This document shows, one piece after another, positions 1 through 64,000 of a DNA stretch of 64,000 nt (position 1 is the first letter of the stretch; each line of letters opens with the position of its first letter). The notes below the pieces were generated by a model, which worked only from the letters and a program-made list of their open reading frames with translations, had not been told where the DNA came from and ran no database searches. The position numbers were made by a program, and so were the translations under genes. Source of the DNA: Ignavibacteriota bacterium (GTDB taxonomy: Bacteria; Bacteroidota; Ignavibacteria; UBA10030; SZUA-254). Location of the stretch: the NCBI GenBank assembly GCA_016212665.1, contig JACREZ010000033.1:7533-71532 (forward strand). The letters run 5' to 3'.

Positions 1-374
1 TAGAAAACTTTCTTTTCTTTATCTGAAAGCGTTTTGAAAATGTTTTGTTCCTGAATAATCGGTTTCAGAGTCGAGTAAGGATACGGTCCAAAATGTTTGC
101 CGATAAACTTCGAGGCGTTCATTCCTGTCATCAACGCTGTTTGTCCGGTCCCACTTTGTGGTAATCCCTCAACGCCAAGCGTCGCATTGATTGGAACGAG
201 TGAAGTGACCGAGTTTGAAAATGATGAACTGTGCAACGAAGGAATATTCCCGTCAAGAAGCGTGTTGAGTGTTTTTAGATTCGCGGCAAAGAACGGATTG
301 ATGTTTGCATCCTTCTTCCCAATTCCAACACCATCAAGAAAGAGCATCAAGACATGGGGAGATTTCTGTTTCAT
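1..374 (-). CDS. alkaline-phosphatase-superfamily metalloenzyme (cofactor-independent phosphoglycerate mutase / phosphopentomutase-like), N-terminal part, runs off window
   Basis: Own translation of the minus strand from ATG (374-372): MKQKSPHVLMLFLDGVGIGKKD...GVEGLPQSGTGQTALMTGMN..., open to position 1. The start abuts the dtd stop. Absent from the ORF track because there is no stop in the window. Confidence 0.5.
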   Translation of the reverse strand, partial: MKQKSPHVLMLFLDGVGIGKKDANINPFFAANLKTLNTLLDGNIPSLHSSSFSNSVTSLVPINATLGVEGLPQSGTGQTALMTGMNASKFIGKHFGPYPYSTLKPIIQEQNIFKTLSDKEKKVF

Positions 375-824
375 TCACGATTTGTCTTCAAGCATTACCG
401 TAACCGGACCGTCGTTGACAAGTTGGACATCCATCATTGCACGGAAAACTCCCGTCGCCACTCTCGCATCACCGATTTCATGACGAAGAAATTTCACAAA
501 CTCCCCGTACAATGCTTCTGCCTGTTGTGGCGGAGCGGCATCTACAAAACTCGGACGATTTCCTTTTCGTGTGTCCGCATACAATGTGAACTGAGAAACA
601 ACCAACACTTCTCCGGAAATATCTTTCACAGAAAGATTCATTTTCTGTTGAGCATCTTCAAAGATTCTCAAGTCCGCGCAGCGTCGTGCTAAATAATTCG
701 CCGCTTCGGTTGTGTCTTTGTGTGTCACTCCCAGAAATACTAACATTCCTTTCCCGATGTTATTGTGAAGTGAACCATTGATGCTCACGCTTGCCGAACT
801 CACCCGCTGTACTAATGCTCTCAC
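375..824 (-). CDS. dtd: D-aminoacyl-tRNA deacylase
   Basis: 149 aa. MRALVQRVSSASV...GMLVFLGV...SQFTLYADTRKGNRPSF...MDVQLVNDGPVT is the canonical Dtd pattern. 4-nt overlap with prmC. Confidence 0.9.
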   Translation of the reverse strand: MRALVQRVSSASVSINGSLHNNIGKGMLVFLGVTHKDTTEAANYLARRCADLRIFEDAQQKMNLSVKDISGEVLVVSQFTLYADTRKGNRPSFVDAAPPQQAEALYGEFVKFLRHEIGDARVATGVFRAMMDVQLVNDGPVTVMLEDKS

Positions 825-1711
825 GAATTTACCTTCTGTCCTTTGACAACTCTTGGTATTCGTTCTAAGTCCAACACCGCCTCAATGTTCTGAAACTTAG
901 CTTCGTGCAAGATTGATTTCACATCTTCGCTTTGATTGTATGCAACTTCAAACAGGAGCCATCCGTTCGGTTTTAATAATTGATGAGAGAGACTCGTTAT
1001 TGCTTTGTAAAATGTCAAACCATCGCTTCCATCTTTTAGTGCAAGATGAGGTTCAAAATCTGTAACTTCCTTTGAGAGCAACTCAAATTCCGAATTCGAA
1101 ATGTATGGTGGATTGGAAACGAGCATGTCATATTGTTGACTGTCCAATTCGTTTTCATATTTAAACACATCACATTTCCTTAATTGAACTCTGTCAGAAA
1201 CTTCATGCATATCAACATTTTTCCGGGCGACTGAAAGTGCTTCATCACTTACATCAATCGAATCAGCGTGTACTTTCTTTTGAAAGTGAACGATACTAAT
1301 TGGAATATTTCCCGAACCCGTTCCAATATCTAACACCCGGATTTCTTCATTCTCTCTGCTTTTAAGAAGTGTTAATGCTTCGCTGACTAAAATTTCTGTT
1401 TCAGGTCGCGGAATGAGAACCTTCTTATCAACATAAAATTGCAGTCCCATGAAATGCGCTTCGTTGGTGATGTATTGAATCGGTTCGTGTTCTAATTTCC
1501 TTTTGAAAAGTTCTTTGAAGTGGGCAAGTTCCTCCTTCGACAACATTTTTTCAAACTGAGAATACAAATCAATCCGTTTGCATTTGAGAACATGACACAA
1601 CAACAAATCCGTCGTCAGTTTCGGACTGTCAATCTCTTTCTCCTTCAAATACTCCACGGACCAATTTTGGAGAGAGAGGATTGTCCATTGTTGAGGGTTG
1701 GTTACTGACAT
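821..1711 (-). CDS. prmC: peptide chain release factor N5-glutamine methyltransferase
   Basis: 296 aa. SAM-binding VLDIGTGSGNI and catalytic NPPY (VSNPPYI). HemK/PrmC length and layout. Confidence 0.85.
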   Translation of the reverse strand: MSVTNPQQWTILSLQNWSVEYLKEKEIDSPKLTTDLLLCHVLKCKRIDLYSQFEKMLSKEELAHFKELFKRKLEHEPIQYITNEAHFMGLQFYVDKKVLIPRPETEILVSEALTLLKSRENEEIRVLDIGTGSGNIPISIVHFQKKVHADSIDVSDEALSVARKNVDMHEVSDRVQLRKCDVFKYENELDSQQYDMLVSNPPYISNSEFELLSKEVTDFEPHLALKDGSDGLTFYKAITSLSHQLLKPNGWLLFEVAYNQSEDVKSILHEAKFQNIEAVLDLERIPRVVKGQKVNS

Positions 1712-1712
1712 A

Positions 1713-1901
1713 TTAAAATTTGGGCTCTATCCCCGCTTGCTTACAAAGTTGATTTGCTGTTATACGGTCAATCGTTGTGTGCCGTTTTATTGGTATCGCT
1801 TTCTTTCCGTTAGTATAGATTGTGTGCTTTTTACCTTCCCTCAGAAAAGAATACCCGCTTTCTTCAAAATGTTTGATAATGTCGCGCCTCTTGACTGACA
1901 T
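1713..1901 (-). CDS. hicA: HicA-like toxin (YcfA/HicA family mRNA interferase)
   Basis: 62 aa, basic. ...IKHFEESGYSFLREGKKHTIY...IPIKRH... resembles the HicA fold signature. Abuts an upstream HicB-like gene with no gap. Confidence 0.6.
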   Translation of the reverse strand: MSVKRRDIIKHFEESGYSFLREGKKHTIYTNGKKAIPIKRHTTIDRITANQLCKQAGIEPKF

Positions 1902-2138
1902 TTATACTAATTCACCTTCAACAGGAAGTTGTTCGTAGATTCCACCACCAACTGGTATTTCTTTCCCGAGTTGGTTATATGCGAGCACCATCTCATTGAG
2001 TGCATCCGAAAGTAATTCCCGACATTCTTCTAAAGTACTTCCTTCTGTAATAACTTCGGGCCACTCCACTAATTGCCCCATGTACCCTGACTCAATATGT
2101 GTGTATTTTGCTGTAAATGATTTCATGATGTACTTCAT
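1902..2138 (-). CDS. hicB: HicB-like antitoxin (UPF0150 family)
   Basis: 78 aa. ...GYMGQLVEWPEVITEGSTLEECRELLSDALNEMV... is the typical HicB N-terminal domain. Directly upstream of the HicA-like gene. Confidence 0.65.
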   Translation of the reverse strand: MKYIMKSFTAKYTHIESGYMGQLVEWPEVITEGSTLEECRELLSDALNEMVLAYNQLGKEIPVGGGIYEQLPVEGELV

Positions 2139-2189
2139 TATTTCGAGGATAAGATAGTAACCGAAAAGAGAAAAACCAAGCGATGTCTG

Positions 2190-2411
2190 TTACAGTAATT
2201 CGATAAACTCTTCAACTGTCATCCCTGAATTTCGAATCAATGACCGGAGTGTCCCCGTTGATAATTCTTTATGCTGAGGAATAGAAAGGTTGACACGCAT
2301 ACCCTGTTTAATCATAACAACATGACTCCCGACTTGTCCAACATTTTTCCACCCTGCTTTTGAAAATGCCTTCACAGTTTCCTTACCGGAAATATTTCCT
2401 AACCTGCCCAT
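2190..2411 (-). CDS. hicA: HicA family toxin
   Basis: 73 aa. SGKETVKAFSKAGWKNVGQVGSHVVM...IPQHKELSTGTLRSLIRNSGMT is a good HicA consensus (GSH, P.H.EL..GTL..I). 1-nt overlap with the upstream hicB. Confidence 0.8.
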   Translation of the reverse strand: MGRLGNISGKETVKAFSKAGWKNVGQVGSHVVMIKQGMRVNLSIPQHKELSTGTLRSLIRNSGMTVEEFIELL

Positions 2412-2626
2412 TACACTGCAACGACTACAGGATAATTAGTTTCATGTTGTTGAAAATTTGCCACTGCTTTTTGGTCTTCTGCCCAAAGCCATGCTGTAAT
2501 TGCTTCTTTCACATTTTCTATGGCTTCTTTCTCATCCTTCCCTTGAGAAACGCAACCGGGCAATGCCGGACACTCTGCAACGACCCAACCATCTTCTGCT
2601 TGTTGTAATGTAATATGAAATATCAT
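2411..2626 (-). CDS. hicB: HicB family antitoxin
   Basis: 71 aa. EDGWVVAECPALPGCVSQGKDEKEAIENVKEAI is the classical HicB/UPF0150 motif. Confidence 0.8.
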   Translation of the reverse strand: MIFHITLQQAEDGWVVAECPALPGCVSQGKDEKEAIENVKEAITAWLWAEDQKAVANFQQHETNYPVVVAV

Positions 2627-2691
2627 TTATACACCTAATTAATGTTGTTAAGAATACAAAACGAAATGAACAAATACAAGTAAATGACTGC

Positions 2692-4434
2692 TTAAATTCC
2701 TCTCACCACCACCATCGTAATATCATCATATTGTGTTGTTCCCGTACTGTGTTGCTGAACTGCGGCAACGATTTCGTTGAGAATCTTTTCTGCTGGTTCC
2801 GTTGCATTTGCTTTGATGACTTCCTCCAATTTCGGCTCGCCGAGTTCTTCTCCCTCTTTGCTCATTGCTTCACTAACTCCGTCGGTGAAAAGGATGAGCG
2901 CTTCTCCTTCGTTCAATTGCGCGGTTCCCTGTTCATACGGCATCATTGTTTTCATCACACCGAAAATTATTCCACCCTTATCGAGTCGCTCAAGTGTTCC
3001 ATCCTTGTGAAGAATGTACGGAGGATTGTGTCCGGCGTTGACATACATAAGTGATTTTGTTTCGCTGTCAATAATTGCAAGGAAAAACGTAATGAATTTA
3101 TCTGAAGTTGTGTTTTCAAAAATCAAATCATTTACTCGTGCAGAAAGTTCGGGGAGCGTTAGACCAAGTGGAACAAGCGCGTGAATTGCCGCCTGAAGAT
3201 TCGCCATGAGTAATGATGCCGGCGTTCCCTTTCCCGATACATCTCCGATTGCCACAAGCACTTTTGTCTCCGACAAACGTATGACATCGTAATAATCTCC
3301 GCCGACTTGTTTGGAGGAAATATTTGTCGCCGCAATATCGTAATGCGGAATTGCCGGCAGAACGGACGGAAGCAATCCCTTTTGAATTTCTCTTGCTATC
3401 AGCAATTCGTCTTCCATCTTTTGTTTCTCGATTGCATCACGGAAGAGCCGGGCATTTTCAAGAGAAATCATTGCAAGATTTCCCAACGATGAAAGAAATT
3501 CCAAGTCGGTTTGCGTGTATTCTCCTCCCCTCATTCGTTCACCGACGCCGAGAATTCCCTTCACCTCGTTTTGAATTTTAAGCGGCACAAGCACCTGAAC
3601 TCCCGCGTCTTTCAACATCGAACAAAATACTTTGTATGGCTTTTTCGTAAGTGATTCAATCAATGTCGGTTGTTGGATGGTAGAAATTGCTTCGAGACAT
3701 AACGGGCTCAACTCTTTCTGTAACCGGGAAAGAACAACCTGCATCGCCCGTTCTTTTTTCAAACAAACAAAATAACGACTTGTTCCAACCTGACCGAGCA
3801 ATGAAAACGAGAGCAACTTCAACAATCGTTCCGCATCAAGCGCCGCGTTGAATTCTTTGCTCATCTCGAACAACGTATTGAGTTCCTGCACCTTCCCGTC
3901 CAATCGGCGATTCACCTGCTTCACCTCTTCTATTATCAAACTCTTTTCAATTGCAGTTGCGGCAATGTTTGCCAATGATTTGATGTACGTTTCTTCCTTC
4001 TGCCCGAGTTTTTTGATTTTCTGCAACGGGCTGAATCCTGCAATACCAAAAATCCTTTCTCTCACGAGCAAAGGAATAAGCACAGATATTCCTTGTTCAC
4101 GAAACAGTTTTAGCCACGGATATTTTCTTGCATCTTCGCGCTGAACATACACAATACGCTGAGGGATTTTCTTACAAACAATTTCCGTGTTCAATAACTC
4201 CGTATGTATTCCTTTAGTTGTTTTGACAGCAAACTTCTCTTCCTCTTTCTTCAACAAAATTATTCCCCGTGTGGAAAGGATTTTTCCCATGATGGTGAGA
4301 AGAAAATGTCCGAGGATGAAATTTAAGTCAAGAGAAGCGTTGACGATGTTGCTGAATTCAAAAAGCGCGGAAAGGTCAAACCGGTCGGTTTGTTGTCGGT
4401 CTCCTTGCGAAGAGGAGGGTGAAAGACGAGCCAT
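2692..4434 (-). CDS. GAF-domain PP2C-type (SpoIIE/RsbU-like) serine phosphatase
   Basis: 580 aa. Two GAF-like N-terminal regions, then AREIQKGLLP...VGGDYYDV...GDVSGKGTPASLLMA...FTDGVSEA...DDITMVV, which are SpoIIE/PP2C motifs. Confidence 0.85.
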   Translation of the reverse strand: MARLSPSSSQGDRQQTDRFDLSALFEFSNIVNASLDLNFILGHFLLTIMGKILSTRGIILLKKEEEKFAVKTTKGIHTELLNTEIVCKKIPQRIVYVQREDARKYPWLKLFREQGISVLIPLLVRERIFGIAGFSPLQKIKKLGQKEETYIKSLANIAATAIEKSLIIEEVKQVNRRLDGKVQELNTLFEMSKEFNAALDAERLLKLLSFSLLGQVGTSRYFVCLKKERAMQVVLSRLQKELSPLCLEAISTIQQPTLIESLTKKPYKVFCSMLKDAGVQVLVPLKIQNEVKGILGVGERMRGGEYTQTDLEFLSSLGNLAMISLENARLFRDAIEKQKMEDELLIAREIQKGLLPSVLPAIPHYDIAATNISSKQVGGDYYDVIRLSETKVLVAIGDVSGKGTPASLLMANLQAAIHALVPLGLTLPELSARVNDLIFENTTSDKFITFFLAIIDSETKSLMYVNAGHNPPYILHKDGTLERLDKGGIIFGVMKTMMPYEQGTAQLNEGEALILFTDGVSEAMSKEGEELGEPKLEEVIKANATEPAEKILNEIVAAVQQHSTGTTQYDDITMVVVRGI

Positions 4435-4437
4435 ACG

Positions 4438-4863
4438 TTATGCAGGTTTTTTGTCGGAAAGATATTTTACCATTCGTACAACATTATTTTTTTCATTTGA
4501 TTTATACTCAACATTATCCATGAGTGAACGCATGAGATGCATCCCCAAACCGCCGCGACGAAAATGGGAAAGATATTCTTTCATGTTCGGCGATGGAATG
4601 TGCGCAGGGTCGAACGACTTCCCTTCATCGGAAATTTGTATCTCAAACGCTCCGTTCTTTTGTGAAACATGAATGACAATCTTTTTATCGGAAGCGTATT
4701 GGTACGCGTGCTTGATAACGTTCGTACACGCTTCATCCACAGCGAGCGAAATCATTCCCACCATTTCTTCGTCGAATCCGAAATCACGCGCCAAGCCAGC
4801 GACGAAATCACGTGCTTCGCGAAGGTGTTCAGTTCGACTTTGTATGATTAACTGTTCTGACAT
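4438..4863 (-). CDS. anti-sigma regulatory factor-type serine kinase (RsbW/SpoIIAB-like, HATPase_c)
   Basis: 141 aa. ...LAVDEACTNVIKHAY...ISDEGKSFDP...GGLGMHLMRSLMD is the GHKL ATPase signature. Sits between the STAS and phosphatase genes. Confidence 0.8.
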   Translation of the reverse strand: MSEQLIIQSRTEHLREARDFVAGLARDFGFDEEMVGMISLAVDEACTNVIKHAYQYASDKKIVIHVSQKNGAFEIQISDEGKSFDPAHIPSPNMKEYLSHFRRGGLGMHLMRSLMDNVEYKSNEKNNVVRMVKYLSDKKPA

Positions 4864-4886
4864 TGTTTACATGGTTGATGAGAATT

Positions 4887-5234
4887 CTATGCGCCGAATT
4901 TTTTTACTGCGTCGGTTTCTTCCTGCGTGATGTCGTACAGAAGCGGGAAGCCGAGCAAATCAAACACGTTATAGACTTTCGGCGTCAGGTTCGAGAGTTT
5001 GATATCGCCCGAATTTTTTCTCACTTCTTCAATGAACATCATAAACACGCCAAGCCCCGCGCTGCTGATGTAATTGAGATTTTTGCAGTTTACAACTATT
5101 TTAAATTTCTTGTCATCTAATAATTTACTGAACGCGGATTCCAAATCCGGCGCAGTGTGCGCGTCAAGGTAGCCTTTTATATCAACGACATGTATATCGT
5201 TGATGTTGCGTACGTTAAGTTTGAAATCACTCAT
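4887..5234 (-). CDS. STAS-domain anti-sigma-factor antagonist (RsbV/SpoIIAA-like)
   Basis: 115 aa. ...VDIKGYLDAHTAPDLE...NLNYISSAGLGVFM... includes the conserved phosphorylatable Ser context (ISSAG). Confidence 0.85.
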   Translation of the reverse strand: MSDFKLNVRNINDIHVVDIKGYLDAHTAPDLESAFSKLLDDKKFKIVVNCKNLNYISSAGLGVFMMFIEEVRKNSGDIKLSNLTPKVYNVFDLLGFPLLYDITQEETDAVKKFGA

Positions 5235-5243
5235 ACATAATTC

Positions 5244-7370
5244 CTACAAAATTGTTGATGGTTTTCGCCATTTGAGAACAACGAGCGTCAAATCATCTTC
5301 CGGCGGCTGATGTCCCATGTGCGTATCCACCGCGGTAATGATTGCATCGCGTATTTCAATAGCATTATTGTTGCGTACGGTCTTCCCAATTTCGAGCAAC
5401 GGGTCATATCCGAATTCTTCGCCTGACGATTGTCGCGCTTCCGTAATTCCATCGGTAAATAACACGGCAACATCACCCGGCTGCATTTGAATTTCTTCTT
5501 CTGCTAGCGTGAGGGCAAAGAAATCCGGACTTCCCATTCCAAGACCGAGACCTTTCGGTTGAACAAACCGTACGTTGTTTTCTGCAATATACAACATTGG
5601 ACAATGTCCTGCACGTGCGACCTGTAACTTTCCGGTTCGTAAATCAAGTACGATATAAATAACACTAATGAACCAACGCTTGTCTATTGTTTCTGCAAGA
5701 GCCGCGTGCGCTTTGATGAGAAACTCTTTCGGCGAACGATAAATCTTACTGAGCGATTGGAATATTCCTTTCATCTCTGCCATGTAGAACGCCGCAGAAA
5801 CTCCTTTACCCGAAACATCACCGACAATAATTCCAAGATGATGTTCATCGAGCATCGTGTAATCATAATAATCGCCGCCGACCTCGAACGCCGGAGTTGA
5901 GAGGGCTTCGATTTCCACTTCTTTGAAGTCGGGCAAGATTTGCGGCAGGAGTTTCTTCTGCATCTCCTGTGCGACCATCATTTCGCGAAGCAATCGTTCG
6001 CGCTCTAATGATTTTTCAATCAAACGCGAATTATCAATCGCAATTGTCGCCTGGTCGGCAAACGCGGTGATGACATCAACATCGTCTTTATCAAAACCAT
6101 ACGCTATATCTTTCGTCGCATATAAAATGCCGATGAAATTATCGTGCGATTGTAACGGGACAATAACCAATGAACCTATTTTATGTTTGATGTCAGAGAG
6201 ATGTTCGGTCCGTTTGTCATTTTCGACATCATCAATAACAAGCGCTTTCCGGGTTTGAAGAACCGTATCACGGAGTGAACTTCCGTTTGCCGAAACAATT
6301 TCTGTCACTTCACTATGGGAAATGTTTTTCAATCCGACAGTCTCAATATTATTATCATGAATTCCTGAAAGCGAAATTGTTCTTGTGCTGGATTCTTTAA
6401 TGATTTCAAGCCACGAACTTTTTGCCTGAACAACGTCAAGCGTCATCCTCGTTACCGATTCCACTAACTCATTGAAATCAAACACTTGCGTTACAAGGCG
6501 ACTGAGATTGTGGAGCGATGTCACTTCCGTCATTTTTCTGTCGAATGCTTCGGCAGTCGGCAGATGGAACAACGTACTGAGAAATGTCATTCCGAAATAG
6601 ATTGTTGAGAAGACACTGATGCTTGAACAGAACGACTTGAGCGGCGGCGAATAAAACAGCAACGATTTACCAACCATCGAACTGCTCAACAGCATAATAT
6701 CAAAACCGATGAAAATGCAGAACAGTATGAACCCAAACAGCATCGTAAACATCTTCTCCCGTTTTGTAAGATAAACAATCCACGAAAGCCGGAAGGCGTT
6801 CATCAACATCGCCGTTATGGTCAGCGCAAATAATATGGAAGTGAGGATACTTGTATCTAATGGTTCAGCGGCAAACGAAGTGAGTGATGTTACCAACAAC
6901 AATGCCGTAAGAAGCAGGAAATTTCGTCGCGTCCCTTTTCTTCGTTTTGAGAGAATGATGTCGCGTACGCTGAGAAAAATAATAATCATCAACGCGCCAA
7001 CAACGATACCCAAAATGTTGGCAAGGACAACAACATCGAACCCTAACGGTATGAGTGAATATCCTTTGATGTCGAAATCACTGTTGGGGATGAATGATAA
7101 AACCAACATGGCAATACCAATCACGATTGAGAGAACAAGCCCGAACCCTAATTTCTTCACCGGACTTTGTTCCCGCTTCCACATTGATTCTATCAATAAA
7201 TAAAATAACACGAAGGCAACGATAAGCAGAACATCGCGGATTACTCCAAGCCATCCCATCTCTATGTCAAGACTTCGCCGGATGAGGTCGCCGATAAAAA
7301 CAAGAACCAACAACCCTGCCGATGTTAACAGCAGGAATGCTTTTTTCAATTTTGTCCGAAGGGCAGTCAC
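5244..7370 (-). CDS. multi-pass membrane GAF-SpoIIE (PP2C) phosphatase
   Basis: 708 aa. About 8 hydrophobic helices in the first 270 aa, a GAF-like middle, then AQEMQKKLLP...VGGDYYDY...GDVSGKGVSAAFYMA...FTDGITEA...DDLTLVVL. Confidence 0.85.
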   Translation of the reverse strand: MTALRTKLKKAFLLLTSAGLLVLVFIGDLIRRSLDIEMGWLGVIRDVLLIVAFVLFYLLIESMWKREQSPVKKLGFGLVLSIVIGIAMLVLSFIPNSDFDIKGYSLIPLGFDVVVLANILGIVVGALMIIIFLSVRDIILSKRRKGTRRNFLLLTALLLVTSLTSFAAEPLDTSILTSILFALTITAMLMNAFRLSWIVYLTKREKMFTMLFGFILFCIFIGFDIMLLSSSMVGKSLLFYSPPLKSFCSSISVFSTIYFGMTFLSTLFHLPTAEAFDRKMTEVTSLHNLSRLVTQVFDFNELVESVTRMTLDVVQAKSSWLEIIKESSTRTISLSGIHDNNIETVGLKNISHSEVTEIVSANGSSLRDTVLQTRKALVIDDVENDKRTEHLSDIKHKIGSLVIVPLQSHDNFIGILYATKDIAYGFDKDDVDVITAFADQATIAIDNSRLIEKSLERERLLREMMVAQEMQKKLLPQILPDFKEVEIEALSTPAFEVGGDYYDYTMLDEHHLGIIVGDVSGKGVSAAFYMAEMKGIFQSLSKIYRSPKEFLIKAHAALAETIDKRWFISVIYIVLDLRTGKLQVARAGHCPMLYIAENNVRFVQPKGLGLGMGSPDFFALTLAEEEIQMQPGDVAVLFTDGITEARQSSGEEFGYDPLLEIGKTVRNNNAIEIRDAIITAVDTHMGHQPPEDDLTLVVLKWRKPSTIL

Positions 7371-7385
7371 AGGTTCTTGATAAAG

Positions 7386-8735
7386 TTATATTTTATGATG
7401 TAGCCAAGCAAATGAACGAAACTTGGTGAAGTTCAATAACGTGAAGAAAATAACGTACACCGGAAGCGCAAGCCATGCACCAAGAATACCGCCGCCTAAT
7501 ACGATGGCGAATACATAAGCGACCGGTAAAAAGAGAATCCAATGTGTGATGATTTCAACTACCATAACATAAACAGTCGCGCCGCCTGCTTGCAACGCGT
7601 TCGCGAAAACAATTCCGGCTCCATACAGCATCTGTGCGACACCTGCTACTTGGAGAACCGGTCTCGCGACCTCAGTCACTTCATCATTTGTTGTGATGAG
7701 AATGATAATTGTGTCCGGTACAAGAAGGAAAAGTAATCCCACAACTATTGTAAAGATTGTTCCGATTTTCGCCGCTTCAAATCCATAACGATGCGCGTTT
7801 CCTTTGTCGCCTTTTCCGATAGATTGACCGACGAGCGTTTGCGTCGCTATACCAAGTCCAAAGCAGGGCATCATAGAAATAAACAACGCGGTTATTACAA
7901 CCTGACTCGCTGCTTGTTCCATCACACCGATAATTCCTGTAATTGCAAGAAACACAAGAAATCCGAGCAGGATAAGAATGTTTTGAAGTGAAACGGGAAT
8001 CGAAATTTTAACAATCTGTGCGATAATATCTTTTGAAATCTTCAAACCTGAAAAATACCCATACTGTTTTCGATATTCGCGCATGAAAGTTACACCGACA
8101 AAGAAAAAAAAGCCAATAATTAAACTTAGTGAATATCCGACTCCCGCTCCTGCAAGCTCCATTTTCGGGAAACCGAACGCTCCGAAAATAAATACATAAT
8201 TGAAGAAAATGTTGAAAATATTTATTACGATTGCCGATTGCATGAACACCTTTGTTCGTCCGATACCATAGAAAAATCCCCGATACGAAACAGTGAGCAG
8301 AAAAAATGGGAGTCCGAGAAATTGATACTTCATATACTCCGCACCGACTCGACCAACCGTAGAATCTTTTGCAAAAACATCCATGAGTGGTGTTGAAAGA
8401 AAATATCCGATAACTCCGAAGATGGTTCCAAGCACCAATGAAATGAGAAGCGAATTGTTAAGGACCTGACCGACTCCCTCGAAATTTCCTTCACCATGTC
8501 TTCGTGCTGTCAGCACGTGAGTTCCCGTACTGAAACTTGAGAAGAAACTTGTCAACGCCCACGTGCCAAGCAAACCCAAGCCCATCGCCGCAAGTTGGAT
8601 GTGTGAATTCTCTAACCTACCGACCATTGCCGTATTCACCAACGAGACAACCATCTGCGATGAAAGTCCGGTGATTGCAGGCGCCGCAAGTGTAAGAATT
8701 TCTCTTGCATAAACTTTATCAGGAAGTAACTTCAT
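7386..8735 (-). CDS. MATE family efflux transporter
   Basis: 449 aa, 12 predicted hydrophobic segments. The N-terminus ...EILTLAAPAITGLSSQMVVSLVNTAMVGRL is the typical MatE start. Confidence 0.85.
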   Translation of the reverse strand: MKLLPDKVYAREILTLAAPAITGLSSQMVVSLVNTAMVGRLENSHIQLAAMGLGLLGTWALTSFFSSFSTGTHVLTARRHGEGNFEGVGQVLNNSLLISLVLGTIFGVIGYFLSTPLMDVFAKDSTVGRVGAEYMKYQFLGLPFFLLTVSYRGFFYGIGRTKVFMQSAIVINIFNIFFNYVFIFGAFGFPKMELAGAGVGYSLSLIIGFFFFVGVTFMREYRKQYGYFSGLKISKDIIAQIVKISIPVSLQNILILLGFLVFLAITGIIGVMEQAASQVVITALFISMMPCFGLGIATQTLVGQSIGKGDKGNAHRYGFEAAKIGTIFTIVVGLLFLLVPDTIIILITTNDEVTEVARPVLQVAGVAQMLYGAGIVFANALQAGGATVYVMVVEIITHWILFLPVAYVFAIVLGGGILGAWLALPVYVIFFTLLNFTKFRSFAWLHHKI

Positions 8736-8884
8736 TCAGTCAAAATCGTGTGAGCCAAAGTAGGAATTTTCTTTTTGAAATCACAACTTACCGGATGCTC
8801 GATGCTGGATACTGGATGCTGGATTCTCGATTTATGATTGTTGATTCAAGATAAAACATCAAGCATCGAGCATCAAGTATCAAG

Positions 8885-8918
8885 AAACAAAAAACCCATT
8901 CGTTGAGTGAATGGGTTT
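8885..8918 (-). terminator. rho-independent terminator of the TPR gene
   Basis: On the minus strand: AAACCCATTC-actcaac-GAATGGGTTT followed by TTTTGTTTCTT. 10-bp perfect stem, 26 nt after the stop at 8944. Confidence 0.8.
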
Positions 8919-8943
8919 CGAAAATCTATAAACCGGTTACGAG

Positions 8944-9642
8944 TTATGACGAGTACTCAGCAATAAGCCTGTCAATGTCGCGCGCTTGGGTTGATTGAGG
9001 AAATTCTTTCTTGATGCGCTTGCAAAGATTGAGCGCCTTTTCCTTCTCTCCTTTCGCACTGTAATTCCGAGCGGCTGATTGGAGATACTCCGGTGTGTTC
9101 ACCGATTGGAATCCTGCCGCTTTTTCAAAGTTCGATGCGGCTTCTTCAAAATTTCCTTTTGCTTCATAACATGCGGCAACGCCGGCAATCGCTGATGCAC
9201 TTAATAACGGGTCGCTTGAACTGAAATCATCAAACATTTTCATCGCTTCATCAATATTGCCTGTTGCATAATATGCATTTGCGAGATAAAAGCCAGCCAA
9301 TTCACCGGAAGGTGAGCCGCCATAATTCTCAACGATGGCTTTCAATCCCATGACATTCTTTTCCGGGATTCCGTTGATGGCAAGATTGTACTGGTTTACA
9401 TCGCTTGCGCCGGCATCATAGTACGAAAACACTTTTCCAAGTTCTGTCGCGGCTTTCTCGTTGTTTGCATTTCGATTGTTGACAAAAATAATTATCAACA
9501 CCGCCAGCACGATAACTCCTGTTGTCACATAACTGACCAACTTTTTGTTTTCTTCATACCACATCAAAAACTTGCTGTATGAAGTAACAAGTGCATCCTC
9601 TTTTAATTCTTTCTTTGTAATTTTCTTTTTAGGTGTAAGCAT
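8944..9642 (-). CDS. membrane-anchored tetratricopeptide-repeat protein (YfgM-like)
   Basis: 232 aa. One N-terminal TM helix (VTTGVIVLAVLIIIFV), then A/Y/G-rich TPR-like repeats (AGFYLANAYYATGNIDEAMKMF, AACYEAKGNFEEAASNFEKAA). Confidence 0.7.
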   Translation of the reverse strand: MLTPKKKITKKELKEDALVTSYSKFLMWYEENKKLVSYVTTGVIVLAVLIIIFVNNRNANNEKAATELGKVFSYYDAGASDVNQYNLAINGIPEKNVMGLKAIVENYGGSPSGELAGFYLANAYYATGNIDEAMKMFDDFSSSDPLLSASAIAGVAACYEAKGNFEEAASNFEKAAGFQSVNTPEYLQSAARNYSAKGEKEKALNLCKRIKKEFPQSTQARDIDRLIAEYSS

Positions 9643-9738
9643 CTAAATAATTTTCCTTAATGATGTAATATTACAGAATCGGGGGTAAACAAGTACGAAC
9701 TAATCCGCAATTGGCATTCCGCAATTCGAAATGAGTAG

Positions 9739-9812
<74 letters not shown>

Positions 9813-10006
9813 ATGTACTTTAGTGATTCGTTAATTAGTTAATTGGTGATTTGAAGTAAGTGATATTGTTTATTTATTCAAATTCACTAAGTAACTAATC
9901 ACTAATTAACCATTTAACTAAATTGCGGTGCAAATATACCAAAATATGGCTTGAGTGACAAACGACTCTTTGCATTTCAAACCTATTTGTAGTTTCTTTC
10001 ACTGTA

Positions 10007-10161
10007 GGGGGCTGTCTCAAAAGTTGATAGGACAGGCATTCCTGCCTGTCACGTTTGTGAATATGATAAGTTTTCGACAGACAAGAAGGTCTGTCCTACC
10101 GTCATTTGTGCCTTATGAGACAGCCCCTTCCATATCAAAAAACGCAGACATAAAGTCTGCG
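10007..10161. repeat. nested palindromic element built from GACAG/CTGTC words (candidate structured RNA or REP-like element)
   Basis: - Outer 12-bp perfect stem GGGGCTGTCTCA (10008-10019) / TGAGACAGCCCC (10116-10127).
- Inner hairpin GACAGGCA-ttcc-TGCCTGTC (10031-10050).
- Inner hairpin GACAGAC-aagaag-GTCTGTC (10076-10095).
- Competing pairing TAGGACAG (10028-10035) / CTGTCCTA (10091-10098).
- Trailing hairpin CGCAGAC-ataaa-GTCTGCG (10143-10161). Confidence 0.6.
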
Positions 10162-10255
10162 GCTACTCATATCGGACTTTTTGGACAACCTCTTACCACT
10201 TAGTTATTGAAAACATGCCCATACAGACAAAAATACAGTCGGATAACTTAGTTTT

Positions 10256-10700
10256 ATGCCCGAAAAAGAATCTTTTGTTTCAGGAAAACAATCTTTTATG
10301 TCAAGAAAAGAATCTTTTATTTCGGGAAAAGATATTGTTTTGCCGGAAAAAGATTATAAACTTGCCATGAAACATTATTTTATACCCAAAAAAGATTCTT
10401 TTATTTCGGGAAAAAATAATGTTATGCCGGAAAAAGATTATAAAACTGCCATGAAACATTATTTTATTCCTGAAGAAAATAATGTTCTTCAGGAATAAAA
10501 TTATTTATTTTGGGAAAAAGATAATTTTATACAGGAAAAACTTCCGGAAATACCGGAGAAAAATTATTTATTTCAGGAAAAAAATAGATTTATTCTGGAA
10601 ATAATTTATTTTATTTGGGAATAAATTAAATAAATACGCGTATTTCAAGGAAAAATATGCATGTTTTGGGAAAAAATACCTTTATTTTGGTTTGTTTTTG
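10256..10700. repeat. array of about 20 degenerate tandem units, period about 21 nt (GGAAAA..N..TTTTATTTC), with an embedded ~83-nt higher-order duplication
   Basis: GGAAA-type anchors at about 10259, 10282, 10302, 10323, 10343, 10366, 10385, 10407, 10427, 10450, 10469, 10490, 10511, 10532, 10553, 10575, 10595, 10616, 10646 and 10667, plus one off-phase extra at 10544. 10303-10384 is repeated at 10386-10468. Confidence 0.85.
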
Positions 10701-10902
10701 AGGATTTGTAGAAAAATCAAGGCAAACAGATTGCTACTCAAATAAAATTCAAAGGAATGTGCTCTAAAATCCTCTACGCCAGCAGATATCTTCATGTTCT
10801 CATATTTCCAGTATTATCATCCTTTCATCTCGAACCACGAACCGCGAACCCCTAACCTCTAACCAATTAACCACTCACCAATCAACTACTCACTAACCCA
10901 AG

Positions 10903-10933
10903 TTGTCTTTCATCAAAAATTTCAGTATTTTTG
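10903..10933 (+). promoter_or_regulatory. candidate Bacteroidota-style promoter for rplM-rpsI (TTG ... TAnnTTTG)
   Basis: TTG at 10903-10905 and TATTTTTG at 10926-10933 with a 20-nt spacer, about 55 nt upstream of the rplM start. Motif match only. Confidence 0.3.
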
Positions 10934-10987
10934 TGAGCCTTTTTTCGGCAACCTTTTCAAATTTTTTCAATTTAAGGACTTTTTTAA

Positions 10988-11431
10988 GTGGCTTTAGCTC
11001 AAAGACTCACTCATTCGTTCAGAACGGATGAAATAACAAAGAAATGGTACATCGTTGATGCTGAGGGGAAAACTCTCGGTCGGATTGCATCGCGTGTTGC
11101 CAGCATTTTGTACGGAAAACATAAACCGCAATTTACTCCCAATGCCGACACAGGCGATTTTGTTGTCATTATCAATGCCGATAAAGTAAGAATAACCGGT
11201 AAGCGTGCGGAATTGAAAACGTACTTCCATCATACGCTTTATCCCGGCGGCGCAACGGTTGAGGAATTCAAAAATCTCATTAAAACAAAGCCGGAAAAAG
11301 TATTTATGCATGCTGTGAAAGGGATGATTCCTCACAACCGTCTTGGCGCTCAAGTTATTAAAAAGTTGAAAGTGTATCGTGGAACGGAGCATCCGCATCA
11401 GGCACAACAACCCGAAGTTCTCAGTTTTTAA
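10988..11431 (+). CDS. rplM: 50S ribosomal protein L13
   Basis: 147 aa, GTG start. ...KKWYIVDAEGKTLGRIASRVASILYGKHKPQFTP...GDFVVIINADKV is canonical L13. Confidence 0.95.
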   Translation: MALAQRLTHSFRTDEITKKWYIVDAEGKTLGRIASRVASILYGKHKPQFTPNADTGDFVVIINADKVRITGKRAELKTYFHHTLYPGGATVEEFKNLIKTKPEKVFMHAVKGMIPHNRLGAQVIKKLKVYRGTEHPHQAQQPEVLSF

Positions 11432-11440
11432 GGAGTAGGA

Positions 11441-11839
11441 ATGCACAGTCATCATCATGTAGAAGTAACTGTTGGACGCCGGAAAACGGCAGTCGCCCGA
11501 GTAACCGTGTTAGCCGGAAGCGGGAAAATCACCATCAACAACAAATCACTCGAACAATTTTTCCCGGTTGATACACAACAGGCAGAAGTGTTATTGCCTT
11601 TCGTTGCAACCGAAACAAGCGGGCAATATGATGTCAACGTCAATGTGGACGGAGGCGGAGTAAATGGTCAGGCAGGAGCGATTAAATTAGCAATTGCAAG
11701 AGCATTAGTAACCAGCAACGAAGAGTTTCGTTCAAAACTTCGCACGTTCGGATTGTTGACCCGCGACCCGAGAATGGTCGAACGTAAGAAATACGGGCAG
11801 AAGAAGGCTCGTAAGAGATTCCAATTCTCGAAACGTTAG
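11441..11839 (+). CDS. rpsI: 30S ribosomal protein S9
   Basis: 132 aa. [10 protein letters not shown]...[19 protein letters not shown]...[32 protein letters not shown]-like SD upstream. Confidence 0.95.
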
Positions 11840-11854
11840 TCTTCGATGTGGGAT

Positions 11855-11892
11855 GTGCGATATGAGATATTATTTCATATCACATATCGCAC
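11855..11892 (+). terminator. hairpin downstream of rpsI (possible terminator or processing site)
   Basis: GTGCGATATGAGATAT-tatttc-ATATCACATATCGCAC. 16-bp stem with one mismatch, starting 16 nt after the rpsI stop. No clear U tract. Confidence 0.5.
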
Positions 11893-12047
11893 AACTCATA
11901 ACATTTTAATTAAATCAAACATACTTCCCGATCAAATCGGCAGTGTCCCGCTCCTCAGCGAGGTGCGGGATTCCGAAATGAAATGACGGAAGTAGAAGTC
12001 TACAACTTGTAGAGAAAACTAAACAAATAACCAAGGAGAAATACCAA

Positions 12048-12791
12048 ATGCCACGTGTAGAATTACTGGACTTGCTCAACGCAGGTTCTCATTTCGGACA
12101 CCTCACCCGCCGTTGGAACCCGAAGATGAAACCATACATCTTCATGGAACGGAACGGGATTCATATCCTCGACCTCAAAAAAACACAAATGCTTGTTGAA
12201 GAAGCATGCAACGCCATTGCAAAGATTTCTGCCGAAGGAAAACGAATTTTATTCGTCGGTACGAAACAGCAAGCCGGTTCGGTCATTGAAGAAGAAGCAA
12301 AGCGATGCGGACAGTTTTATGTCTCGGTCCGTTGGCTTGGCGGAATGTTAACCAACTTCACCACCATTCGTAAGAGCGTGAAACGTCTCACGAACATCGA
12401 AAAGATGGAAACAGACGGAACGTATGATAAAATCACCAAGAAAGAAATCCTGACACTCGATAGAGAAAAAGCAAAATTACAGGAAATACTTTCCGGCGTG
12501 GTTGAAATGACGAGACTTCCCGGCGCATTATTCGTCGTTGATATTAAGAAAGAAGATATCGCGGTGAAAGAAGCAAAGCGACTCGGAATTCCCGTGTTTG
12601 CAATCGTTGATACGAATTGCGACCCGTCAGATATTGATTACGTCATCCCGGCAAACGATGACGCAATAAAATCAATTCAGGTAATAACCAAAGCAATTAC
12701 CGATGCGGTTCTCGAAGGCGGAGAACGAACATCTGCACAATTTGAAGGCGCAGATATTCAGGCATTGGAAGAAAAAGAATCAGAAGAATAA
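12048..12791 (+). CDS. rpsB: 30S ribosomal protein S2
   Basis: 247 aa. [24 protein letters not shown]...GIHILDL...FVGTK...[18 protein letters not shown] upstream. Confidence 0.95.
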
Positions 12792-12802
12792 ATAAACAGA
12801 AA

Positions 12803-13411
12803 TTGAACATGGAAATCACAGCAGAAATTGTAAAAAAATTACGCGACCAGACCGGAGCCGGAATGATGGACTGCAAGAAAGCGCTTGCAGAAACCAACGG
12901 CAATTTTGAAAAAGCAATCGAGTACCTTCGGAAGAAAGGCGCTGCCACTGCCGAGAAGCGCGCAGACCGCGCAACAAAGCAAGGCGTGGTTGAAGCATAT
13001 ATTCACGCAGGCGGACGTATCGGGACGATGGTCGAATTGAATTGTGAATCGGATTTCGTCGCGAAGACTGAAGAATTCAAAGCGCTCGCCAAAGATATTG
13101 CAATGCAGATTGCGGCGATGAACCCGTTGTATATTTCCCGTGAACATGTTTCTAAGGAAATCATCGAGCGGGAAATGGAAATTTACCGGACGCAGGCACG
13201 GAACGAAAAGAAGCCGGACGCAGTCGTCGAAAAAATTTCCGAAGGACGATTGGAAAAATATTTCCAGGAATTTTGTCTTATCGAACAATCCTTCATTCGT
13301 GAATCAAGCAAAACAATAAAAGATTTGATTCTTGAGATGATGGGAAAGACTGGAGAGAAAATATCCATCAGTCGTTTTCAACGCTATCATTTAGGCGAAA
13401 CAAGTCAGTAA
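12803..13411 (+). CDS. tsf: translation elongation factor Ts (short form)
   Basis: 202 aa in the track (TTG). The ATG at 12809 (MEITAEIVKKLRDQTGAGMMDCKKALAE) is the more likely start. UBA-like N-terminus plus the EF-Ts core. Confidence 0.9.
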   Translation: MNMEITAEIVKKLRDQTGAGMMDCKKALAETNGNFEKAIEYLRKKGAATAEKRADRATKQGVVEAYIHAGGRIGTMVELNCESDFVAKTEEFKALAKDIAMQIAAMNPLYISREHVSKEIIEREMEIYRTQARNEKKPDAVVEKISEGRLEKYFQEFCLIEQSFIRESSKTIKDLILEMMGKTGEKISISRFQRYHLGETSQ

Positions 13412-13417
13412 AAGATG

Positions 13418-13446
13418 AAGGTCTCAATTCAATGAGACCTTTTTTG
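13418..13446 (+). terminator. rho-independent terminator after tsf
   Basis: AAGGTCTC-aattcaat-GAGACCTT followed by TTTTTG. Confidence 0.8.
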
Positions 13447-13460
13447 TATATAGTTGAAGT

Positions 13461-14216
13461 ATGAGTACGAAACCAAAATACAAACGCATTCTTCTCAAAG
13501 TCAGCGGCGAAGCGTTGATGGGAAACAAAGACTTCGGCATTGACTCGACCGTGTTGAAGTGGTACGCAGAAGAAATTCACAGCATCCGCGAACTCGGCGT
13601 TGAAATCGGGATTGTCATTGGCGGCGGAAATATTTACCGAGGCGTCGAAAATTCTTCCGACGGCGTTGATAAAGTTACCGGCGACCAGATGGGAATGTTG
13701 GCAACGATTATCAACGGCTTGGCATTGCAAAGCGCACTGGAACATCACGGAGTGTTCACACGCCTACTGAGTTCCATCAACATGGAAGAAATTGCAGAAC
13801 CGTTTATCCGTCGGAGAGCAATCCGGCATTTGGAAAAAGGACGCGTGGTTATCTTCGGCGCAGGGACAGGCAACCCGTACTTTACAACCGACACCGCCGC
13901 CGCGTTACGTGCAGTTGAACTTCACGCCGATGTCATCATCAAAGGGACACGTGTAGATGGCGTGTATGATTCCGACCCGGAGAAAAATCCGAAGGCAACA
14001 ATGTTCCACGAAATTTCTTATGAAGATGTGTATGAGAAAAATCTCCGCATCATGGACCTCACGGCAATAACACTCTGCAAAGAAAACGATATGCCGATTG
14101 TTGTTTTCAACATGAACAAGCGCGGGAATCTTCTGCATCTCATTCAAGGAAAAAAGGTCGGAACGCTTGTTTCACCGGAAGTGAAGTCGCTGAAAAAGAC
14201 ATCGAAGAGAAAATGA
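13461..14216 (+). CDS. pyrH: UMP kinase
   Basis: 251 aa. [13 protein letters not shown]...[12 protein letters not shown]...[17 protein letters not shown]...[13 protein letters not shown]. Confidence 0.95.
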
Positions 14217-14258
14217 GTTTCTAATAATTCTTATTTGAGAACATATAGAAAGCATTCT

Positions 14259-14816
14259 ATGATAAAAACAATCATGAAAGAAATCGAAGATAAAATGCAC
14301 AAGGCTGTCGAAGTCGTTCGACAGGAATTTTCAAAAATCCGAACCGGGAAAGCAACAACCGGTTTACTCGACATGGTGAAGGTTGATTATTATGGTCAAC
14401 ACATGCCGCTGAAACAAGTTGCTAATTTAGGCGTGCTCGATGTTCACACACTCAGCATCACGCCGTGGGAAAAAACGATGGCGCAACCGATTGAAAAAGC
14501 AATCCTTGCCGCCAATCTCGGATTCAATCCCATTAATGACGGAACGATTATCCGAGTTCCTATACCGCCTCTGAACGAAGAACGGCGAAAGGAACTCGTC
14601 AAACTTGTAAAAAAGTTTGCTGAGGAAGGAAAGATATCAATCCGTAATATCCGCCGGGATGGAATAGAAAAATTAAAAAAAGCGGAGAAAGACGAACACT
14701 TCTCTGAGGATGAACGTAAGCGTGGCGAACAGGATGCTCAGAAGTTCACCGATAAATTTATCAAAGACATTGATGCGTTAGTCGTTCAAAAAGAAAAAGA
14801 AATCATGGAAGTGTAA
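14259..14816 (+). CDS. frr: ribosome recycling factor
   Basis: The track ORF starts at a TTG at 14235. The ATG at 14259 (MIKTIMKEIEDKM...) gives the usual ~185 aa. ...FSKIRTGKATTGLLD...IRVPIPPLNEERRKELVK. Confidence 0.9.
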   Translation: MIKTIMKEIEDKMHKAVEVVRQEFSKIRTGKATTGLLDMVKVDYYGQHMPLKQVANLGVLDVHTLSITPWEKTMAQPIEKAILAANLGFNPINDGTIIRVPIPPLNEERRKELVKLVKKFAEEGKISIRNIRRDGIEKLKKAEKDEHFSEDERKRGEQDAQKFTDKFIKDIDALVVQKEKEIMEV

Positions 14817-14837
14817 TCCATATAGTAACAATCTGCA

Positions 14838-14879
14838 AAGCCGATTCTCAATCGTTCGAGATTCGGCTTTCTCTTTTTC
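14838..14879 (+). terminator. rho-independent terminator after frr
   Basis: AAAGCCGA...TCGGCTTT stem with an internal imperfect extension, followed by CTCTTTTT. Confidence 0.7.
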
Positions 14880-14931
14880 ACCAACTCGAACTGTAACATG
14901 AATAACTCTTTTGCCGTAAGCAAGTGTAGCA

Positions 14932-15651
14932 ATGACTGAAAATCAACCATATAACCCGGAAACGAACGCCACGCAACCATCGCCGAGACGACTGTATAAA
15001 TCTCGTCGAGACAAAATGATTGATGGCGTATGCGGCGGAATTGCGGAATATTTTGAAATTGACCCGACGATTGTTCGGATTCTTTGGGTGTTGATTACGC
15101 TTGCCGGCGGTTCGGGAATCTTCCTCTACATTGCCGCAATGATAGTCATGCCTGCAAATCCTGAACATATCGGATTCAATACTTATGGTCAAGCAAATCA
15201 TCGGACTAAGTTTGACCACCGACGCTTTTGGGGAATCCTTCTGATATTGTTGGGCGCATTTATTTTGATTAGTAATCTCGGAATATTCGCGGCGTTCTCG
15301 TGGTGGAGTATTTCATGGAAAGTGATTTTCCCGCTTACAATTATTGCAGCAGGCATTGCTTTAATTTTAGTCGAGATGAAAAATCGTTCTCATGCACAAT
15401 CACCGATAACGGATTCAACCAGCACGGAAACTCCTTTTACGCCGACACCGAAGAAAGAACTCGTCCGCTCGATTCGTGACAGAAAAATTTTCGGCGTGTG
15501 CGGCGGCGTTGCAAAGTACCTCGGAATTGATTCGACGATTGTCCGGATTGTGTATTTAGTTCTCGTCTTTGCTTCATTCGGTTGGGGATTATTGCTGTAC
15601 ATTATCCTCACACTTCTGATGCCCGAAGAAAAACCAACTATTACAACCTAA
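14932..15651 (+). CDS. PspC-domain membrane protein (two PspC domains)
   Basis: 239 aa. LYKSRRDKMIDGVCGGIAEYFEIDPTIVRILWVL near the N-terminus and LVRSIRDRKIFGVCGGVAKYLGIDSTIVRIVYLV near the C-terminus, with TM helices between. Confidence 0.8.
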   Translation: MTENQPYNPETNATQPSPRRLYKSRRDKMIDGVCGGIAEYFEIDPTIVRILWVLITLAGGSGIFLYIAAMIVMPANPEHIGFNTYGQANHRTKFDHRRFWGILLILLGAFILISNLGIFAAFSWWSISWKVIFPLTIIAAGIALILVEMKNRSHAQSPITDSTSTETPFTPTPKKELVRSIRDRKIFGVCGGVAKYLGIDSTIVRIVYLVLVFASFGWGLLLYIILTLLMPEEKPTITT

Positions 15652-15662
15652 AGGTTCAATGT

Positions 15663-16193
15663 ATGCACAAACAAAATTTTTCATGGTTTGGAATTGCGCT
15701 TATAGTTTTCGGCGCGTTACTTTTGCTTATCAAAACCGACCTCCTCGATATTGATTTCTCCCAAGTAATATGGGCGGGATTGATGGTGTTAGGTCTTGGA
15801 ATTGTTGTACAGGGTTTTTCCCGTGATAAACGAGGGAAGGTGTTTTGGGGAACGGTCTTGTTTCTGTACAGTTTATATTTCTTTCTCCACGAATTTGAAT
15901 TTATTGAATACTACCATCACATCTTCCTCCCATCAACGATGATTATTTTCGGGATTGCTTTCTTCATGTTGTTCATCAGCAATGTGCGTGAGTGGGCTTT
16001 GATCATTCCATCGGTCTTCTTCATCGGGATTGGTGGTGCGTTTCTTCTCTCCGAGTTAGGCTATGTTGATTGTGACGAAGTGTGGAGTACGATGTGGGCG
16101 TATTGGCCCGTTCTTTTAATTGCTGTCGGACTTGGAATTCTCATCAAGCGAAGAACGCCAACTCAACCTCCTCCTCCTTCGGCTATAATGTAA
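15663..16193 (+). CDS. integral membrane protein, function unknown
   Basis: The track ORF 15582-16193 overlaps the PspC gene. The ATG at 15663 (MHKQNFSWFGIALIVFGALLLL) is 9 nt after the PspC stop. About 5 hydrophobic helices and a proline-rich tail. Confidence 0.6.
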   Translation: MHKQNFSWFGIALIVFGALLLLIKTDLLDIDFSQVIWAGLMVLGLGIVVQGFSRDKRGKVFWGTVLFLYSLYFFLHEFEFIEYYHHIFLPSTMIIFGIAFFMLFISNVREWALIIPSVFFIGIGGAFLLSELGYVDCDEVWSTMWAYWPVLLIAVGLGILIKRRTPTQPPPPSAIM

Positions 16194-16336
16194 TGATTGA
16201 AATGTTTAACCACTAAGAACACAAAGTCATACACGAAGTACCACAAAGAACAGGTGGTTTTTGGAACAACGCTCAATCCCTAACCGGGTAATTCAGATTG
16301 GGATTTTTGTTCTAATGATGACAAGTGCATAACACC

Positions 16337-19210
16337 CTAATGCGCTTCAAACCAATTCCTTCCGGCATTAATTTCCACTTCGACCGGCACGGAAAGAGGA
16401 AGCGCTTCTTTCATTCCTTGAATAATTAACTTCTTCCCTGCCTCAACATCGTTCTTGGAAGATTCAAAAACCAATTCATCGTGAACTTGCAGTAACATCT
16501 GAATCTTCAATCCTGAATCAATAATCATTTTATGAATTCGAATCATTGCAAGTTTAATCATGTCTGCCGCCGTTCCTTGAATCGGCATGTTAATCGCCTG
16601 ACGTTCTGCGTTGCCGCGAATGCTTTGATTTTTATTATTGATGTCGGGAAAGAATCGTCGGCGACCGAGAAGCGTTGAAACGTATCCCGTCTGTCGTGCT
16701 TGCGCAATCGTTGCATCAATATACTGTCGCACGTTCGGGAAGCGTTCGAAATATTTAGCAATAATTTCTTTCGCTTCCGACTGAGCGATGTCCAACCGGT
16801 TCGCCAACCCGAAGGCGCCAATGCCATACATGATTCCGAAATTCACTTCCTTCGCTTTTCGCCTCATGTCGCGAGTAACATCAGAGAGATTTACGCCAAA
16901 CACTTTTGCGGCAGTCGTTGCATGAATATCTTCATGATTGTTGAATGCATCCTTCAACCCTTCATCACCCGAAACATGCGCCATCACACGCAATTCGATT
17001 TGAGAATAATCGGCAGAAATAATCAGCCAATCAGGTTTGCCGGGAATAAACGCTTTCCGAATACTTCTCCCGATTTCCGTCCGAATGGGAATGTTCTGTA
17101 TGTTCGGGTCGCTGCTTGAGAGTCGCCCGGTCGCGGCGATTGTTTGATTAAACGACGTATGGACACGCCCCGTTTTCGGGTTGATTAATGTCGGCAGTGC
17201 ATCAACATACGTTGACTTTAGTTTTTGAAGTTGACGCTGTTCCAACAATTTTTCGATGATGGCATGTTGATGTCGCAACGTTTCGAGAACAGCAACATCG
17301 GTTGAATATCCGGTCTTCGTCTTCTTCACCGGCGGGAGTTTGAGTTTATCGAAGAGAATTTTTCCAAGTTGCTGAGTCGAGTTGATGTTGAACTTCTCCC
17401 CTGCGTCATGATAAATATCTCTCGTCAGGTTTTCGAGCATCCGTTCGAGTTCTTTCGATAAATCAGAAAGAAATTGTGTGTCGAGTTTGACTCCGGCAAG
17501 TTCCATGTCTGTCAGAACCGGCACTAAAGGGAACTCTACCTCTTCGCACAGTTGTAACAGATTCTGTTTCTCCAACTTCTGTTGTAACGTTTCATACAAA
17601 CGAAATGTGATGTCAGCATCTTCGGCAGAATACGTTGCGACTTTCTCCGACTCAATCTCCCAAAGTTCCTTCCGGTCTTTTCCTGTTCCGACCAAATCAT
17701 CATACGAAATTGTTTTGTAGCGGAGATGTTCTGTCGCCATGTCGTCCATGTTATGTTGTCCGTCGGGACGCAAAACATAATTAGCAACCATCGTATCGAA
17801 TTCGATTCCCTCAACGTTCACTCCATGCGATGCAAGCACGAGCACATCGTACTTGATATTTTGTCCGACCTTTTTGATTTTGGGATTCTGAAATATCGGA
17901 GAGAGTTTATTAAGAACAAGGTCGGCTGGTAACCCTTCCGTGATTACGGATTGCGGATTGTCCTGCCCGCCTGCGGCTGGTGAAATTTTGGATTGATTTT
18001 CTGATTGTTCGAATAAACCAAATCCAACATTATCAACTTGTAACTTTTCACTCTTAACTTGTAACTGTACCGGAACGTAATACGCTTCTCTCGCCTTCAC
18101 CGAAAATGACATTCCCACAAGTTCCGCTTTCAGTGCATCGGTTGATGTTGTTTCCGTATCAAACACGAACAACTTCGATTTTGAAAGAACGCTGAGAAGT
18201 TGAGCAAGTTCCTTTTCTGTTTTGATGATGTGATGAACATGTTCATCGGTTTCAATGGTCGCTTGTTCAAGTTCAGCAACATCAAAACTGACATCTTCCT
18301 GAACCTGAATGGAGAGATTGGAAAGTTTTCTCAACAACGATTTGAATTCCAACCCGGAGAGAAGTTTGATGAGTTTTTGATTATCGTGCGGTTGAGTTTT
18401 CAAATCCTTGATTGATGCTTCAATCGGAACTTTTGTTTCGATGGTGACAAGTCGTTTGGAAAGAAGTGCAAGTTCGCGATTGTTTTTCAGTTTCTCCCGA
18501 ACTCCTTTTGCGGAAATCTTCTCAACGTTCTCCAACAAATTCTCAATCGTTCCATACTCGCGGATAAGCGGGATAGCGGTCTTCTCCCCGATGCCCGGAA
18601 CGCCCGGAACATTATCGGACGAATCGCCGATAAGACCGAGAACTTCAATGACCTTCTCAGGCTCAACACCGAATTTCTGCATCACGCCGGTTTCATCCAC
18701 AATTTCCCATTCGTCACCGCTCTTTCCCGGCTTGAAGATTTTCACCAACGGCGAAATCAATTGCATGAAATCTTTATCGCTCGTGACCAGATAGGTGAGA
18801 ATCCCTTTTGCTTCTGCTTGCTTCGCCAACGTTCCCATGATGTCGTCCGCTTCGTAGCCGGGAAGTTCGAGCGACGGGACGTTGAACGCCTGCACAACTT
18901 CTTTCAGCTGTTCCAACTGAGAAGCCATGTCATCAGGCATTTTTTCGCGGGTGGCTTTGTACGGTGTGTATTCTTTGTGCCTGAATGTCGGTTCTTTCGT
19001 ATCGAACACGACGGCGATGTACTCCGGCTTTTCTTCTTCTAAGATTTTGATGAGCGTATTCGTGAATCCGAAAATAGCGCTTGTGTTTTCTCCTTTTGAA
19101 TTTGTCAGAGGTCGGGAGATGAAACTGAAATATGCGCGGTACGCGAGCGCCATTCCATCAAGAAGAAAGAGACGGGGAAGATTTGATGAAGTTTGAAAAG
19201 TTGTGAACAT
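16337..19210 (-). CDS. polA: DNA polymerase I (5'-3' exonuclease, 3'-5' exonuclease-like and polymerase domains)
   Basis: 957 aa. LFLLDGMALAYRAYF (5' nuclease), FDTETTS (exo I), and polymerase motifs SADYSQIELRVMAH, RRKAKEVNFGIMYG, QVHDELVFE. Confidence 0.95.
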   Translation of the reverse strand: MFTTFQTSSNLPRLFLLDGMALAYRAYFSFISRPLTNSKGENTSAIFGFTNTLIKILEEEKPEYIAVVFDTKEPTFRHKEYTPYKATREKMPDDMASQLEQLKEVVQAFNVPSLELPGYEADDIMGTLAKQAEAKGILTYLVTSDKDFMQLISPLVKIFKPGKSGDEWEIVDETGVMQKFGVEPEKVIEVLGLIGDSSDNVPGVPGIGEKTAIPLIREYGTIENLLENVEKISAKGVREKLKNNRELALLSKRLVTIETKVPIEASIKDLKTQPHDNQKLIKLLSGLEFKSLLRKLSNLSIQVQEDVSFDVAELEQATIETDEHVHHIIKTEKELAQLLSVLSKSKLFVFDTETTSTDALKAELVGMSFSVKAREAYYVPVQLQVKSEKLQVDNVGFGLFEQSENQSKISPAAGGQDNPQSVITEGLPADLVLNKLSPIFQNPKIKKVGQNIKYDVLVLASHGVNVEGIEFDTMVANYVLRPDGQHNMDDMATEHLRYKTISYDDLVGTGKDRKELWEIESEKVATYSAEDADITFRLYETLQQKLEKQNLLQLCEEVEFPLVPVLTDMELAGVKLDTQFLSDLSKELERMLENLTRDIYHDAGEKFNINSTQQLGKILFDKLKLPPVKKTKTGYSTDVAVLETLRHQHAIIEKLLEQRQLQKLKSTYVDALPTLINPKTGRVHTSFNQTIAATGRLSSSDPNIQNIPIRTEIGRSIRKAFIPGKPDWLIISADYSQIELRVMAHVSGDEGLKDAFNNHEDIHATTAAKVFGVNLSDVTRDMRRKAKEVNFGIMYGIGAFGLANRLDIAQSEAKEIIAKYFERFPNVRQYIDATIAQARQTGYVSTLLGRRRFFPDINNKNQSIRGNAERQAINMPIQGTAADMIKLAMIRIHKMIIDSGLKIQMLLQVHDELVFESSKNDVEAGKKLIIQGMKEALPLSVPVEVEINAGRNWFEAH

Positions 19211-19217
19211 AAACTAT

Positions 19218-19910
19218 TTAACTTTCCATACTGATAGTTTCTTTTATCCTCTCAAGAAATTTATAAAAACTATCAGTTAATTTTCCAGGCGCGTTTGTAA
19301 AACTTCCTCCTCCATAGCCACCGACAATTGGATGATAAAATCCCGTCCTCATAATTCTAATTAGTGCTGAATCTATTTCATCTTCGGTCATATGATAAAT
19401 TGATAGTAATCTTGCATTTAATTTTTCCCTTATAATCGCGCTCTTTTCAACTACCTGATAAGGAAGTAGAGAAGATCTCTGAGTATGTTCCTTTTCAATA
19501 TCTGCAAGTATTATTAGAAAATCAATCTCTCTCCAACTTAATTCGTCAATTATGGCAAGGTACTCTTCATATTCATCTATTGAATAATTTTCAAGTGATT
19601 CTCTTTTGCCAAAATTTAAAAGTAGGCGGGCAAATAATTGTATTTTTTCAGATCTGTATGCCCGTAATACAGCGTTAACTGTCGCGAAGTATGCATGAAG
19701 AAAATCTACTTCTTCAATTATTTCTATACTTAATTCTTTTTGACCTTTTCCTAATTCATCAAAAAATATTCTGAGTTTTTTTTCTTGAAGTTTCTGTAAA
19801 TGTGTTGTAAGAGCAGCATCTACAGCAGCGATAGGTGTAATCAATTGCGCGAGACCGCGCACCAGAGGAGATTCTTGATAAATTTCTTTTAATCTTTCTA
19901 CCGTATTCAT
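19218..19910 (-). CDS. hypothetical all-helical protein, AT-rich; candidate partner or effector of the upstream HerA-like ATPase
   Basis: 230 aa. 16 nt after the ATPase stop and 7 nt before the polA start. I cannot name a family confidently. Faint resemblance of EKIQLFARLLLNFG...LSWREIDFLIIL to Abi_alpha/DUF4393-type proteins. Confidence 0.45.
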   Translation of the reverse strand: MNTVERLKEIYQESPLVRGLAQLITPIAAVDAALTTHLQKLQEKKLRIFFDELGKGQKELSIEIIEEVDFLHAYFATVNAVLRAYRSEKIQLFARLLLNFGKRESLENYSIDEYEEYLAIIDELSWREIDFLIILADIEKEHTQRSSLLPYQVVEKSAIIREKLNARLLSIYHMTEDEIDSALIRIMRTGFYHPIVGGYGGGSFTNAPGKLTDSFYKFLERIKETISMES

Positions 19911-19926
19911 GGCTCCCTCCTCTTTA

Positions 19927-21516
19927 TTAGGCTCTGATTTGCCGCCACCAATTTTGCACTACATCCTGAACAATTGTTTCAGCATCGCGCTTTTTCCATT
20001 TTTCGAAGTACATGATGTCGGCGCCGCCGGGTTCGGGGTTAGGCTTATCGAGCATGACGCGCACGGGAATTGCGACCGAATCACCAATGATGAACGCCTC
20101 ACCTTGCCGAAGTGTCGGCAGAACATCAATAAAATTCGCCTGAGATTCGGGGACGAGTTTGCGAACATACTGTTGGTCGTTCGGGTTGAGTAAACGCATC
20201 GCCACGAAGTTGTTGCACTGTGCAGTTATCGTCTCGGAAATTTCCGCCGGTCGTTGACTTACAATCATACTGCTGACGCCATACTTTCTTCCTTCTTTTG
20301 CAATTCGCTCGACCGTCTTTCGTGCGGCAGATGCGCGTCCGCTTTGCATCAAATAGGTATGTGCTTCTTCAAACACAATCAGCATCGGAAAATCGCGGCG
20401 CGCTTTGTTCCACAAATTGAAATCATAAATTACTCTGCCGAGCAGAGAAACAAGTACGTTGATAACATCAAACGGGACACGACTTAAATCCAGAATTGTT
20501 ATTGTTTTATTCCCTTCAAGTCCAAGCATTTTTGTCAGCAACTGAGAAAATGTTTCCGACGAGTTGTATGTTTTCGGTTTGAACATGAACTCGTATCGTT
20601 TGTCCATCAACTTACTTTCCAACCGAACGAGAAACCGGGTGAATTGTCCGTAGAACGGTCCCTCTTTTCCGCTCAATGTTCGTTCCGTATCAAGCGCTTT
20701 CATTCGTGCGCTGACATCAAGGAAACCGAAATACACAGGTGTGTCTATGGTGATGACATCTTTCATCGTCGGGTTCTTCGCCTTCTTCGAATCCATGACT
20801 GCTTCTTTCAGCACCATCATTTGATTACTTGCCGACGCTTCTGTTTCGTCAATAAATGTTTCGACAAGTTCTTCAAAGTTCATCAGCCAATACGGAAGTT
20901 CAAGTTCCGTAATCTTGATAATGTTTTGGTCGGGAAACGCGTGTGCATATTCGCCGTGCAAATCCAAAATCATGACATGAGAATTTTCAAGCGAAGAGAC
21001 TTTTTGAATGATTGTGGAAACAGTATATGATTTCCCTGAGCCGGTCGAACCGAACACAGCAATGTGTTTCCCGAAAAATTTGTTCGGGTCAATGTACAAC
21101 TGTTCTTTATCAAACAGCGAGAGGGGACCAAGCGAAAAATTAAATGCACGATAGGTTGAAAAAACCGCTTCCAAATCTTTCCCTGTGGTGGCATAAATCG
21201 GACTTCCGATGACGGGCAATGCTGTAACACCTCGCTCGAACTTTCCATTCTTCAACGTTCCGAGCGGTTGAATAACAAGAAACCGCTTGCCACTGAAGTT
21301 TTTTTCAGGCGCACCGAGTCCTGAATCATACATGGAAATAATAGTGCCGATAATCATTCTCCCGGCTTCAGGGAGAAGCACATACGAACCGACCTGCCCG
21401 ACACGGTATTGTTCCTGTTCGTTCCCCGAATCAATGACTACATCGTCATTTAATACACCTTCAATTTTTCCTGTGCTGATTGAAAATATTGAACCGATAC
21501 TTTTTGCTTCGTTCAT
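19927..21516 (-). CDS. HerA/FtsK-superfamily (DUF87-type) ATPase
   Basis: 529 aa. N-terminal small-barrel region, Walker A AVFGSTGSGKSYTV, Walker B MLIVFEEAHTYL, VSSMIVSQRPAEIS, and a C-terminal GEAFIIGDSVAIPVRV. Confidence 0.8.
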   Translation of the reverse strand: MNEAKSIGSIFSISTGKIEGVLNDDVVIDSGNEQEQYRVGQVGSYVLLPEAGRMIIGTIISMYDSGLGAPEKNFSGKRFLVIQPLGTLKNGKFERGVTALPVIGSPIYATTGKDLEAVFSTYRAFNFSLGPLSLFDKEQLYIDPNKFFGKHIAVFGSTGSGKSYTVSTIIQKVSSLENSHVMILDLHGEYAHAFPDQNIIKITELELPYWLMNFEELVETFIDETEASASNQMMVLKEAVMDSKKAKNPTMKDVITIDTPVYFGFLDVSARMKALDTERTLSGKEGPFYGQFTRFLVRLESKLMDKRYEFMFKPKTYNSSETFSQLLTKMLGLEGNKTITILDLSRVPFDVINVLVSLLGRVIYDFNLWNKARRDFPMLIVFEEAHTYLMQSGRASAARKTVERIAKEGRKYGVSSMIVSQRPAEISETITAQCNNFVAMRLLNPNDQQYVRKLVPESQANFIDVLPTLRQGEAFIIGDSVAIPVRVMLDKPNPEPGGADIMYFEKWKKRDAETIVQDVVQNWWRQIRA

Positions 21517-21525
21517 GATATACCC

Positions 21526-22758
21526 TTATTCAACTCGTTTGATTGTAACAATTGTTTTGTCGTCTGCATGCTCGGAAGACGCGCTGTATGTTTGCACATC
21601 TTCGAGCAGCAATCTCGTAATATCTTTGGCAGAATTTTTATGATGCTTTTCCATCTGCTCAACGATGCGTCGTTCACCATAAAACTCGCCCTGCTCGTTG
21701 CGCGCTTCGGAAACCCCATCCGTGTACAACAATAAAATATCCCCTTTGTTCATCAAAATATTTTCTGTTTTGAATGTCGCTTCGGGAAACGGACCGAGCA
21801 TTTGCCCTGTTGTCTCTAAAAACTCATGACTTCCGGTTTGATGACGATAAACAATCGGATGATTGTGTCCGCAGTTGGCGAACAACACCAAGCCGTTTTT
21901 TGCATCAGTTAATTCACAATAAAAAAGAGAGACGAACTGCTCTTCGGAAAATGTTTGATGAACAAGCGCGTTGATACGTGACAACAGAGAACCGATTTTA
22001 GTTTGAAATGCGAAACCCATTCGCAACGCGCCAGAGACATACAACGCCTGTGCGGCGGCAGAAAATCCTTTGCTCGCTGCGTCGCCGATAACTACACCGA
22101 GACGTTCCGTATCCTGCTCGAATTGAAGATAATCAAAAAAGTCACCGCCAACAACCAAATCAGCAAGCGAAACGCCGTACAATTCGTACTTGTTAAATCG
22201 CATTTCGTGTTGCGGTAAAATGCTGCGTTGGATTTCCCTTGCTTTATCCATTTCGGCTTCGAGTTTGCGCGCTTGCCGTTCAATTTTCTTTCCGCTCAAA
22301 GCTGAGTTCAACGCTGCGCTAATAATGTTGAGCGTCGAGGTGAGATTTTCGTCAATATTATCCGCATTGAACGCCATCATGTAGCGATACAAGGTTTTGC
22401 CGCGCCACTGAATTTTTTCGCCAATCCCCGTTGCAGAATATTTCAAAATGCCGCGCTCGCGTAAATATTTGTCGTGTTCCTTCGCGAGAACGGTTCGCAC
22501 CTGAGCGAGTTCGGAAAATATCGGATAGTCTTTTACCTTCACACGGAAGTTCGCGCGGATACGCTCGATTTCCCCGTCTTGAAATATCAGCGCATACGTC
22601 CCCGTTTTCGAATCGAATCTCCAAAGCCGTCCCCCCTTCATGCTTATTTCTTCATTCCTGATGACGGCTTGCAGGACGTTCTTCAACAACTCTTCCTCGT
22701 TCGTAAATGAGCGGGAAGCGATTGTTTCGATTGTGCGATAGAGTTTTCGTATTTGCAT
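21526..22758 (-). CDS. GAF-like / PP2C (SpoIIE) serine phosphatase
   Basis: 410 aa. AREIQRSILP...VGGDFFDY...GDAASKGFSAAAQALY...YTDGVSEA...DDKTIVTI. Confidence 0.85.
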   Translation of the reverse strand: MQIRKLYRTIETIASRSFTNEEELLKNVLQAVIRNEEISMKGGRLWRFDSKTGTYALIFQDGEIERIRANFRVKVKDYPIFSELAQVRTVLAKEHDKYLRERGILKYSATGIGEKIQWRGKTLYRYMMAFNADNIDENLTSTLNIISAALNSALSGKKIERQARKLEAEMDKAREIQRSILPQHEMRFNKYELYGVSLADLVVGGDFFDYLQFEQDTERLGVVIGDAASKGFSAAAQALYVSGALRMGFAFQTKIGSLLSRINALVHQTFSEEQFVSLFYCELTDAKNGLVLFANCGHNHPIVYRHQTGSHEFLETTGQMLGPFPEATFKTENILMNKGDILLLYTDGVSEARNEQGEFYGERRIVEQMEKHHKNSAKDITRLLLEDVQTYSASSEHADDKTIVTIKRVE

Positions 22759-22779
22759 GAAATGAATGGATTGAGTGGA

Positions 22780-23640
22780 TTATACTTGTTGCTCGGCATG
22801 ATACGAACTGCGAACAAGCGGACCGGATTCGACATGCTTGAAACCTAATTCTTTTCCGACAACTTTGTAGCGATTGAATTCATCCGGATGAACGAAGCGA
22901 GCAACCGGTAAATGTTCTTTTGTCGGTTGAAGATATTGACCGATAGTGAGAATGTCGCAGTTGATTGCAGATAAATCTTTCATCACATCAACCACTTCAT
23001 GTTCCTCTTCACCGATGCCAACCATCAATCCGGTTTTCGTGAGGAAACCGCGACGCTTCGAACGTTGGAGTAATTCGAGTGAACGTTCATATTTCGCCTG
23101 CGGTCTGACCGTTGTGTACAATCGCGGTACTGTTTCCATGTTATGATTCAACACATCGGGAAAAGCATCGAGAACAATATCGAGGGCGAATTCGTCTCCT
23201 CGAAAATCCGGAATCAATACTTCGACGCGGGTTCCGGGATTTACTGCACGAACCTGTTTGATTGTCTCAGCAAAAATTTGTGCGCCTCCATCGAACAATT
23301 CATCTCGGTTGACAGAAGTTATGACTGCATGTTTCACTCCCATCAATTGAACTGCCTCTGCAACACGTCGCGGTTCATCCGCATCGAGTTCCGTCGGTTT
23401 GCCGGTTTTCACTGCGCAGAAACCACAACTCCGTGTGCAAACATCACCGAGAATCATAAACGTCGCTGTTCCATGATTCCAACATTCGCCCATGTTCGGG
23501 CAACGCGCCTCTTCACACACAGTATGAAGTTTTCGTGTTTCCATCAATCCCTTCAGGCGCGAATAGTTTTCACCTCCGGGGAGTTTGGCTTTTAGCCACT
23601 CCGGTCTTCGTGGCTTTATTTCCTCAATCAACAATGTCAT
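22780..23640 (-). CDS. lipA: lipoyl synthase
   Basis: 286 aa. CEEARCPNMGECW and radical-SAM CTRSCGFCAV cysteine clusters, then ...SSYHAEQ. Confidence 0.95.
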   Translation of the reverse strand: MTLLIEEIKPRRPEWLKAKLPGGENYSRLKGLMETRKLHTVCEEARCPNMGECWNHGTATFMILGDVCTRSCGFCAVKTGKPTELDADEPRRVAEAVQLMGVKHAVITSVNRDELFDGGAQIFAETIKQVRAVNPGTRVEVLIPDFRGDEFALDIVLDAFPDVLNHNMETVPRLYTTVRPQAKYERSLELLQRSKRRGFLTKTGLMVGIGEEEHEVVDVMKDLSAINCDILTIGQYLQPTKEHLPVARFVHPDEFNRYKVVGKELGFKHVESGPLVRSSYHAEQQV

Positions 23641-23655
23641 AAATTCTAATATCGA

Positions 23656-23688
23656 ATTTCAAAATCCTAAACAAATCCGAAATACTAA
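23656..23688. repeat. left arm of the 33-nt inverted repeat bracketing the four-helix-bundle gene
   Basis: ATTTCAAAATCCTAAACAAATCCGAAATACTAA. The reverse complement of 24053-24085 matches at 32 of 33 positions. Confidence 0.9.
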
Positions 23689-23982
23689 TTACTCATCCTT
23701 ACCGGATGATTTTTCTAATATCGCGCCAAATATTTTCATTAACTCAGTAGATTCCTGTATAAGTTTTTCTTTCACTTCAATAAATTGTCCTTCACAAGTA
23801 ATTAGTCGTAACCAATACCGAGTCTCCTTCGCTTCCTTCTTACTAATTTTGATGTGTAAAAGGAAATCCTTTTTGCCGAGTGATTCATTCGCTTCAATAT
23901 AATTTGCGCCAACTGAACCCGACGACCGTACAACCTGTTTACAATATTCGATATTCGGAATAGTTTTAGGAATTACATTCAC
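23689..23982 (-). CDS. four-helix-bundle protein (23S rRNA intervening-sequence protein family)
   Basis: ...SSGSVGANYIEANESLGKKDFLLHIKISKKEAKETRYWLRLI is the family signature. Homology to helix 1 (KKYDLEERTEKFASQVVQFV) continues upstream of the GTG in frame to about 24051 with no ATG/GTG/TTG. Confidence 0.75.
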   Translation of the reverse strand: MNVIPKTIPNIEYCKQVVRSSGSVGANYIEANESLGKKDFLLHIKISKKEAKETRYWLRLITCEGQFIEVKEKLIQESTELMKIFGAILEKSSGKDE

Positions 23983-24052
23983 GAACTGAACAACTTGCGA
24001 TGCAAATTTCTCGGTACGCTCTTCAAGGTCATATTTCTTGGGGGTTTCGATT

Positions 24053-24085
24053 TTAGTATTTCGAATTTGTTTAGGATTTTGAAAT
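24053..24085. repeat. right arm of the 33-nt inverted repeat bracketing the four-helix-bundle gene
   Basis: TTAGTATTTCGAATTTGTTTAGGATTTTGAAAT. See the left arm at 23656-23688. Confidence 0.9.
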
Positions 24086-24098
24086 TAGAATTTCGGAT

Positions 24099-25433
24099 TT
24101 AAAGAACCTGAGTTTCATCAAAATTCTCAAGTTCCTTTACAATTGCATCCATAAACGAACCGCCAAGTGCGCCATCAACGGTGCGATGGTCAAACGATAA
24201 CGTGAAGTATGACATGGAACGAATGGCGATTGCATCATTGATGACAACCGGGCGTTTCTTAATCGCACCGATTCCGAGAATTGCAACTTGTGGTTGACTG
24301 ATAATCGGAATCCCAACCATCGTTCCGAATACACCGTAGTTTGTTATCGTGAACGTGCCACCTTCAATATCGGCAGGTGTGAGTTTCTTCGTGCGTGTAC
24401 GCGTAGCCAAATCGTTGATAGCGCGTGCCATGCCGATGAAGTTTTTCTCATCGGCATTTTTAATAACAGGAACAATTAACCCGTTTTCCGATGCGACTGC
24501 CATTCCGAGATTGATGAACTTCTTCAAAATAATTTTATCACCTTCTATAGAAGAATTGACAAGTGGATATTTCTTCAACGCTTTCACAATCGCATCGCAG
24601 ATGAACGGCATGTAGGTCAGCTTGAAACCTTCACGCGCCTCAAACGCAGCGGTGTGCTTTCTCCTGTAATTATCTACCTTCGTCATGTCACATTCGTGAA
24701 TTGCCTGAACGTGCGGTGATGTGTGAACGCTCTTCACCATGTGGTCTGACATTTTTTGCAAGATATTGCTCATCTGCAAAATTTCGTACTGCGGCGCAGG
24801 ATATTTTTTGAGAAGTTCTCCTGCATCAACATGTTTCAACGATGTTTCCAATCGTGGCGCAGATGGCGCAGTCGAAACGGTTGGGTGTGCAGATATAGTC
24901 GGTTGCACAACGACAGTTCCCTTTTTCTTCGCATCAACATACGCGAGAATATCCTTCTTTGAAACACGTCCACCTTCACCGGTTCCGGGAAGTTGTTCAA
25001 GTTCGCTCATCGAGATTCCTTCTTCACGTGCGATGTTCAGAACAAGCGGAGAATAAAATCTACCTGTCGCGGGTTTTGCTTGTGAAGATACAACAGGTGA
25101 CGCACTTGGTTGTTTTGATTCAGCAACAACCGGTTTCGCTTGTTCAACAGGTTGAGAGACCTTCGGTGTTTCGGCAGAGCCTGATGCAGACTCATCCGTA
25201 TCAATTTCTGCAATCACGGTTCGGACTGCTACTGTTTTTTGTTCTTCAAACAATAATTTAGTAACGACACCTCCAACAGGAGATGGAATTTCCGAATCAA
25301 CTTTGTCGGTGGAAATTTCAAGAAGCGTTTCGTCCTTCCTGACTTTATCTCCCGGTTTTTTGTGCCATTTTACAATCGTGCCTTCGGTAAGACTTTCGCC
25401 CAACTGCGGCATTACAACTTCTACTTTTGCCAT
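24099..25433 (-). CDS. 2-oxoacid dehydrogenase E2 component (dihydrolipoamide acyltransferase)
   Basis: 444 aa. Lipoyl domain (EISTDKVDSEIPSP), PSBD (SPLVLNIAREEGISMSEL) and a catalytic domain ending LSFDHRTVDGA. Confidence 0.9.
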   Translation of the reverse strand: MAKVEVVMPQLGESLTEGTIVKWHKKPGDKVRKDETLLEISTDKVDSEIPSPVGGVVTKLLFEEQKTVAVRTVIAEIDTDESASGSAETPKVSQPVEQAKPVVAESKQPSASPVVSSQAKPATGRFYSPLVLNIAREEGISMSELEQLPGTGEGGRVSKKDILAYVDAKKKGTVVVQPTISAHPTVSTAPSAPRLETSLKHVDAGELLKKYPAPQYEILQMSNILQKMSDHMVKSVHTSPHVQAIHECDMTKVDNYRRKHTAAFEAREGFKLTYMPFICDAIVKALKKYPLVNSSIEGDKIILKKFINLGMAVASENGLIVPVIKNADEKNFIGMARAINDLATRTRTKKLTPADIEGGTFTITNYGVFGTMVGIPIISQPQVAILGIGAIKKRPVVINDAIAIRSMSYFTLSFDHRTVDGALGGSFMDAIVKELENFDETQVL

Positions 25434-25453
25434 GATGGTTTCCTAAAACTTTC

Positions 25454-26056
25454 TTATGCTAATGATTTTTTCTTTCGTGCTTTATCAAACACAGGCATAT
25501 ATGCCTTGTCGTTTATTTTTGAAAACTCCTTCAGCGTCTGTTCGACAAACCGAACTTTGTATTTCGGTTTCTTCGAGAGTAATGCCCGTGCTTCATGAAA
25601 ATCTTTTTCTTCGCCGGAGACAACTTTCTGTATGAGCATATCTTCAAGCGACATGAATTTGACAGTATAATTATTGATGACAACTTTGAGCGAACGACTT
25701 GACACTCCCTCTTTTTCAAAGGGCGAATCGGCAAAGATAAAGTCAACCCGCGTTCCTGTTCCTTCGTTGATTGTCGGAAGCACATGCGTTTGCCTGACAA
25801 AATTGGCTGGAGAACGAACCATAATCCGCAATTGCATTTTTGCTAATAATTTTTGAAGCGTCGTTCGTTGTTCAACTCCGACACCGAGCGAAATATCAAC
25901 ATCGCTATTGAACGGTTCGACACCATGCAGTTTCATCGCCTGTCCACCCGACACCATGTACGAAATTTTCGCGCTGTCAAGCACAGTGGCAACCTCAACA
26001 ATAACAGGATTAAAATCCATTTGTAATTTCTTTTCTTTCATATCAATATGCTGCAA
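25454..26056 (-). CDS. minimal nucleotidyltransferase (MNT)-fold protein, accessory cassette
   Basis: 200 aa in the track. Internal ATGs at 26041 or 26020 avoid overlap with the E1 beta stop. SGGQAMKLHGVEPFNSDVDISL fits the GG..(x)..G..R.T.D.D nucleotidyltransferase motif. Confidence 0.55.
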   Translation of the reverse strand: MQHIDMKEKKLQMDFNPVIVEVATVLDSAKISYMVSGGQAMKLHGVEPFNSDVDISLGVGVEQRTTLQKLLAKMQLRIMVRSPANFVRQTHVLPTINEGTGTRVDFIFADSPFEKEGVSSRSLKVVINNYTVKFMSLEDMLIQKVVSGEEKDFHEARALLSKKPKYKVRFVEQTLKEFSKINDKAYMPVFDKARKKKSLA

Positions 26057-27020
26057 GTTTTTGTAATTCTACTACTACTTTTTTTGCGCTCGGAAGAAAT
26101 GCTTCTTCAAGCGTCGGCGCGTATGGAACGGGCGTATCGAGTGATGCAACGCGACGTATCGGCGCATCAAGAAATTCAAACGCGTGTTCCGTTATCATGG
26201 CGGAAATTTCTCCACCGATACCGCCGGTCAATGTGTCTTCATGAACGATTAACACTTTTCCTGTTTTCTTTACTGAACGCAAAATCGCTTCTTTATCAAG
26301 AGGCATTAATGAACGTAAGTCAACAACCTCGACTTCGATACCTTCTTTTGCCATTGTCTCTGCGGCTGATAAACTCCAATGAACGCCGTTGTGATAGGTT
26401 ATGACAGTGATATCTGCTCCTTCACGTTTGATGTCCGCTTTTCCGATTGGGACAATGTAATCATCATCAGGCACTTCGCCTTTGATATGGCGATACAAAT
26501 ATTTATGCTCGAAGTACAACACAGGATTGTTATCACGTATCGCCGCTTTCAGAAGTCCCTTTGCATCATACGGAGTTGATGGGGCAACAAGTTTCAAACC
26601 CGGAACATGAAAGAACCACGCTTCAGGATTAATCGAATGAAACGGGCCGCCATGAATTCCACCGCCGGATGGAAGTCGTACAACCATCGGAATCGGCGTG
26701 AAATTTCTGTAATGATACTTTGCCGAAATGTTTACAAGTTGATTGAATCCGTTCGATACAAAATCAGAAAATTGCATTTCGGCAACGGGTCTCATTCCCA
26801 CAAGAGCCGCGCCGCTTGCCGCTCCGAGAATTGCCGCTTCACCAAGCACAGTATCAAGCACCCGCTCTTCTCCGAACTCTTCAACAAATCCTTTTGTAAC
26901 TTTGAACGCACCGCCGTACGCGCCAATATCTTCGCCAAGCAGAAAGACAGAATTGTCTCGTCTCATTTCTTCGCGGAGACCTTCGGAGATTGCTTCAATG
27001 TAGGTTAATGTTTTGTTCAT
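26043..27020 (-). CDS. 2-oxoacid dehydrogenase E1 component, beta subunit
   Basis: 325 aa. ...LGEDIGAYGGAFKVTKGF...RVLDTVLGEAAILGAA... is the transketolase-like pyrimidine-binding and C-terminal domain layout. Confidence 0.9.
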   Translation of the reverse strand: MNKTLTYIEAISEGLREEMRRDNSVFLLGEDIGAYGGAFKVTKGFVEEFGEERVLDTVLGEAAILGAASGAALVGMRPVAEMQFSDFVSNGFNQLVNISAKYHYRNFTPIPMVVRLPSGGGIHGGPFHSINPEAWFFHVPGLKLVAPSTPYDAKGLLKAAIRDNNPVLYFEHKYLYRHIKGEVPDDDYIVPIGKADIKREGADITVITYHNGVHWSLSAAETMAKEGIEVEVVDLRSLMPLDKEAILRSVKKTGKVLIVHEDTLTGGIGGEISAMITEHAFEFLDAPIRRVASLDTPVPYAPTLEEAFLPSAKKVVVELQKLAAY

Positions 27021-27113
27021 TGGTTGACTGTTGTCGGTTCGTGGTTGCAGGTTTGCGGTTTGAAAAAACTACCAATGACAAATGACCAATGACTATTGAC
27101 TAATGACAATTTG

Positions 27114-28103
27114 TTAATCAGCATAAACTCCTTGAGTAACTTCTTCAGATGAAGGATATGAACTTGCTTCCGCTTCCTTCAATGCAGTTTCAATTTCTAA
27201 TTGAATTTTTACTTGAATTTCTTTTAATGATTTTTCCGTGACGACTTTTTCTTTCAGAAGTTTCTTTTCAAATTGTTCGACTGGGTCTTTCTTCTTCCAT
27301 TCTTCATGCAATTGTTTCGGAACGTACCACGCGTTATCATGGGCAGCATGTCCGTGCATTCTCATCGTGACAGATTCGATTATTGTCGGACCCTCACCCT
27401 TGCGCCCTCGCTCCACTGCATCCTTGCAAACATCATAAACTGCCAAGACGTCTGTCCCATCAACCGTTAGACCGGGAATCCCGTAGCCAATCGCCCTGTC
27501 AGATAATTTCTTAACAATAAATTGTTTTGCGATTGGTGTCGAGTAAGCATATTGATTGTTTTCGATAATCAACACAAGCGGAAGTTTCATCACTGATGCC
27601 ATCATCAATGCTTCATGAACTTCACCGACGCTTGAACCTCCGTCGCCGATGTACGTCATCGCAACAGCATTTTCTTTTCGCATCTTGCTTGCCAACGCCG
27701 CTCCGCACGCAACCGGAACCATCGCGCCGAGATTGCTGATGTTTCCATAGATTTTCAAACTTGGGTCTGAATAATGTCCTGTTCCATCACGCCCGCGAGT
27801 TAAACTGTTCGCTCGTCCAAGATGTTGTAAGAACATGTTGAGAACGGTTTGACCTTTGACAAAATGCGCTCCGATATCGCGATGCATCGGAAATAGATAG
27901 TCGTGTTTCTCCAACGCAAACGCACTACCGACAGCCGTCGCTTCGTTTCCATTTCCGGAATACGCACCGCCAACAATCTTTCCCTGATGATAGAGACGAA
28001 GAATTGTATCCTCAAACTCGCGCATAAGGCGCATGAAAAAGTAAAGTTGATGTTTATGTTCTGAAGTCAATTGAATATTTTTCTTGCCGTGTTGTTGAGT
28101 CAT
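27114..28103 (-). CDS. 2-oxoacid dehydrogenase E1 component, alpha subunit (TPP-dependent)
   Basis: 329 aa. ...YIGDGGSSVGEVHEALMMASVMKLPLVLIIENNQYAYSTP is the TPP-binding motif. Confidence 0.9.
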   Translation of the reverse strand: MTQQHGKKNIQLTSEHKHQLYFFMRLMREFEDTILRLYHQGKIVGGAYSGNGNEATAVGSAFALEKHDYLFPMHRDIGAHFVKGQTVLNMFLQHLGRANSLTRGRDGTGHYSDPSLKIYGNISNLGAMVPVACGAALASKMRKENAVAMTYIGDGGSSVGEVHEALMMASVMKLPLVLIIENNQYAYSTPIAKQFIVKKLSDRAIGYGIPGLTVDGTDVLAVYDVCKDAVERGRKGEGPTIIESVTMRMHGHAAHDNAWYVPKQLHEEWKKKDPVEQFEKKLLKEKVVTEKSLKEIQVKIQLEIETALKEAEASSYPSSEEVTQGVYAD

Positions 28104-28148
28104 GACAACGAGAGTTTCTTTATAGATGTATTAACACAAATCAATATC

Positions 28149-28550
28149 TCAACTCATCATCTTGATGAATCGTTCAGCCGTTTTAAAAATCACTTTGAGA
28201 ACATTTACATCATAAATCAAACCACGATAGTATCCGGCAATATGAAGCTCATCATAGAGTTTGTCAAAATCTGAAAGCAATCTACCGTTATGAATTGATG
28301 CGTAGCGAAATAAAACATCTCGATATGATTCAACGGAACGAGGTAGTTCTTTTTTTCCTACTCCCCTTCGGTCTAAATAACTATCTATCGCTTTGAGAAC
28401 AGCCAAGTAAGCTGTTCCACAGGCTTCTCGAACATACTTAATATCTATGTAGGTATCGTTTTTAATTTCCGATTTATTCAGTAACTCCTTTGCATTTTGT
28501 AAATACCCCAAAGCATCCTTGTCACGCAAAGTGGTTTTAGTTTTTTTCAT
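28149..28550 (-). CDS. small helical accessory protein (DUF5618-like, tentative)
   Basis: 133 aa, wedged between two E1 genes. ...KYVREACGTAYLAVLKAIDSYL...LHIAGYYRG... recalls the DUF5618 pattern. Memory-based call. Confidence 0.4.
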   Translation of the reverse strand: MKKTKTTLRDKDALGYLQNAKELLNKSEIKNDTYIDIKYVREACGTAYLAVLKAIDSYLDRRGVGKKELPRSVESYRDVLFRYASIHNGRLLSDFDKLYDELHIAGYYRGLIYDVNVLKVIFKTAERFIKMMS

Positions 28551-28572
28551 AGAATTTCCAATATGTTTTGAT

Positions 28573-30663
28573 TTAATAAACTGCTAACTCTTCCAACGCT
28601 TTCACAATATCCGAAGTCTGTGGCAACATCACATTCTCAAGTGTCGGCGAATACGGAACCGGTGAATCTTTTGCCGCGACGCGCTTGATTGGCGCATCGA
28701 GCCTGGTAAAACATTGTTCAGAAATCAAAGCGGCAATCTCAGCACCGAAACCACTCGTTAGAGTATCTTCATGAGCAATTAAAACCTTTCCGGTTTTCTT
28801 TACGGTAGCAAAAATAGTTTCTTCATCTAATGGATTGAGTGTTCGTAAATCAATTACTTCGACACTTGTTCCATTCTCTTCAAGTTTTCTTGCTGCTTCA
28901 AGGGAACGCTGAACCAACATTCCCCACGTGATAATCGAAATATCACTCCCCTGCTTCACGACTTTTGCTTTTCCGAAAGGCAAACAAAAATCCGAATCAG
29001 GTTCCGGTGAAGTTGCAAAACTTGCGCGGTACAATCCTTTGTGTTCACAGAAAATTACCGGGTCATCAGAACGACACGCGGTTTTCAAAAGTCCTTTTGC
29101 ATCGGCGGCGTTGGATGGATAGACAACACGTAATCCGGGAATATGTGTGAAAAATCCGTCAATGCTTTGGCTGTGGTACAATCCGCCATGAATGTAACCG
29201 CCAACTGCGACTCGAACGACCATCGGACACGACCATTCATTAAAAGAACGGAAACGAAGCACAGCAACTTCTCCGCGCAGTTGCATGAACGAGGGCCAAA
29301 TATAATCGCCGAATTGAATTTCGACTACGGGTTTGAAACCGCGCACCGAAAGTCCGAACGCCGTTCCAATGATGCTCGCTTCCGCAAGCGGAGAATTGAA
29401 CACACGTCCCCATCCGAATTTTTTCGTCAACCCTTTCGTAGCGGTGAACACGCCGCCTTTCTCACCGGCGACGTCTTCACCATAAATCAACATCTTGGGA
29501 TTACGTTCCATCTCTTCCGCCATCGCATGATTGATTGCATCAACCATGACAATCTTCTCTCCAGAATGTTCACGTTCCACAAATCCATCTTTTGGAACGC
29601 CGGCATTCGGTGAGTAAACATAGTTCAAAAGATTACTTGCTTCTTGCTGGGATTCTGCTTCCGCTTCATCAGCCGCTTTATCAATTCTTGCAAGAATTTC
29701 TTCTTGAATTTGTTTGAGTTCCGATTCACTCAAAACTTTCTGTTCGAGCAAATATTTTTCAAATCTCGGTAACGGGTCAAGTTTCTTATCTCGTTCGAGG
29801 TCAGCTTCCGAACGATACTTTCGCTGGTCATCCGACGAAGAATGAGGAAGCAATCGAACAGTGTGAGCCAGAATCAAACTCGGTCCTTCGCCTCTCCGGG
29901 CTTTCGCAACGGCATCAGAAGCGGCTTCAAAGGATGCAAGAAAATCACAGCCGTCAACTTCATAACGATTCAATCCTTGGTAACCGCTTGCGAGATGAAA
30001 CACGGAATCAGCAGCGGTTTGTTCTTGCTTCGTTACAGAGATAGCAAACTTGTTATCCTGAATTAAAAATATGACTGGGAGTTTCGCACGTGCCGCCCAA
30101 TTAAGCGCTTCATGAAACTCACCTTGACTTGTCGTTCCTTCACCTGCAGAAACATACACAACCTCATCGTTCCCTTCCATCACTGCCCCCATCGCTGTTC
30201 CAACCGCTTGTAAAAATTGTGTTCCGGTTGAACTTGATTGAGAAACGATGCGCCACTTCTTTTGTCCCCAATGAAACGGCATGGCAAATCCCGCGCTGCT
30301 CGGACCGTTCGCTCGATGCATCGCTTCAAGCATCACTTCTTCAACTGTGTAGCCGAATCCTAATGAAAACGCCATGTCGCGATAATATGGATACGCCCAA
30401 TCGTAACCGGGCTTCATGGCAAATGCGGTCGCAACCTGTGCGGCTTCATGCCCCGAACCACCAATATGGAAAAAGATTTTTCCCTGACGAAGAAGCACGA
30501 GAATCTTGTCATCCGTCTTTCGAGCAGTGTACATCATGCGATATGCTTCAATCAATCTCTCGTTTGAGAGTAATGACTTTGCGTTCACCGACGACATGAC
30601 TTGCGCCTGTCCGTTATGTTTCTTTTTCTTAGAAATTTCTTTTACAACCGTTGATGACATCAA
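28573..30663 (-). CDS. fused E1 alpha/beta 2-oxoacid dehydrogenase component
   Basis: 696 aa. The N-terminal half has the TPP motif (SAGEGTTSQGEFHEALNWAARAKLPVIFLIQDNKFAIS). The C-terminal half is E1-beta-like (YGEDVAGEKGGVFTATKGL...NSPLAEASIIG). 4-nt overlap with lipB. Confidence 0.85.
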   Translation of the reverse strand: MMSSTVVKEISKKKKHNGQAQVMSSVNAKSLLSNERLIEAYRMMYTARKTDDKILVLLRQGKIFFHIGGSGHEAAQVATAFAMKPGYDWAYPYYRDMAFSLGFGYTVEEVMLEAMHRANGPSSAGFAMPFHWGQKKWRIVSQSSSTGTQFLQAVGTAMGAVMEGNDEVVYVSAGEGTTSQGEFHEALNWAARAKLPVIFLIQDNKFAISVTKQEQTAADSVFHLASGYQGLNRYEVDGCDFLASFEAASDAVAKARRGEGPSLILAHTVRLLPHSSSDDQRKYRSEADLERDKKLDPLPRFEKYLLEQKVLSESELKQIQEEILARIDKAADEAEAESQQEASNLLNYVYSPNAGVPKDGFVEREHSGEKIVMVDAINHAMAEEMERNPKMLIYGEDVAGEKGGVFTATKGLTKKFGWGRVFNSPLAEASIIGTAFGLSVRGFKPVVEIQFGDYIWPSFMQLRGEVAVLRFRSFNEWSCPMVVRVAVGGYIHGGLYHSQSIDGFFTHIPGLRVVYPSNAADAKGLLKTACRSDDPVIFCEHKGLYRASFATSPEPDSDFCLPFGKAKVVKQGSDISIITWGMLVQRSLEAARKLEENGTSVEVIDLRTLNPLDEETIFATVKKTGKVLIAHEDTLTSGFGAEIAALISEQCFTRLDAPIKRVAAKDSPVPYSPTLENVMLPQTSDIVKALEELAVY

Positions 30664-31367
30664 ATACTTTCTTGAAGAACATGTTCCTTTTTGATTTTTT
30701 CAAACAAATTTTCCCTGCTAACATTTTCCACACGAACATTAAATACTTTTCCAACATGATGAACAATCTTACTCGAAACTTCTTCCATCGGAACAGTTGT
30801 TCCAAGCAAGCGTTCCATCGAAGTAACTCCTTTGTGAAAAATTCCGCACGGAATTATTCTATCAAAGTACGATACATCAGTATTGACATTCAGAGCAAAA
30901 CCGTGCATCGTTACCCAACGACTCACCTTTACACCAATCGCTGCAATCTTATCATTTCCAACCCAAACGCCGGTGTACTTGTCGTCTCGCGTTGCTGAAA
31001 TCCCAAATTCAGAAAGTGTTCGAACGATAACTTCTTCGATTTCCCTGAGATAACGATGAATATCGTTGTAGTAATTATTCAAATCAAGAATAGGATAACC
31101 GACAAGTTGTCCGGGTCCATGATACGTTACATCTCCCCCGCGATCTATCTCGAACACATCAATGTTGTTTGCTTTTAATTCTTCGCTCTTTGCTAACAGA
31201 TGATTTTCATCGCTTGATTTGCCAAGCGTAAAAACATGATGATGCTCAGTCAAAAGCAGAACATCATCAATTTCATTCTTCGTCCGAAGTTCAAACAGGC
31301 GTTTCTGTAAATCCCATGTTGACTTGTACGAAGTTAATCCCAAAGAAAGAAAAGAAATTTTTTCCAT
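30660..31367 (-). CDS. lipB: lipoyl(octanoyl) transferase
   Basis: 235 aa. ...LLLTEHHHVFTLG...DRGGDVTYHGPGQLVGYPILDL...KIAAIGVKVSRWVTMHGFALNV. Confidence 0.9.
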   Translation of the reverse strand: MEKISFLSLGLTSYKSTWDLQKRLFELRTKNEIDDVLLLTEHHHVFTLGKSSDENHLLAKSEELKANNIDVFEIDRGGDVTYHGPGQLVGYPILDLNNYYNDIHRYLREIEEVIVRTLSEFGISATRDDKYTGVWVGNDKIAAIGVKVSRWVTMHGFALNVNTDVSYFDRIIPCGIFHKGVTSMERLLGTTVPMEEVSSKIVHHVGKVFNVRVENVSRENLFEKIKKEHVLQESI

Positions 31368-31585
31368 CAGGAATAAACCGGTACTGTTATATATTCGGTA
31401 GTTTGTTTAGTTTGTAACTTCTTTAAAATACTATCAGCCACTGAACTTGAGAAAACTCTTTCACCACATACTTCACATTCAAAGTAATTAAGATTTTTCA
31501 CTACGACTAATTTCCCTTGATGATGAAATTCCGCCTCACCCCTAATGACATCTTTCATCATATTATTGCAGACTAAACATTTCAT
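31367..31585 (-). CDS. YgiT/MqsA-type zinc-finger protein (putative antitoxin)
   Basis: 72 aa. CxxC (CLVC) ... CxxC (CEVC). 4-nt overlap with the upstream DUF4258-like gene. Confidence 0.6.
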   Translation of the reverse strand: MKCLVCNNMMKDVIRGEAEFHHQGKLVVVKNLNYFECEVCGERVFSSSVADSILKKLQTKQTTEYITVPVYS

Positions 31586-31884
31586 CTTACTTTCCTATAT
31601 TGATTTTCAATCCATTCTTCTTCTGACGGTACATATGTTGTAACAACCCAAACAGGGTTAGAATATGAGACCAAAACATGCAACGGTCGTTCCTCTTTAG
31701 TTGTTCCAAAAATCAAACATGAAGGTCCATATTTATCATTTGGATATTCTTCGATGATGACTCCATTATTGATCACTTCTGACACTTCATTTTTTGAAAT
31801 TGCTCTTTCAAGCATTTTTTGCATTGCGTGTTGCGTTAAATAGAATTCAGAAACGATGGAATCACGTATGAAGTCAATATTCAT
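31582..31884 (-). CDS. DUF4258-family protein (putative toxin)
   Basis: 100 aa. ...LTQHAMQKMLERAISKNEVSEVINNGVIIEEYPNDKYGPSCLIFG...PLHVLVS matches the DUF4258 pattern. Confidence 0.65.
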   Translation of the reverse strand: MNIDFIRDSIVSEFYLTQHAMQKMLERAISKNEVSEVINNGVIIEEYPNDKYGPSCLIFGTTKEERPLHVLVSYSNPVWVVTTYVPSEEEWIENQYRKVR

Positions 31885-31898
31885 CCTAATGTATCACA

Positions 31899-31982
31899 AA
31901 TCCAAAATTGGCAATCCGCAATCCGAAATTATAAGTGAATCGCGTGTCCGTACGCATCTTCCGCCGCTTCCATAATTGCTTC
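31899..31982. repeat. 84-nt direct repeat, copy 1 (orphan copy of the lpdA 3' end plus downstream filler)
   Basis: 79 of 84 positions identical to 32596-32679, aligned by hand without gaps. Confidence 0.9.
31929..31982 (-). pseudogene. orphan 3' fragment of lpdA (last 17 codons plus stop)
   Basis: The minus strand encodes EAIMEAAEDAYGHAIHL*, identical in protein to the true lpdA C-terminus with two synonymous differences. An in-frame stop lies 6 codons upstream. Confidence 0.8.
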
Positions 31983-32059
31983 TCTAAATTCCACGTTTCT
32001 TCATAATTAGCACAACCAATGTTAAGTGTTTTGAGAGATTCCATGTTTCAAAACAGCGG

Positions 32060-32272
32060 CTAATTACCAATTACTTCAAATTTGTGTAATACCTTAAAGT
32101 AACGTGTAGATTTTTTCAATCCATTCTTTGACCGCTTTACAATATTTTTTTGAACAAATTCGATATCTGAGCCTTCTTTCACAGAATCAAGTATTTCAGG
32201 ATGATGAACAACCTCTCTGAGAAAATCAAATGTTAAACTGATATTATGATGAACTAATTCTTTGTTTGTCAT
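32060..32272 (-). CDS. small hypothetical protein (DUF5647-like, tentative), cassette gene 2
   Basis: 70 aa. 4-nt overlap with the upstream gene. Family name is a weak memory-based guess. Confidence 0.4.
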   Translation of the reverse strand: MTNKELVHHNISLTFDFLREVVHHPEILDSVKEGSDIEFVQKNIVKRSKNGLKKSTRYFKVLHKFEVIGN

Positions 32273-32589
32273 TTTCGTACCCTTTTAAAATATCTTTGTT
32301 TGTACCATTCCCATCGGTCTTTTAGTTCTTGTTCAGCATATGATAAACCATCATCGAGTTTTTCAATTGCAATTGCTTGTTTTTCTTGTTCGCCATTCGG
32401 CAACATTATATCTCTATGAAAGAACCCATGAGTACAATCGTAACGGACGATTGGAATCCACGTTGGGTTTGAATATGTTTCGTATTGAACTAAGAGGTCA
32501 ACGACCTTTCCTTTTTCAACAACGATTTTTATTCTTAATCTTTCTTTAAATTCTCTGTCTAAGTATTTAAAGAATTCCTTTTTTTTCAT
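32269..32589 (-). CDS. small hypothetical protein (TumE/DUF6516-like, tentative), cassette gene 1
   Basis: 106 aa. ...IVRYDCTHGFFHRDIMLPNG... resembles the RYD..HG..H.H core of DUF6516-type toxins. Weak. Confidence 0.4.
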   Translation of the reverse strand: MKKKEFFKYLDREFKERLRIKIVVEKGKVVDLLVQYETYSNPTWIPIVRYDCTHGFFHRDIMLPNGEQEKQAIAIEKLDDGLSYAEQELKDRWEWYKQRYFKRVRK

Positions 32590-32595
32590 TACATC

Positions 32596-32679
32596 AATCC
32601 GAAATCGGCAATCCGCAAACCGAAATTACAAGTGAATCGCGTGTCCGTACGCATCTTCCGCCGCTTCCATGATTGCTTC
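32596..32679. repeat. 84-nt direct repeat, copy 2 (overlaps the functional lpdA 3' end)
   Basis: See copy 1. Covers 30 nt downstream of the lpdA stop plus the last 54 nt of lpdA. Confidence 0.9.
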
Positions 32680-34020
32680 AGAAAGTGTCGGATGTGCGTG
32701 AATCGTTCCGGCGATCGTTCCCGAAATTGCTTCAAGAGATTTCGCAACACCAAGTTCTGCAATCATCTCCGTTGCTTCAGCGCCGAGAATATGCGCTCCA
32801 AGAAGTTCACCATACTTTGCATCAAAAATCAATTTCACTAAACCATCAGTCTCACCAATTGCTCTCGCTTTTCCGCTCGCTGTGAAAGGAAATCGTCCAA
32901 CTTTCAATTGATAACCTTCAGCAAGCGCTTTCTCTTCCGTCAATCCTATACTTGCAACCTGCGGCTGACAATAGGTACAACCGGGGATATTCGTGTAATC
33001 AATTGGTTGTGGATTTTTTCCGGCAATCGCTTCGATGCAAATAATTCCTTCACGCGAAGCAACGTGCGCAAGCCACGGTGCGCCCGCCACATCTCCGATT
33101 GCATACACACCTTCAACATTTGTTCGACTGAAATCATCAACCTGAATCCAACTCTTTTCAACTTTCACTCCGAGCGATTCAAGTCCCATATTCTCGACAT
33201 TCCCCTGAACACCAATTGCCATCAAAGCGACATCTGCCTTGACTTCTTTCTTAGAGTCTTTTGTTTGAACTGTTACACTGACATCGTTTCCAACCTTAAC
33301 GCTTTCTACTTTTGCTTCTGTTAAAATTTCAATTCCCTGTTTCTTGAAATTACTCGCGAGCAGTTTCGTCAATTCTTTATCTTCGATTGGAAGAATGTTC
33401 GGCAACATTTCCACGATCGTCACTTTTGTACCAAACGAATTGTAAAGATAACCAAACTCAACGCCGATTGCACCTGCCCCAATGACAATCAAACTCTTCG
33501 GAACTTCCTGAAGCAGCATCGCCTCAGTACTTGAGATGATTTTCTTTCCATCAAATGTTACTCCGGGAATACTTCTCGGTCTTGCACCTGTTGCAATGAT
33601 AATATGCTTCGCGGAAACTTCTTCAACCGGTTTTCCTTCTTTCCGAACTTCGACTTTTCTTCTTCCGGTGATAAATCCGAAACCGGAGATATGTTCAACT
33701 TTATTTTTCTTGAAAAGATATTCGACTCCTTTCGAATTCTTCAGAGCAACATCTCGGCTTCGTTTGACAATCTTTCCGAAATCGAACGATAAATCCTTAT
33801 AGGAGATTCCCCATTCATCGGCATGTTTAATTTGATTGTAAATATCCGCGTTCTTGAGAAGGGCTTTCGTGGGAATGCATCCCCAATTGAGACAAACGCC
33901 GCCTAACTTGTCACGCTCAACGACGGCAGTTTTGAAACCGAGTTGTGCCGCCCGAATTGCGGCGACATATCCACCCGGACCCCCTCCAATAATCAGAACA
34001 TCAAACTCTTTTTTAGTCAC
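32626..34020 (-). CDS. lpdA: dihydrolipoyl dehydrogenase (E3)
   Basis: 464 aa. IIGGGPGGYVAAIRAAQLG, redox-active CLNWGCIPTK, C-terminal HAHPTLSE. Confidence 0.95.
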   Translation of the reverse strand: MTKKEFDVLIIGGGPGGYVAAIRAAQLGFKTAVVERDKLGGVCLNWGCIPTKALLKNADIYNQIKHADEWGISYKDLSFDFGKIVKRSRDVALKNSKGVEYLFKKNKVEHISGFGFITGRRKVEVRKEGKPVEEVSAKHIIIATGARPRSIPGVTFDGKKIISSTEAMLLQEVPKSLIVIGAGAIGVEFGYLYNSFGTKVTIVEMLPNILPIEDKELTKLLASNFKKQGIEILTEAKVESVKVGNDVSVTVQTKDSKKEVKADVALMAIGVQGNVENMGLESLGVKVEKSWIQVDDFSRTNVEGVYAIGDVAGAPWLAHVASREGIICIEAIAGKNPQPIDYTNIPGCTYCQPQVASIGLTEEKALAEGYQLKVGRFPFTASGKARAIGETDGLVKLIFDAKYGELLGAHILGAEATEMIAELGVAKSLEAISGTIAGTIHAHPTLSEAIMEAAEDAYGHAIHL

Positions 34021-34125
34021 TATGATACTTTCAAAAATGGGTAAAACGCTGGAAAACTATGCGATTTTATCATGTAGGCGTGAAAAATATAGGAAAAATT
34101 GAGGGGAATAACAAGGTAGATTTTC

Positions 34126-34145
34126 GATTGACGATTTACGATTGA
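34126..34145. repeat. left arm of the 20-bp perfect inverted repeat flanking msrPQ
   Basis: GATTGACGATTTACGATTGA. Its exact reverse complement is at 35976-35995. Confidence 0.9.
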
Positions 34146-34291
34146 AGATTTATTCTTTGACGTTCATTTCACAAAATCATAATGAAACTGGAAACAGAAA
34201 ACAGGTAACTGGAAACTAAAGATTGTTGGGAACATTTATTATCTTCTGTCTGTTAGCCTGTTGTCATTTTATCAACTATCAGAGTTCTTTT

Positions 34292-35245
34292 ATGTTAATC
34301 AAACATACCGATGACATCAAGTCATCAGAAATTACACCCGAACAACTTTATCTTAACAGAAGAAAATTTATTGCTTCTGCTTCTGCGGCAACCGTTGGAT
34401 TGGTCGCCGGTACAATCCTCCCATCTTCAATAGCACTTGCTAAACCCGGCGACGACTTCAAACCAAAAAATCCGAGCAAGTACAACACGACCGAAGAATT
34501 GACTCCCTACAAAGATGTTACCACGTACAACAATTTTTATGAGTTCGGAGTTGATAAGGAAAACCCTTCCGAGAATGCACACACCCTTAAACCAAAACCG
34601 TGGACTGTTTCTGTCGAAGGCGAAGTGAAAAAGCCGGCAAAGTATAATCTTGAAGACTTGATGAAAGGATTGACATTAGAAGACAGAATCTATCGGTTGC
34701 GTTGTGTCGAAGCGTGGTCAATGATAATTCCTTGGCTTGGTTTTCCTTTGCGTGATTTGATAAAGCGGTTGGAGCCAACTTCAAAAGCAAAGTACGTAGC
34801 ATTTGAAACATTGTACGCTCCCGAACAAATGCCCGGACAAAATCGAAGCGTTCTCAAGTGGCCCTACGTTGAAGGACTCCGCATGGATGAAGCAATGAAT
34901 CCATTGACAATTCTTGCAACAGGTTTGTACGGGAAGCAACTTCCGAATCAAAATGGCGCGCCATTGCGACTTGTCGTTCCTTGGAAATACGGATTTAAAA
35001 GCATCAAATCAATTGTGAAGATTAAATTTGTTGAATCTCAGCCACCAACATCGTGGAACATTTCAGCGCCAAGTGAATACGGCTTTTACTCGAACGTTAA
35101 TCCGGAAGTTGACCATCCGCGATGGAGTCAGTCGAAGGAACGACGTATTGGAGAATTTTTCAAACAAAAAACTCTCATGTTCAATGGATACGCTGACCAA
35201 GTTGCAAGCATGTACAGCGGAATGGATTTGAAGAAAAATTTCTGA
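34292..35245 (+). CDS. msrP: protein-methionine-sulfoxide reductase catalytic subunit MsrP (YedY-like molybdoenzyme)
   Basis: The track ORF starts at 34223. The ATG at 34292 gives MLIKH...[18 protein letters not shown] (Tat-like signal). ...YNNFYEFG...[19 protein letters not shown]...[14 protein letters not shown]. Confidence 0.9.
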
Positions 35246-35260
35246 TTGCTGAATTTGAAA

Positions 35261-35875
35261 ATGAATCAAAGACAAACTATAAAGTGGATTGCCAAACCAC
35301 TTCTTTTCCTTTCATCGTTACTGCCTGTTGCGATTTTAACGTGGCAGTTTTTGAATGATGAACTCAGTGCAAATCCGATTGACGACATTACCGATGCAAC
35401 CGGGACATGGACGTTGCGGTTCCTGTGCATTACGCTTGCTGTTACTCCGTTGAAGAAAATCTCAGGCTGGAATTGGGTTGGACAATTCCGACGGATGCTT
35501 GGGTTGTTTGCGTTCTTTTATGCTTCTCTTCATTTCACAACGTACATTTACTTAGACCAATTCTTCGAATGGGAATCCATAGTAGTTGACGTAGCCAAGC
35601 GACCGTTCATTACCGTTGGATTTGCAAGTTTTCTTCTCCTCATTCCCCTTGCTGTAACTTCATTTAATAAAATGATACAATGGCTCGGCGGTAAGCGATG
35701 GAAATGGCTTCACCGCCTCGTGTATCTCATCGCAATCGGCGGAGTTATTCATTATCTCTGGCTCGTGAAAGCAGATACACAAAGACCACTGACGTATGGA
35801 GTTATCGTACTTGTTCTGCTTTCCATTCGCTTGTACTTCTATCTAAAACAAAAATTCACTTTGAACAAAAGCTAA
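35261..35875 (+). CDS. msrQ: MsrQ (YedZ-like) heme-binding membrane subunit
   Basis: ATG at 35261 (the track uses a TTG at 35246). Ferric-reductase-like TM protein. ...GTWTLRFLCITLAVTPL...LHFTTY...WLHRLVYLIAIGGVIHYLW. Confidence 0.85.
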   Translation: MNQRQTIKWIAKPLLFLSSLLPVAILTWQFLNDELSANPIDDITDATGTWTLRFLCITLAVTPLKKISGWNWVGQFRRMLGLFAFFYASLHFTTYIYLDQFFEWESIVVDVAKRPFITVGFASFLLLIPLAVTSFNKMIQWLGGKRWKWLHRLVYLIAIGGVIHYLWLVKADTQRPLTYGVIVLVLLSIRLYFYLKQKFTLNKS

Positions 35876-35975
35876 TAGTGGTTACAGGTTACTGGTTTGT
35901 GGTTTGAGTTTTTTGATTTCGAGTTTCATATTATGTCCAGTGAGAATATGTAACCTAAAACTAAAACTTCAATGA

Positions 35976-35995
35976 CTCAATCGTAAATCGTCAAT
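35976..35995. repeat. right arm of the 20-bp perfect inverted repeat flanking msrPQ
   Basis: TCAATCGTAAATCGTCAATC. Confidence 0.9.
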
Positions 35996-36060
35996 CTGGT
36001 TTTATTTGCCTTCAATTCAACTCTTAACTATATTCACCCGAAATAAAAACAATCGGGTGA

Positions 36061-37080
36061 ATGAGTTTCAATCCTTCACATATTAAATCGCTATTGCTTC
36101 GTGTGCTTGAACATCGTTCGACACATCGCGAGTTGACGGAGTTTATCAATCTCTGCCATAACATGGCTGTCGCATATTTACGAATGAAAAAGACAAACGG
36201 GAAATTCAATGCGGAAAATGTAGGATTGACAATTGAAGATTTTGCTTTCGATTCAATAGCAGAGTTGTTCAAATATTCTGATGCAGGATTCCCTGAACTA
36301 ACTACCTATTTCGAGAATTTCACTCCTCTGGAGTCCGCGTCCGCCGATGAAATTCAGAACGCCCTCCGTTGTCTCATCTTCAGCAACGTTAATCATAGAA
36401 TTTATCGCTCGTATCGTGAACACGATTCATCGCTCGGTCGCATCATCCGAAATATCAAAGAATATCTTACTGAACACTCTTCACTGAAGATAAAAGATAA
36501 ATCGGGTGAAAAATATATTTGTAGCAAGGAATGTAAAACAGGATTCTCTCCCGTTACTCCGGAACTGTTCTCCATTCAGTTTTGGGGACGACTTCCTGAA
36601 CAAACTTCACTGAACAACATGCTATCAGTGATAGCAGAAATTCTTTCTGAACAACCGGAACACCAAAAGATAATTCCGTTAGTTGAAGTTGCGTTGTTGA
36701 TTCGCTCAGTCTATTCAAGCAAACATACAGGGACTTCATGCTGTGAACAATCTCTTTTCACTCAAGAAGAGTTGAAACTATTTATCAATGAATCGCTCCA
36801 ACAAACCAAACAATTTCTCCACATATCATATGTTCAGAAAGGTAAACTTACACGAGATGATGCGGCAATTTTCTATCAGACAATCTCCGATATTTTAGAC
36901 CATGAATTCCTCACGTTCGAACAAGACGGGCTATCATACTTTTCAATAATGAAGAGTCATAGTCCAACGTTAACTCAGGAATTGTATAACCAACATCATC
37001 GCGTAATTATTGAATATGTTGCAAAACAGGCAAAAAACGACTTACGCGAGCGATTGAAACGTGAATTGGGGTTTCTGTGA
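36061..37080 (+). CDS. hypothetical protein with a possible divergent sigma-70 region-2-like N-terminus
   Basis: 339 aa. DFAFDSIAELFK and ALRCLIFSNVNHRIYRSYRE loosely resemble sigma regions 2.1 and 2.2-2.4. I see no clear region-4 HTH. Confidence 0.3.
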   Translation: MSFNPSHIKSLLLRVLEHRSTHRELTEFINLCHNMAVAYLRMKKTNGKFNAENVGLTIEDFAFDSIAELFKYSDAGFPELTTYFENFTPLESASADEIQNALRCLIFSNVNHRIYRSYREHDSSLGRIIRNIKEYLTEHSSLKIKDKSGEKYICSKECKTGFSPVTPELFSIQFWGRLPEQTSLNNMLSVIAEILSEQPEHQKIIPLVEVALLIRSVYSSKHTGTSCCEQSLFTQEELKLFINESLQQTKQFLHISYVQKGKLTRDDAAIFYQTISDILDHEFLTFEQDGLSYFSIMKSHSPTLTQELYNQHHRVIIEYVAKQAKNDLRERLKRELGFL

Positions 37081-37201
37081 ACCATCGAAAATGGAACGAT
37101 ATTATCAATGCAAAAGGAAAAATTCAAAATGAAAATAAATATCAGTTATCTGTTAAATTCGTACAAATGACTAATGACAATTGACCAATGATGATTAACA
37201 A

Positions 37202-38020
37202 ATGACAGAAAACCATTTAACAGAACTCGAACTTGACCGGCTTGCCCGTGATTCTGCTCGTCTTAATGAGAGCGAGAAGAATCATCTTGATTTGTGTAAT
37301 AGTTGCAAAGAGAAATTAAAGTTCTTACAACAATATTATTCGACACTTGAAGGTGAAATGGTAAAACCAATCTCGGAACGAGTTGAAACGCTTTCACGAA
37401 AGATAACACGCTCAAACATCATTGAGTTAAGTTTGTACCAACCTCAAATTGATTTGAACAAACTGACCGGAACGGATAACACGATTGTCCTTGCCGCACA
37501 GCATGTAGCAGAAGAAACAGGTCGGTTTGTTACTGTTGCTACGTTTGCCTCAGAACCTTCGAAAACATTGGTTCGAATTGTCAAAGATAGATTCGAGCAA
37601 CAGTATCGCTTCCATGTTCTTGCGGAAAATCCACTTCTCAGTCAGTTGGTGTTGCTTGGAATTGTAGATGAATCAGGTCGTTCGTTCTTTCTCCCAACAA
37701 ATAAGCAAGGGGTCTCATCCTTCCCGTCTCTGGAAATAATCGAATGGAAACGTTCGGGTGTTACGCTCCATCTCCCTTCAGCTATCCTTACTGTGGAAGA
37801 TGATAAGGAATATATCACAGACGGAAACTTTTCCTTACTATTACATCCGGAACCGGACACGTTCAAAGCAACAATTACATCAACTACGAACGAACACATC
37901 CGTTACGCGCTTATTCTTTTCGATGATGAATCAACCTTAGTGAAAGAAGTGCATTCTCATCAAATCGCCATTCCGCTGACTGCGAATCAAACAATTACAG
38001 AAATCCGGTTGTTCAGTTGA
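37202..38020 (+). CDS. zinc-finger (HxxxCxxC, ZAS-type) anti-sigma-like protein, no TM helix
   Basis: 272 aa. H28-x3-C32-x2-C35 (HLDLCNSC, nt 37283-37306) near the N-terminus, as in zf-HC2 anti-sigma factors. The remainder looks beta-rich and soluble. Confidence 0.5.
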   Translation: MTENHLTELELDRLARDSARLNESEKNHLDLCNSCKEKLKFLQQYYSTLEGEMVKPISERVETLSRKITRSNIIELSLYQPQIDLNKLTGTDNTIVLAAQHVAEETGRFVTVATFASEPSKTLVRIVKDRFEQQYRFHVLAENPLLSQLVLLGIVDESGRSFFLPTNKQGVSSFPSLEIIEWKRSGVTLHLPSAILTVEDDKEYITDGNFSLLLHPEPDTFKATITSTTNEHIRYALILFDDESTLVKEVHSHQIAIPLTANQTITEIRLFS

Positions 38021-38190
38021 GGTTCGTTATCTGTTATCCGTTAGTTGTTATTCGTGAGTGGTTAGTGGTGATTGGTGAGTAGTTTGCACGACCTCCTAAA
38101 ATCTCTACGCGCTTCAATCGGATGGATAATCCAAGATTGGATAATTCGCTCTATGAGCCGTAGGCAATTGGCAATTCGCAATTCGAAATT

Positions 38191-40470
38191 ATGAATGACC
38201 CGTTAACAATAGAAAACAGATTTCAGACTCTCAAGCAATCTCTCCCGCTTCTTTCAAGCAAGAGAATGAAGTTGCTGGAGATTCTTGAGTTTATTGAGCA
38301 GTTTTCGTCAGAAGATGCCACACACTATCTTATCGCCTATCTTCCTGAGTTGTTATCTGAAATTACCACATCAATTCTTCAGACAGATTTTACCGGAACA
38401 AACCCTGAGTTTCTTTTTCGATTGAAGAATCTGCTTGATGTTTCTTCGAAGGTCTTAAGACAAGATAAGAATGAAGAACTGTCAAGAGCGCTTGAGCATC
38501 TCAAACAGGAAGAAGAAAAATTTGCATCGTGGCAACACCAACAAACAAACGGCTTGTTTTCCACAACCAAACCCAAATCTTTTTCGACGGATAAAGTTTG
38601 GATTCCTATGGTTGAGCATGAGCCAATCCTCACTGAACTTCCTCCGGAATTTGCAACACTTTCTCAACTACGGGTTGATGTTTCGTTCAGTCCAAAACCC
38701 ATTCAGCAAGATGAATTACACGTAACACAATTTGCAGAAAACAATAAGAACAACCATCAGGAACTCCGCTCTGCATTAATTGCGGCGAAGGATTTCTTTG
38801 AACGGGTAACGCACATTAAAATCAAGCGGAAGTTGATTGTACGATGTACTTTTGAACATGCAAATCTCATCATCGGCGAATCGTTGTGTGCAGGACTTGC
38901 CGCAGTTATCTTCACCGACTTGCTTCGACTTCACCAATACAAAGAAGAATTCAGCATCCGTCCCGATGTTGCCATCACCGGAGCGCTCGATTCTTCTGGT
39001 AAACTCCTCCCTGTTGATTCCAATGGATTGAAGTTGAAGGTTGAAGCGTGTCTTTTCTCTCCGATTAGATTTCTTGTCGTCCCCAAGCAACAATGCAAAA
39101 TTAAAAATGAAAAATTTCCCGCAGAGCGGGATGCCGCAAGGCGGCAAAAAAATGAATACCTCGAACCGTCAACCGTTAACCACCTACAACCTACCACCTA
39201 TGACCTAAAACCTTTTGAAATCGTAGGCATCGAGAACTTCTCCGAACTCTTCTTCAACCGCCGCCTCACTGACTCCCGCCGAATCCCTCTTGCAAAACAA
39301 GCAGGGCGCAAACTCTGGAAACACCGTTTACCGATTGCGGCAACGATTATTGTTCTGTTACTTTTAGTGATTTGGAAGATTTTGTATGGACCGATGGATA
39401 TGAATCCGGTGAGCGCATCATTTGCAGGCGAAATGATGACATTGAAAAATAGAATGGGTGAGTCCGTTGATGTAATGCAAATTGGGTCGGAATCTGTTAA
39501 TCATCAGTTACACAACCCTCGTATTTTATCCTTTTTGGATATTAACAAAGATGCTATCAACGAAGTATTCTGGATAGAGTATCAGGAAAATACCGGACTT
39601 CAAACGGCAGTTATTAAATGTAAAGATATTTCAACAAATGAAATTCTCTGGACTTCTTTGTTAAAAAAATATTTTCATTTTCCGAAAAAGCCGGAAACGA
39701 AAGATGATAACTTCATAGCTGGAAACCTTGAAATTGGTGATTTTGATAATAACGGAACTCCGGAAATTATTTTGAAAGGTGGTTCTCCTTACTTTCATCA
39801 AATTATTGTCAAACTCGATGCGTCAACGGGAGAGGAGATAGGATGCTATCTCCACATTGGCGGAGTCGGTGAGATAAAAATGATCGATTTGGAAAATGAT
39901 GGTATAACTGAAATTATTGTTCCATGTATTGACCAACCACTACGTTCAGCAAGTATTTTTATTCTTGACCCTCGTTTCATTACCGGTCATTCTCCTACGC
40001 AAGGAGATTATATTACAGAAGGAGTAAAACCGGGGTTAGAACGAACCTATATAAATATTCCAAAAACCATCGTTGGGGAGGCGTTCAAATATCAAATAAA
40101 ATATTCTCTGTGTTTCATTGAAGACATACAGAAAAAAGATAAGCAGTTCAAAGTTAATGTACACGATGTAAACGGTTCAATCGGAAATCGCGAATATTAT
40201 AATATCTACACATACTTTAATTTCGACCTTTCTCCTGCCTTCGTCACTACAGGTGACCCGTTCGATATGTTAGCAGAAAGTCTTTTTGTCAATAAACGAA
40301 TCAACCGATTACCAGATTATGAGTACTTCAATGAGTGGATGAAAACCATAAAATACTGGGATGGCTATCAGTGGGGCAACACACCGACCGTTAACAAACG
40401 CTGGCTCCAAGCATTGAAGGAACGGGGTTTACCAATACCTCCGGGGATTCCGGATTCACTCTTACACTAA
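38191..40470 (+). CDS. membrane protein: helical N-domain, ATPase-less Lon (S16)-like protease domain, one TM helix, FG-GAP-like extracytoplasmic domain
   Basis: 759 aa. GESLCAGLAAVIF...RPDVAITGALDSSGKLLPVDSNGLKLKVEA...IRFLVVPKQQ aligns with Lon GPSAG...DVAMTGEITLRGxVLPIGGLKEKLLAA...VLIPxxN. Candidate dyad Ser231 (nt 38881) and Lys283. TM helix LPIAATIIVLLLLVIWKILYG (about nt 39328-39390). DxNxDG loops GDFDNNGTPEII and DLENDGITEIIV. Confidence 0.6.
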   Translation: MNDPLTIENRFQTLKQSLPLLSSKRMKLLEILEFIEQFSSEDATHYLIAYLPELLSEITTSILQTDFTGTNPEFLFRLKNLLDVSSKVLRQDKNEELSRALEHLKQEEEKFASWQHQQTNGLFSTTKPKSFSTDKVWIPMVEHEPILTELPPEFATLSQLRVDVSFSPKPIQQDELHVTQFAENNKNNHQELRSALIAAKDFFERVTHIKIKRKLIVRCTFEHANLIIGESLCAGLAAVIFTDLLRLHQYKEEFSIRPDVAITGALDSSGKLLPVDSNGLKLKVEACLFSPIRFLVVPKQQCKIKNEKFPAERDAARRQKNEYLEPSTVNHLQPTTYDLKPFEIVGIENFSELFFNRRLTDSRRIPLAKQAGRKLWKHRLPIAATIIVLLLLVIWKILYGPMDMNPVSASFAGEMMTLKNRMGESVDVMQIGSESVNHQLHNPRILSFLDINKDAINEVFWIEYQENTGLQTAVIKCKDISTNEILWTSLLKKYFHFPKKPETKDDNFIAGNLEIGDFDNNGTPEIILKGGSPYFHQIIVKLDASTGEEIGCYLHIGGVGEIKMIDLENDGITEIIVPCIDQPLRSASIFILDPRFITGHSPTQGDYITEGVKPGLERTYINIPKTIVGEAFKYQIKYSLCFIEDIQKKDKQFKVNVHDVNGSIGNREYYNIYTYFNFDLSPAFVTTGDPFDMLAESLFVNKRINRLPDYEYFNEWMKTIKYWDGYQWGNTPTVNKRWLQALKERGLPIPPGIPDSLLH

Positions 40471-40784
40471 CCTTACGCCTGCCTGCCGAAGGCATGGAAG
40501 GTTTTTCATTTATCCTAACCTTCGCAAGGTTATTCCCTTCAAACGAGAGACTTAAGGACCTCTTTGGAACCACGCTTAATACTCTTCGTTCCCTTCGTGG
40601 TTAATTTTCTGCAACCCTTCCAATCTGTGACGATATATATTTCAGTAAAGAGTAATCAGTAATCAGAACATTTACCCGTCTCTACTGATGTAATGATAAA
40701 ATCTTCAATCCCTACGGATTGTAGACATAAATCGTCGATTGTAAATCATAGTTCATATTCATAATCATATAAAGGAAAAACCTT

Positions 40785-41255
40785 ATGCCATACTCAAATA
40801 TATCAGCAGAACTTCCGGATGCAGATCGCGATGCAGCCATCGATGCATTAAAATCTGCCCGAGCAAAATTACCATTTCTTATCAATCTCACCGCCGAAGA
40901 GCGAGGAACAATGCTCAAGATGGGAGATAAATCCGTTTCGTTTGTGTCGAAATCGCTCGACTATTGCAAAGCGAACCCGAACCTCTCACCTCCATATCTC
41001 GATGCAACCGAGTTGCAAAAAGATGTTGTGCTCACGCAACAACTTTCACCCATTATGCAGGAACTTGCCTCACTGTTCGAAGCAGTGAGTGATACCTACA
41101 TGGCAGTCGGGAGCGAAGCATTTACTTCAGCACTCGTATTCTATAATTCGGTCAAAGCCGCATCCAAATCGAACGTCACCGGAATTACCTCAATTTACGA
41201 TGACCTTAAAACCCGGTTCCCGGGTCGCCCACCAAAATCCGGACCGACACCGTAG
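40785..41255 (+). CDS. hypothetical protein
   Basis: 156 aa with a plausible SD-like AAAGGAAAAA upstream. No family recognised. Confidence 0.5.
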   Translation: MPYSNISAELPDADRDAAIDALKSARAKLPFLINLTAEERGTMLKMGDKSVSFVSKSLDYCKANPNLSPPYLDATELQKDVVLTQQLSPIMQELASLFEAVSDTYMAVGSEAFTSALVFYNSVKAASKSNVTGITSIYDDLKTRFPGRPPKSGPTP

Positions 41256-41414
41256 TTGGTTATTTGGTGAATAGTGATGGGTTAATTTGTTAATTGGTGA
41301 GTCGTGATTGGTGAGTATAAGTGTCGTTCTGAGAACTATTCACTAATTGACTAATCACCGATTAACTATGCACCATTTAACCAGTCACGAATTAACCAAT
41401 AACCATCCTTTTAC

Positions 41415-41635
41415 TACCTCCGAGGGTCTTTGAAATACCCTCGGAGGTACTTATTTCACTCCCGGAGGGTATTTCATAGTGTCTTTCCGATACCTATTAC
41501 TCTCTCAAAGAGTATTGAAAATTGGCTCGGAGATACATTTTTGTATCTCCGAGGGTATTAGAAATAGCCAAAAAGGGTATTATAAATACTCTCGGAGGGT
41601 ATTTTTTGAGTGTTTGAGGGTATTTCTCGGAAAAA
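41415..41635. repeat. array of GAGGGTAT(T)-type words and perfect palindromes, phased at about 21-22 nt
   Basis: AGGGT at 41423, 41466, 41552, 41574, 41596 and 41617 (spacings 43, 86, 22, 22, 21). Palindromes TACCTCCGAGGGT...ACCCTCGGAGGTA (41415-41449) and CTCGGAGATAC-attttt-GTATCTCCGAG (41526-41553). Confidence 0.8.
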
Positions 41636-41753
41636 GGATGGAAAAATTACAATTGTTACAATAATTTCAAAAGATAATTCTGCAAGGGAAGATATGTGGG
41701 ACGATTTACTTTTAAAAATTATACATCAATCCATTAATAAAAGGAACCATTTT

Positions 41754-43859
41754 ATGTTAAAAACAATAATTGCTTTTTTCTTAATTACAATGTTTTCTCT
41801 AAATAATACTTTTAGTCAAAAAAACTACGATAGAAAATTTCATTCTTACAATGTCGATACTTCTCTTTTTCAAAATAAGTTTGACTTCCCAACAACATAT
41901 ACAACATACGGAATTGCATCTGCAGATTTAAATTCCGATGGACTAATAGACATAGTAACAACAAGTTATGCAGGGGATAAAATCACCGTGTATCAGAATA
42001 TTGGAATAAGTGATTCAATTGCCTTCAAAAAACTCGATGTCGTCTCACTTAATGCGCCACAGCATCTAACTATTGGTGACATAGATAATGATTACAAACC
42101 TGATTTGGTTGTTGTCTCAGGTGCAAATGTAAAATTAGAAGTATACCGTAATAATAGTAGCGTTAATCATATATCATTTGAACCAGCAATAGAAATTGTA
42201 AATGCTGTGAATCCAAATTTCTTATCACTTGCCGATTTGAATCATGATCATACTTTAGAAATAATTTCACCCAGTAATAATGTAAATATGGTTTATGTTT
42301 ATCGAAACATCAGTACGCCAGGAAACATTCTCTTTGATGATATTTTTTCATTTCCGACTGAAGGTTCACCAAATGGAATTTCTGTCGGTGATATAAATAA
42401 TGATAGCCTAATTGATATTGCAGTCCCGAGCAAAGCAAAGGGAATCGTTTCGGTGTTAGAAAACAATACGTCTACTTCAGAAATTCAATTTTACCCAATG
42501 ATAAATTTTCCGGTAGGAACTGGACCTGAATATGTAGTAATTAAAGACTTAAATATCGACGGGAAAAATGATCTAACAGTTCTAAATACCAATGGCGGTT
42601 TCGGTAATACGTTATCAGTACTGAAGAATATTAACTTCAACGAACATATTGACGCGTCCTCATTCTCAACCCATATTGATTTCACAACAGACTTAGGACC
42701 TGTTTACTTAAATATTAACGATTTGGATAATGATAATTATCCAGAGTTAATAGTATCCAATATATTGGGAGCGAGTATATCTGTTTTGAAAAACAACTCA
42801 TCTTTAGAAGATCTCATCTTTGGTGAAAGGGTTAACTTTGATATCTTGCCAGTGCCTTATTACTTTTCCCTCAATGATTTTGACAATGATTTTGATTTAG
42901 ATATAGCAGTTACAACACAACATGAGCCTGCCTTTTCTATATTGATTAACAATTCAGATTTCATTCCAGCACCTGTCTTACAATGTCCTAACGACATAGT
43001 GGTGTATACTGGCGTTGATAGTAATGTAGCAATTGCATTCTATACACCCTCCGTGCTCAATACTTCAGCTACAGACATTTCTTGTTTTCCTCCGTCAGGT
43101 AGTTTGTTTCCTATTGGCATTTCACAAGTGAGGTGTTATGCATCCAATGAAAGCGGAACTGATAGTTGTTCATTTTATGTAACTGTAATTGATTCTCAAA
43201 AACCGAAGATAACTCTAACCTGTACCCCTCAATTTTTATGGCCACCTAATCATAAAATGCGACAAATAGATGTAAGTATATCAGCGAGTGATAATTCACA
43301 AAATTTCTCGGTTTTACTTCTCTCAGTTACAAGCGATGAAGCAGATAATGGTACTGGGAATGGAGATAAGGTTAACGATATTCAACAAGTCAGCACTGGT
43401 AGCCTTGATACCTCTTTCCTTTTGAGAGCTGAAAGAGCAGGCAATGGAAATGGAAGAAATTATTCTGTCACATATTCTGCTATTGATAATAGTGGAAACC
43501 AAATTTTCAAAACTATTTTAATTTCTGTTCCTCACAGTCTTAGTAAAGAAACGATTTTATCTGAAAATATTTATCCAGAATATTTCTTTTTACAACAAAA
43601 CTTCCCCAACCCTTTTAACCCGTCAACTTCCATCAGTTATGCGTTACCAGCACGCAGCCATGTTAAGTTGAGTGTATTCAACTCGCTTGGTCAGCAGGTT
43701 GCCGAGTTGGTGAACAGAGAGCAAGATGCAAATTATTATGAAGTGAAATGGGAAGCGACAACTCCGTCCGGTCTCTACCTCTACCGCCTCGACGCCGTCA
43801 GCACGGACGACCCGACGAACACGTTCAGTCAGGTAAGGAAGATGTTACTCCTTCGTTAA
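41754..43859 (+). CDS. secreted FG-GAP/VCBS-repeat protein with HYR domain and T9SS C-terminal sorting domain
   Basis: The ATG at 41754 gives the signal peptide MLKTIIAFFLITMFSLNNTFSQ (the track ORF starts at 41610 inside the repeat array). Seven DxNxDG-type loops. HYR-like LQCPNDIVVY...CYASNESGTDSCSFYVTV. LWPPNHKM domain. C-terminal NFPNPFNPSTSISYALP...LYLYRL. Confidence 0.85.
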   Translation: MLKTIIAFFLITMFSLNNTFSQKNYDRKFHSYNVDTSLFQNKFDFPTTYTTYGIASADLNSDGLIDIVTTSYAGDKITVYQNIGISDSIAFKKLDVVSLNAPQHLTIGDIDNDYKPDLVVVSGANVKLEVYRNNSSVNHISFEPAIEIVNAVNPNFLSLADLNHDHTLEIISPSNNVNMVYVYRNISTPGNILFDDIFSFPTEGSPNGISVGDINNDSLIDIAVPSKAKGIVSVLENNTSTSEIQFYPMINFPVGTGPEYVVIKDLNIDGKNDLTVLNTNGGFGNTLSVLKNINFNEHIDASSFSTHIDFTTDLGPVYLNINDLDNDNYPELIVSNILGASISVLKNNSSLEDLIFGERVNFDILPVPYYFSLNDFDNDFDLDIAVTTQHEPAFSILINNSDFIPAPVLQCPNDIVVYTGVDSNVAIAFYTPSVLNTSATDISCFPPSGSLFPIGISQVRCYASNESGTDSCSFYVTVIDSQKPKITLTCTPQFLWPPNHKMRQIDVSISASDNSQNFSVLLLSVTSDEADNGTGNGDKVNDIQQVSTGSLDTSFLLRAERAGNGNGRNYSVTYSAIDNSGNQIFKTILISVPHSLSKETILSENIYPEYFFLQQNFPNPFNPSTSISYALPARSHVKLSVFNSLGQQVAELVNREQDANYYEVKWEATTPSGLYLYRLDAVSTDDPTNTFSQVRKMLLLR

Positions 43860-43995
43860 TTGGTAACTTGTGATTAGTGAATCGTGATTCGTGTGAGTGG
43901 TGAGTTGAAAACATTTCCTCATTAACCACTCACGAATTAACCACTCACTCTACGAGTCGTAGACCAATTAACGATTCACAAAGCAAAGAGAAAGT

Positions 43996-44033
43996 CCATC
44001 GTCTCCGCCAGCGAGACGGTGGGTTTTTCTTTA
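43996..44033 (+). terminator. rho-independent terminator
   Basis: CCATCGTCTC-cgccagc-GAGACGGTGG (one G-U pair) followed by GTTTTTCTTT. Confidence 0.7.
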
Positions 44034-44067
44034 GTACGAATGTCTCACACTCTTACGCAGTGCTCCG

Positions 44068-44943
44068 TTATTGCTTCTTCAAAAGTGCAAGTTCATCCCG
44101 TCGTATATTCAGCAACTCATGAATTTCAGTTGCACGGAGTTCATCTAACTTCACATGCAAGCTTTGAATCTGCATTTCTGCCTTCCTGTTGACCTGATAA
44201 TCGAGTTCTGCTTTGATACGGTCTTTCTTCGATTGCCGGTTCTGGCTCATTAATATTATCGGCGCCTGAATTGCCGAAACGGTGGAAAGCATCAGGTTCA
44301 GAAATGTAAACGGAAACGAATCGAACGGCTGAAAAAGAAGTTGAATCGTGTTGAGAAGTATCCAACTGAAAAAAAACGTGAGAAAAGATATGATAAATTT
44401 CCAACTACCGATGACCCGCGCAATAATATCGGAGAAACGGTCGGAGAGATGCGATTGATGCTCGATTTCTTCGTTGACATTCTTTGACGCAGAACGTTCC
44501 ATCATTTCGTTTGTTGCGCGAAGTCGCTCGGAAATTTCGTGAAGCATCGTCAAACAAACTTGAGGGCGGGAAAGAAGAAACTCGTTGAAATCTTTCCGGT
44601 TCATTTCCAGCAGGGATGTTCGTTTCAACGCTTTCGCATTTGCGCTTCGGGGCGCATCGCCAAACAAGGCAAGTTCTCCGAAGAAATCCCCTTCTCCGAA
44701 CACGGAAAGAATTGTTTGCTGATTATTCTCCGTCCAAAGAGTTACGGCAATTTCCCCCTCTTTAATAATAAACATGGAATTTCCCGGGTCCCCTTTCTTG
44801 AAGAGAAGTTGTCCCTCCTCTTTTGTCAGCGGCTTCCAGAGCGATTTTAATTGATGAAGGTCTGCCTCGCCAAGCGAAGAAAAAATAGAAATCTTTGAGA
44901 GAAAGTTTTGGTCAATCATAGTTGATGAAATTAATTCTCTCAA
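44068..44943 (-). CDS. cyclic-nucleotide-binding domain protein fused to a DUF1003 membrane domain
   Basis: 291 aa. cNMP motif FGEGDFFGELALFGDAPRSANAKA, then the two-TM DUF1003-like IGSWKFIISFLTFFFSWILLN...PFTFLNLMLS. Confidence 0.8.
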   Translation of the reverse strand: MRELISSTMIDQNFLSKISIFSSLGEADLHQLKSLWKPLTKEEGQLLFKKGDPGNSMFIIKEGEIAVTLWTENNQQTILSVFGEGDFFGELALFGDAPRSANAKALKRTSLLEMNRKDFNEFLLSRPQVCLTMLHEISERLRATNEMMERSASKNVNEEIEHQSHLSDRFSDIIARVIGSWKFIISFLTFFFSWILLNTIQLLFQPFDSFPFTFLNLMLSTVSAIQAPIILMSQNRQSKKDRIKAELDYQVNRKAEMQIQSLHVKLDELRATEIHELLNIRRDELALLKKQ

Positions 44944-45053
44944 AGATAACTAAATTTCCGTTCAGAGTTTACTGTCGGAGGTACCGGTTTTTCTCGGCAA
45001 TGATTCCGTTTATCAGTTACCGTCAGATTCAACTGACGGGGACAGTGATTATA

Positions 45054-47003
45054 TTATCGCATCGGTACAATTTTGATTTTCTTTGCCGCGCTTGCAGGTA
45101 ACGTCGAGAAAAACAATTCACCTTCCTGATTCACTTTCACCCAATATGCTTTCCCGGGTTGGATTGTCTCAACAACTTCGTATCCCTTCGCATAACTATA
45201 AAATTGACTTGTCACCAAGCCGGGCGGCTCGCTGGTGATTGATGAAATATCGAACGGTATCGAAAGTGAACCGAGCAAGTTCCATCCTTCAACAACATCA
45301 ACAGAGAGAGAATACAGCGAATCATTACCAAGATGAATGTGTTGTTGTTCACCATTGAATTTCAACCAATAGCCAACACCTGATTTCAATGAATCCTTTG
45401 CATCGTATGAACCTTCGTACGCGAATGCATTTGAAACTGCGGTCGGGTACGCAAACGGTTTCAGGATTCCGGAAGATTGATATGGCAACGAAACCAAATT
45501 CCATTTATTCTGAACATTGATGGTGAATTGATTTTGTGCAAACATTGCGGTGATGTTTTTGTTTGAATTCATCATCACAAAAACGGGATTGGATGTTCCG
45601 CTTATGTCTCCGCTCCATCCTGTAAAATGGTAGCCGGAATTCGGTATCGCAGTGAGTTGAACTACGGAACTGCTATCATAAAACGATTGATTAGGACTTT
45701 TTGTAATCGTTCCGTTCGATGAATTAAGGCTTAATGAATATTGAGGTGAAGAAACATTATGTGTTATGTGAATTATCAGCCCTGTCTGACCGGGATGTGC
45801 GAGTATCGAATTCCAATGATAGTTGTAACTTCCCTCCCAATTATTGGGACTGACGATGTAATTGTATAAATTACCCGAAACGGGAAGCGAGAAATTTCCG
45901 GTCGCGCTGTCTGCGATTGTAAATGTCATCGCGGTATCATACACGTTGCCACCAATGGTAATCCGAAATCCGGGAGGATTTCCATTAACCAACACCTGTC
46001 CCTGAATCGAAGAATTGACATGATACGATACGAGATTATAAAACAAACTATCTCCGTTGTGAATGCCGTTAATGAATTTTACTCCAATCATATCGTCGTC
46101 AGTATTAAAAATAAAGTACGATGCAAGACGAAATGTACTGTCCGACAATTCACTTTCCATCAACCCGATTTCAAAGTATCCTGATTCATTCGTGTTCTCT
46201 CTTCTGAACAAACTAAAATCCTGATTGTTGATGGAAACTCCTCTGTTGGGAATGGGATTTCCGATTTCATCTTTCAAATACCCGACAACTTTCGCGGCAA
46301 CAGCGCTGAACGTGAAATCCAATACTGAAGGATTTCCTGTCAACGTAATCGAATATTTCGATGGAGACGGAACCGACGGTGGATACGGGCTACTCCCCTC
46401 GGCAAATCGTATTTCCCAAGGATTTCCCGAAGTGTCGGCATCGGTATAAATCACATAATTGCCAAGCGCGTCGGTCAATCCTTCCCACGATTCCGGCACT
46501 GCGCTATGTCCTGAACGCCTCGCTTCCATGAACAGGTACTGTGCGCTTTTTCCGGGTGGTGGTGTCACATGACCTGAAATTGAATGTGCAGGTGAAGGTA
46601 ATGGTGTTATTGTTCCCCTGCGGGTCACTGTTAAAGCGCCTACGGTAAACTGAAAAAGATACGTTCCCGGTGCAATGCCGAGATTGTATTCAAGGTAAAT
46701 AATTCCGTTGAGAGTTCCATCCATATCGGGAATTCCTCCACTATTGGAACCATCGGTTTGAGTAAGAGAATAACGTCGTTTGTCTGTAGATGTATCTATG
46801 ATTCCATTGTTGTTTACATCCAACCAAACCTCGATTGCGGAAGTTACCCCGGATGCCACATGTATCCTCCAAGTCAACACAGAACCTGTCACCATGGTAA
46901 AACTCGTATCCGAGCCATTGATGACGAGACTGTCAATCTGTGCGCTTGAAATGGATATGAAAAGAAAAATGAAAATGAAAAAAGAAATGAGATTGCGGTT
47001 CAT
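45054..47003 (-). CDS. secreted multidomain protein (carboxypeptidase-regulatory-like folds, InlB B-repeat-like domain, C-terminal GYWLKF/AYWVKV domain)
   Basis: 649 aa. Signal peptide MNRNLISFFIFIFLFISISSAQ. GYHFTGWSGDISGTSNPVFV is like the divergent InlB B-repeat. The last ~140 aa are paralogous to the N-terminal half of the next gene. Confidence 0.65.
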   Translation of the reverse strand: MNRNLISFFIFIFLFISISSAQIDSLVINGSDTSFTMVTGSVLTWRIHVASGVTSAIEVWLDVNNNGIIDTSTDKRRYSLTQTDGSNSGGIPDMDGTLNGIIYLEYNLGIAPGTYLFQFTVGALTVTRRGTITPLPSPAHSISGHVTPPPGKSAQYLFMEARRSGHSAVPESWEGLTDALGNYVIYTDADTSGNPWEIRFAEGSSPYPPSVPSPSKYSITLTGNPSVLDFTFSAVAAKVVGYLKDEIGNPIPNRGVSINNQDFSLFRRENTNESGYFEIGLMESELSDSTFRLASYFIFNTDDDMIGVKFINGIHNGDSLFYNLVSYHVNSSIQGQVLVNGNPPGFRITIGGNVYDTAMTFTIADSATGNFSLPVSGNLYNYIVSPNNWEGSYNYHWNSILAHPGQTGLIIHITHNVSSPQYSLSLNSSNGTITKSPNQSFYDSSSVVQLTAIPNSGYHFTGWSGDISGTSNPVFVMMNSNKNITAMFAQNQFTINVQNKWNLVSLPYQSSGILKPFAYPTAVSNAFAYEGSYDAKDSLKSGVGYWLKFNGEQQHIHLGNDSLYSLSVDVVEGWNLLGSLSIPFDISSITSEPPGLVTSQFYSYAKGYEVVETIQPGKAYWVKVNQEGELFFSTLPASAAKKIKIVPMR

Positions 47004-47189
47004 AGTTTCGTTTGCTGTTGATAATGAAGAATAACTGAAATAATAATTTGATATTCAGAGTGAACTGATATTCAAAAGAACTTCAAGAAATGATAACTGC
47101 CCATTCAGGTTTGAATGGAAAGGGAAGAACGCCTAAATGATGTGTAAATATACCAAATATTCGTCCAAGAAACTATGATGATTCGGGAA

Positions 47190-47233
47190 GAAAAAATGAA
47201 AAGCACAGTCCGATGAATTGAGACTGTGCTTTT
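47190..47233 (-). terminator. rho-independent terminator after the 468-aa T9SS cargo gene
   Basis: On the minus strand: AAAAGCACAGTC-tcaattcatcg-GACTGTGCTTTT then CATTTTTTC. 12-bp perfect stem. Confidence 0.8.
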
Positions 47234-47320
47234 AGTTGCTTTCGTTACCGTTGACTAAAGTCAACGGCAATAAACCATATCCTTCCTTGCCATCACGTTC
47301 GAGTGACAGGGACAGTGGAA

Positions 47321-48727
47321 TTATTTTGTCAGTATAAATTTCTTCACATCTCGAAACACTTTCCCCGTCCCATCTTCCGTTGCCGTCAATTGATAGAAAT
47401 ATGTCCCGCTTGCAAGTCCATTCGCAGTGAACTCTACAAACTTGAATCCTGCATCCTGCATCTCATCAACCATCGTTGTAACTACTTGTCCAAGCACATC
47501 AAACACTCTTAGCGTTACTCTACTATTAACAGATAACTGATAACGAATAACTGTTGACGGGTTAAACGGATTCGGATAATTTTGTTCAAGTGCAAACTCT
47601 GTCGGCAATTCCTTTGAAGATGGAGGCGTTAATTTCAGTTTGATTGATGATTCAGGATTTAGGATTTCAGCCTTTCTATTCTCAGTCAACTTCACTTCTT
47701 TCCCATCAACGAATAAAGAAGCGCCGGAAGAATTTTCCAACTCGATGGTTAATGGATATTCCGCACCATTGATTTGAAGTGCAAATAGTTGAGGCTCTTT
47801 TTTCTTCATATCATACACAACCAATGAACGTTGCGTCGCAAACCGTGCGTCAAACATTCCTGCAGGAGGAACGGGCGGTAACTCAAACTGATTCAAATCT
47901 ATGCCATTTTGTGAAGTCGAATAATTCAATGTTCGCTCCCGCCCTATTGCATCACGAATGAGAATTGAGTTCATATCAGATTGAACAGTGGCTACGTTTT
48001 TCATCGGTGATTTATTTTTATTCACGGAAGAAACAGGTGCAGAAAAATCCAGTCCGCTTGTTGCCCGCAATACTAATTTCCCTGCACCGTTTGTCTTTAC
48101 CCAATATCCTTTTCCCGGTTGTAATGTAGTAGTCGAAACGTAACCGCCCGAATTTGAAAAACCAAAATATTGTGATGTTACCATTGTTCCGATTGCTTCA
48201 ATACTTGAAATATCTACCGGATACGAAATACATCCAATCATATTCCACTGACTGTTCACATTGAGTGTTTCAATAAATGACGACGAACCCGAAAACATCA
48301 TTGTATCTCCAACGGAAAATTTCAACCAATATCCTTTCCCGAATTGAAGAGAGTCCTTCATTACATATCCCGTAGTATATTCAAAAGCCGCCGAAATCGA
48401 AGAAGGAAACAACGAACTCTTTCTGTTATCGCTCACACGTAATGAAAGTGAAATCATATTCCAACTTGCTTCTGCAATCAGAGTAGAAGTTGAAGTTGTT
48501 CCTGAATACTGTCGCACTCCGGGAATATACCCGCTTTCGAGATTCACGCCCGCAACACCTGATAATTTTCCATTTGCATTGGCAACTGAACTTCTCATCG
48601 TTACGCTTTGACTTGAAATGATTTTTCCGCCTCCTTGGTCAACTGTTCTCCACGGATGTTCGATTGATTGGCTCAGTGCATAGCCCCACAATCCGAACAT
48701 CAACAATAAGATTAGAAATATTTTCAT
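47321..48727 (-). CDS. secreted protein with GYWLKF/GYWVKT domain and T9SS C-terminal sorting domain
   Basis: 468 aa with a signal peptide. C-terminal NYPNPFNPSTVIRYQLSVNSRVTLRVFDVLGQVV...GTYFYQL. Confidence 0.8.
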   Translation of the reverse strand: MKIFLILLLMFGLWGYALSQSIEHPWRTVDQGGGKIISSQSVTMRSSVANANGKLSGVAGVNLESGYIPGVRQYSGTTSTSTLIAEASWNMISLSLRVSDNRKSSLFPSSISAAFEYTTGYVMKDSLQFGKGYWLKFSVGDTMMFSGSSSFIETLNVNSQWNMIGCISYPVDISSIEAIGTMVTSQYFGFSNSGGYVSTTTLQPGKGYWVKTNGAGKLVLRATSGLDFSAPVSSVNKNKSPMKNVATVQSDMNSILIRDAIGRERTLNYSTSQNGIDLNQFELPPVPPAGMFDARFATQRSLVVYDMKKKEPQLFALQINGAEYPLTIELENSSGASLFVDGKEVKLTENRKAEILNPESSIKLKLTPPSSKELPTEFALEQNYPNPFNPSTVIRYQLSVNSRVTLRVFDVLGQVVTTMVDEMQDAGFKFVEFTANGLASGTYFYQLTATEDGTGKVFRDVKKFILTK

Positions 48728-48763
48728 TTTAATTTTCTTTCAAATAGAAATATCAATTCACGA

Positions 48764-51214
48764 TTACTTCACTTGCAACCAATTCGTGCCATCTGACTGA
48801 ACCCACAATGCAGTCGCCGTCGCAAGTGAAGTTTGAAATGTATCAGATAAATCATAATAACCGGAGACTGTTCGTGTCGCTCCCGTTTTATTGATAATAA
48901 CATACATCCTGTTTGTGCAATTGCTTGCCGTAGGCAAATTGATAGTTCCCGCTCCTGTTGTAAAAATCCAAGTTGTCGCCGTCTCGTCGGGGTTATTTGT
49001 GCCGGCAATTTGATTAGTTTTCATTCTCATCCCGACAGAACCGTTCACATCCAACGTAGATTTATTTGAACTTGTATTGATTCCGACAAATCCAGTCGAA
49101 CGGATAATGGTAAACGGTTGACCGAGATAACTGCCGGCATCATCATATCTGTTAATAAAGAAATCCGAGCCTGCATTCGAACCTGATTCTGACGCTACGC
49201 TTTTTCCAAATCCCCATCTGTTTTTATATCCACTGCTTGTTGTTTGAAAAATAAGTGCATCTTCTTTTCCTGATACAGCAGAAAGACTCATGTATGTATG
49301 TCCTGAATTACTTTCTACTTTCGCATCGGCATTTCCCGACGGACTATATACGCGCATGCCACCCGTAGCACGGATGAGAAATTGATTTGTACTTGTTGAT
49401 GAAAAGTCTTCGTCCGTCTGGTCAGCCCAGACAAACGAACCATCATGGAGCGCTTGTGCTCGTCTGCCTGCCGCAAACGAATATGCACCGCTTGCAGTGT
49501 TTGACTCGCCTCCAGATATCGTTGAATATTCACCGCTTGCTGTATTTGAACTTCCGCCGCTTATTGTTGAAGAGAATCCACTTGCCGTGTTTGAGCCTCC
49601 GCCTCCGATAATCCCATACTGTTGACTTACCAAATTCTGCGCGCCACCTCCAACTGTACCGTAACTTGCAGAGATTGTGTTCGTGTAACCTCCGCCAATA
49701 GTGGTATAATATCTCTTTGCTTGATTAAAATAACCGCCGCCAATCGTCGCGTGGTCATAACTTGCAATATTTCCTCTGCCGCCTCCTATCGTTGTATATT
49801 CTCCTGTAGCCGAATTTGAATCTGCCTCAGCACCACCACCACCACTAATAACGGAGAAATTGCCGCGTGCATGGTTATTACTTCCTGCAACGGAGGCTTG
49901 TGTCCCTTCATTTGTATTGCTTGTTCCGAAATTTCCTTTCCCCATTGTGATTGATGGGTCGCCTGTACTTGTTATCGCTCCGGTCATTGTTCCGCCAGAC
50001 AGGGAAAGATACGAACCTGTGAGAGTTGAGGGATTCACCCAACTTGCATTTCCACTTGCATCACTTTGCAAGACCAAACCAGCAGAAGCGCCATTTGTCA
50101 TTTGAAAGTTTGTTGTTTTTGTTGTCCCCACTACTTCTAATGTTTGCGTGGGTGCAATCGTTCCAATACCAACTTCGCCATTAACAAAAAGTCCCGAATA
50201 ACTTCCCCCGCTTCCATCTGCATACAGCGCTGAATTTGTTGTGACAAGTTTGGGATCCGGAAGCGAGGTTGACAAAGCGGCATAAACACCAAAAGCATTT
50301 TCTGAGTTTGAGTAATTTGCTACCCCCATAACTCCGACGGAAGTTCCCGGACTCCCTTTAAGTGAAGAATTCGGAGGATAACCCTGAGCAAAGCCGGTTA
50401 CCCCTACGCTTGATTTTACAACACTGCTGGTGGGAGATGCTTTACCAACAATTGCATAATTATCTTCATCGCTCGTTTTGATAACCTCGAACTTGGACAA
50501 TGTTGATGTTGTTCCAATTCCAACATTGCCAGACGTGTCAACATAGATTCCTTCATTATCTCCATCATTAGAGAGCCAATTTCCGTTAAGATTGATATTT
50601 TGTGTAGCAGTATGATTTCCAAGATTATCACCTGAAACTGAAATTGTGTTTGCATTAACCCAACTCGCGTTGCCATCTGCATCGCTCTGCATTATGAAGC
50701 CATCGGAAGCTCCATCTATCATTTTGAAACCTTCTGTTGTGGTCGTTCCTTCAACTTCCAATGCAGAAGTTGGATTGCTCAATCCAATCCCGACCTTCCC
50801 ATAAAAATATACTTTATCATCTATCGGCGCCCACGGACCTAACGCATACGGCGCTGCAGTCAGTTCAGTTCTCGATGAGAATGTGACCGGATACGTCAAA
50901 CTTGCCGGACCGTTATCAACAGTAACATCAACATATAATGATTCTTTGAATGTGACTGTCAACGGAGCCACTGAACCAAGCGTTACGCTGAAGGTGCCTT
51001 GCTCAACCGGAACTCCTATGTGAGATTCTGTAAATCGTAATGTCCCGCCTGCGGGAAGATTATAGAGTTTGAACGTCATATCATAATTCCCGTTCGTCAG
51101 TGGAACCCCTGATGAATCGGTGAGTAATCCCTGATACGATAGTTTGCGCGGGATTTGTCCAAACCCAATCATGGTTATGAAGAACATGGAGAAGAACAAA
51201 GAGAAATATTTCAT
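48764..51214 (-). CDS. secreted fibre/adhesin-like protein with Hep_Hag/tail-fibre-like G-x-x-N-T-A-S-G repeats
   Basis: 816 aa with a signal peptide. Tandem ~14-aa repeats ...GGGSNTASGFSSTISGGSSNTASGEYSTISGGESNTASGAYSFAAG..., then ...GSFVWAD. Confidence 0.65.
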   Translation of the reverse strand: MKYFSLFFSMFFITMIGFGQIPRKLSYQGLLTDSSGVPLTNGNYDMTFKLYNLPAGGTLRFTESHIGVPVEQGTFSVTLGSVAPLTVTFKESLYVDVTVDNGPASLTYPVTFSSRTELTAAPYALGPWAPIDDKVYFYGKVGIGLSNPTSALEVEGTTTTEGFKMIDGASDGFIMQSDADGNASWVNANTISVSGDNLGNHTATQNINLNGNWLSNDGDNEGIYVDTSGNVGIGTTSTLSKFEVIKTSDEDNYAIVGKASPTSSVVKSSVGVTGFAQGYPPNSSLKGSPGTSVGVMGVANYSNSENAFGVYAALSTSLPDPKLVTTNSALYADGSGGSYSGLFVNGEVGIGTIAPTQTLEVVGTTKTTNFQMTNGASAGLVLQSDASGNASWVNPSTLTGSYLSLSGGTMTGAITSTGDPSITMGKGNFGTSNTNEGTQASVAGSNNHARGNFSVISGGGGAEADSNSATGEYTTIGGGRGNIASYDHATIGGGYFNQAKRYYTTIGGGYTNTISASYGTVGGGAQNLVSQQYGIIGGGGSNTASGFSSTISGGSSNTASGEYSTISGGESNTASGAYSFAAGRRAQALHDGSFVWADQTDEDFSSTSTNQFLIRATGGMRVYSPSGNADAKVESNSGHTYMSLSAVSGKEDALIFQTTSSGYKNRWGFGKSVASESGSNAGSDFFINRYDDAGSYLGQPFTIIRSTGFVGINTSSNKSTLDVNGSVGMRMKTNQIAGTNNPDETATTWIFTTGAGTINLPTASNCTNRMYVIINKTGATRTVSGYYDLSDTFQTSLATATALWVQSDGTNWLQVK

Positions 51215-51252
51215 GGTAGTTTTCCTTATGAATGTTTGATGATAGTTTCTGA

Positions 51253-51597
51253 TTAAATGATGTTGATGAGCGTCTTGAGATGGGCGAGATTTTCTTTCAG
51301 CACATACGCATTCGCGCCCGCTTCTCTCGCCGCATTTCTATATTCCGGTTCGTCGTGGCTGGTGAGCATGATGATTTTCGCTTTCGGGTGAATATCTTTC
51401 AGCATTTTTGTTGTCTTGATTCCGTTGAGCGGTTTGATTCTGATGTCCATAACCACAACATCCGGTTTGCTCTCTTCAAACCGCATCAGCACTTCAGAAC
51501 TGGAGGAACAATAGACGATGCTGTTGTTTGCTCCCTCTAACGTACGAGCGATGTTTTCATACATGCTGGTGTTATCTTCTACAACTAAAATTTTCAT
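51253..51597 (-). CDS. stand-alone response-regulator receiver (CheY-like)
   Basis: The ATG at 51597 gives MKILVVEDN...VVVMDIRI...KIIMLTSH. The track ORF extends to 51636. Confidence 0.8.
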   Translation of the reverse strand: MKILVVEDNTSMYENIARTLEGANNSIVYCSSSSEVLMRFEESKPDVVVMDIRIKPLNGIKTTKMLKDIHPKAKIIMLTSHDEPEYRNAAREAGANAYVLKENLAHLKTLINII

Positions 51598-51754
51598 GGT
51601 AATTCTTTCTTGTACATTGATGGGTAAAGATACCAAGAAAGTGGAGGCAGGAACATAAGTAAAGTTACAGTTTTGATATGAGTAAAATTACTCATTTTTC
51701 GGAGGGATACGGAGCGAGAGATGGAGTCCACCCGCAGGTGGAGTCCATCTAAAA

Positions 51755-52408
51755 CTAAAGCATTTTTCTGTTCTCCATCGCAAACCTAAGTAGTTTGTAC
51801 CTTCCTTTGATTCCAAGTTTTTCCGCAATGTGAAACCGGTGATTGTCAACCGTCCTCGAAGAGATAAACAATTCATCCGCAATTTCTTTGCTTGATTTGC
51901 TTTCTCCAACCAAACGCAAAACAGTTCGCTCCATCTCTGTCAGTTTTTCGATGTCGGGAAATTCTTCCGTCAACGATTTCGATTCCTGTTTTCGTTGCAT
52001 CATCGCTCCGGAAAGTTTCGGACTAATGTAATATCTCCCTTTTGCCACTGCATGAATTCCCTGAAGTATATCGGATGGCAAACTATCTTTCAGCAAATAT
52101 CCTTTCACACCGACCTCCATCGCCTTCTCGAACCATTCTTCTTCATCGTGCATGGTCAGAAACATTATTTCTACTGTTGAATTGCTTTTTAACAATTCCT
52201 TTGCAACTGCCAAGCCGGTCATCTCCGGCATTCGCATATCAAGCAAAGCGACTTGCGGCATTCGGTCTCGAATCAAACGTAACGCCTCGGCGCCAGTTCC
52301 TGCTTCGCCAATCAAATGAAGGGACTCGTCCGACTCAATCGCTTGACGCACTCCTGCTCGAAACATCGGATGGTCATCTGCAATGACAATTGTGATGCGT
52401 TTATCCAT
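51755..52408 (-). CDS. NarL/LuxR-family response regulator (REC + HTH_LuxR)
   Basis: 217 aa. ITIVIADDHPMFRAG...VALLDMRMPEMTG... and C-terminal LTEMERTVLRLVGESKSSKEIADELFISSRTVDNHR. 8-nt overlap with the kinase gene. Confidence 0.9.
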   Translation of the reverse strand: MDKRITIVIADDHPMFRAGVRQAIESDESLHLIGEAGTGAEALRLIRDRMPQVALLDMRMPEMTGLAVAKELLKSNSTVEIMFLTMHDEEEWFEKAMEVGVKGYLLKDSLPSDILQGIHAVAKGRYYISPKLSGAMMQRKQESKSLTEEFPDIEKLTEMERTVLRLVGESKSSKEIADELFISSRTVDNHRFHIAEKLGIKGRYKLLRFAMENRKML

Positions 52409-55400
52409 TCTGTGCCGCCTCCTTTACCGGGCATCGAAGTGAAACAGTTGTTCCACCACTCATGATTGATACAACATTCATTTCAGCCCCGAGTAGACGA
52501 GTTCGTTCTTTCATGTTCTTCTGTCCGAACCCGCCGACGTTCCCCCGATGGACACCGGATTTTGTTGCATCAAATCCTTTCCCGTTGTCTGATAACAACA
52601 GTTCCACGAACTCTTTGTGACGCTTGACTGTCAGCGTAGCGGTCGTTGCGCCTGAATGTTTCACAACATTATTCAAACACTCCTGTACAACCCGAAAGAT
52701 ATGAACCTCCGCTTCAGGTGAAAAGAGTCCGTCAATATCCTCAACATTACTTGTAAACTGGATGGAAAATGTTTCGCATGTTTTACGAAGTAAATACTGC
52801 AATGCGGTAGTCAACCCAAGTTCTTCCAGCATTAGCGGGTGCAACGTGTATGATAACGTACGCGCATCCTGAATTGTTTGACCAACGATATTCACAGCAT
52901 TTTCTATCGTACCTTTTGTCTTCTCAACATTTTCTGCCGACTCCAAGCCGGTTTGCAATACGTTTTTCACAACGAGAAGATTCTGACCAAGGCTATCGTG
53001 AATTTCACCTGCGATTCTTTTTCGTTCGCCTTCAACATTATCGAGAAGTTGACGGGAGAAATCCTCTTGAAGCGCCTTTTCCTTTTTCAGCGTTGTAACT
53101 CTCCGGTAATAAATGATTGGACCAATAGAGAGAAACAGGACAATTGCAATAACGCGAAACCATGTCGTCATCCAGAACGGCGGGATGATGATGATTCGAA
53201 GTGACGCTCCCTGCGTATTCCACACGCCATCACTGTTCGATGCAATCACTTTGAAGGTATATTCTCCCGGGTCAAGATGTGAGTAGTTTGCAGACCTGTT
53301 CGTTCCGACCTCATGCCAGTTGCGGTCAAATCCTTCCATGAAATACGCGTATTTGTTTTCTTCACCAAGCAGGTAACTCAAAGCAGAGTATTCCAAACTG
53401 ATGTAATTCTGAAAATACGATAGTTCAATTCCTGAATTTTCAAACGGGATTTCTTCATCAAAGATTTTCAATCTTGTAATCACGACCGGCGGAACAAACG
53501 AGTTATCCTGAATACTATCGGGATGGAAAACATTAAAGCCGGATGCACCGCCGAAGTACATCACTCCGTTCTTATTTTTGAAATACGCACCCGTGTTGAA
53601 TTCCGATGCCTGCAAACCATCGCTCTCAGAATAATTTCTACATTGATAGGTGTGCGTATTGAATTTACACAATCCGTTGTGCGTGCTTATCCAAAGATTT
53701 CCATGGTCATCTTCAAGAATTCCGTAGATGCGATTGTCCGGCAGACCTTCGTTCATAGTAAACCGGGTAAAGTTATCCGTTGCCGATTCGTATTTATTCA
53801 AGCCGCCGCCTGCTGTTCCAACCCAAAGCGTCCCCGTTTTGTCACGATGAATTACCCGTATATCATTTTTGCTGAGACTCTTGGGTTGAGACGGGTCGTT
53901 GAAATATAGCGTGAATGAATTTGTCGAAGGCTCGTACCGATTCAATCCTCGTAAGGTTCCAATCCAAATCATACCATCTGAATCCTCTCCGAAACAGAAA
54001 ACGGTATGAAAAGAAATGCTATTCGCATTATCGCTATCAGGCAAAAAATGGTCAGCGCCGTCTTGCTTTATTCTGAATGCGCCATTTCCGGTAGCAATCC
54101 AGAGGGAGCCGTAAGAATCACGAAAGAATCGTCTTACTCCGGGGAGAAGATTTTTTTTATTTTCCGGAAACGTAACCCGATTCACTTTATCCACATTGCT
54201 TTGGAACATAAACACTCCTTCCGCTCCCCAACTTCCTAACCAAACCGAGCCATCGTTTTCAGTGTAAATCGAACCAATCAAAATCTTTCCTTCGGAATTG
54301 ATATTGTTGGCAAGTTGATGTTCAAAGTGGAATCGCTTCAACCCAACACCCGGTTTTAGAAAATGCAATCCATCGAACGAGCCAATCCATACAGTTCCAT
54401 CGTTCGCCTCGCCAATTGCGCGGACATTAAAATTCTCCGTAGTTGAACTATCCACGGCTGAACTGTACAGTGCGAATTTTTTACCCCGCCGTTCGATTTT
54501 ACACAAACCACCGCCGTCCGTTCCCACCCAAATTACTCCCGACCTATCCTGAAACAACATTCGTAGTGTGTTGACACTGAGGCTTCGATTGTTCCCCGGC
54601 TCGTATTGGTAAAACCTCAGCGTCGAGTTTTCGGCGTTATATCTGTACACACCTTTTGCATGAAGAAAGAGATTGCCTGTCCCGTCAAACAGAATATCCC
54701 GTATGAGCGAGCGTGCTTCCGTGACATATACTGGCGTAACCGATTTTGGTTCATCTCTTCGAAATGTTGTCAAATCCAATTTGTATAATCTCGAAGAACT
54801 TCCGATGTATAACTGTTTTTTTGCATCTTCTCCGAAAGAATTGAACGGTTCGCCTTTCATGATTTCAATAAACAGTTCTTTCTTTGAATCAAATACATAC
54901 GCATGTGCTTCGCTTCCTATCCAGAGATTTCCTTGTGAATCCTGAAAGAGTGAATGTATCTGATTTGTATTGGAAGTTGTGAGTTGTTTGTTTGGGATTG
55001 TAAACTCTCTTGTTCTACCCGTTACACTCTCTATACGATAAAAACGACCGTCTCTTGATGCAATCCAGAACACGCCTTGTTCCGTTGACGATTCGACGAA
55101 ACCTTTTTCCATAGACGCATCTTGCAGAGAAAGTGCGTAGTGAAGAAATCTCTCCTGTTGTCTGTCGAATTTGTACATCGTTGTTGAACGAATCCAAACT
55201 GTACTGCTTCGGTCAAGATGGAGTGTGAAATTCCCTCTCCGGATGTTCGAATCGTTTTCTACATGAAGTTGTCGAACTGATTTTTCCAGAAGATTAATTC
55301 TATACAGTCCATCGGCATTCATCCAGATGTTATCCCACGAATCAATAACTAATTGTCGAATCGCGGCGTTGGGGGTAATTGAATCATTAAATAATTTTCT

Positions 55401-55610
55401 CGATTCTACAAACGTGTAACCGTCGTACCGGTATAAACCATGTTCAGTTGCAAGCCAGAGAAATCCAGTTTTGTCCTGAGCAATGTCGTAGACAATATTA
55501 AACGGTAATCCTCTTCCAAGCCTTGTCACCGTCATTTCATCCTCTTGGGAGAAAGCAGATTCAAAAAGGAACAGGACTGTGCCGATGAGTATGAACAGGA
55601 ACTTCTTCAT
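52401..55610 (-). CDS. sensor histidine kinase with periplasmic two-component-regulator propeller / Y_Y_Y domains (HisKA_3 + HATPase_c)
   Basis: 1069 aa with a signal peptide. Many ...G.LW(I/V)GT..GL..Y... propeller blades, one TM helix (WFRVIAIVLFLSIGPIIYY), H-box AGEIHDSLGQNL, and a C-terminal GHKL ATPase. Confidence 0.85.
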   Translation of the reverse strand: MKKFLFILIGTVLFLFESAFSQEDEMTVTRLGRGLPFNIVYDIAQDKTGFLWLATEHGLYRYDGYTFVESRKLFNDSITPNAAIRQLVIDSWDNIWMNADGLYRINLLEKSVRQLHVENDSNIRRGNFTLHLDRSSTVWIRSTTMYKFDRQQERFLHYALSLQDASMEKGFVESSTEQGVFWIASRDGRFYRIESVTGRTREFTIPNKQLTTSNTNQIHSLFQDSQGNLWIGSEAHAYVFDSKKELFIEIMKGEPFNSFGEDAKKQLYIGSSSRLYKLDLTTFRRDEPKSVTPVYVTEARSLIRDILFDGTGNLFLHAKGVYRYNAENSTLRFYQYEPGNNRSLSVNTLRMLFQDRSGVIWVGTDGGGLCKIERRGKKFALYSSAVDSSTTENFNVRAIGEANDGTVWIGSFDGLHFLKPGVGLKRFHFEHQLANNINSEGKILIGSIYTENDGSVWLGSWGAEGVFMFQSNVDKVNRVTFPENKKNLLPGVRRFFRDSYGSLWIATGNGAFRIKQDGADHFLPDSDNANSISFHTVFCFGEDSDGMIWIGTLRGLNRYEPSTNSFTLYFNDPSQPKSLSKNDIRVIHRDKTGTLWVGTAGGGLNKYESATDNFTRFTMNEGLPDNRIYGILEDDHGNLWISTHNGLCKFNTHTYQCRNYSESDGLQASEFNTGAYFKNKNGVMYFGGASGFNVFHPDSIQDNSFVPPVVITRLKIFDEEIPFENSGIELSYFQNYISLEYSALSYLLGEENKYAYFMEGFDRNWHEVGTNRSANYSHLDPGEYTFKVIASNSDGVWNTQGASLRIIIIPPFWMTTWFRVIAIVLFLSIGPIIYYRRVTTLKKEKALQEDFSRQLLDNVEGERKRIAGEIHDSLGQNLLVVKNVLQTGLESAENVEKTKGTIENAVNIVGQTIQDARTLSYTLHPLMLEELGLTTALQYLLRKTCETFSIQFTSNVEDIDGLFSPEAEVHIFRVVQECLNNVVKHSGATTATLTVKRHKEFVELLLSDNGKGFDATKSGVHRGNVGGFGQKNMKERTRLLGAEMNVVSIMSGGTTVSLRCPVKEAAQNG

Positions 55611-55645
55611 TGATGCCTGAAAGTATGAAACAGTTCACTCAAAAT

Positions 55646-55681
55646 CAAAAAAAAAGCCGACTCAAGTTCTGAATCGGCTTT
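55646..55681 (-). terminator. rho-independent terminator after the OmpA-family gene
   Basis: On the minus strand: AAAGCCGA-ttcagaacttgag-TCGGCTTT followed by a T9 run. Confidence 0.8.
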
Positions 55682-55702
55682 GAAGTTCTTTTATCTCCTT
55701 TG

Positions 55703-57142
55703 CTATTGAACAACAAACTCAATACGCCGGTTACGTTGCCTGCCGGATTCCGAAGCGTTAGAAGCAATCGGTCGTGAGTAACCGAATCCTTTTGTTGTTA
55801 ATCTGTTTGCATCAATTCCACGTGTGACCAGCCACCATTTTACAGCGGCGGAACGGCGACGGGATAAATCAAGATTAACAGAAGCGCTGCCAATATTATC
55901 TGTGTGTCCTTGAATCTGAACATACACACTCTGAAATTCCTTCAGTGTTTGATATACTCGCTCAAGAATTGGAACTGAGGTTGGAAGAATATCCGCACTT
56001 CCTGTTCGGAACACAATCCCTTCAAGAGCAAGTCTTGCGCGAATTTCGGCAAGTTCTTTTGCAGATGGTCGTGCAATGTCTCGCCCCGTCGGGGTTCCAT
56101 AATCTGCATCAGTTATTGAGATAAATTTATCATCACTTGCATCCAACGGATGCGCGTTCTTTGCAACTTCAATTCCATCTTTCACTCCACCACGGTCTGT
56201 ATCGGGGTCAAGCGGATTTGTGTGTGTGACTTTCGCTTCTTCCCTGTCATCCAAACCATCACCGTCAGTATCTTTTTTCAACGGGTCGGTGAAATATGTT
56301 CGGACTTCATCACCATCATTCAATCCATCCAAGTCAGTATCAGGGCGGAACGGGTCGGAATGAAACGTTAAAACTTCATACGAATCTCTCAGTCCATCTC
56401 CATCGCCATCAGGGTTATACGGGTCAGTTCTGTATCGCATGATTTCTTCATCGTCACTCAAACCATCGCCATCGGAATCAGGTCCGTTCATTCCTCTGTC
56501 CCAACGACGCTCATCAGATGAATAGGTCGAACGATAATTCATCCGGTTATAACCGCTTCCATTAATTGTCATGCTGATAAGAAATGTCCAGTACGCATCG
56601 TTCGGTTCATCTGCGTGACTGCCGTTGAGTTCATCCGTAAAAGCGAAATTATATCCGAGATTAAAATCTAATCCCAATCCTTCTTCGGCAACTAATTCAA
56701 CACCGATACCAAAAGGAATGTACGCTGAAATTCCTTCCGGTTTATAACGAGGTGCTATCCACGCGGGAAGATGTTCAATGTCTAACCGTGCAACATCATA
56801 TGAGACGAAACCAAACCCCGCGTACAAATACGGACTCCATCGCTCATAATATTCAGGCGAATAGAGTAAGCGATAATCAAATGGAAATAAATGTGTTTCA
56901 TAGAACCAATCAGATATGGCACCGATGCCGACACCAAATTCTCCGCGAACGCTCTCGGTATAATAATGTCTAACAAATAATCGTGCTTGAAAATCCGTGT
57001 TTCCATCAAACTCTTTGTTGCCGTTCATTCCCCCGATTCCCACACCAAGTTGAATCGGTAAATCGAACGACTGTCCCGCAACCGGAACGGCAATAAAAAA
57101 TAGACTCGTGAATAACAAGAAAATAGTAGAAATTCGAATCAT
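55703..57142 (-). CDS. OmpA-family outer-membrane protein with thrombospondin type-3 (Ca-binding) repeats
   Basis: The ATG at 57142 gives MIRISTIFLLF.... DSDGDGLSDDEE, DGDGDGLRD, DTDLDGLNDGDE and DTDGDGLDD repeats. C-terminal OmpA-like ...GHTDNIGSASVNLDLSRRRSAAV...NRRIEFVV. Confidence 0.85.
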   Translation of the reverse strand: MIRISTIFLLFTSLFFIAVPVAGQSFDLPIQLGVGIGGMNGNKEFDGNTDFQARLFVRHYYTESVRGEFGVGIGAISDWFYETHLFPFDYRLLYSPEYYERWSPYLYAGFGFVSYDVARLDIEHLPAWIAPRYKPEGISAYIPFGIGVELVAEEGLGLDFNLGYNFAFTDELNGSHADEPNDAYWTFLISMTINGSGYNRMNYRSTYSSDERRWDRGMNGPDSDGDGLSDDEEIMRYRTDPYNPDGDGDGLRDSYEVLTFHSDPFRPDTDLDGLNDGDEVRTYFTDPLKKDTDGDGLDDREEAKVTHTNPLDPDTDRGGVKDGIEVAKNAHPLDASDDKFISITDADYGTPTGRDIARPSAKELAEIRARLALEGIVFRTGSADILPTSVPILERVYQTLKEFQSVYVQIQGHTDNIGSASVNLDLSRRRSAAVKWWLVTRGIDANRLTTKGFGYSRPIASNASESGRQRNRRIEFVVQ

Positions 57143-57371
57143 ACTTTTTCCTTTCCCTAACATATACAAGTTCATTGGTTGAATATTGAAATTTGTGCTT
57201 TGTTTGAAGTACTCAATCGGCTATGGAAAGCCCTTACGGGACTGAGTATAAGAATTCTTTGATAGATTTTCAACAAAAATGTGGAGAAAATATAAAATAA
57301 TCTTCAACAAAGTTAGCCCAATCTATCAATTTTAACTCAGTATTGTAATAATTGAACAAGAACAACAGATA

Positions 57372-59396
57372 TTACTTCCACTTCACCACTCCCACACTCA
57401 CAAGGTCTTCAATGTAATGTGCAACCGCTTCAACTTTCACGGGGGTAAACTCTGCGCTTAACGCGTCCCGGATTTCAGAAATTGTTTTTTTACCGTTGAT
57501 GAAATTGACTATCTCGAATTCCATATCGCCTCGAATTGTGTTTTCGCTTGAACTGTACCACTTTGCTTTCTCCGCATCCAACGTATTTGCAGGTAAACCA
57601 AAATCAAGCGGACCGCGAGTCATCCGAACGGGAATGCGTGTATCCCTTTTTTCTTTGAGCGATATTCCTGCATTGGTTCCTTTCACCTTATCAGCGATTT
57701 CCTTTGCAAGAAATTCATATTGATATTTCAAAGCAGATTGAATCGTAGCAACATCCTGTTTTACATCAACAGAATTATTGAAATTCAAAATTGAAATGAG
57801 TCCATCAATCTCATTTGCTAACGATTGCTTGAGAATATTTTGTGCCTCATCTCCCAAACCGGTAACTGTATCACGACCTGCAAGAAGTTGTAATCCTTTT
57901 TTCGCCCCATCTCCCAAGCGTCCAAGCGCTCTTGCTTGAACATGATAACTTAAATTCTTTGCTTGTGAATCATCTAAGTTAGCAAGATACCACAATGTTG
58001 AGGTGGCAATAATTTCGCATCGTTCAAGTTCAACCGGGTCAACTTTATCAGGCGTGTCTTCAGACGTATGGTGCGTGTAATCGCTGTGGGAGAACATGAT
58101 GCCCGGAATTTTTCTATCAATGAACATCATGTGGTCGCTTCCTCCTCCGTACGGTGTTACGCGATAGTTAAACGCCGACAAACTTCCTCTTGGCGTTCGC
58201 ACATCTATTCCGTCAACCATTTCCGCCATGTTGGTGACAACATCATTCACACATGATGGGAGAGAAGAGGGAGTTCGTGTCAGAATCAATTGAGAATGTA
58301 ACAACTCCAGATTTTCACCCACCATATCCATGTTCATGTTCGCGAGCCAATTGCCACCGAGTTCCGGTCCTTCAAATTCCGGATGACCATCAATGTACGC
58401 CATCGTTCCGTTCCACTCAGGAACCCAAATGAACCGGAACGTGCGTTTCGGTTTCGGGAGACGACCGCTGCTAATCAATTCATTCAACGTACGCGCAATA
58501 TCGAGAATCGCACCTGAACCGCTCGCATTATCATTTGCAGATTCTTTCGGATGGTCAAGATGCGCGCTGAACACAAGTTCTTCTTCCGGGTGTTCGCTTC
58601 CAAATATTTTTGCAACTACAACATCCATGTAATATGGTTCAAGTCCAACTCCCTCCACTTTTCCGTGAAGCACAACTTTCTTTCCAGATGCTAACAACTC
58701 CTTCAACTTTTTGCCTTGCCTGTTTGTGAGATTGAAGCCAAAGGTTGTTGTGGTTAATTCGTTGCTTCGGGGCCACATGCCGGTGTATTGAAGCATATCG
58801 GGATATTCTTTCGCACGTTCATCATCGAGAAAACAGACAACCGCTTTCGCTCCGTACTTCAACACAGCAAGGCGGTGAACAGCGCCTCCGTAACCTGTTG
58901 CAAGAACAAACTTTCCACGAACATCTTTTCCTTCATAATCTTTGTCCGATGTTCCGTTTCCAACATCAACAAGTTCTGCTGTTGCATCTCCGGCGTTTGA
59001 ATACGTTATCACACTCATCGCAATTTCAGGATACCCGACAATGCGTTCATCATACGGTTCAACCATGCGCAACTCGGCGGAAGTGATGTCCCAACCGGAA
59101 GGCGATTGCCACGTTTGATATTCTTTCTTTCCATCCGAAACAAATGATTCGATATACGCATCGTTCTCGGAAAAACCATACTCACGAAGTTTTCCCAGAA
59201 CATACTTCGCCGCATCACGATACCCGCGCGAACCTTGAATGCGATGATGCCGCGTAATTTGTATGACATGTTCCTTCGCGAGTTCTCCGCTTAACGCTTC
59301 ATGGAACAAGTCGCGTGTTTTATCATCGAGAAGATTTTGGGCAGAAAGAGAATAAATGCAAACAGAAAAAATAAAAATGAAGAAAACTGATTTCAT
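57372..59396 (-). CDS. M28-family metallopeptidase with PA domain and C-terminal winged-helix-like domain
   Basis: 674 aa with a signal peptide. ...SAHLDHPKESANDNASGSGAILDIARTL...NMDMVG...GGSDHMMF.... Confidence 0.75.
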   Translation of the reverse strand: MKSVFFIFIFSVCIYSLSAQNLLDDKTRDLFHEALSGELAKEHVIQITRHHRIQGSRGYRDAAKYVLGKLREYGFSENDAYIESFVSDGKKEYQTWQSPSGWDITSAELRMVEPYDERIVGYPEIAMSVITYSNAGDATAELVDVGNGTSDKDYEGKDVRGKFVLATGYGGAVHRLAVLKYGAKAVVCFLDDERAKEYPDMLQYTGMWPRSNELTTTTFGFNLTNRQGKKLKELLASGKKVVLHGKVEGVGLEPYYMDVVVAKIFGSEHPEEELVFSAHLDHPKESANDNASGSGAILDIARTLNELISSGRLPKPKRTFRFIWVPEWNGTMAYIDGHPEFEGPELGGNWLANMNMDMVGENLELLHSQLILTRTPSSLPSCVNDVVTNMAEMVDGIDVRTPRGSLSAFNYRVTPYGGGSDHMMFIDRKIPGIMFSHSDYTHHTSEDTPDKVDPVELERCEIIATSTLWYLANLDDSQAKNLSYHVQARALGRLGDGAKKGLQLLAGRDTVTGLGDEAQNILKQSLANEIDGLISILNFNNSVDVKQDVATIQSALKYQYEFLAKEIADKVKGTNAGISLKEKRDTRIPVRMTRGPLDFGLPANTLDAEKAKWYSSSENTIRGDMEFEIVNFINGKKTISEIRDALSAEFTPVKVEAVAHYIEDLVSVGVVKWK

Positions 59397-59404
59397 GTAG
59401 TTCC

Positions 59405-60046
59405 TTAGTTATGATATTGGAATCCAATAGTGAGAGCGAATCCCGATGGGTTGACCGTAAAGTTGTTACCACCGACATTATCATCGCTCTTCGAAGCAAA
59501 ATATAATCTGGGCTCAACAAAAACTTTCCCGATTAACGCACGAGCGAATAATGTTCCGAAAATATTCCCACCGTTTTTCGTTTCGCTGTTGGTCGTCAAC
59601 GAACCAAAAATCCCTCCGGAACTGCTTTGATAATCCACAGCATAAAAATAAAAATAATACCCGCCGCCAATTCCAATGTACCCGCGACTGTCCGCATCTT
59701 CAACATGAAAAAGTTTATAGGCGACATTCACATGAAGAGGTAACAGGAACATCTGTTGTTGCTGGACGTTCGGTTTCGGTTGATGGAAAATATCTATGGA
59801 TTGTTTGGGATAAAAATCAATCGCACCGGAGAGGAAAAAATTATACTTGGTGAACTCAGTAATTCCATCTATACCGATGAGCAAACCGTTGTTCAGTCCG
59901 TCGCCCGGTTGATAGAATCCGAATTTCCCGCTGTAATATTGTTTGAGATTTGAACTTGATTCATCCTTTGCATCCGATGAAGTTTGACAAATCGCTATCA
60001 CGGTGGTGCTAAGAACGAATAACAAGAGAAAAAGAATATTTTTCAT
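59405..60046 (-). CDS. small outer-membrane beta-barrel-like protein
   Basis: 213 aa with a signal peptide. Alternating aromatic/glycine beta-strand pattern. C-terminal ...FALTIGFQYHN. Confidence 0.5.
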   Translation of the reverse strand: MKNILFLLLFVLSTTVIAICQTSSDAKDESSSNLKQYYSGKFGFYQPGDGLNNGLLIGIDGITEFTKYNFFLSGAIDFYPKQSIDIFHQPKPNVQQQQMFLLPLHVNVAYKLFHVEDADSRGYIGIGGGYYFYFYAVDYQSSSGGIFGSLTTNSETKNGGNIFGTLFARALIGKVFVEPRLYFASKSDDNVGGNNFTVNPSGFALTIGFQYHN

Positions 60047-60121
60047 ACGTTTCCTTTCATTAATGATGACAATGAATTGCCATAGTTTAACAAAATTGCA
60101 TCAACCGAACAAAAGGAAATC

Positions 60122-61057
60122 TCACACGGCAGAACTCAATTCTGATGAAACGTTACCTGGTTCACTTTCTATGGGAACTGTCTCAATCGGTATTTCCTTC
60201 GGGAAATACTTTTGATACAGATTAACCTGACTTGAATAAAGCATCAATTTCAATGCTGACTTGAGAAGAATATAAATTTGTTGAACGATGATTAACAGGA
60301 AAATCACAAACACATCGGGCGAGGAAAGAAAGGATGCCTTCACCCGATACATCAAAAGGAATAATATTCCTACCAAAAAGAATATCACCGCCAACCCAAA
60401 GACTTTCCAAAAGTTCTTGACAGAAAAGAGGATGCTTTTCTTTAAGGCGATTCTCATTTTTCGTGTATTGGTTTCGACAACATACATCCTCGCATAATCA
60501 AAGATGACGTAATAGAAAATAATTCCAAGGTAACCCAATCCGACACGAACAGCATTTCCCCAGAACTTTACATTCTCATACGGGTCGCTTCCAAAGACAA
60601 CGCGGACAAATCCTGTTTCAAGAAATTGTATTCCGTACAAAACAACAAACAGAGGAATACTCCAAAGCCACAAACGAAAAAATCGCCCGAAATATTTTGC
60701 CGAATCACTCCAGAAAATACTACCGTTCCATCCCTCGCTTTTCAAAAATAAAGAGAACGCTCCGCCCGAAATAAATAATCCCGCAAGCCAATACATCATC
60801 GCGGCGACGGCAATTAACCCTCCCAACATTTTGATTCCACCGGAATTATTATTGAAAAATTCAAAAATAAAATCCCAGTTGATTCCCCCCGTCAACGATT
60901 CACCCATCAATGAATTGCCCGCAAAATCATTCAGCATATTTCTGAGCGGAATCATCACGAGCAATCCCATCAGGAGATTCGTCAGGAAAAATATTGCAAT
61001 CATCCGTTTCATTCGGAGAGTTTGTTTGAATCCATGGAGTAAAGAATTGAATATCAT
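60122..61057 (-). CDS. integral membrane protein, unknown function
   Basis: 311 aa with about 6 hydrophobic helices. No family recognised. Confidence 0.5.
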   Translation of the reverse strand: MIFNSLLHGFKQTLRMKRMIAIFFLTNLLMGLLVMIPLRNMLNDFAGNSLMGESLTGGINWDFIFEFFNNNSGGIKMLGGLIAVAAMMYWLAGLFISGGAFSLFLKSEGWNGSIFWSDSAKYFGRFFRLWLWSIPLFVVLYGIQFLETGFVRVVFGSDPYENVKFWGNAVRVGLGYLGIIFYYVIFDYARMYVVETNTRKMRIALKKSILFSVKNFWKVFGLAVIFFLVGILFLLMYRVKASFLSSPDVFVIFLLIIVQQIYILLKSALKLMLYSSQVNLYQKYFPKEIPIETVPIESEPGNVSSELSSAV

Positions 61058-61067
61058 CGCGAGTCTC

Positions 61068-63008
61068 CTAAAAAGTGCCGGTAAGGAATGTCAGTATATT
61101 CATCAGGTCAGGTTGATCGAACAGCATCTGCAAATAGAACATGAACTTGAACGCTGTCTTGTTAATACCGGCGCTTTGCGGCTCAAGCGTTTTGCTGTTG
61201 TTTGTGTAGTTGATATCAAGAACAACTTTTCGTTCAGGGTCAACTGTTGCATATTTCAAGCGAGATGTTTTTGTGAATTTGAATTTCTTCCACAAATCAT
61301 TTCCATCCCACTTCTCTTTCACCTTTTCTCCATTCTCGAAGACGACTTCAACCTCGACAGGAAACGTGAAATCACCGATTCGCCTCACAACAATTTCGGA
61401 TTCATACTCCTTCGCCTCGTCATCTTTCTCTGATTCATCATCAGAAAACGTATAGTCATACCCTTCAGCCGCCTTCACTTCATTTGAACTTACTTTCTCA
61501 ATCGAATAATCAATCTTTTTTGCAGAATATAATGCCTGATTGAAATACCAGTTGAAATCACTCCCCGTTACATCATTCACCACATTCACAAAGTCATGGC
61601 TTTTTGGATGTTTGAATTTCCATCGCTCGAAATACGCACGCATCACTTCCTGCATCTTTTCTTTGCCGATATGATGTTGCAATGTCGTAAGAATCAATCC
61701 CGGTTTTGAATATGAATTGACACCGTAACTTCCGCCCGAAGCAAATTCCCAAGCATTGCGAACAGTCGGGTCGGTGCTGTGAATAGAAATGTATTGTCCT
61801 CGATGTAAATCAATATCGTTCATTTTCAATCCGAACCAGTTCACCGCACTTCCTGAACCGTATGCATCATTCATGATTTGAATTTCAGTGTACGTATTGA
61901 TTCCTTCGTCAAGCCAACTTTCTTCAAACTCGTTCGATGCAAGAAGATGATACCAATAGTTATGTCCGAATTCATGAACGATAACGACCTCGACAATCCT
62001 GATTCCATCGGGAACGCCATAACTCGTCCCTGCTGTAATGAGTGTCGGATATTCCATACCGCCGGAACCGCCGCCACCTCGCCGCGGGTCAACAACGGTA
62101 AGATTCGGAAACGGATAATCGCCATACCAATTCTGATGATATCGCACAGCAAGTTTCGCCGCTTCGAGATGTCGCTCTCCCTGTGCGATATGGTCGGGCT
62201 GCATAAGAACACGAATGTCAACATCCTGCTCTTTCCCTTTTACTTCAATGAATTCCGGGCTTGTTGTCCAAGCAAAATCATGTACATCTTCTGCATGATA
62301 AAAGTGTGTGGCAGTTCCGTCTCCGTTTGATTTCACTTCATGCTCAATTCCGGTCGCACCCACAATATTTTTCTCAGGAACGGTGATACGAACATCATAC
62401 ATTCCGTAGTCAGCAAAGAATTCCGAGTTCGCGTGGAATTGATGACAATTCCACTTGCCGTCAATATATACGCCGACTTTCGGAAACCACTGTCCGACAA
62501 AGAAATATTCTTCCTTCACGCCAGTTCGGGCAAATGGCGGTTGTGGTAATTTCTCTTCAAAATCTATTGTCAATGAAATTGAATCTCCCGGTTGAAGCGG
62601 CGTTGGCAATGGAAGTTTGAAAACAGTTTTGTCATCTGTATTTCCATCATCCGGTTGAATGAACTGCATCGCGCTTGTCAACTCTTCTCCCGAAGGCAAT
62701 GTGATTTTTTTAATATCAATATATCCCCAGCCATCTTTATCCATCTTTATTCCGCGCAACCGTCCGCCTGATTCCTTCATGAACGTTGACTTAGAATTCC
62801 GGAATCCGTTCATGTAGAGATGAAACTGCAACTCCGAAACAACATCCGAAGATTTGTTATGCCACTTCAACACTTCATGACCAAATAACATTTTCTTCTC
62901 GACATCAAGCCGAACATCAATATCATAGTTGGCGATGCGAGGACTGAGTGGTTGTGAGTGAGTTACAAGACAAAAGAAAAAATGGAGGAAGAATAGATAC
63001 TTTGTCAT
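61068..63008 (-). CDS. M1-family zinc metallopeptidase
   Basis: 646 aa with a signal peptide. GGMEYP (GxMEN-like), HEFGHNYWY (HExxH) and WLDEG. Confidence 0.85.
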   Translation of the reverse strand: MTKYLFFLHFFFCLVTHSQPLSPRIANYDIDVRLDVEKKMLFGHEVLKWHNKSSDVVSELQFHLYMNGFRNSKSTFMKESGGRLRGIKMDKDGWGYIDIKKITLPSGEELTSAMQFIQPDDGNTDDKTVFKLPLPTPLQPGDSISLTIDFEEKLPQPPFARTGVKEEYFFVGQWFPKVGVYIDGKWNCHQFHANSEFFADYGMYDVRITVPEKNIVGATGIEHEVKSNGDGTATHFYHAEDVHDFAWTTSPEFIEVKGKEQDVDIRVLMQPDHIAQGERHLEAAKLAVRYHQNWYGDYPFPNLTVVDPRRGGGGSGGMEYPTLITAGTSYGVPDGIRIVEVVIVHEFGHNYWYHLLASNEFEESWLDEGINTYTEIQIMNDAYGSGSAVNWFGLKMNDIDLHRGQYISIHSTDPTVRNAWEFASGGSYGVNSYSKPGLILTTLQHHIGKEKMQEVMRAYFERWKFKHPKSHDFVNVVNDVTGSDFNWYFNQALYSAKKIDYSIEKVSSNEVKAAEGYDYTFSDDESEKDDEAKEYESEIVVRRIGDFTFPVEVEVVFENGEKVKEKWDGNDLWKKFKFTKTSRLKYATVDPERKVVLDINYTNNSKTLEPQSAGINKTAFKFMFYLQMLFDQPDLMNILTFLTGTF

Positions 63009-63099
63009 TGTGAAGACCTTGAGTGGTTACAGGTTACAGATTTGAGGTTTGGCGATAAGAATTATTTACTCAATATTTTTTAGGTGGTATTTCTCAGAT

Positions 63100-63636
63100 T
63101 CAAAACACCCTATCCTTCTCCACCACCAACGTCCCTGCAATAATATCATGCAACGCTTGCTTGTGTTGTGTCCATCCTGCCATCATGTAACCGATGTAGA
63201 GAATCATCCCTGAAATAATTTTAGAAAAATATCTTCCCGTCGCTCGACCGAATGTAATGCGATGTCCGTTCATGTCGGTGACAACAATGTTCAGCACCAT
63301 CTTTCCAATCGTCGCTCCGCGCTGCGATTCCATGATTGCAAAATACAGCCACTCCGCGATCACAATCATCATCGCCACGATGACATAGACAATAATCATA
63401 GACAGGAAAAAGCCTACCGCTTCAACATCCCGCTCCGTGATAAACGCGCTGACACCAATCATAGCAATAAAGGGCAACAAAATAATCAGTGATGCAACTG
63501 AGATGATGAGTTTATCAATTAAGATTGCGGCAAAGCGTTTCCAAAACCCCGCATAATTAACGGCGGGTTGTTGGTACATGGGCGGTGGCGGCTGTGGTTG
63601 AAATTGTTGTTCACTTAATGGTTGTTCATTGTTCAT
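63100..63636 (-). CDS. RDD-family membrane protein
   Basis: 178 aa. Pro/Gln-rich N-terminus. ...YAGFWKRFAAILIDKLI...GATIGKMVLNI...RYFSKIISG...LHDIIAGTLVV. Confidence 0.8.
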   Translation of the reverse strand: MNNEQPLSEQQFQPQPPPPMYQQPAVNYAGFWKRFAAILIDKLIISVASLIILLPFIAMIGVSAFITERDVEAVGFFLSMIIVYVIVAMMIVIAEWLYFAIMESQRGATIGKMVLNIVVTDMNGHRITFGRATGRYFSKIISGMILYIGYMMAGWTQHKQALHDIIAGTLVVEKDRVF

Positions 63637-63816
63637 ATATTTTTTCTAATTCTTGATACTTGGTACTTTGTACTCAGTCATTAGTGATTTGTGAGTGGTG
63701 AGTGGTCTATGGAGAGTAGTGAATAAAATTATCTCAAACACCTATCACCTACCACCTTTCACCTTTCACCTTTCACCTTTTACCAACTGACTGCGACTAC
63801 TAACTCTACGTTAAAG

Positions 63817-64000
63817 TTACTCCTTTTGATACACGATTTTCCCGCCAACTACCGTCATCTCTACTTTTATATTTTCTATTTGATTCGGGTCACTCGTTAT
63901 CAAATCCTGAGAGAGAACGACAAAGTCTGCAAACTTACCGACGGTGATTGAACCCTTTTCGTTTTCTTCAAATGCCGCGTAGGCATTGTTGATTGTGTAT
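63817..64000 (-). CDS. amidohydrolase-family protein, C-terminal part, runs off window
   Basis: Own translation of the minus strand: ...TINNAYAAFEENEKGSITVGKFADFVVLSQDLITSDPNQIENIKVEMTVVGGKIVYQKE*. This is the typical amidohydrolase_3 C-terminus. Not in the ORF track. Confidence 0.65.
   Translation of the reverse strand, partial: YTINNAYAAFEENEKGSITVGKFADFVVLSQDLITSDPNQIENIKVEMTVVGGKIVYQKE

Follow-up and report, generated by a model that had tools for sequence, protein, structure and literature searches.

What would three adjacent genes do together if a zinc-motif protein resembling an anti-sigma factor is followed by a membrane protein that joins a Lon-like domain to a putative sensor? An earlier note on the window, the whole stretch of 64,000 nucleotides from an Ignavibacteriota bacterium analysed here, had suggested a transmembrane relay, in which an extracytoplasmic sensor controls a cytoplasmic Lon-like protease that cleaves the soluble anti-sigma-like protein and releases a sigma-like factor. 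Here, we address this question for each gene in turn and compare the module with the closest known systems. The features discussed are collected in Table 1; L-numbers denote other loci.

Table 1. Features of the three-gene module and its surroundings, with positions in the window
Feature	Position	Strand	Remark or basis
Hairpin sequestering the gene 1 AUG (RNA)	36026..36067	+	-17.5 kcal/mol, z -5.96
Gene 1	36061..37080	+	ORF, 339 aa; candidate sigma-like output factor
Gene 1/gene 2 spacer	37081..37201	+	121 nt, degenerate heptamer repeats
Gene 2	37202..38020	+	ORF, 272 aa; soluble ZAS-like anti-sigma-type protein
H5, upstream ligand candidate	37214-37216	+	Gene 2 family alignment
H28-x3-C32-x2-C35 zinc-type motif	37283..37306	+	Family alignment
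L97-A98-A99, invariant LAA	37490..37498	+	Candidate cleavage site and C-degron
Gene 2/gene 3 spacer	38021..38190	+	170 nt, degenerate heptamer repeats
Gene 3	38191..40470	+	ORF, 759 aa; membrane protein with Lon-like domain
N-terminal five-helix domain, residues 1-119	38191..38547	+	AF2 secondary structure
Lon-like (S16) proteolytic domain, residues ~135-360	38593..39270	+	Foldseek; profile against PDB
Candidate catalytic Ser, S231 codon	38881-38883	+	Aligned to Lon catalytic Ser
Candidate catalytic Lys, K283 codon	39037-39039	+	Aligned to Lon catalytic Lys
Single TM helix, residues ~380-399	39328..39387	+	KD19 2.64; predicted N-in, C-out
FG-GAP/VCBS-like beta-propeller, residues 400-759	39388..40470	+	AF2; Pfam; profile
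T9SS-secreted FG-GAP/HYR protein	41754..43859 (ORF from 41610)	+	Pfam FG-GAP_3, HYR, Por_Secre_tail

Conservation and context of the module

The three same-strand ORFs and the gaps of 121 and 170 nt described in the earlier note proved exact, and both gaps contain degenerate repeats with a 7-nt period. No terminator-like site was found in either spacer, and at other loci genes 2 and 3 abut or lie a few nt apart, compared to the 170 nt seen here. Co-conservation, on which the relay idea leans, extends to distant genomes: the order 1-2-3 is kept in 11 independent loci (the window, L001, L003, L005, L006, L007, L008, L009, L012, L017 and L031) with differing, unrelated flanks, and gene-1 homologs always lie immediately 5' of gene-2-like genes. 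Genes 1-3 are thus a conserved module of Ignavibacteria/Bacteroidota-type bacteria and, because the order persists between unrelated flanks and no terminator separates the genes, we propose that they form one operon. With a threshold of E<=1e-10, the gene-3 family numbers 293 clusters or more, from Ignavibacteriota, Bacteroidota and Balneola, all of whose members are annotated as 'hypothetical'.

Many loci of the module lie in housekeeping contexts (glnA, gidAB, PEPCK, msrPQ-like). In the window, the T9SS-secreted protein that the earlier note had placed downstream was recovered with its three Pfam domains, and by raw count nine loci (the window, L001, L007, L010, L012, L013, L018, L021 and L031) have a Por_Secre_tail gene or a match to this protein no more than ~8 kb downstream of the module, so that we tentatively consider it a possible regulon target. 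Two loci (L003 and L005) carry toxin-antitoxin and defence-island-type genes directly after the module (HicAB, ParE, a nucleotidyltransferase, DUF4160/DUF2442 and AAA_14/DUF4143). CalpL/T/S and Craspase/Csx30/CASP-sigma, the nearest precedents in mechanism, serve in defence, and together with this the neighbours in L003 and L005 would fit a module that acts against phage or envelope damage as a surface-sensing analogue of CalpLTS, with a propeller detecting phage or injury and abortive growth arrest, not adaptive regulation, as the output. We regard this as very unlikely, given that none of the three proteins had a match in a PADLOC search, no cas or CRISPR genes were present in any neighbourhood examined, many loci are of the housekeeping type or lie beside T9SS cargo genes, and the family is a stable rather than patchy component of one superphylum.

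Gene 3 combines a Lon-type domain with a predicted outer sensor

All Lon motifs previously quoted for gene 3 (GES231LCAG, DVAITG, KLLPV, GLKLK283VEA and LVVPKQQ) are present, and the assignment of residues 190-320 to a Lon-like segment with a positioned Ser and Lys was borne out by both Foldseek and the family profile. On the single sequence, Pfam Lon_C reached 19.1 bits (E 1e-3) at residues 254-302, below the cut-off of 21.1. A profile built from 79 family members matched best the proteolytic domain of the archaeal membrane-bound LonB of A. fulgidus (E 1.2e-9), in an alignment pairing its catalytic Ser with S231 and its catalytic Lys with K283. Furthermore, when the AF2 model was compared with the PDB by Foldseek, every one of the top 50 matches was a Lon proteolytic domain (E 2e-9 to 7e-7), with a TM-score of 0.78 to the E. 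coli Lon P-domain (3wu6_A). Judged from profile and model alike, the S16 (Lon) proteolytic fold of gene 3 is genuine. G229, S231 and K283 are invariant in 79/79 relatives and in every paralog checked, and since no other residue of the N-terminal, cytoplasmic half is invariant among these sequences of 20-40% pairwise identity, the Ser-Lys pair argues for an active enzyme.

As stated in the earlier note, Walker motifs are absent, neither GxxxxGK[ST] nor hhhhD[DE] being found in the sequence (a fortuitous Walker-A-like string occurs in one of the 79 relatives), and residues 1-119 are modelled as a helical bundle, indicating that gene 3 is devoid of an ATPase module. This five-helix domain is conserved across the family, with F34 and Y50 nearly invariant, and by analogy to the N-terminal domain of CalpL may be a substrate docking site.

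A single TM helix separates these domains from the C-terminal region, and there is no N-terminal signal peptide in gene 3. Seven K/R residues precede the helix and 0-2 follow it, depending on the span counted, and family members typically have 5-8 before and 1-3 after, with the bias present in nearly all of the 79 relatives. Because of this positive-inside bias, the protease domain is predicted to be cytoplasmic, in line with the orientation that the relay would require. The region beyond the helix is all-beta in the AF2 model (pLDDT 80-90); it matches Pfam FG-GAP_3 below threshold, and the family profile hits the beta-propellers CRTAC1 (E 2e-8), YesW (E 2e-5) and also PL11. DxNxDG-type loops are found at 517 (DFDNNG) and 566 (DLENDG). 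The previous description of one TM helix followed by an FG-GAP-type region thus holds, and we predict from sequence and model that this region is an extracytoplasmic FG-GAP-like sensor domain.

Gene 2 and its fusion to the sensor domain

Gene 2 begins with a ZAS-like, anti-sigma-type domain (residues ~1-60), which a linker joins to a C-terminal domain. Its zinc-type motif is present and a TM helix is absent (maximum KD19 1.47), both as previously noted. H5, H28, C32 and C35 are invariant in 8/8 closer homologs; the ligands are kept in L006, L008, L013 and L017, whereas L007, L009 and L031, a branch of the Balneola type, have lost them. None of the anti-sigma Pfam models was reached by gene 2 itself, and zf-HC2 matched two of its relatives weakly (E 0.005 and 0.009). 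An LAA positioned after the indel-rich linker is found in 15/15 homologs, those of the branch lacking the zinc ligands among them. By analogy to the LAA degron of CalpT it is a candidate cleavage site and C-degron; alternatively, it could be a structural part of the first strand of the C-terminal domain.

In five loci (L018, L019, L021, L022 and L023), the N-terminal ~60 residues of gene 2, a TM helix and the sensor domain of gene 3 form one protein, with sensor-domain matches of E 1e-31 to 1e-79. Wherever upstream DNA is present (L021, L022 and L023), a gene-1 homolog lies 5' of the fusion gene. A partner gene followed by a fused ASD-TM-sensor protein is the classic sigma/anti-sigma layout, exactly that of membrane-spanning ZAS anti-sigma/ECF pairs (RseA-sigmaE with DegS/RseP/ClpXP, RsiW-SigW, ChrR-type), which share the N-terminal H...HxxxCxxC with gene 2 and have a sensor domain outside the membrane. 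In RseA, proteolysis likewise gives a degron ending in AA (VAA), the candidate in gene 2 being LAA. In the window, unlike in these pairs, the anti-sigma-like domain is separate from the sensor, its cytoplasmic place is taken by a dedicated Lon-like protease, the system would do without a site-1 or site-2 protease, and gene 1 is not recognisable as an ECF sigma factor.

The fusion of the gene 2 domain to the gene 3 sensor leads one to expect that genes 2 and 3 are functionally linked in a direct manner, and together with the invariant LAA it strengthens the relay idea at the sequence level. It also bears on whether gene 3 has another substrate, in self-processing, quality control or the processing of membrane or secreted proteins, with genes 1 and 2 as co-transcribed accessory or regulatory genes, or whether the Lon-like domain is a binding scaffold. 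As proteases, Lon P-domains are general, RadA and ComM carry Lon-like domains without proteolytic activity, and on two short contigs (L010 and L011) a gene-3 homolog lacks genes 1 and 2 directly upstream. The absolutely invariant Ser-Lys pair nevertheless speaks against a scaffold, and the fusions speak against an unrelated substrate. Moreover, because a Lon domain with no ATPase is unable to unfold its substrates, a site-specific cut in a linker would suit gene 3, as for CalpL and LonC, the latter illustrating that Lon-like enzymes can do without ATP-powered unfolding (PMC3391209). Both variants therefore appear quite improbable to us.

Gene 1, a possible divergent sigma-like factor

The weak resemblance of gene 1 to sigma region 2 reported in the earlier note was not reproduced by any sequence method. 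Searches of Pfam, NCBIfam and PDB sequences with gene 1 gave no match, Pfam found nothing in 12/12 homologs, and hhalign against E. coli sigma profiles gave probabilities of 1.7% or less, with a positive control at 94.5%. Four of five AF2 models were poor; the best (pLDDT 79.5) has three helical blocks, suggesting a soluble all-helical protein. Using this model, Foldseek placed sigmaS (PDB) and a phage sigma factor (BFVD) at rank 1, both at E 0.11. Only these and one unnamed BFVD protein exceeded a probability of 0.7, with every remaining match at 0.2 or below. From this fold comparison, the sole support, gene 1 is possibly a very divergent sigma-like factor.

The same data could mean that the switch is real, with gene 1 being neither a sigma factor nor any other transcription factor. 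Gene 2 would then be an antitoxin-like inhibitor of another helical effector, e.g. a growth-arresting or enzyme-regulating one, which gene 3 frees by proteolysis of gene 2. The failure to find similarity to sigma factors or database entries and the E value of 0.11 point in this direction, as does the observation that CalpS-type outputs described so far arrest the growth of E. coli. We nevertheless consider this reading unlikely, as an HxxxCxxC domain beside a TM helix and sensor, directly 3' of a partner gene, is a sigma/anti-sigma hallmark, and as the rank-1 matches that stand apart from the rest of the Foldseek hits are sigma factors.

A proposed transmembrane proteolytic switch

We propose, with a probability of about 0.5, that the module is a transmembrane version of the protease/anti-sigma/sigma triad, an operon-encoded proteolytic signalling switch. 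The propeller of gene 3 would face the periplasm or cell surface and the helical and Lon-type domains the cytoplasm, where the zinc-motif domain of gene 2 would bind gene 1, a transcription factor of highly divergent sigma-like or another type, and keep it inactive. A signal reaching the outer domain, perhaps a glycan or an envelope ligand, would switch the protease on, possibly by oligomerisation as in CalpL. Gene 3 would then cut gene 2 in or next to its linker, at the invariant LAA, leaving an N-terminal fragment with a C-terminal LAA degron similar to those of ssrA, RseA and CalpT; housekeeping proteases such as ClpXP would clear the fragment, freeing gene 1. In this scheme, the substrate, cleavage site and activation mode of gene 3, the function of gene 1 and the target genes are what we infer. 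Of the relay put forward in the earlier note, the Lon domain, the N-in topology and the co-conservation stood up, whereas a sigma factor as gene 1 was not supported by sequence methods and cleavage of gene 2 stays a predicted step.

The claim that such an architecture was undescribed holds in part. The transmembrane form with an extracytoplasmic sensor is new, but the protease/anti-sigma/sigma concept has a precedent in CalpL/CalpT/CalpS, where the same logic operates in the cytoplasm. In that system, which is cytoplasmic and linked to type III CRISPR, the SAVED-Lon protein CalpL cuts the anti-sigma factor CalpT, exposing an LAA degron (...LQLAA204) and setting free CalpS, an ECF-like sigma factor (bioRxiv 10.1101/2024.05.08.593097; PMC11229360). 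Both systems have three genes, one of them for a Ser-Lys protease of the Lon type that is independent of ATP and carries a sensor and, at its N-terminus, a helical domain; CalpT and gene 2 are both soluble, with an LAA degron on cleavage in one and an invariant LAA in the other, and the third component is of sigma type in CalpS. Genes 1 and 2 are set beside CalpS and CalpT by description, not by sequence. However, CalpL senses through a cytoplasmic, cA4-binding SAVED domain where gene 3 has a TM helix and an extracytoplasmic propeller, the module has no CRISPR association, and gene 1 (339 aa) is much longer than an ECF sigma factor and unrecognisable as one. CalpL was not among the PDB sequence matches or top 50 fold matches of gene 3, whose Lon-like domain is no nearer to CalpL than to LonB; no specific sequence or fold link to CalpL was detected other than the common Lon fold.

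LonA, LonB and LonC (MEROPS S16) share with gene 3 the proteolytic fold and the Ser-Lys dyad motifs. In contrast to them, gene 3 lacks any AAA+ module, bears a large extracytoplasmic domain, and has its TM helix C-terminal to the protease domain, not inside an ATPase. Protease/inhibitor/sigma logic is also found in Craspase (TPR-CHAT)/Csx30/CASP-sigma and in SAVED-CHAT (bioRxiv 10.1101/2023.06.23.546230), albeit with a caspase-like CHAT protease, activation by RNA or cOA and a cytoplasmic location.

An additional level of control may act on gene 1, as its AUG lies in an RNA hairpin that none of 200 shuffled sequences matched in folding (0/200). The same hairpin is found in L012, with one C-G pair changed to U-G, and it may control translation of gene 1.

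A Lon-type protease domain without an ATPase

An earlier note on this DNA had aligned residues 190-320 of the membrane protein encoded by gene 3 motif by motif with the Lon proteolytic domain, and had placed a Ser/Lys dyad there. Curated family models score low on this protein: Pfam Lon_C (PF05362) matched residues 254-302 only and scored 19.1 bits (cut-off 21.1), NCBIfam lon and lonB gave 11-16 bits against cut-offs above 500, and PDB Lon entries matched the single sequence with E 0.1-1. A profile of 12 close homologs reached E 0.03-0.1 against Lon, too shallow for significance; a significant match required a deeper profile of 79 diverse family members (20-40% identity), which matched the proteolytic domain of A. 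fulgidus LonB with E 1.2e-9. In that alignment S231 (G-x-S231) falls on the catalytic Ser of 'GDSAS' and K283 (K283-x-E-A) on the Lys of 'QKIEAA'. Together with G229 these are the sole invariant residues of the cytoplasmic half of the protein, S231 and K283 being present in 79/79 relatives. Because the Lon_C score lies below its cut-off while the family profile matches a PDB entry at E 1.2e-9, the domain is a divergent member of the Lon superfamily, outside the curated Lon_C family model.

The predicted structure points in the same direction. With the AF2 model of gene 3 (pLDDT 71.5) as query, the top 50 Foldseek matches in the PDB were all Lon P-domains (E 2e-9 to 7e-7), with a TM-score of up to 0.78, normalised by target, for the P-domain of E. 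coli Lon. As profile, fold and dyad results agree with Lon, the motif alignment is correct and the 190-320 segment is Lon-like with Ser and Lys in place. No Walker A or B motif was found in gene 3, as had been read initially; gene 3 thus differs from LonA and LonB, which have an AAA+ module, and we consider it a genuine Lon-type protease domain without ATPase. That the dyad is invariant speaks for an active enzyme. Residues 1-119 are modelled as a five-helix bundle and, given that full-length Lon structures align with the model over 320-350 columns in Foldseek, we considered that this bundle may derive from a remnant AAA+ lid.

Topology and the outer domain

Gene 3 contains a single hydrophobic helix at about residues 380-399, with seven K/R residues before it and 0-2 after it, depending on the window counted. 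The same bias is found in nearly all 79 relatives, and no N-terminal signal peptide is visible in gene 3. Since the K/R excess precedes the helix, the positive-inside rule predicts a cytoplasmic protease domain, with residues 400-759 outside; the protease is thus not placed outside the cell, in keeping with the proposed arrangement. The outer domain is modelled as all-beta with high pLDDT, and its profile matches FG-GAP-type propellers, namely CRTAC1 (E 2e-8), YesW (E 2e-5), YesX and PL11. Pfam FG-GAP_3 scored 20.4 bits, below cut-off, a DFDNNG loop of the Ca-binding Dx[DN]x[DN]G type lies at residue 517, and in relatives the lambda-carrageenase and RGL11 propeller models are touched as well. 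Propeller matches, all-beta model and DFDNNG loop bear out the FG-GAP-like domain, a putative sensor, that had been suspected at the C-terminus.

Distribution and co-conservation of the three genes

A protein database search with gene 3 returned 11 relatives, each of them from a MAG of Ignavibacteriae or Bacteroidota. An exhaustive HMM search with its N-terminal 375 residues yielded 635 cluster representatives at E<=1e-3, of which 293 were at E<=1e-10; nearly all have lengths of 700-800 aa. By name, members come from Ignavibacteriae/Ignavibacteriales, Melioribacter, Chitinophagales, other Bacteroidota and Balneola, and every one is annotated as 'hypothetical protein'. Related loci were retrieved with the 12-member gene 3 alignment, the 79-member one having no stretch conserved enough. 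The order of a ~340-aa, a ~250-300-aa and a ~750-aa gene was found in 11 loci, namely the window, L012, L001, L003, L005, L006, L007, L008, L009, L017 and L031, with gene 3 identities down to about 22% and unrelated flanks (glnA, gidAB, PEPCK, RND efflux, HSP20 and others). The three genes are thus co-conserved in other genomes, a point on which the earlier proposal turned. On two short contigs (L010, L011) a gene-3 homolog is not directly preceded by genes 1 and 2. Tandem gene-3 paralogs follow one gene 1-gene 2 pair in L009 and in L031, the latter a 3.4-Mb Balneola contig; both paralogs retain the dyad (GxS...K), an arrangement that points to hetero-oligomers or to a single output fed by two sensors.

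Coordinates of the module, its spacers and its neighbours in the window and in related loci
Feature	Location	Strand	Description
Gene 1	window 36061-37080	+	ORF, 339 aa
Gene 2	window 37202-38020	+	ORF, 272 aa
Gene 3	window 38191-40470	+	ORF, 759 aa
Hairpin at gene 1 start	window 36026-36067	+	stable; gene 1 start codon sequestered in 3' arm
Hairpin at gene 1 start	L012 ~2142-2182		counterpart of the window hairpin
Heptamer-period repeats	window 35950-36000, 37163-37207, 38026-38084, 38164-38190, 40642-40666, 41334-41405		degenerate; fill spacers
MsrP/MsrQ-type pair	window 34223-35875	+	two genes immediately 5' of the module that resemble, by eye, a periplasmic molybdopterin oxidoreductase and its haem membrane partner
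156-aa ORF	window 40785-41255	+	flanked by gene 3 and the T9SS protein gene
FG-GAP/HYR protein (T9SS)	window 41754-43859	+	downstream of the module
Cyclic-nucleotide-binding/DUF1003 protein	window 44068-44943	-	cyclic-nucleotide-binding domain fused to DUF1003 membrane domain (Pfam E 1e-24, 3e-36)
Tandem gene-3 paralogs	L009 1925-4168, 4161-6368
Tandem gene-3 paralogs	L031 8001-10247, 10291-12537
BACON protein and T9SS cargo gene	L031 12711-18065		1784-aa multi-BACON-domain protein; directly after the module (Balneola)
Fused anti-sigma-like protein	L019 1-2589		863 aa, two tandem gene-3-type sensor copies (E 3e-45, 9e-33) after gene-2-like domain
Toxin-antitoxin/defence-type genes	L003 10585-12876		directly downstream of the triad
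Toxin-antitoxin/defence-type genes	L005 10610-14198		directly downstream of the triad

Gene 2 and its fusion to the sensor

Gene 2 had been described as a soluble protein with the HxxxCxxC motif of anti-sigma factors, and this holds: no TM helix was found, and H5 and H28-x3-C32-x2-C35 are invariant in 8/8 closer homologs. The spacing of the zinc motif matches that of ChrR-type ZAS domains. The zinc ligands are lost in a Balneola-type branch (L007, L009, L031). Pfam zf-HC2 (PF13490) did not match gene 2 of the window and matched two relatives weakly, one homolog (E 0.005) and the fused protein of L023 (E 0.009), both below cut-off. The most conserved feature of the family is an LAA (L97-A98-A99) that follows an indel-rich linker and is present in 15/15 homologs.

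In five loci (L018, L019, L021, L022, L023) we identified fused proteins of ~490 aa (863 aa in L019), in which the first ~60 residues of the gene 2 family are followed by a TM helix and then by the outer domain of gene 3 (E 1e-31 to 1e-79). The fused protein of L023 retains HxxxCxxC, and in L021, L022 and L023 a gene-1 homolog lies directly upstream. A gene-1 homolog followed by the fused gene is the textbook layout of a sigma factor and its membrane anti-sigma factor; because of this layout, the N-terminal domain of gene 2 very probably binds gene 1. By the Rosetta-stone argument, the fusion also predicts that genes 2 and 3 work together. Motif and fusion variant support an anti-sigma identity for gene 2, and the module in the window looks like a classical system whose anti-sigma domain has been detached, with a Lon-like protease in its place.

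The identity of gene 1

Gene 1 had been said to resemble sigma-70 region 2 weakly, a claim that was not upheld at the sequence level. None of 12 gene 1 homologs gave a match in Pfam, NCBIfam and PDB sequence searches, no sigma family appearing even at E<=10, and hhalign comparison of the gene 1 family with E. coli ECF and group 1-3 sigma profiles (K-12 rpoE, fecI, fliA, rpoH, rpoS, rpoD) gave probabilities of 0.1-1.7%, against 94.5% for the control of ECF versus groups 1-3. Neither the window nor the loci yielded a bona fide sigma factor from which to build a local profile. Pfam, NCBIfam and PADLOC gave noise for genes 1 and 2, and the matches of these two genes to TCTP and kinesin light-chain TPR in sequence and profile searches of PDB were rejected as spurious. 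The negative sigma results lend weight to a rival, less likely explanation in which gene 1 acts as a non-sigma effector.

The structural signal leans the other way. The best AF2 model, built from a 5-sequence alignment that limits its quality, has three helical blocks and a pLDDT of 79.5, the other four models being poor. With it, the rank-1 Foldseek match was sigmaS (PDB 5ipl_F, E 0.11, probability 0.77), and in BFVD a phage sigma factor ranked first (E 0.11, probability 0.72); the two alignments are full length, with TM-scores of about 0.3. One unnamed BFVD protein had a probability of 0.75, and the remaining hits 0.2 or less. On context and this weak structural signal, gene 1 is a candidate sigma-like protein.

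A proposed mechanism and its precedents

We propose that an outside signal would reach the propeller domain of gene 3 and that the cytoplasmic Lon-like domain would then become active, perhaps via oligomerisation. By analogy with the Calp system, it would cleave gene 2 at or near LAA, the N-terminal fragment could be degraded via the new degron, and gene 1 would thereby be released. We put the probability of this mechanism as a whole at roughly one half. Rival explanations are that gene 3 has another substrate or acts merely as a scaffold. The relay put forward in the earlier note is strengthened in most parts, since Lon-like fold, cytoplasmic topology and co-conservation were all found and the fusion variant and LAA add support; the sigma identity of gene 1 and the cleavage of gene 2 are its putative parts.

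We came across no account of this sensor-protease architecture in the literature searched, in agreement with the earlier impression, but there is a close mechanistic precedent in the type III CRISPR system CalpL/CalpT/CalpS (PMC11229360; bioRxiv 10.1101/2024.05.08.593097). The SAVED-Lon protease CalpL, which has a helical N-terminal domain and a Ser-Lys dyad, is driven into filaments by cA4 and then cleaves the soluble anti-sigma factor CalpT; cleavage exposes the C-degron ...LQLAA204 and cellular proteases remove the fragment (PMC11229360). The likeness lies in the protease-sensor fusion of gene 3 and in the three-gene synteny. Moreover, the invariant LAA of gene 2 after its variable linker fits the CalpT degron scheme remarkably well and parallels the VAA degron of RseA. 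Unlike CalpL, gene 3 would sense through a TM helix and an extracytoplasmic propeller rather than a SAVED domain, for which no match was found, and it has no CRISPR link, with no cas genes near the module in 12 neighbourhoods. No specific similarity between gene 3 and CalpL was detected beyond the Lon fold, and with no SAVED domain and CalpL absent from the matches we rejected gene 3 as a CalpL ortholog. The module is best classed as a transmembrane form of the protease/anti-sigma/sigma triad, widespread and entirely uncharacterised.

If correct, the mechanism would be a fourth route for signals across the bacterial membrane to transcription, next to two-component systems, regulated intramembrane proteolysis of anti-sigma factors and TonB-dependent cell-surface signalling, in which the sensor and the protease that cuts a soluble inhibitor are one polypeptide. 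It would also mean that the CalpL-type logic of Lon cleaving an anti-sigma factor to yield an LAA degron is general and reused with various sensors, rather than a CRISPR peculiarity, and that gene 1 possibly represents a new class of RNA-polymerase-directing factor missed by current sigma-factor models. Furthermore, several hundred clusters annotated 'hypothetical protein' in Ignavibacteriota, Bacteroidota and Balneolales would gain a function; these groups are important for polysaccharide turnover in sediments, groundwater and oceans.

Neighbouring genes and possible targets

T9SS cargo or large surface proteins are encoded within a few kb downstream of the module in nine loci, among them the window with its FG-GAP/HYR protein, and genes for surface or secreted proteins recur on that side of the module. 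Genes for such proteins are common in these phyla, and their role as targets of the module is speculative. The most encompassing reading is that of a widespread FCB-superphylum pathway, a non-CRISPR relative of CalpLTS, in which an outer propeller would directly gate a cytoplasmic, ATP-independent Lon-type protease over a single TM helix, the soluble anti-sigma factor would be cut at LAA to give a ClpXP-type degron, and a new, extremely divergent sigma-like family would be released onto neighbouring T9SS/glycan surface genes. On this reading the pathway appears to have arisen when a classical membrane anti-sigma factor exchanged its anti-sigma domain for a protease; we hold it only tentatively and judge it rather doubtful in this full form.

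The neighbours also faintly suggest a defence system: downstream of the triad in L003 and L005 the surroundings are rich in genes of toxin-antitoxin or defence-island type (HicA/HicB, ParE/antitoxin, nucleotidyltransferase, DUF4160/DUF2442, AAA_14/DUF4143), whereas the lack of PADLOC matches speaks against such a system. The 156-aa ORF of the window had no Pfam, NCBIfam or PADLOC match and a marginal one in L012 (E 1.6e-4). The MsrP/MsrQ-like pair is not conserved beside the module in other loci.

Operon layout and upstream signals

The ORF coordinates give precisely the gaps of 121 and 170 nt between three same-strand genes that had been reported. As these gaps hold degenerate repeats of 7-nt period and no terminator-like hairpin was found in them, genes 1-2-3 are likely to be co-transcribed. 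GC content is unremarkable, and a scan of the region for sigma-70-type promoters and terminators gave background level. By eye, no common promoter motif was seen 5' of gene 1 across distant loci; the upstream sequence is common to the window and L012 only. Heptamers in the spacers include ACAAATG, GTTAGTG, GCAATTC, TCAGTAA and AATCGTC/AATCGTA, and L012 shares with the window a AATCGTCAATCGTAAATC-type repeat 5' of gene 1.

The hairpin at the gene 1 start has a folding energy of -17.5 kcal/mol (z -5.96), and 0/200 shuffles fold as well. It is kept in L012, a locus 82% identical, except that a U-G pair takes the place of one C-G pair; the NCBI start of the gene 1 ortholog there (P0014) lies 13 codons further downstream. 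The hairpin may control the translation of gene 1.
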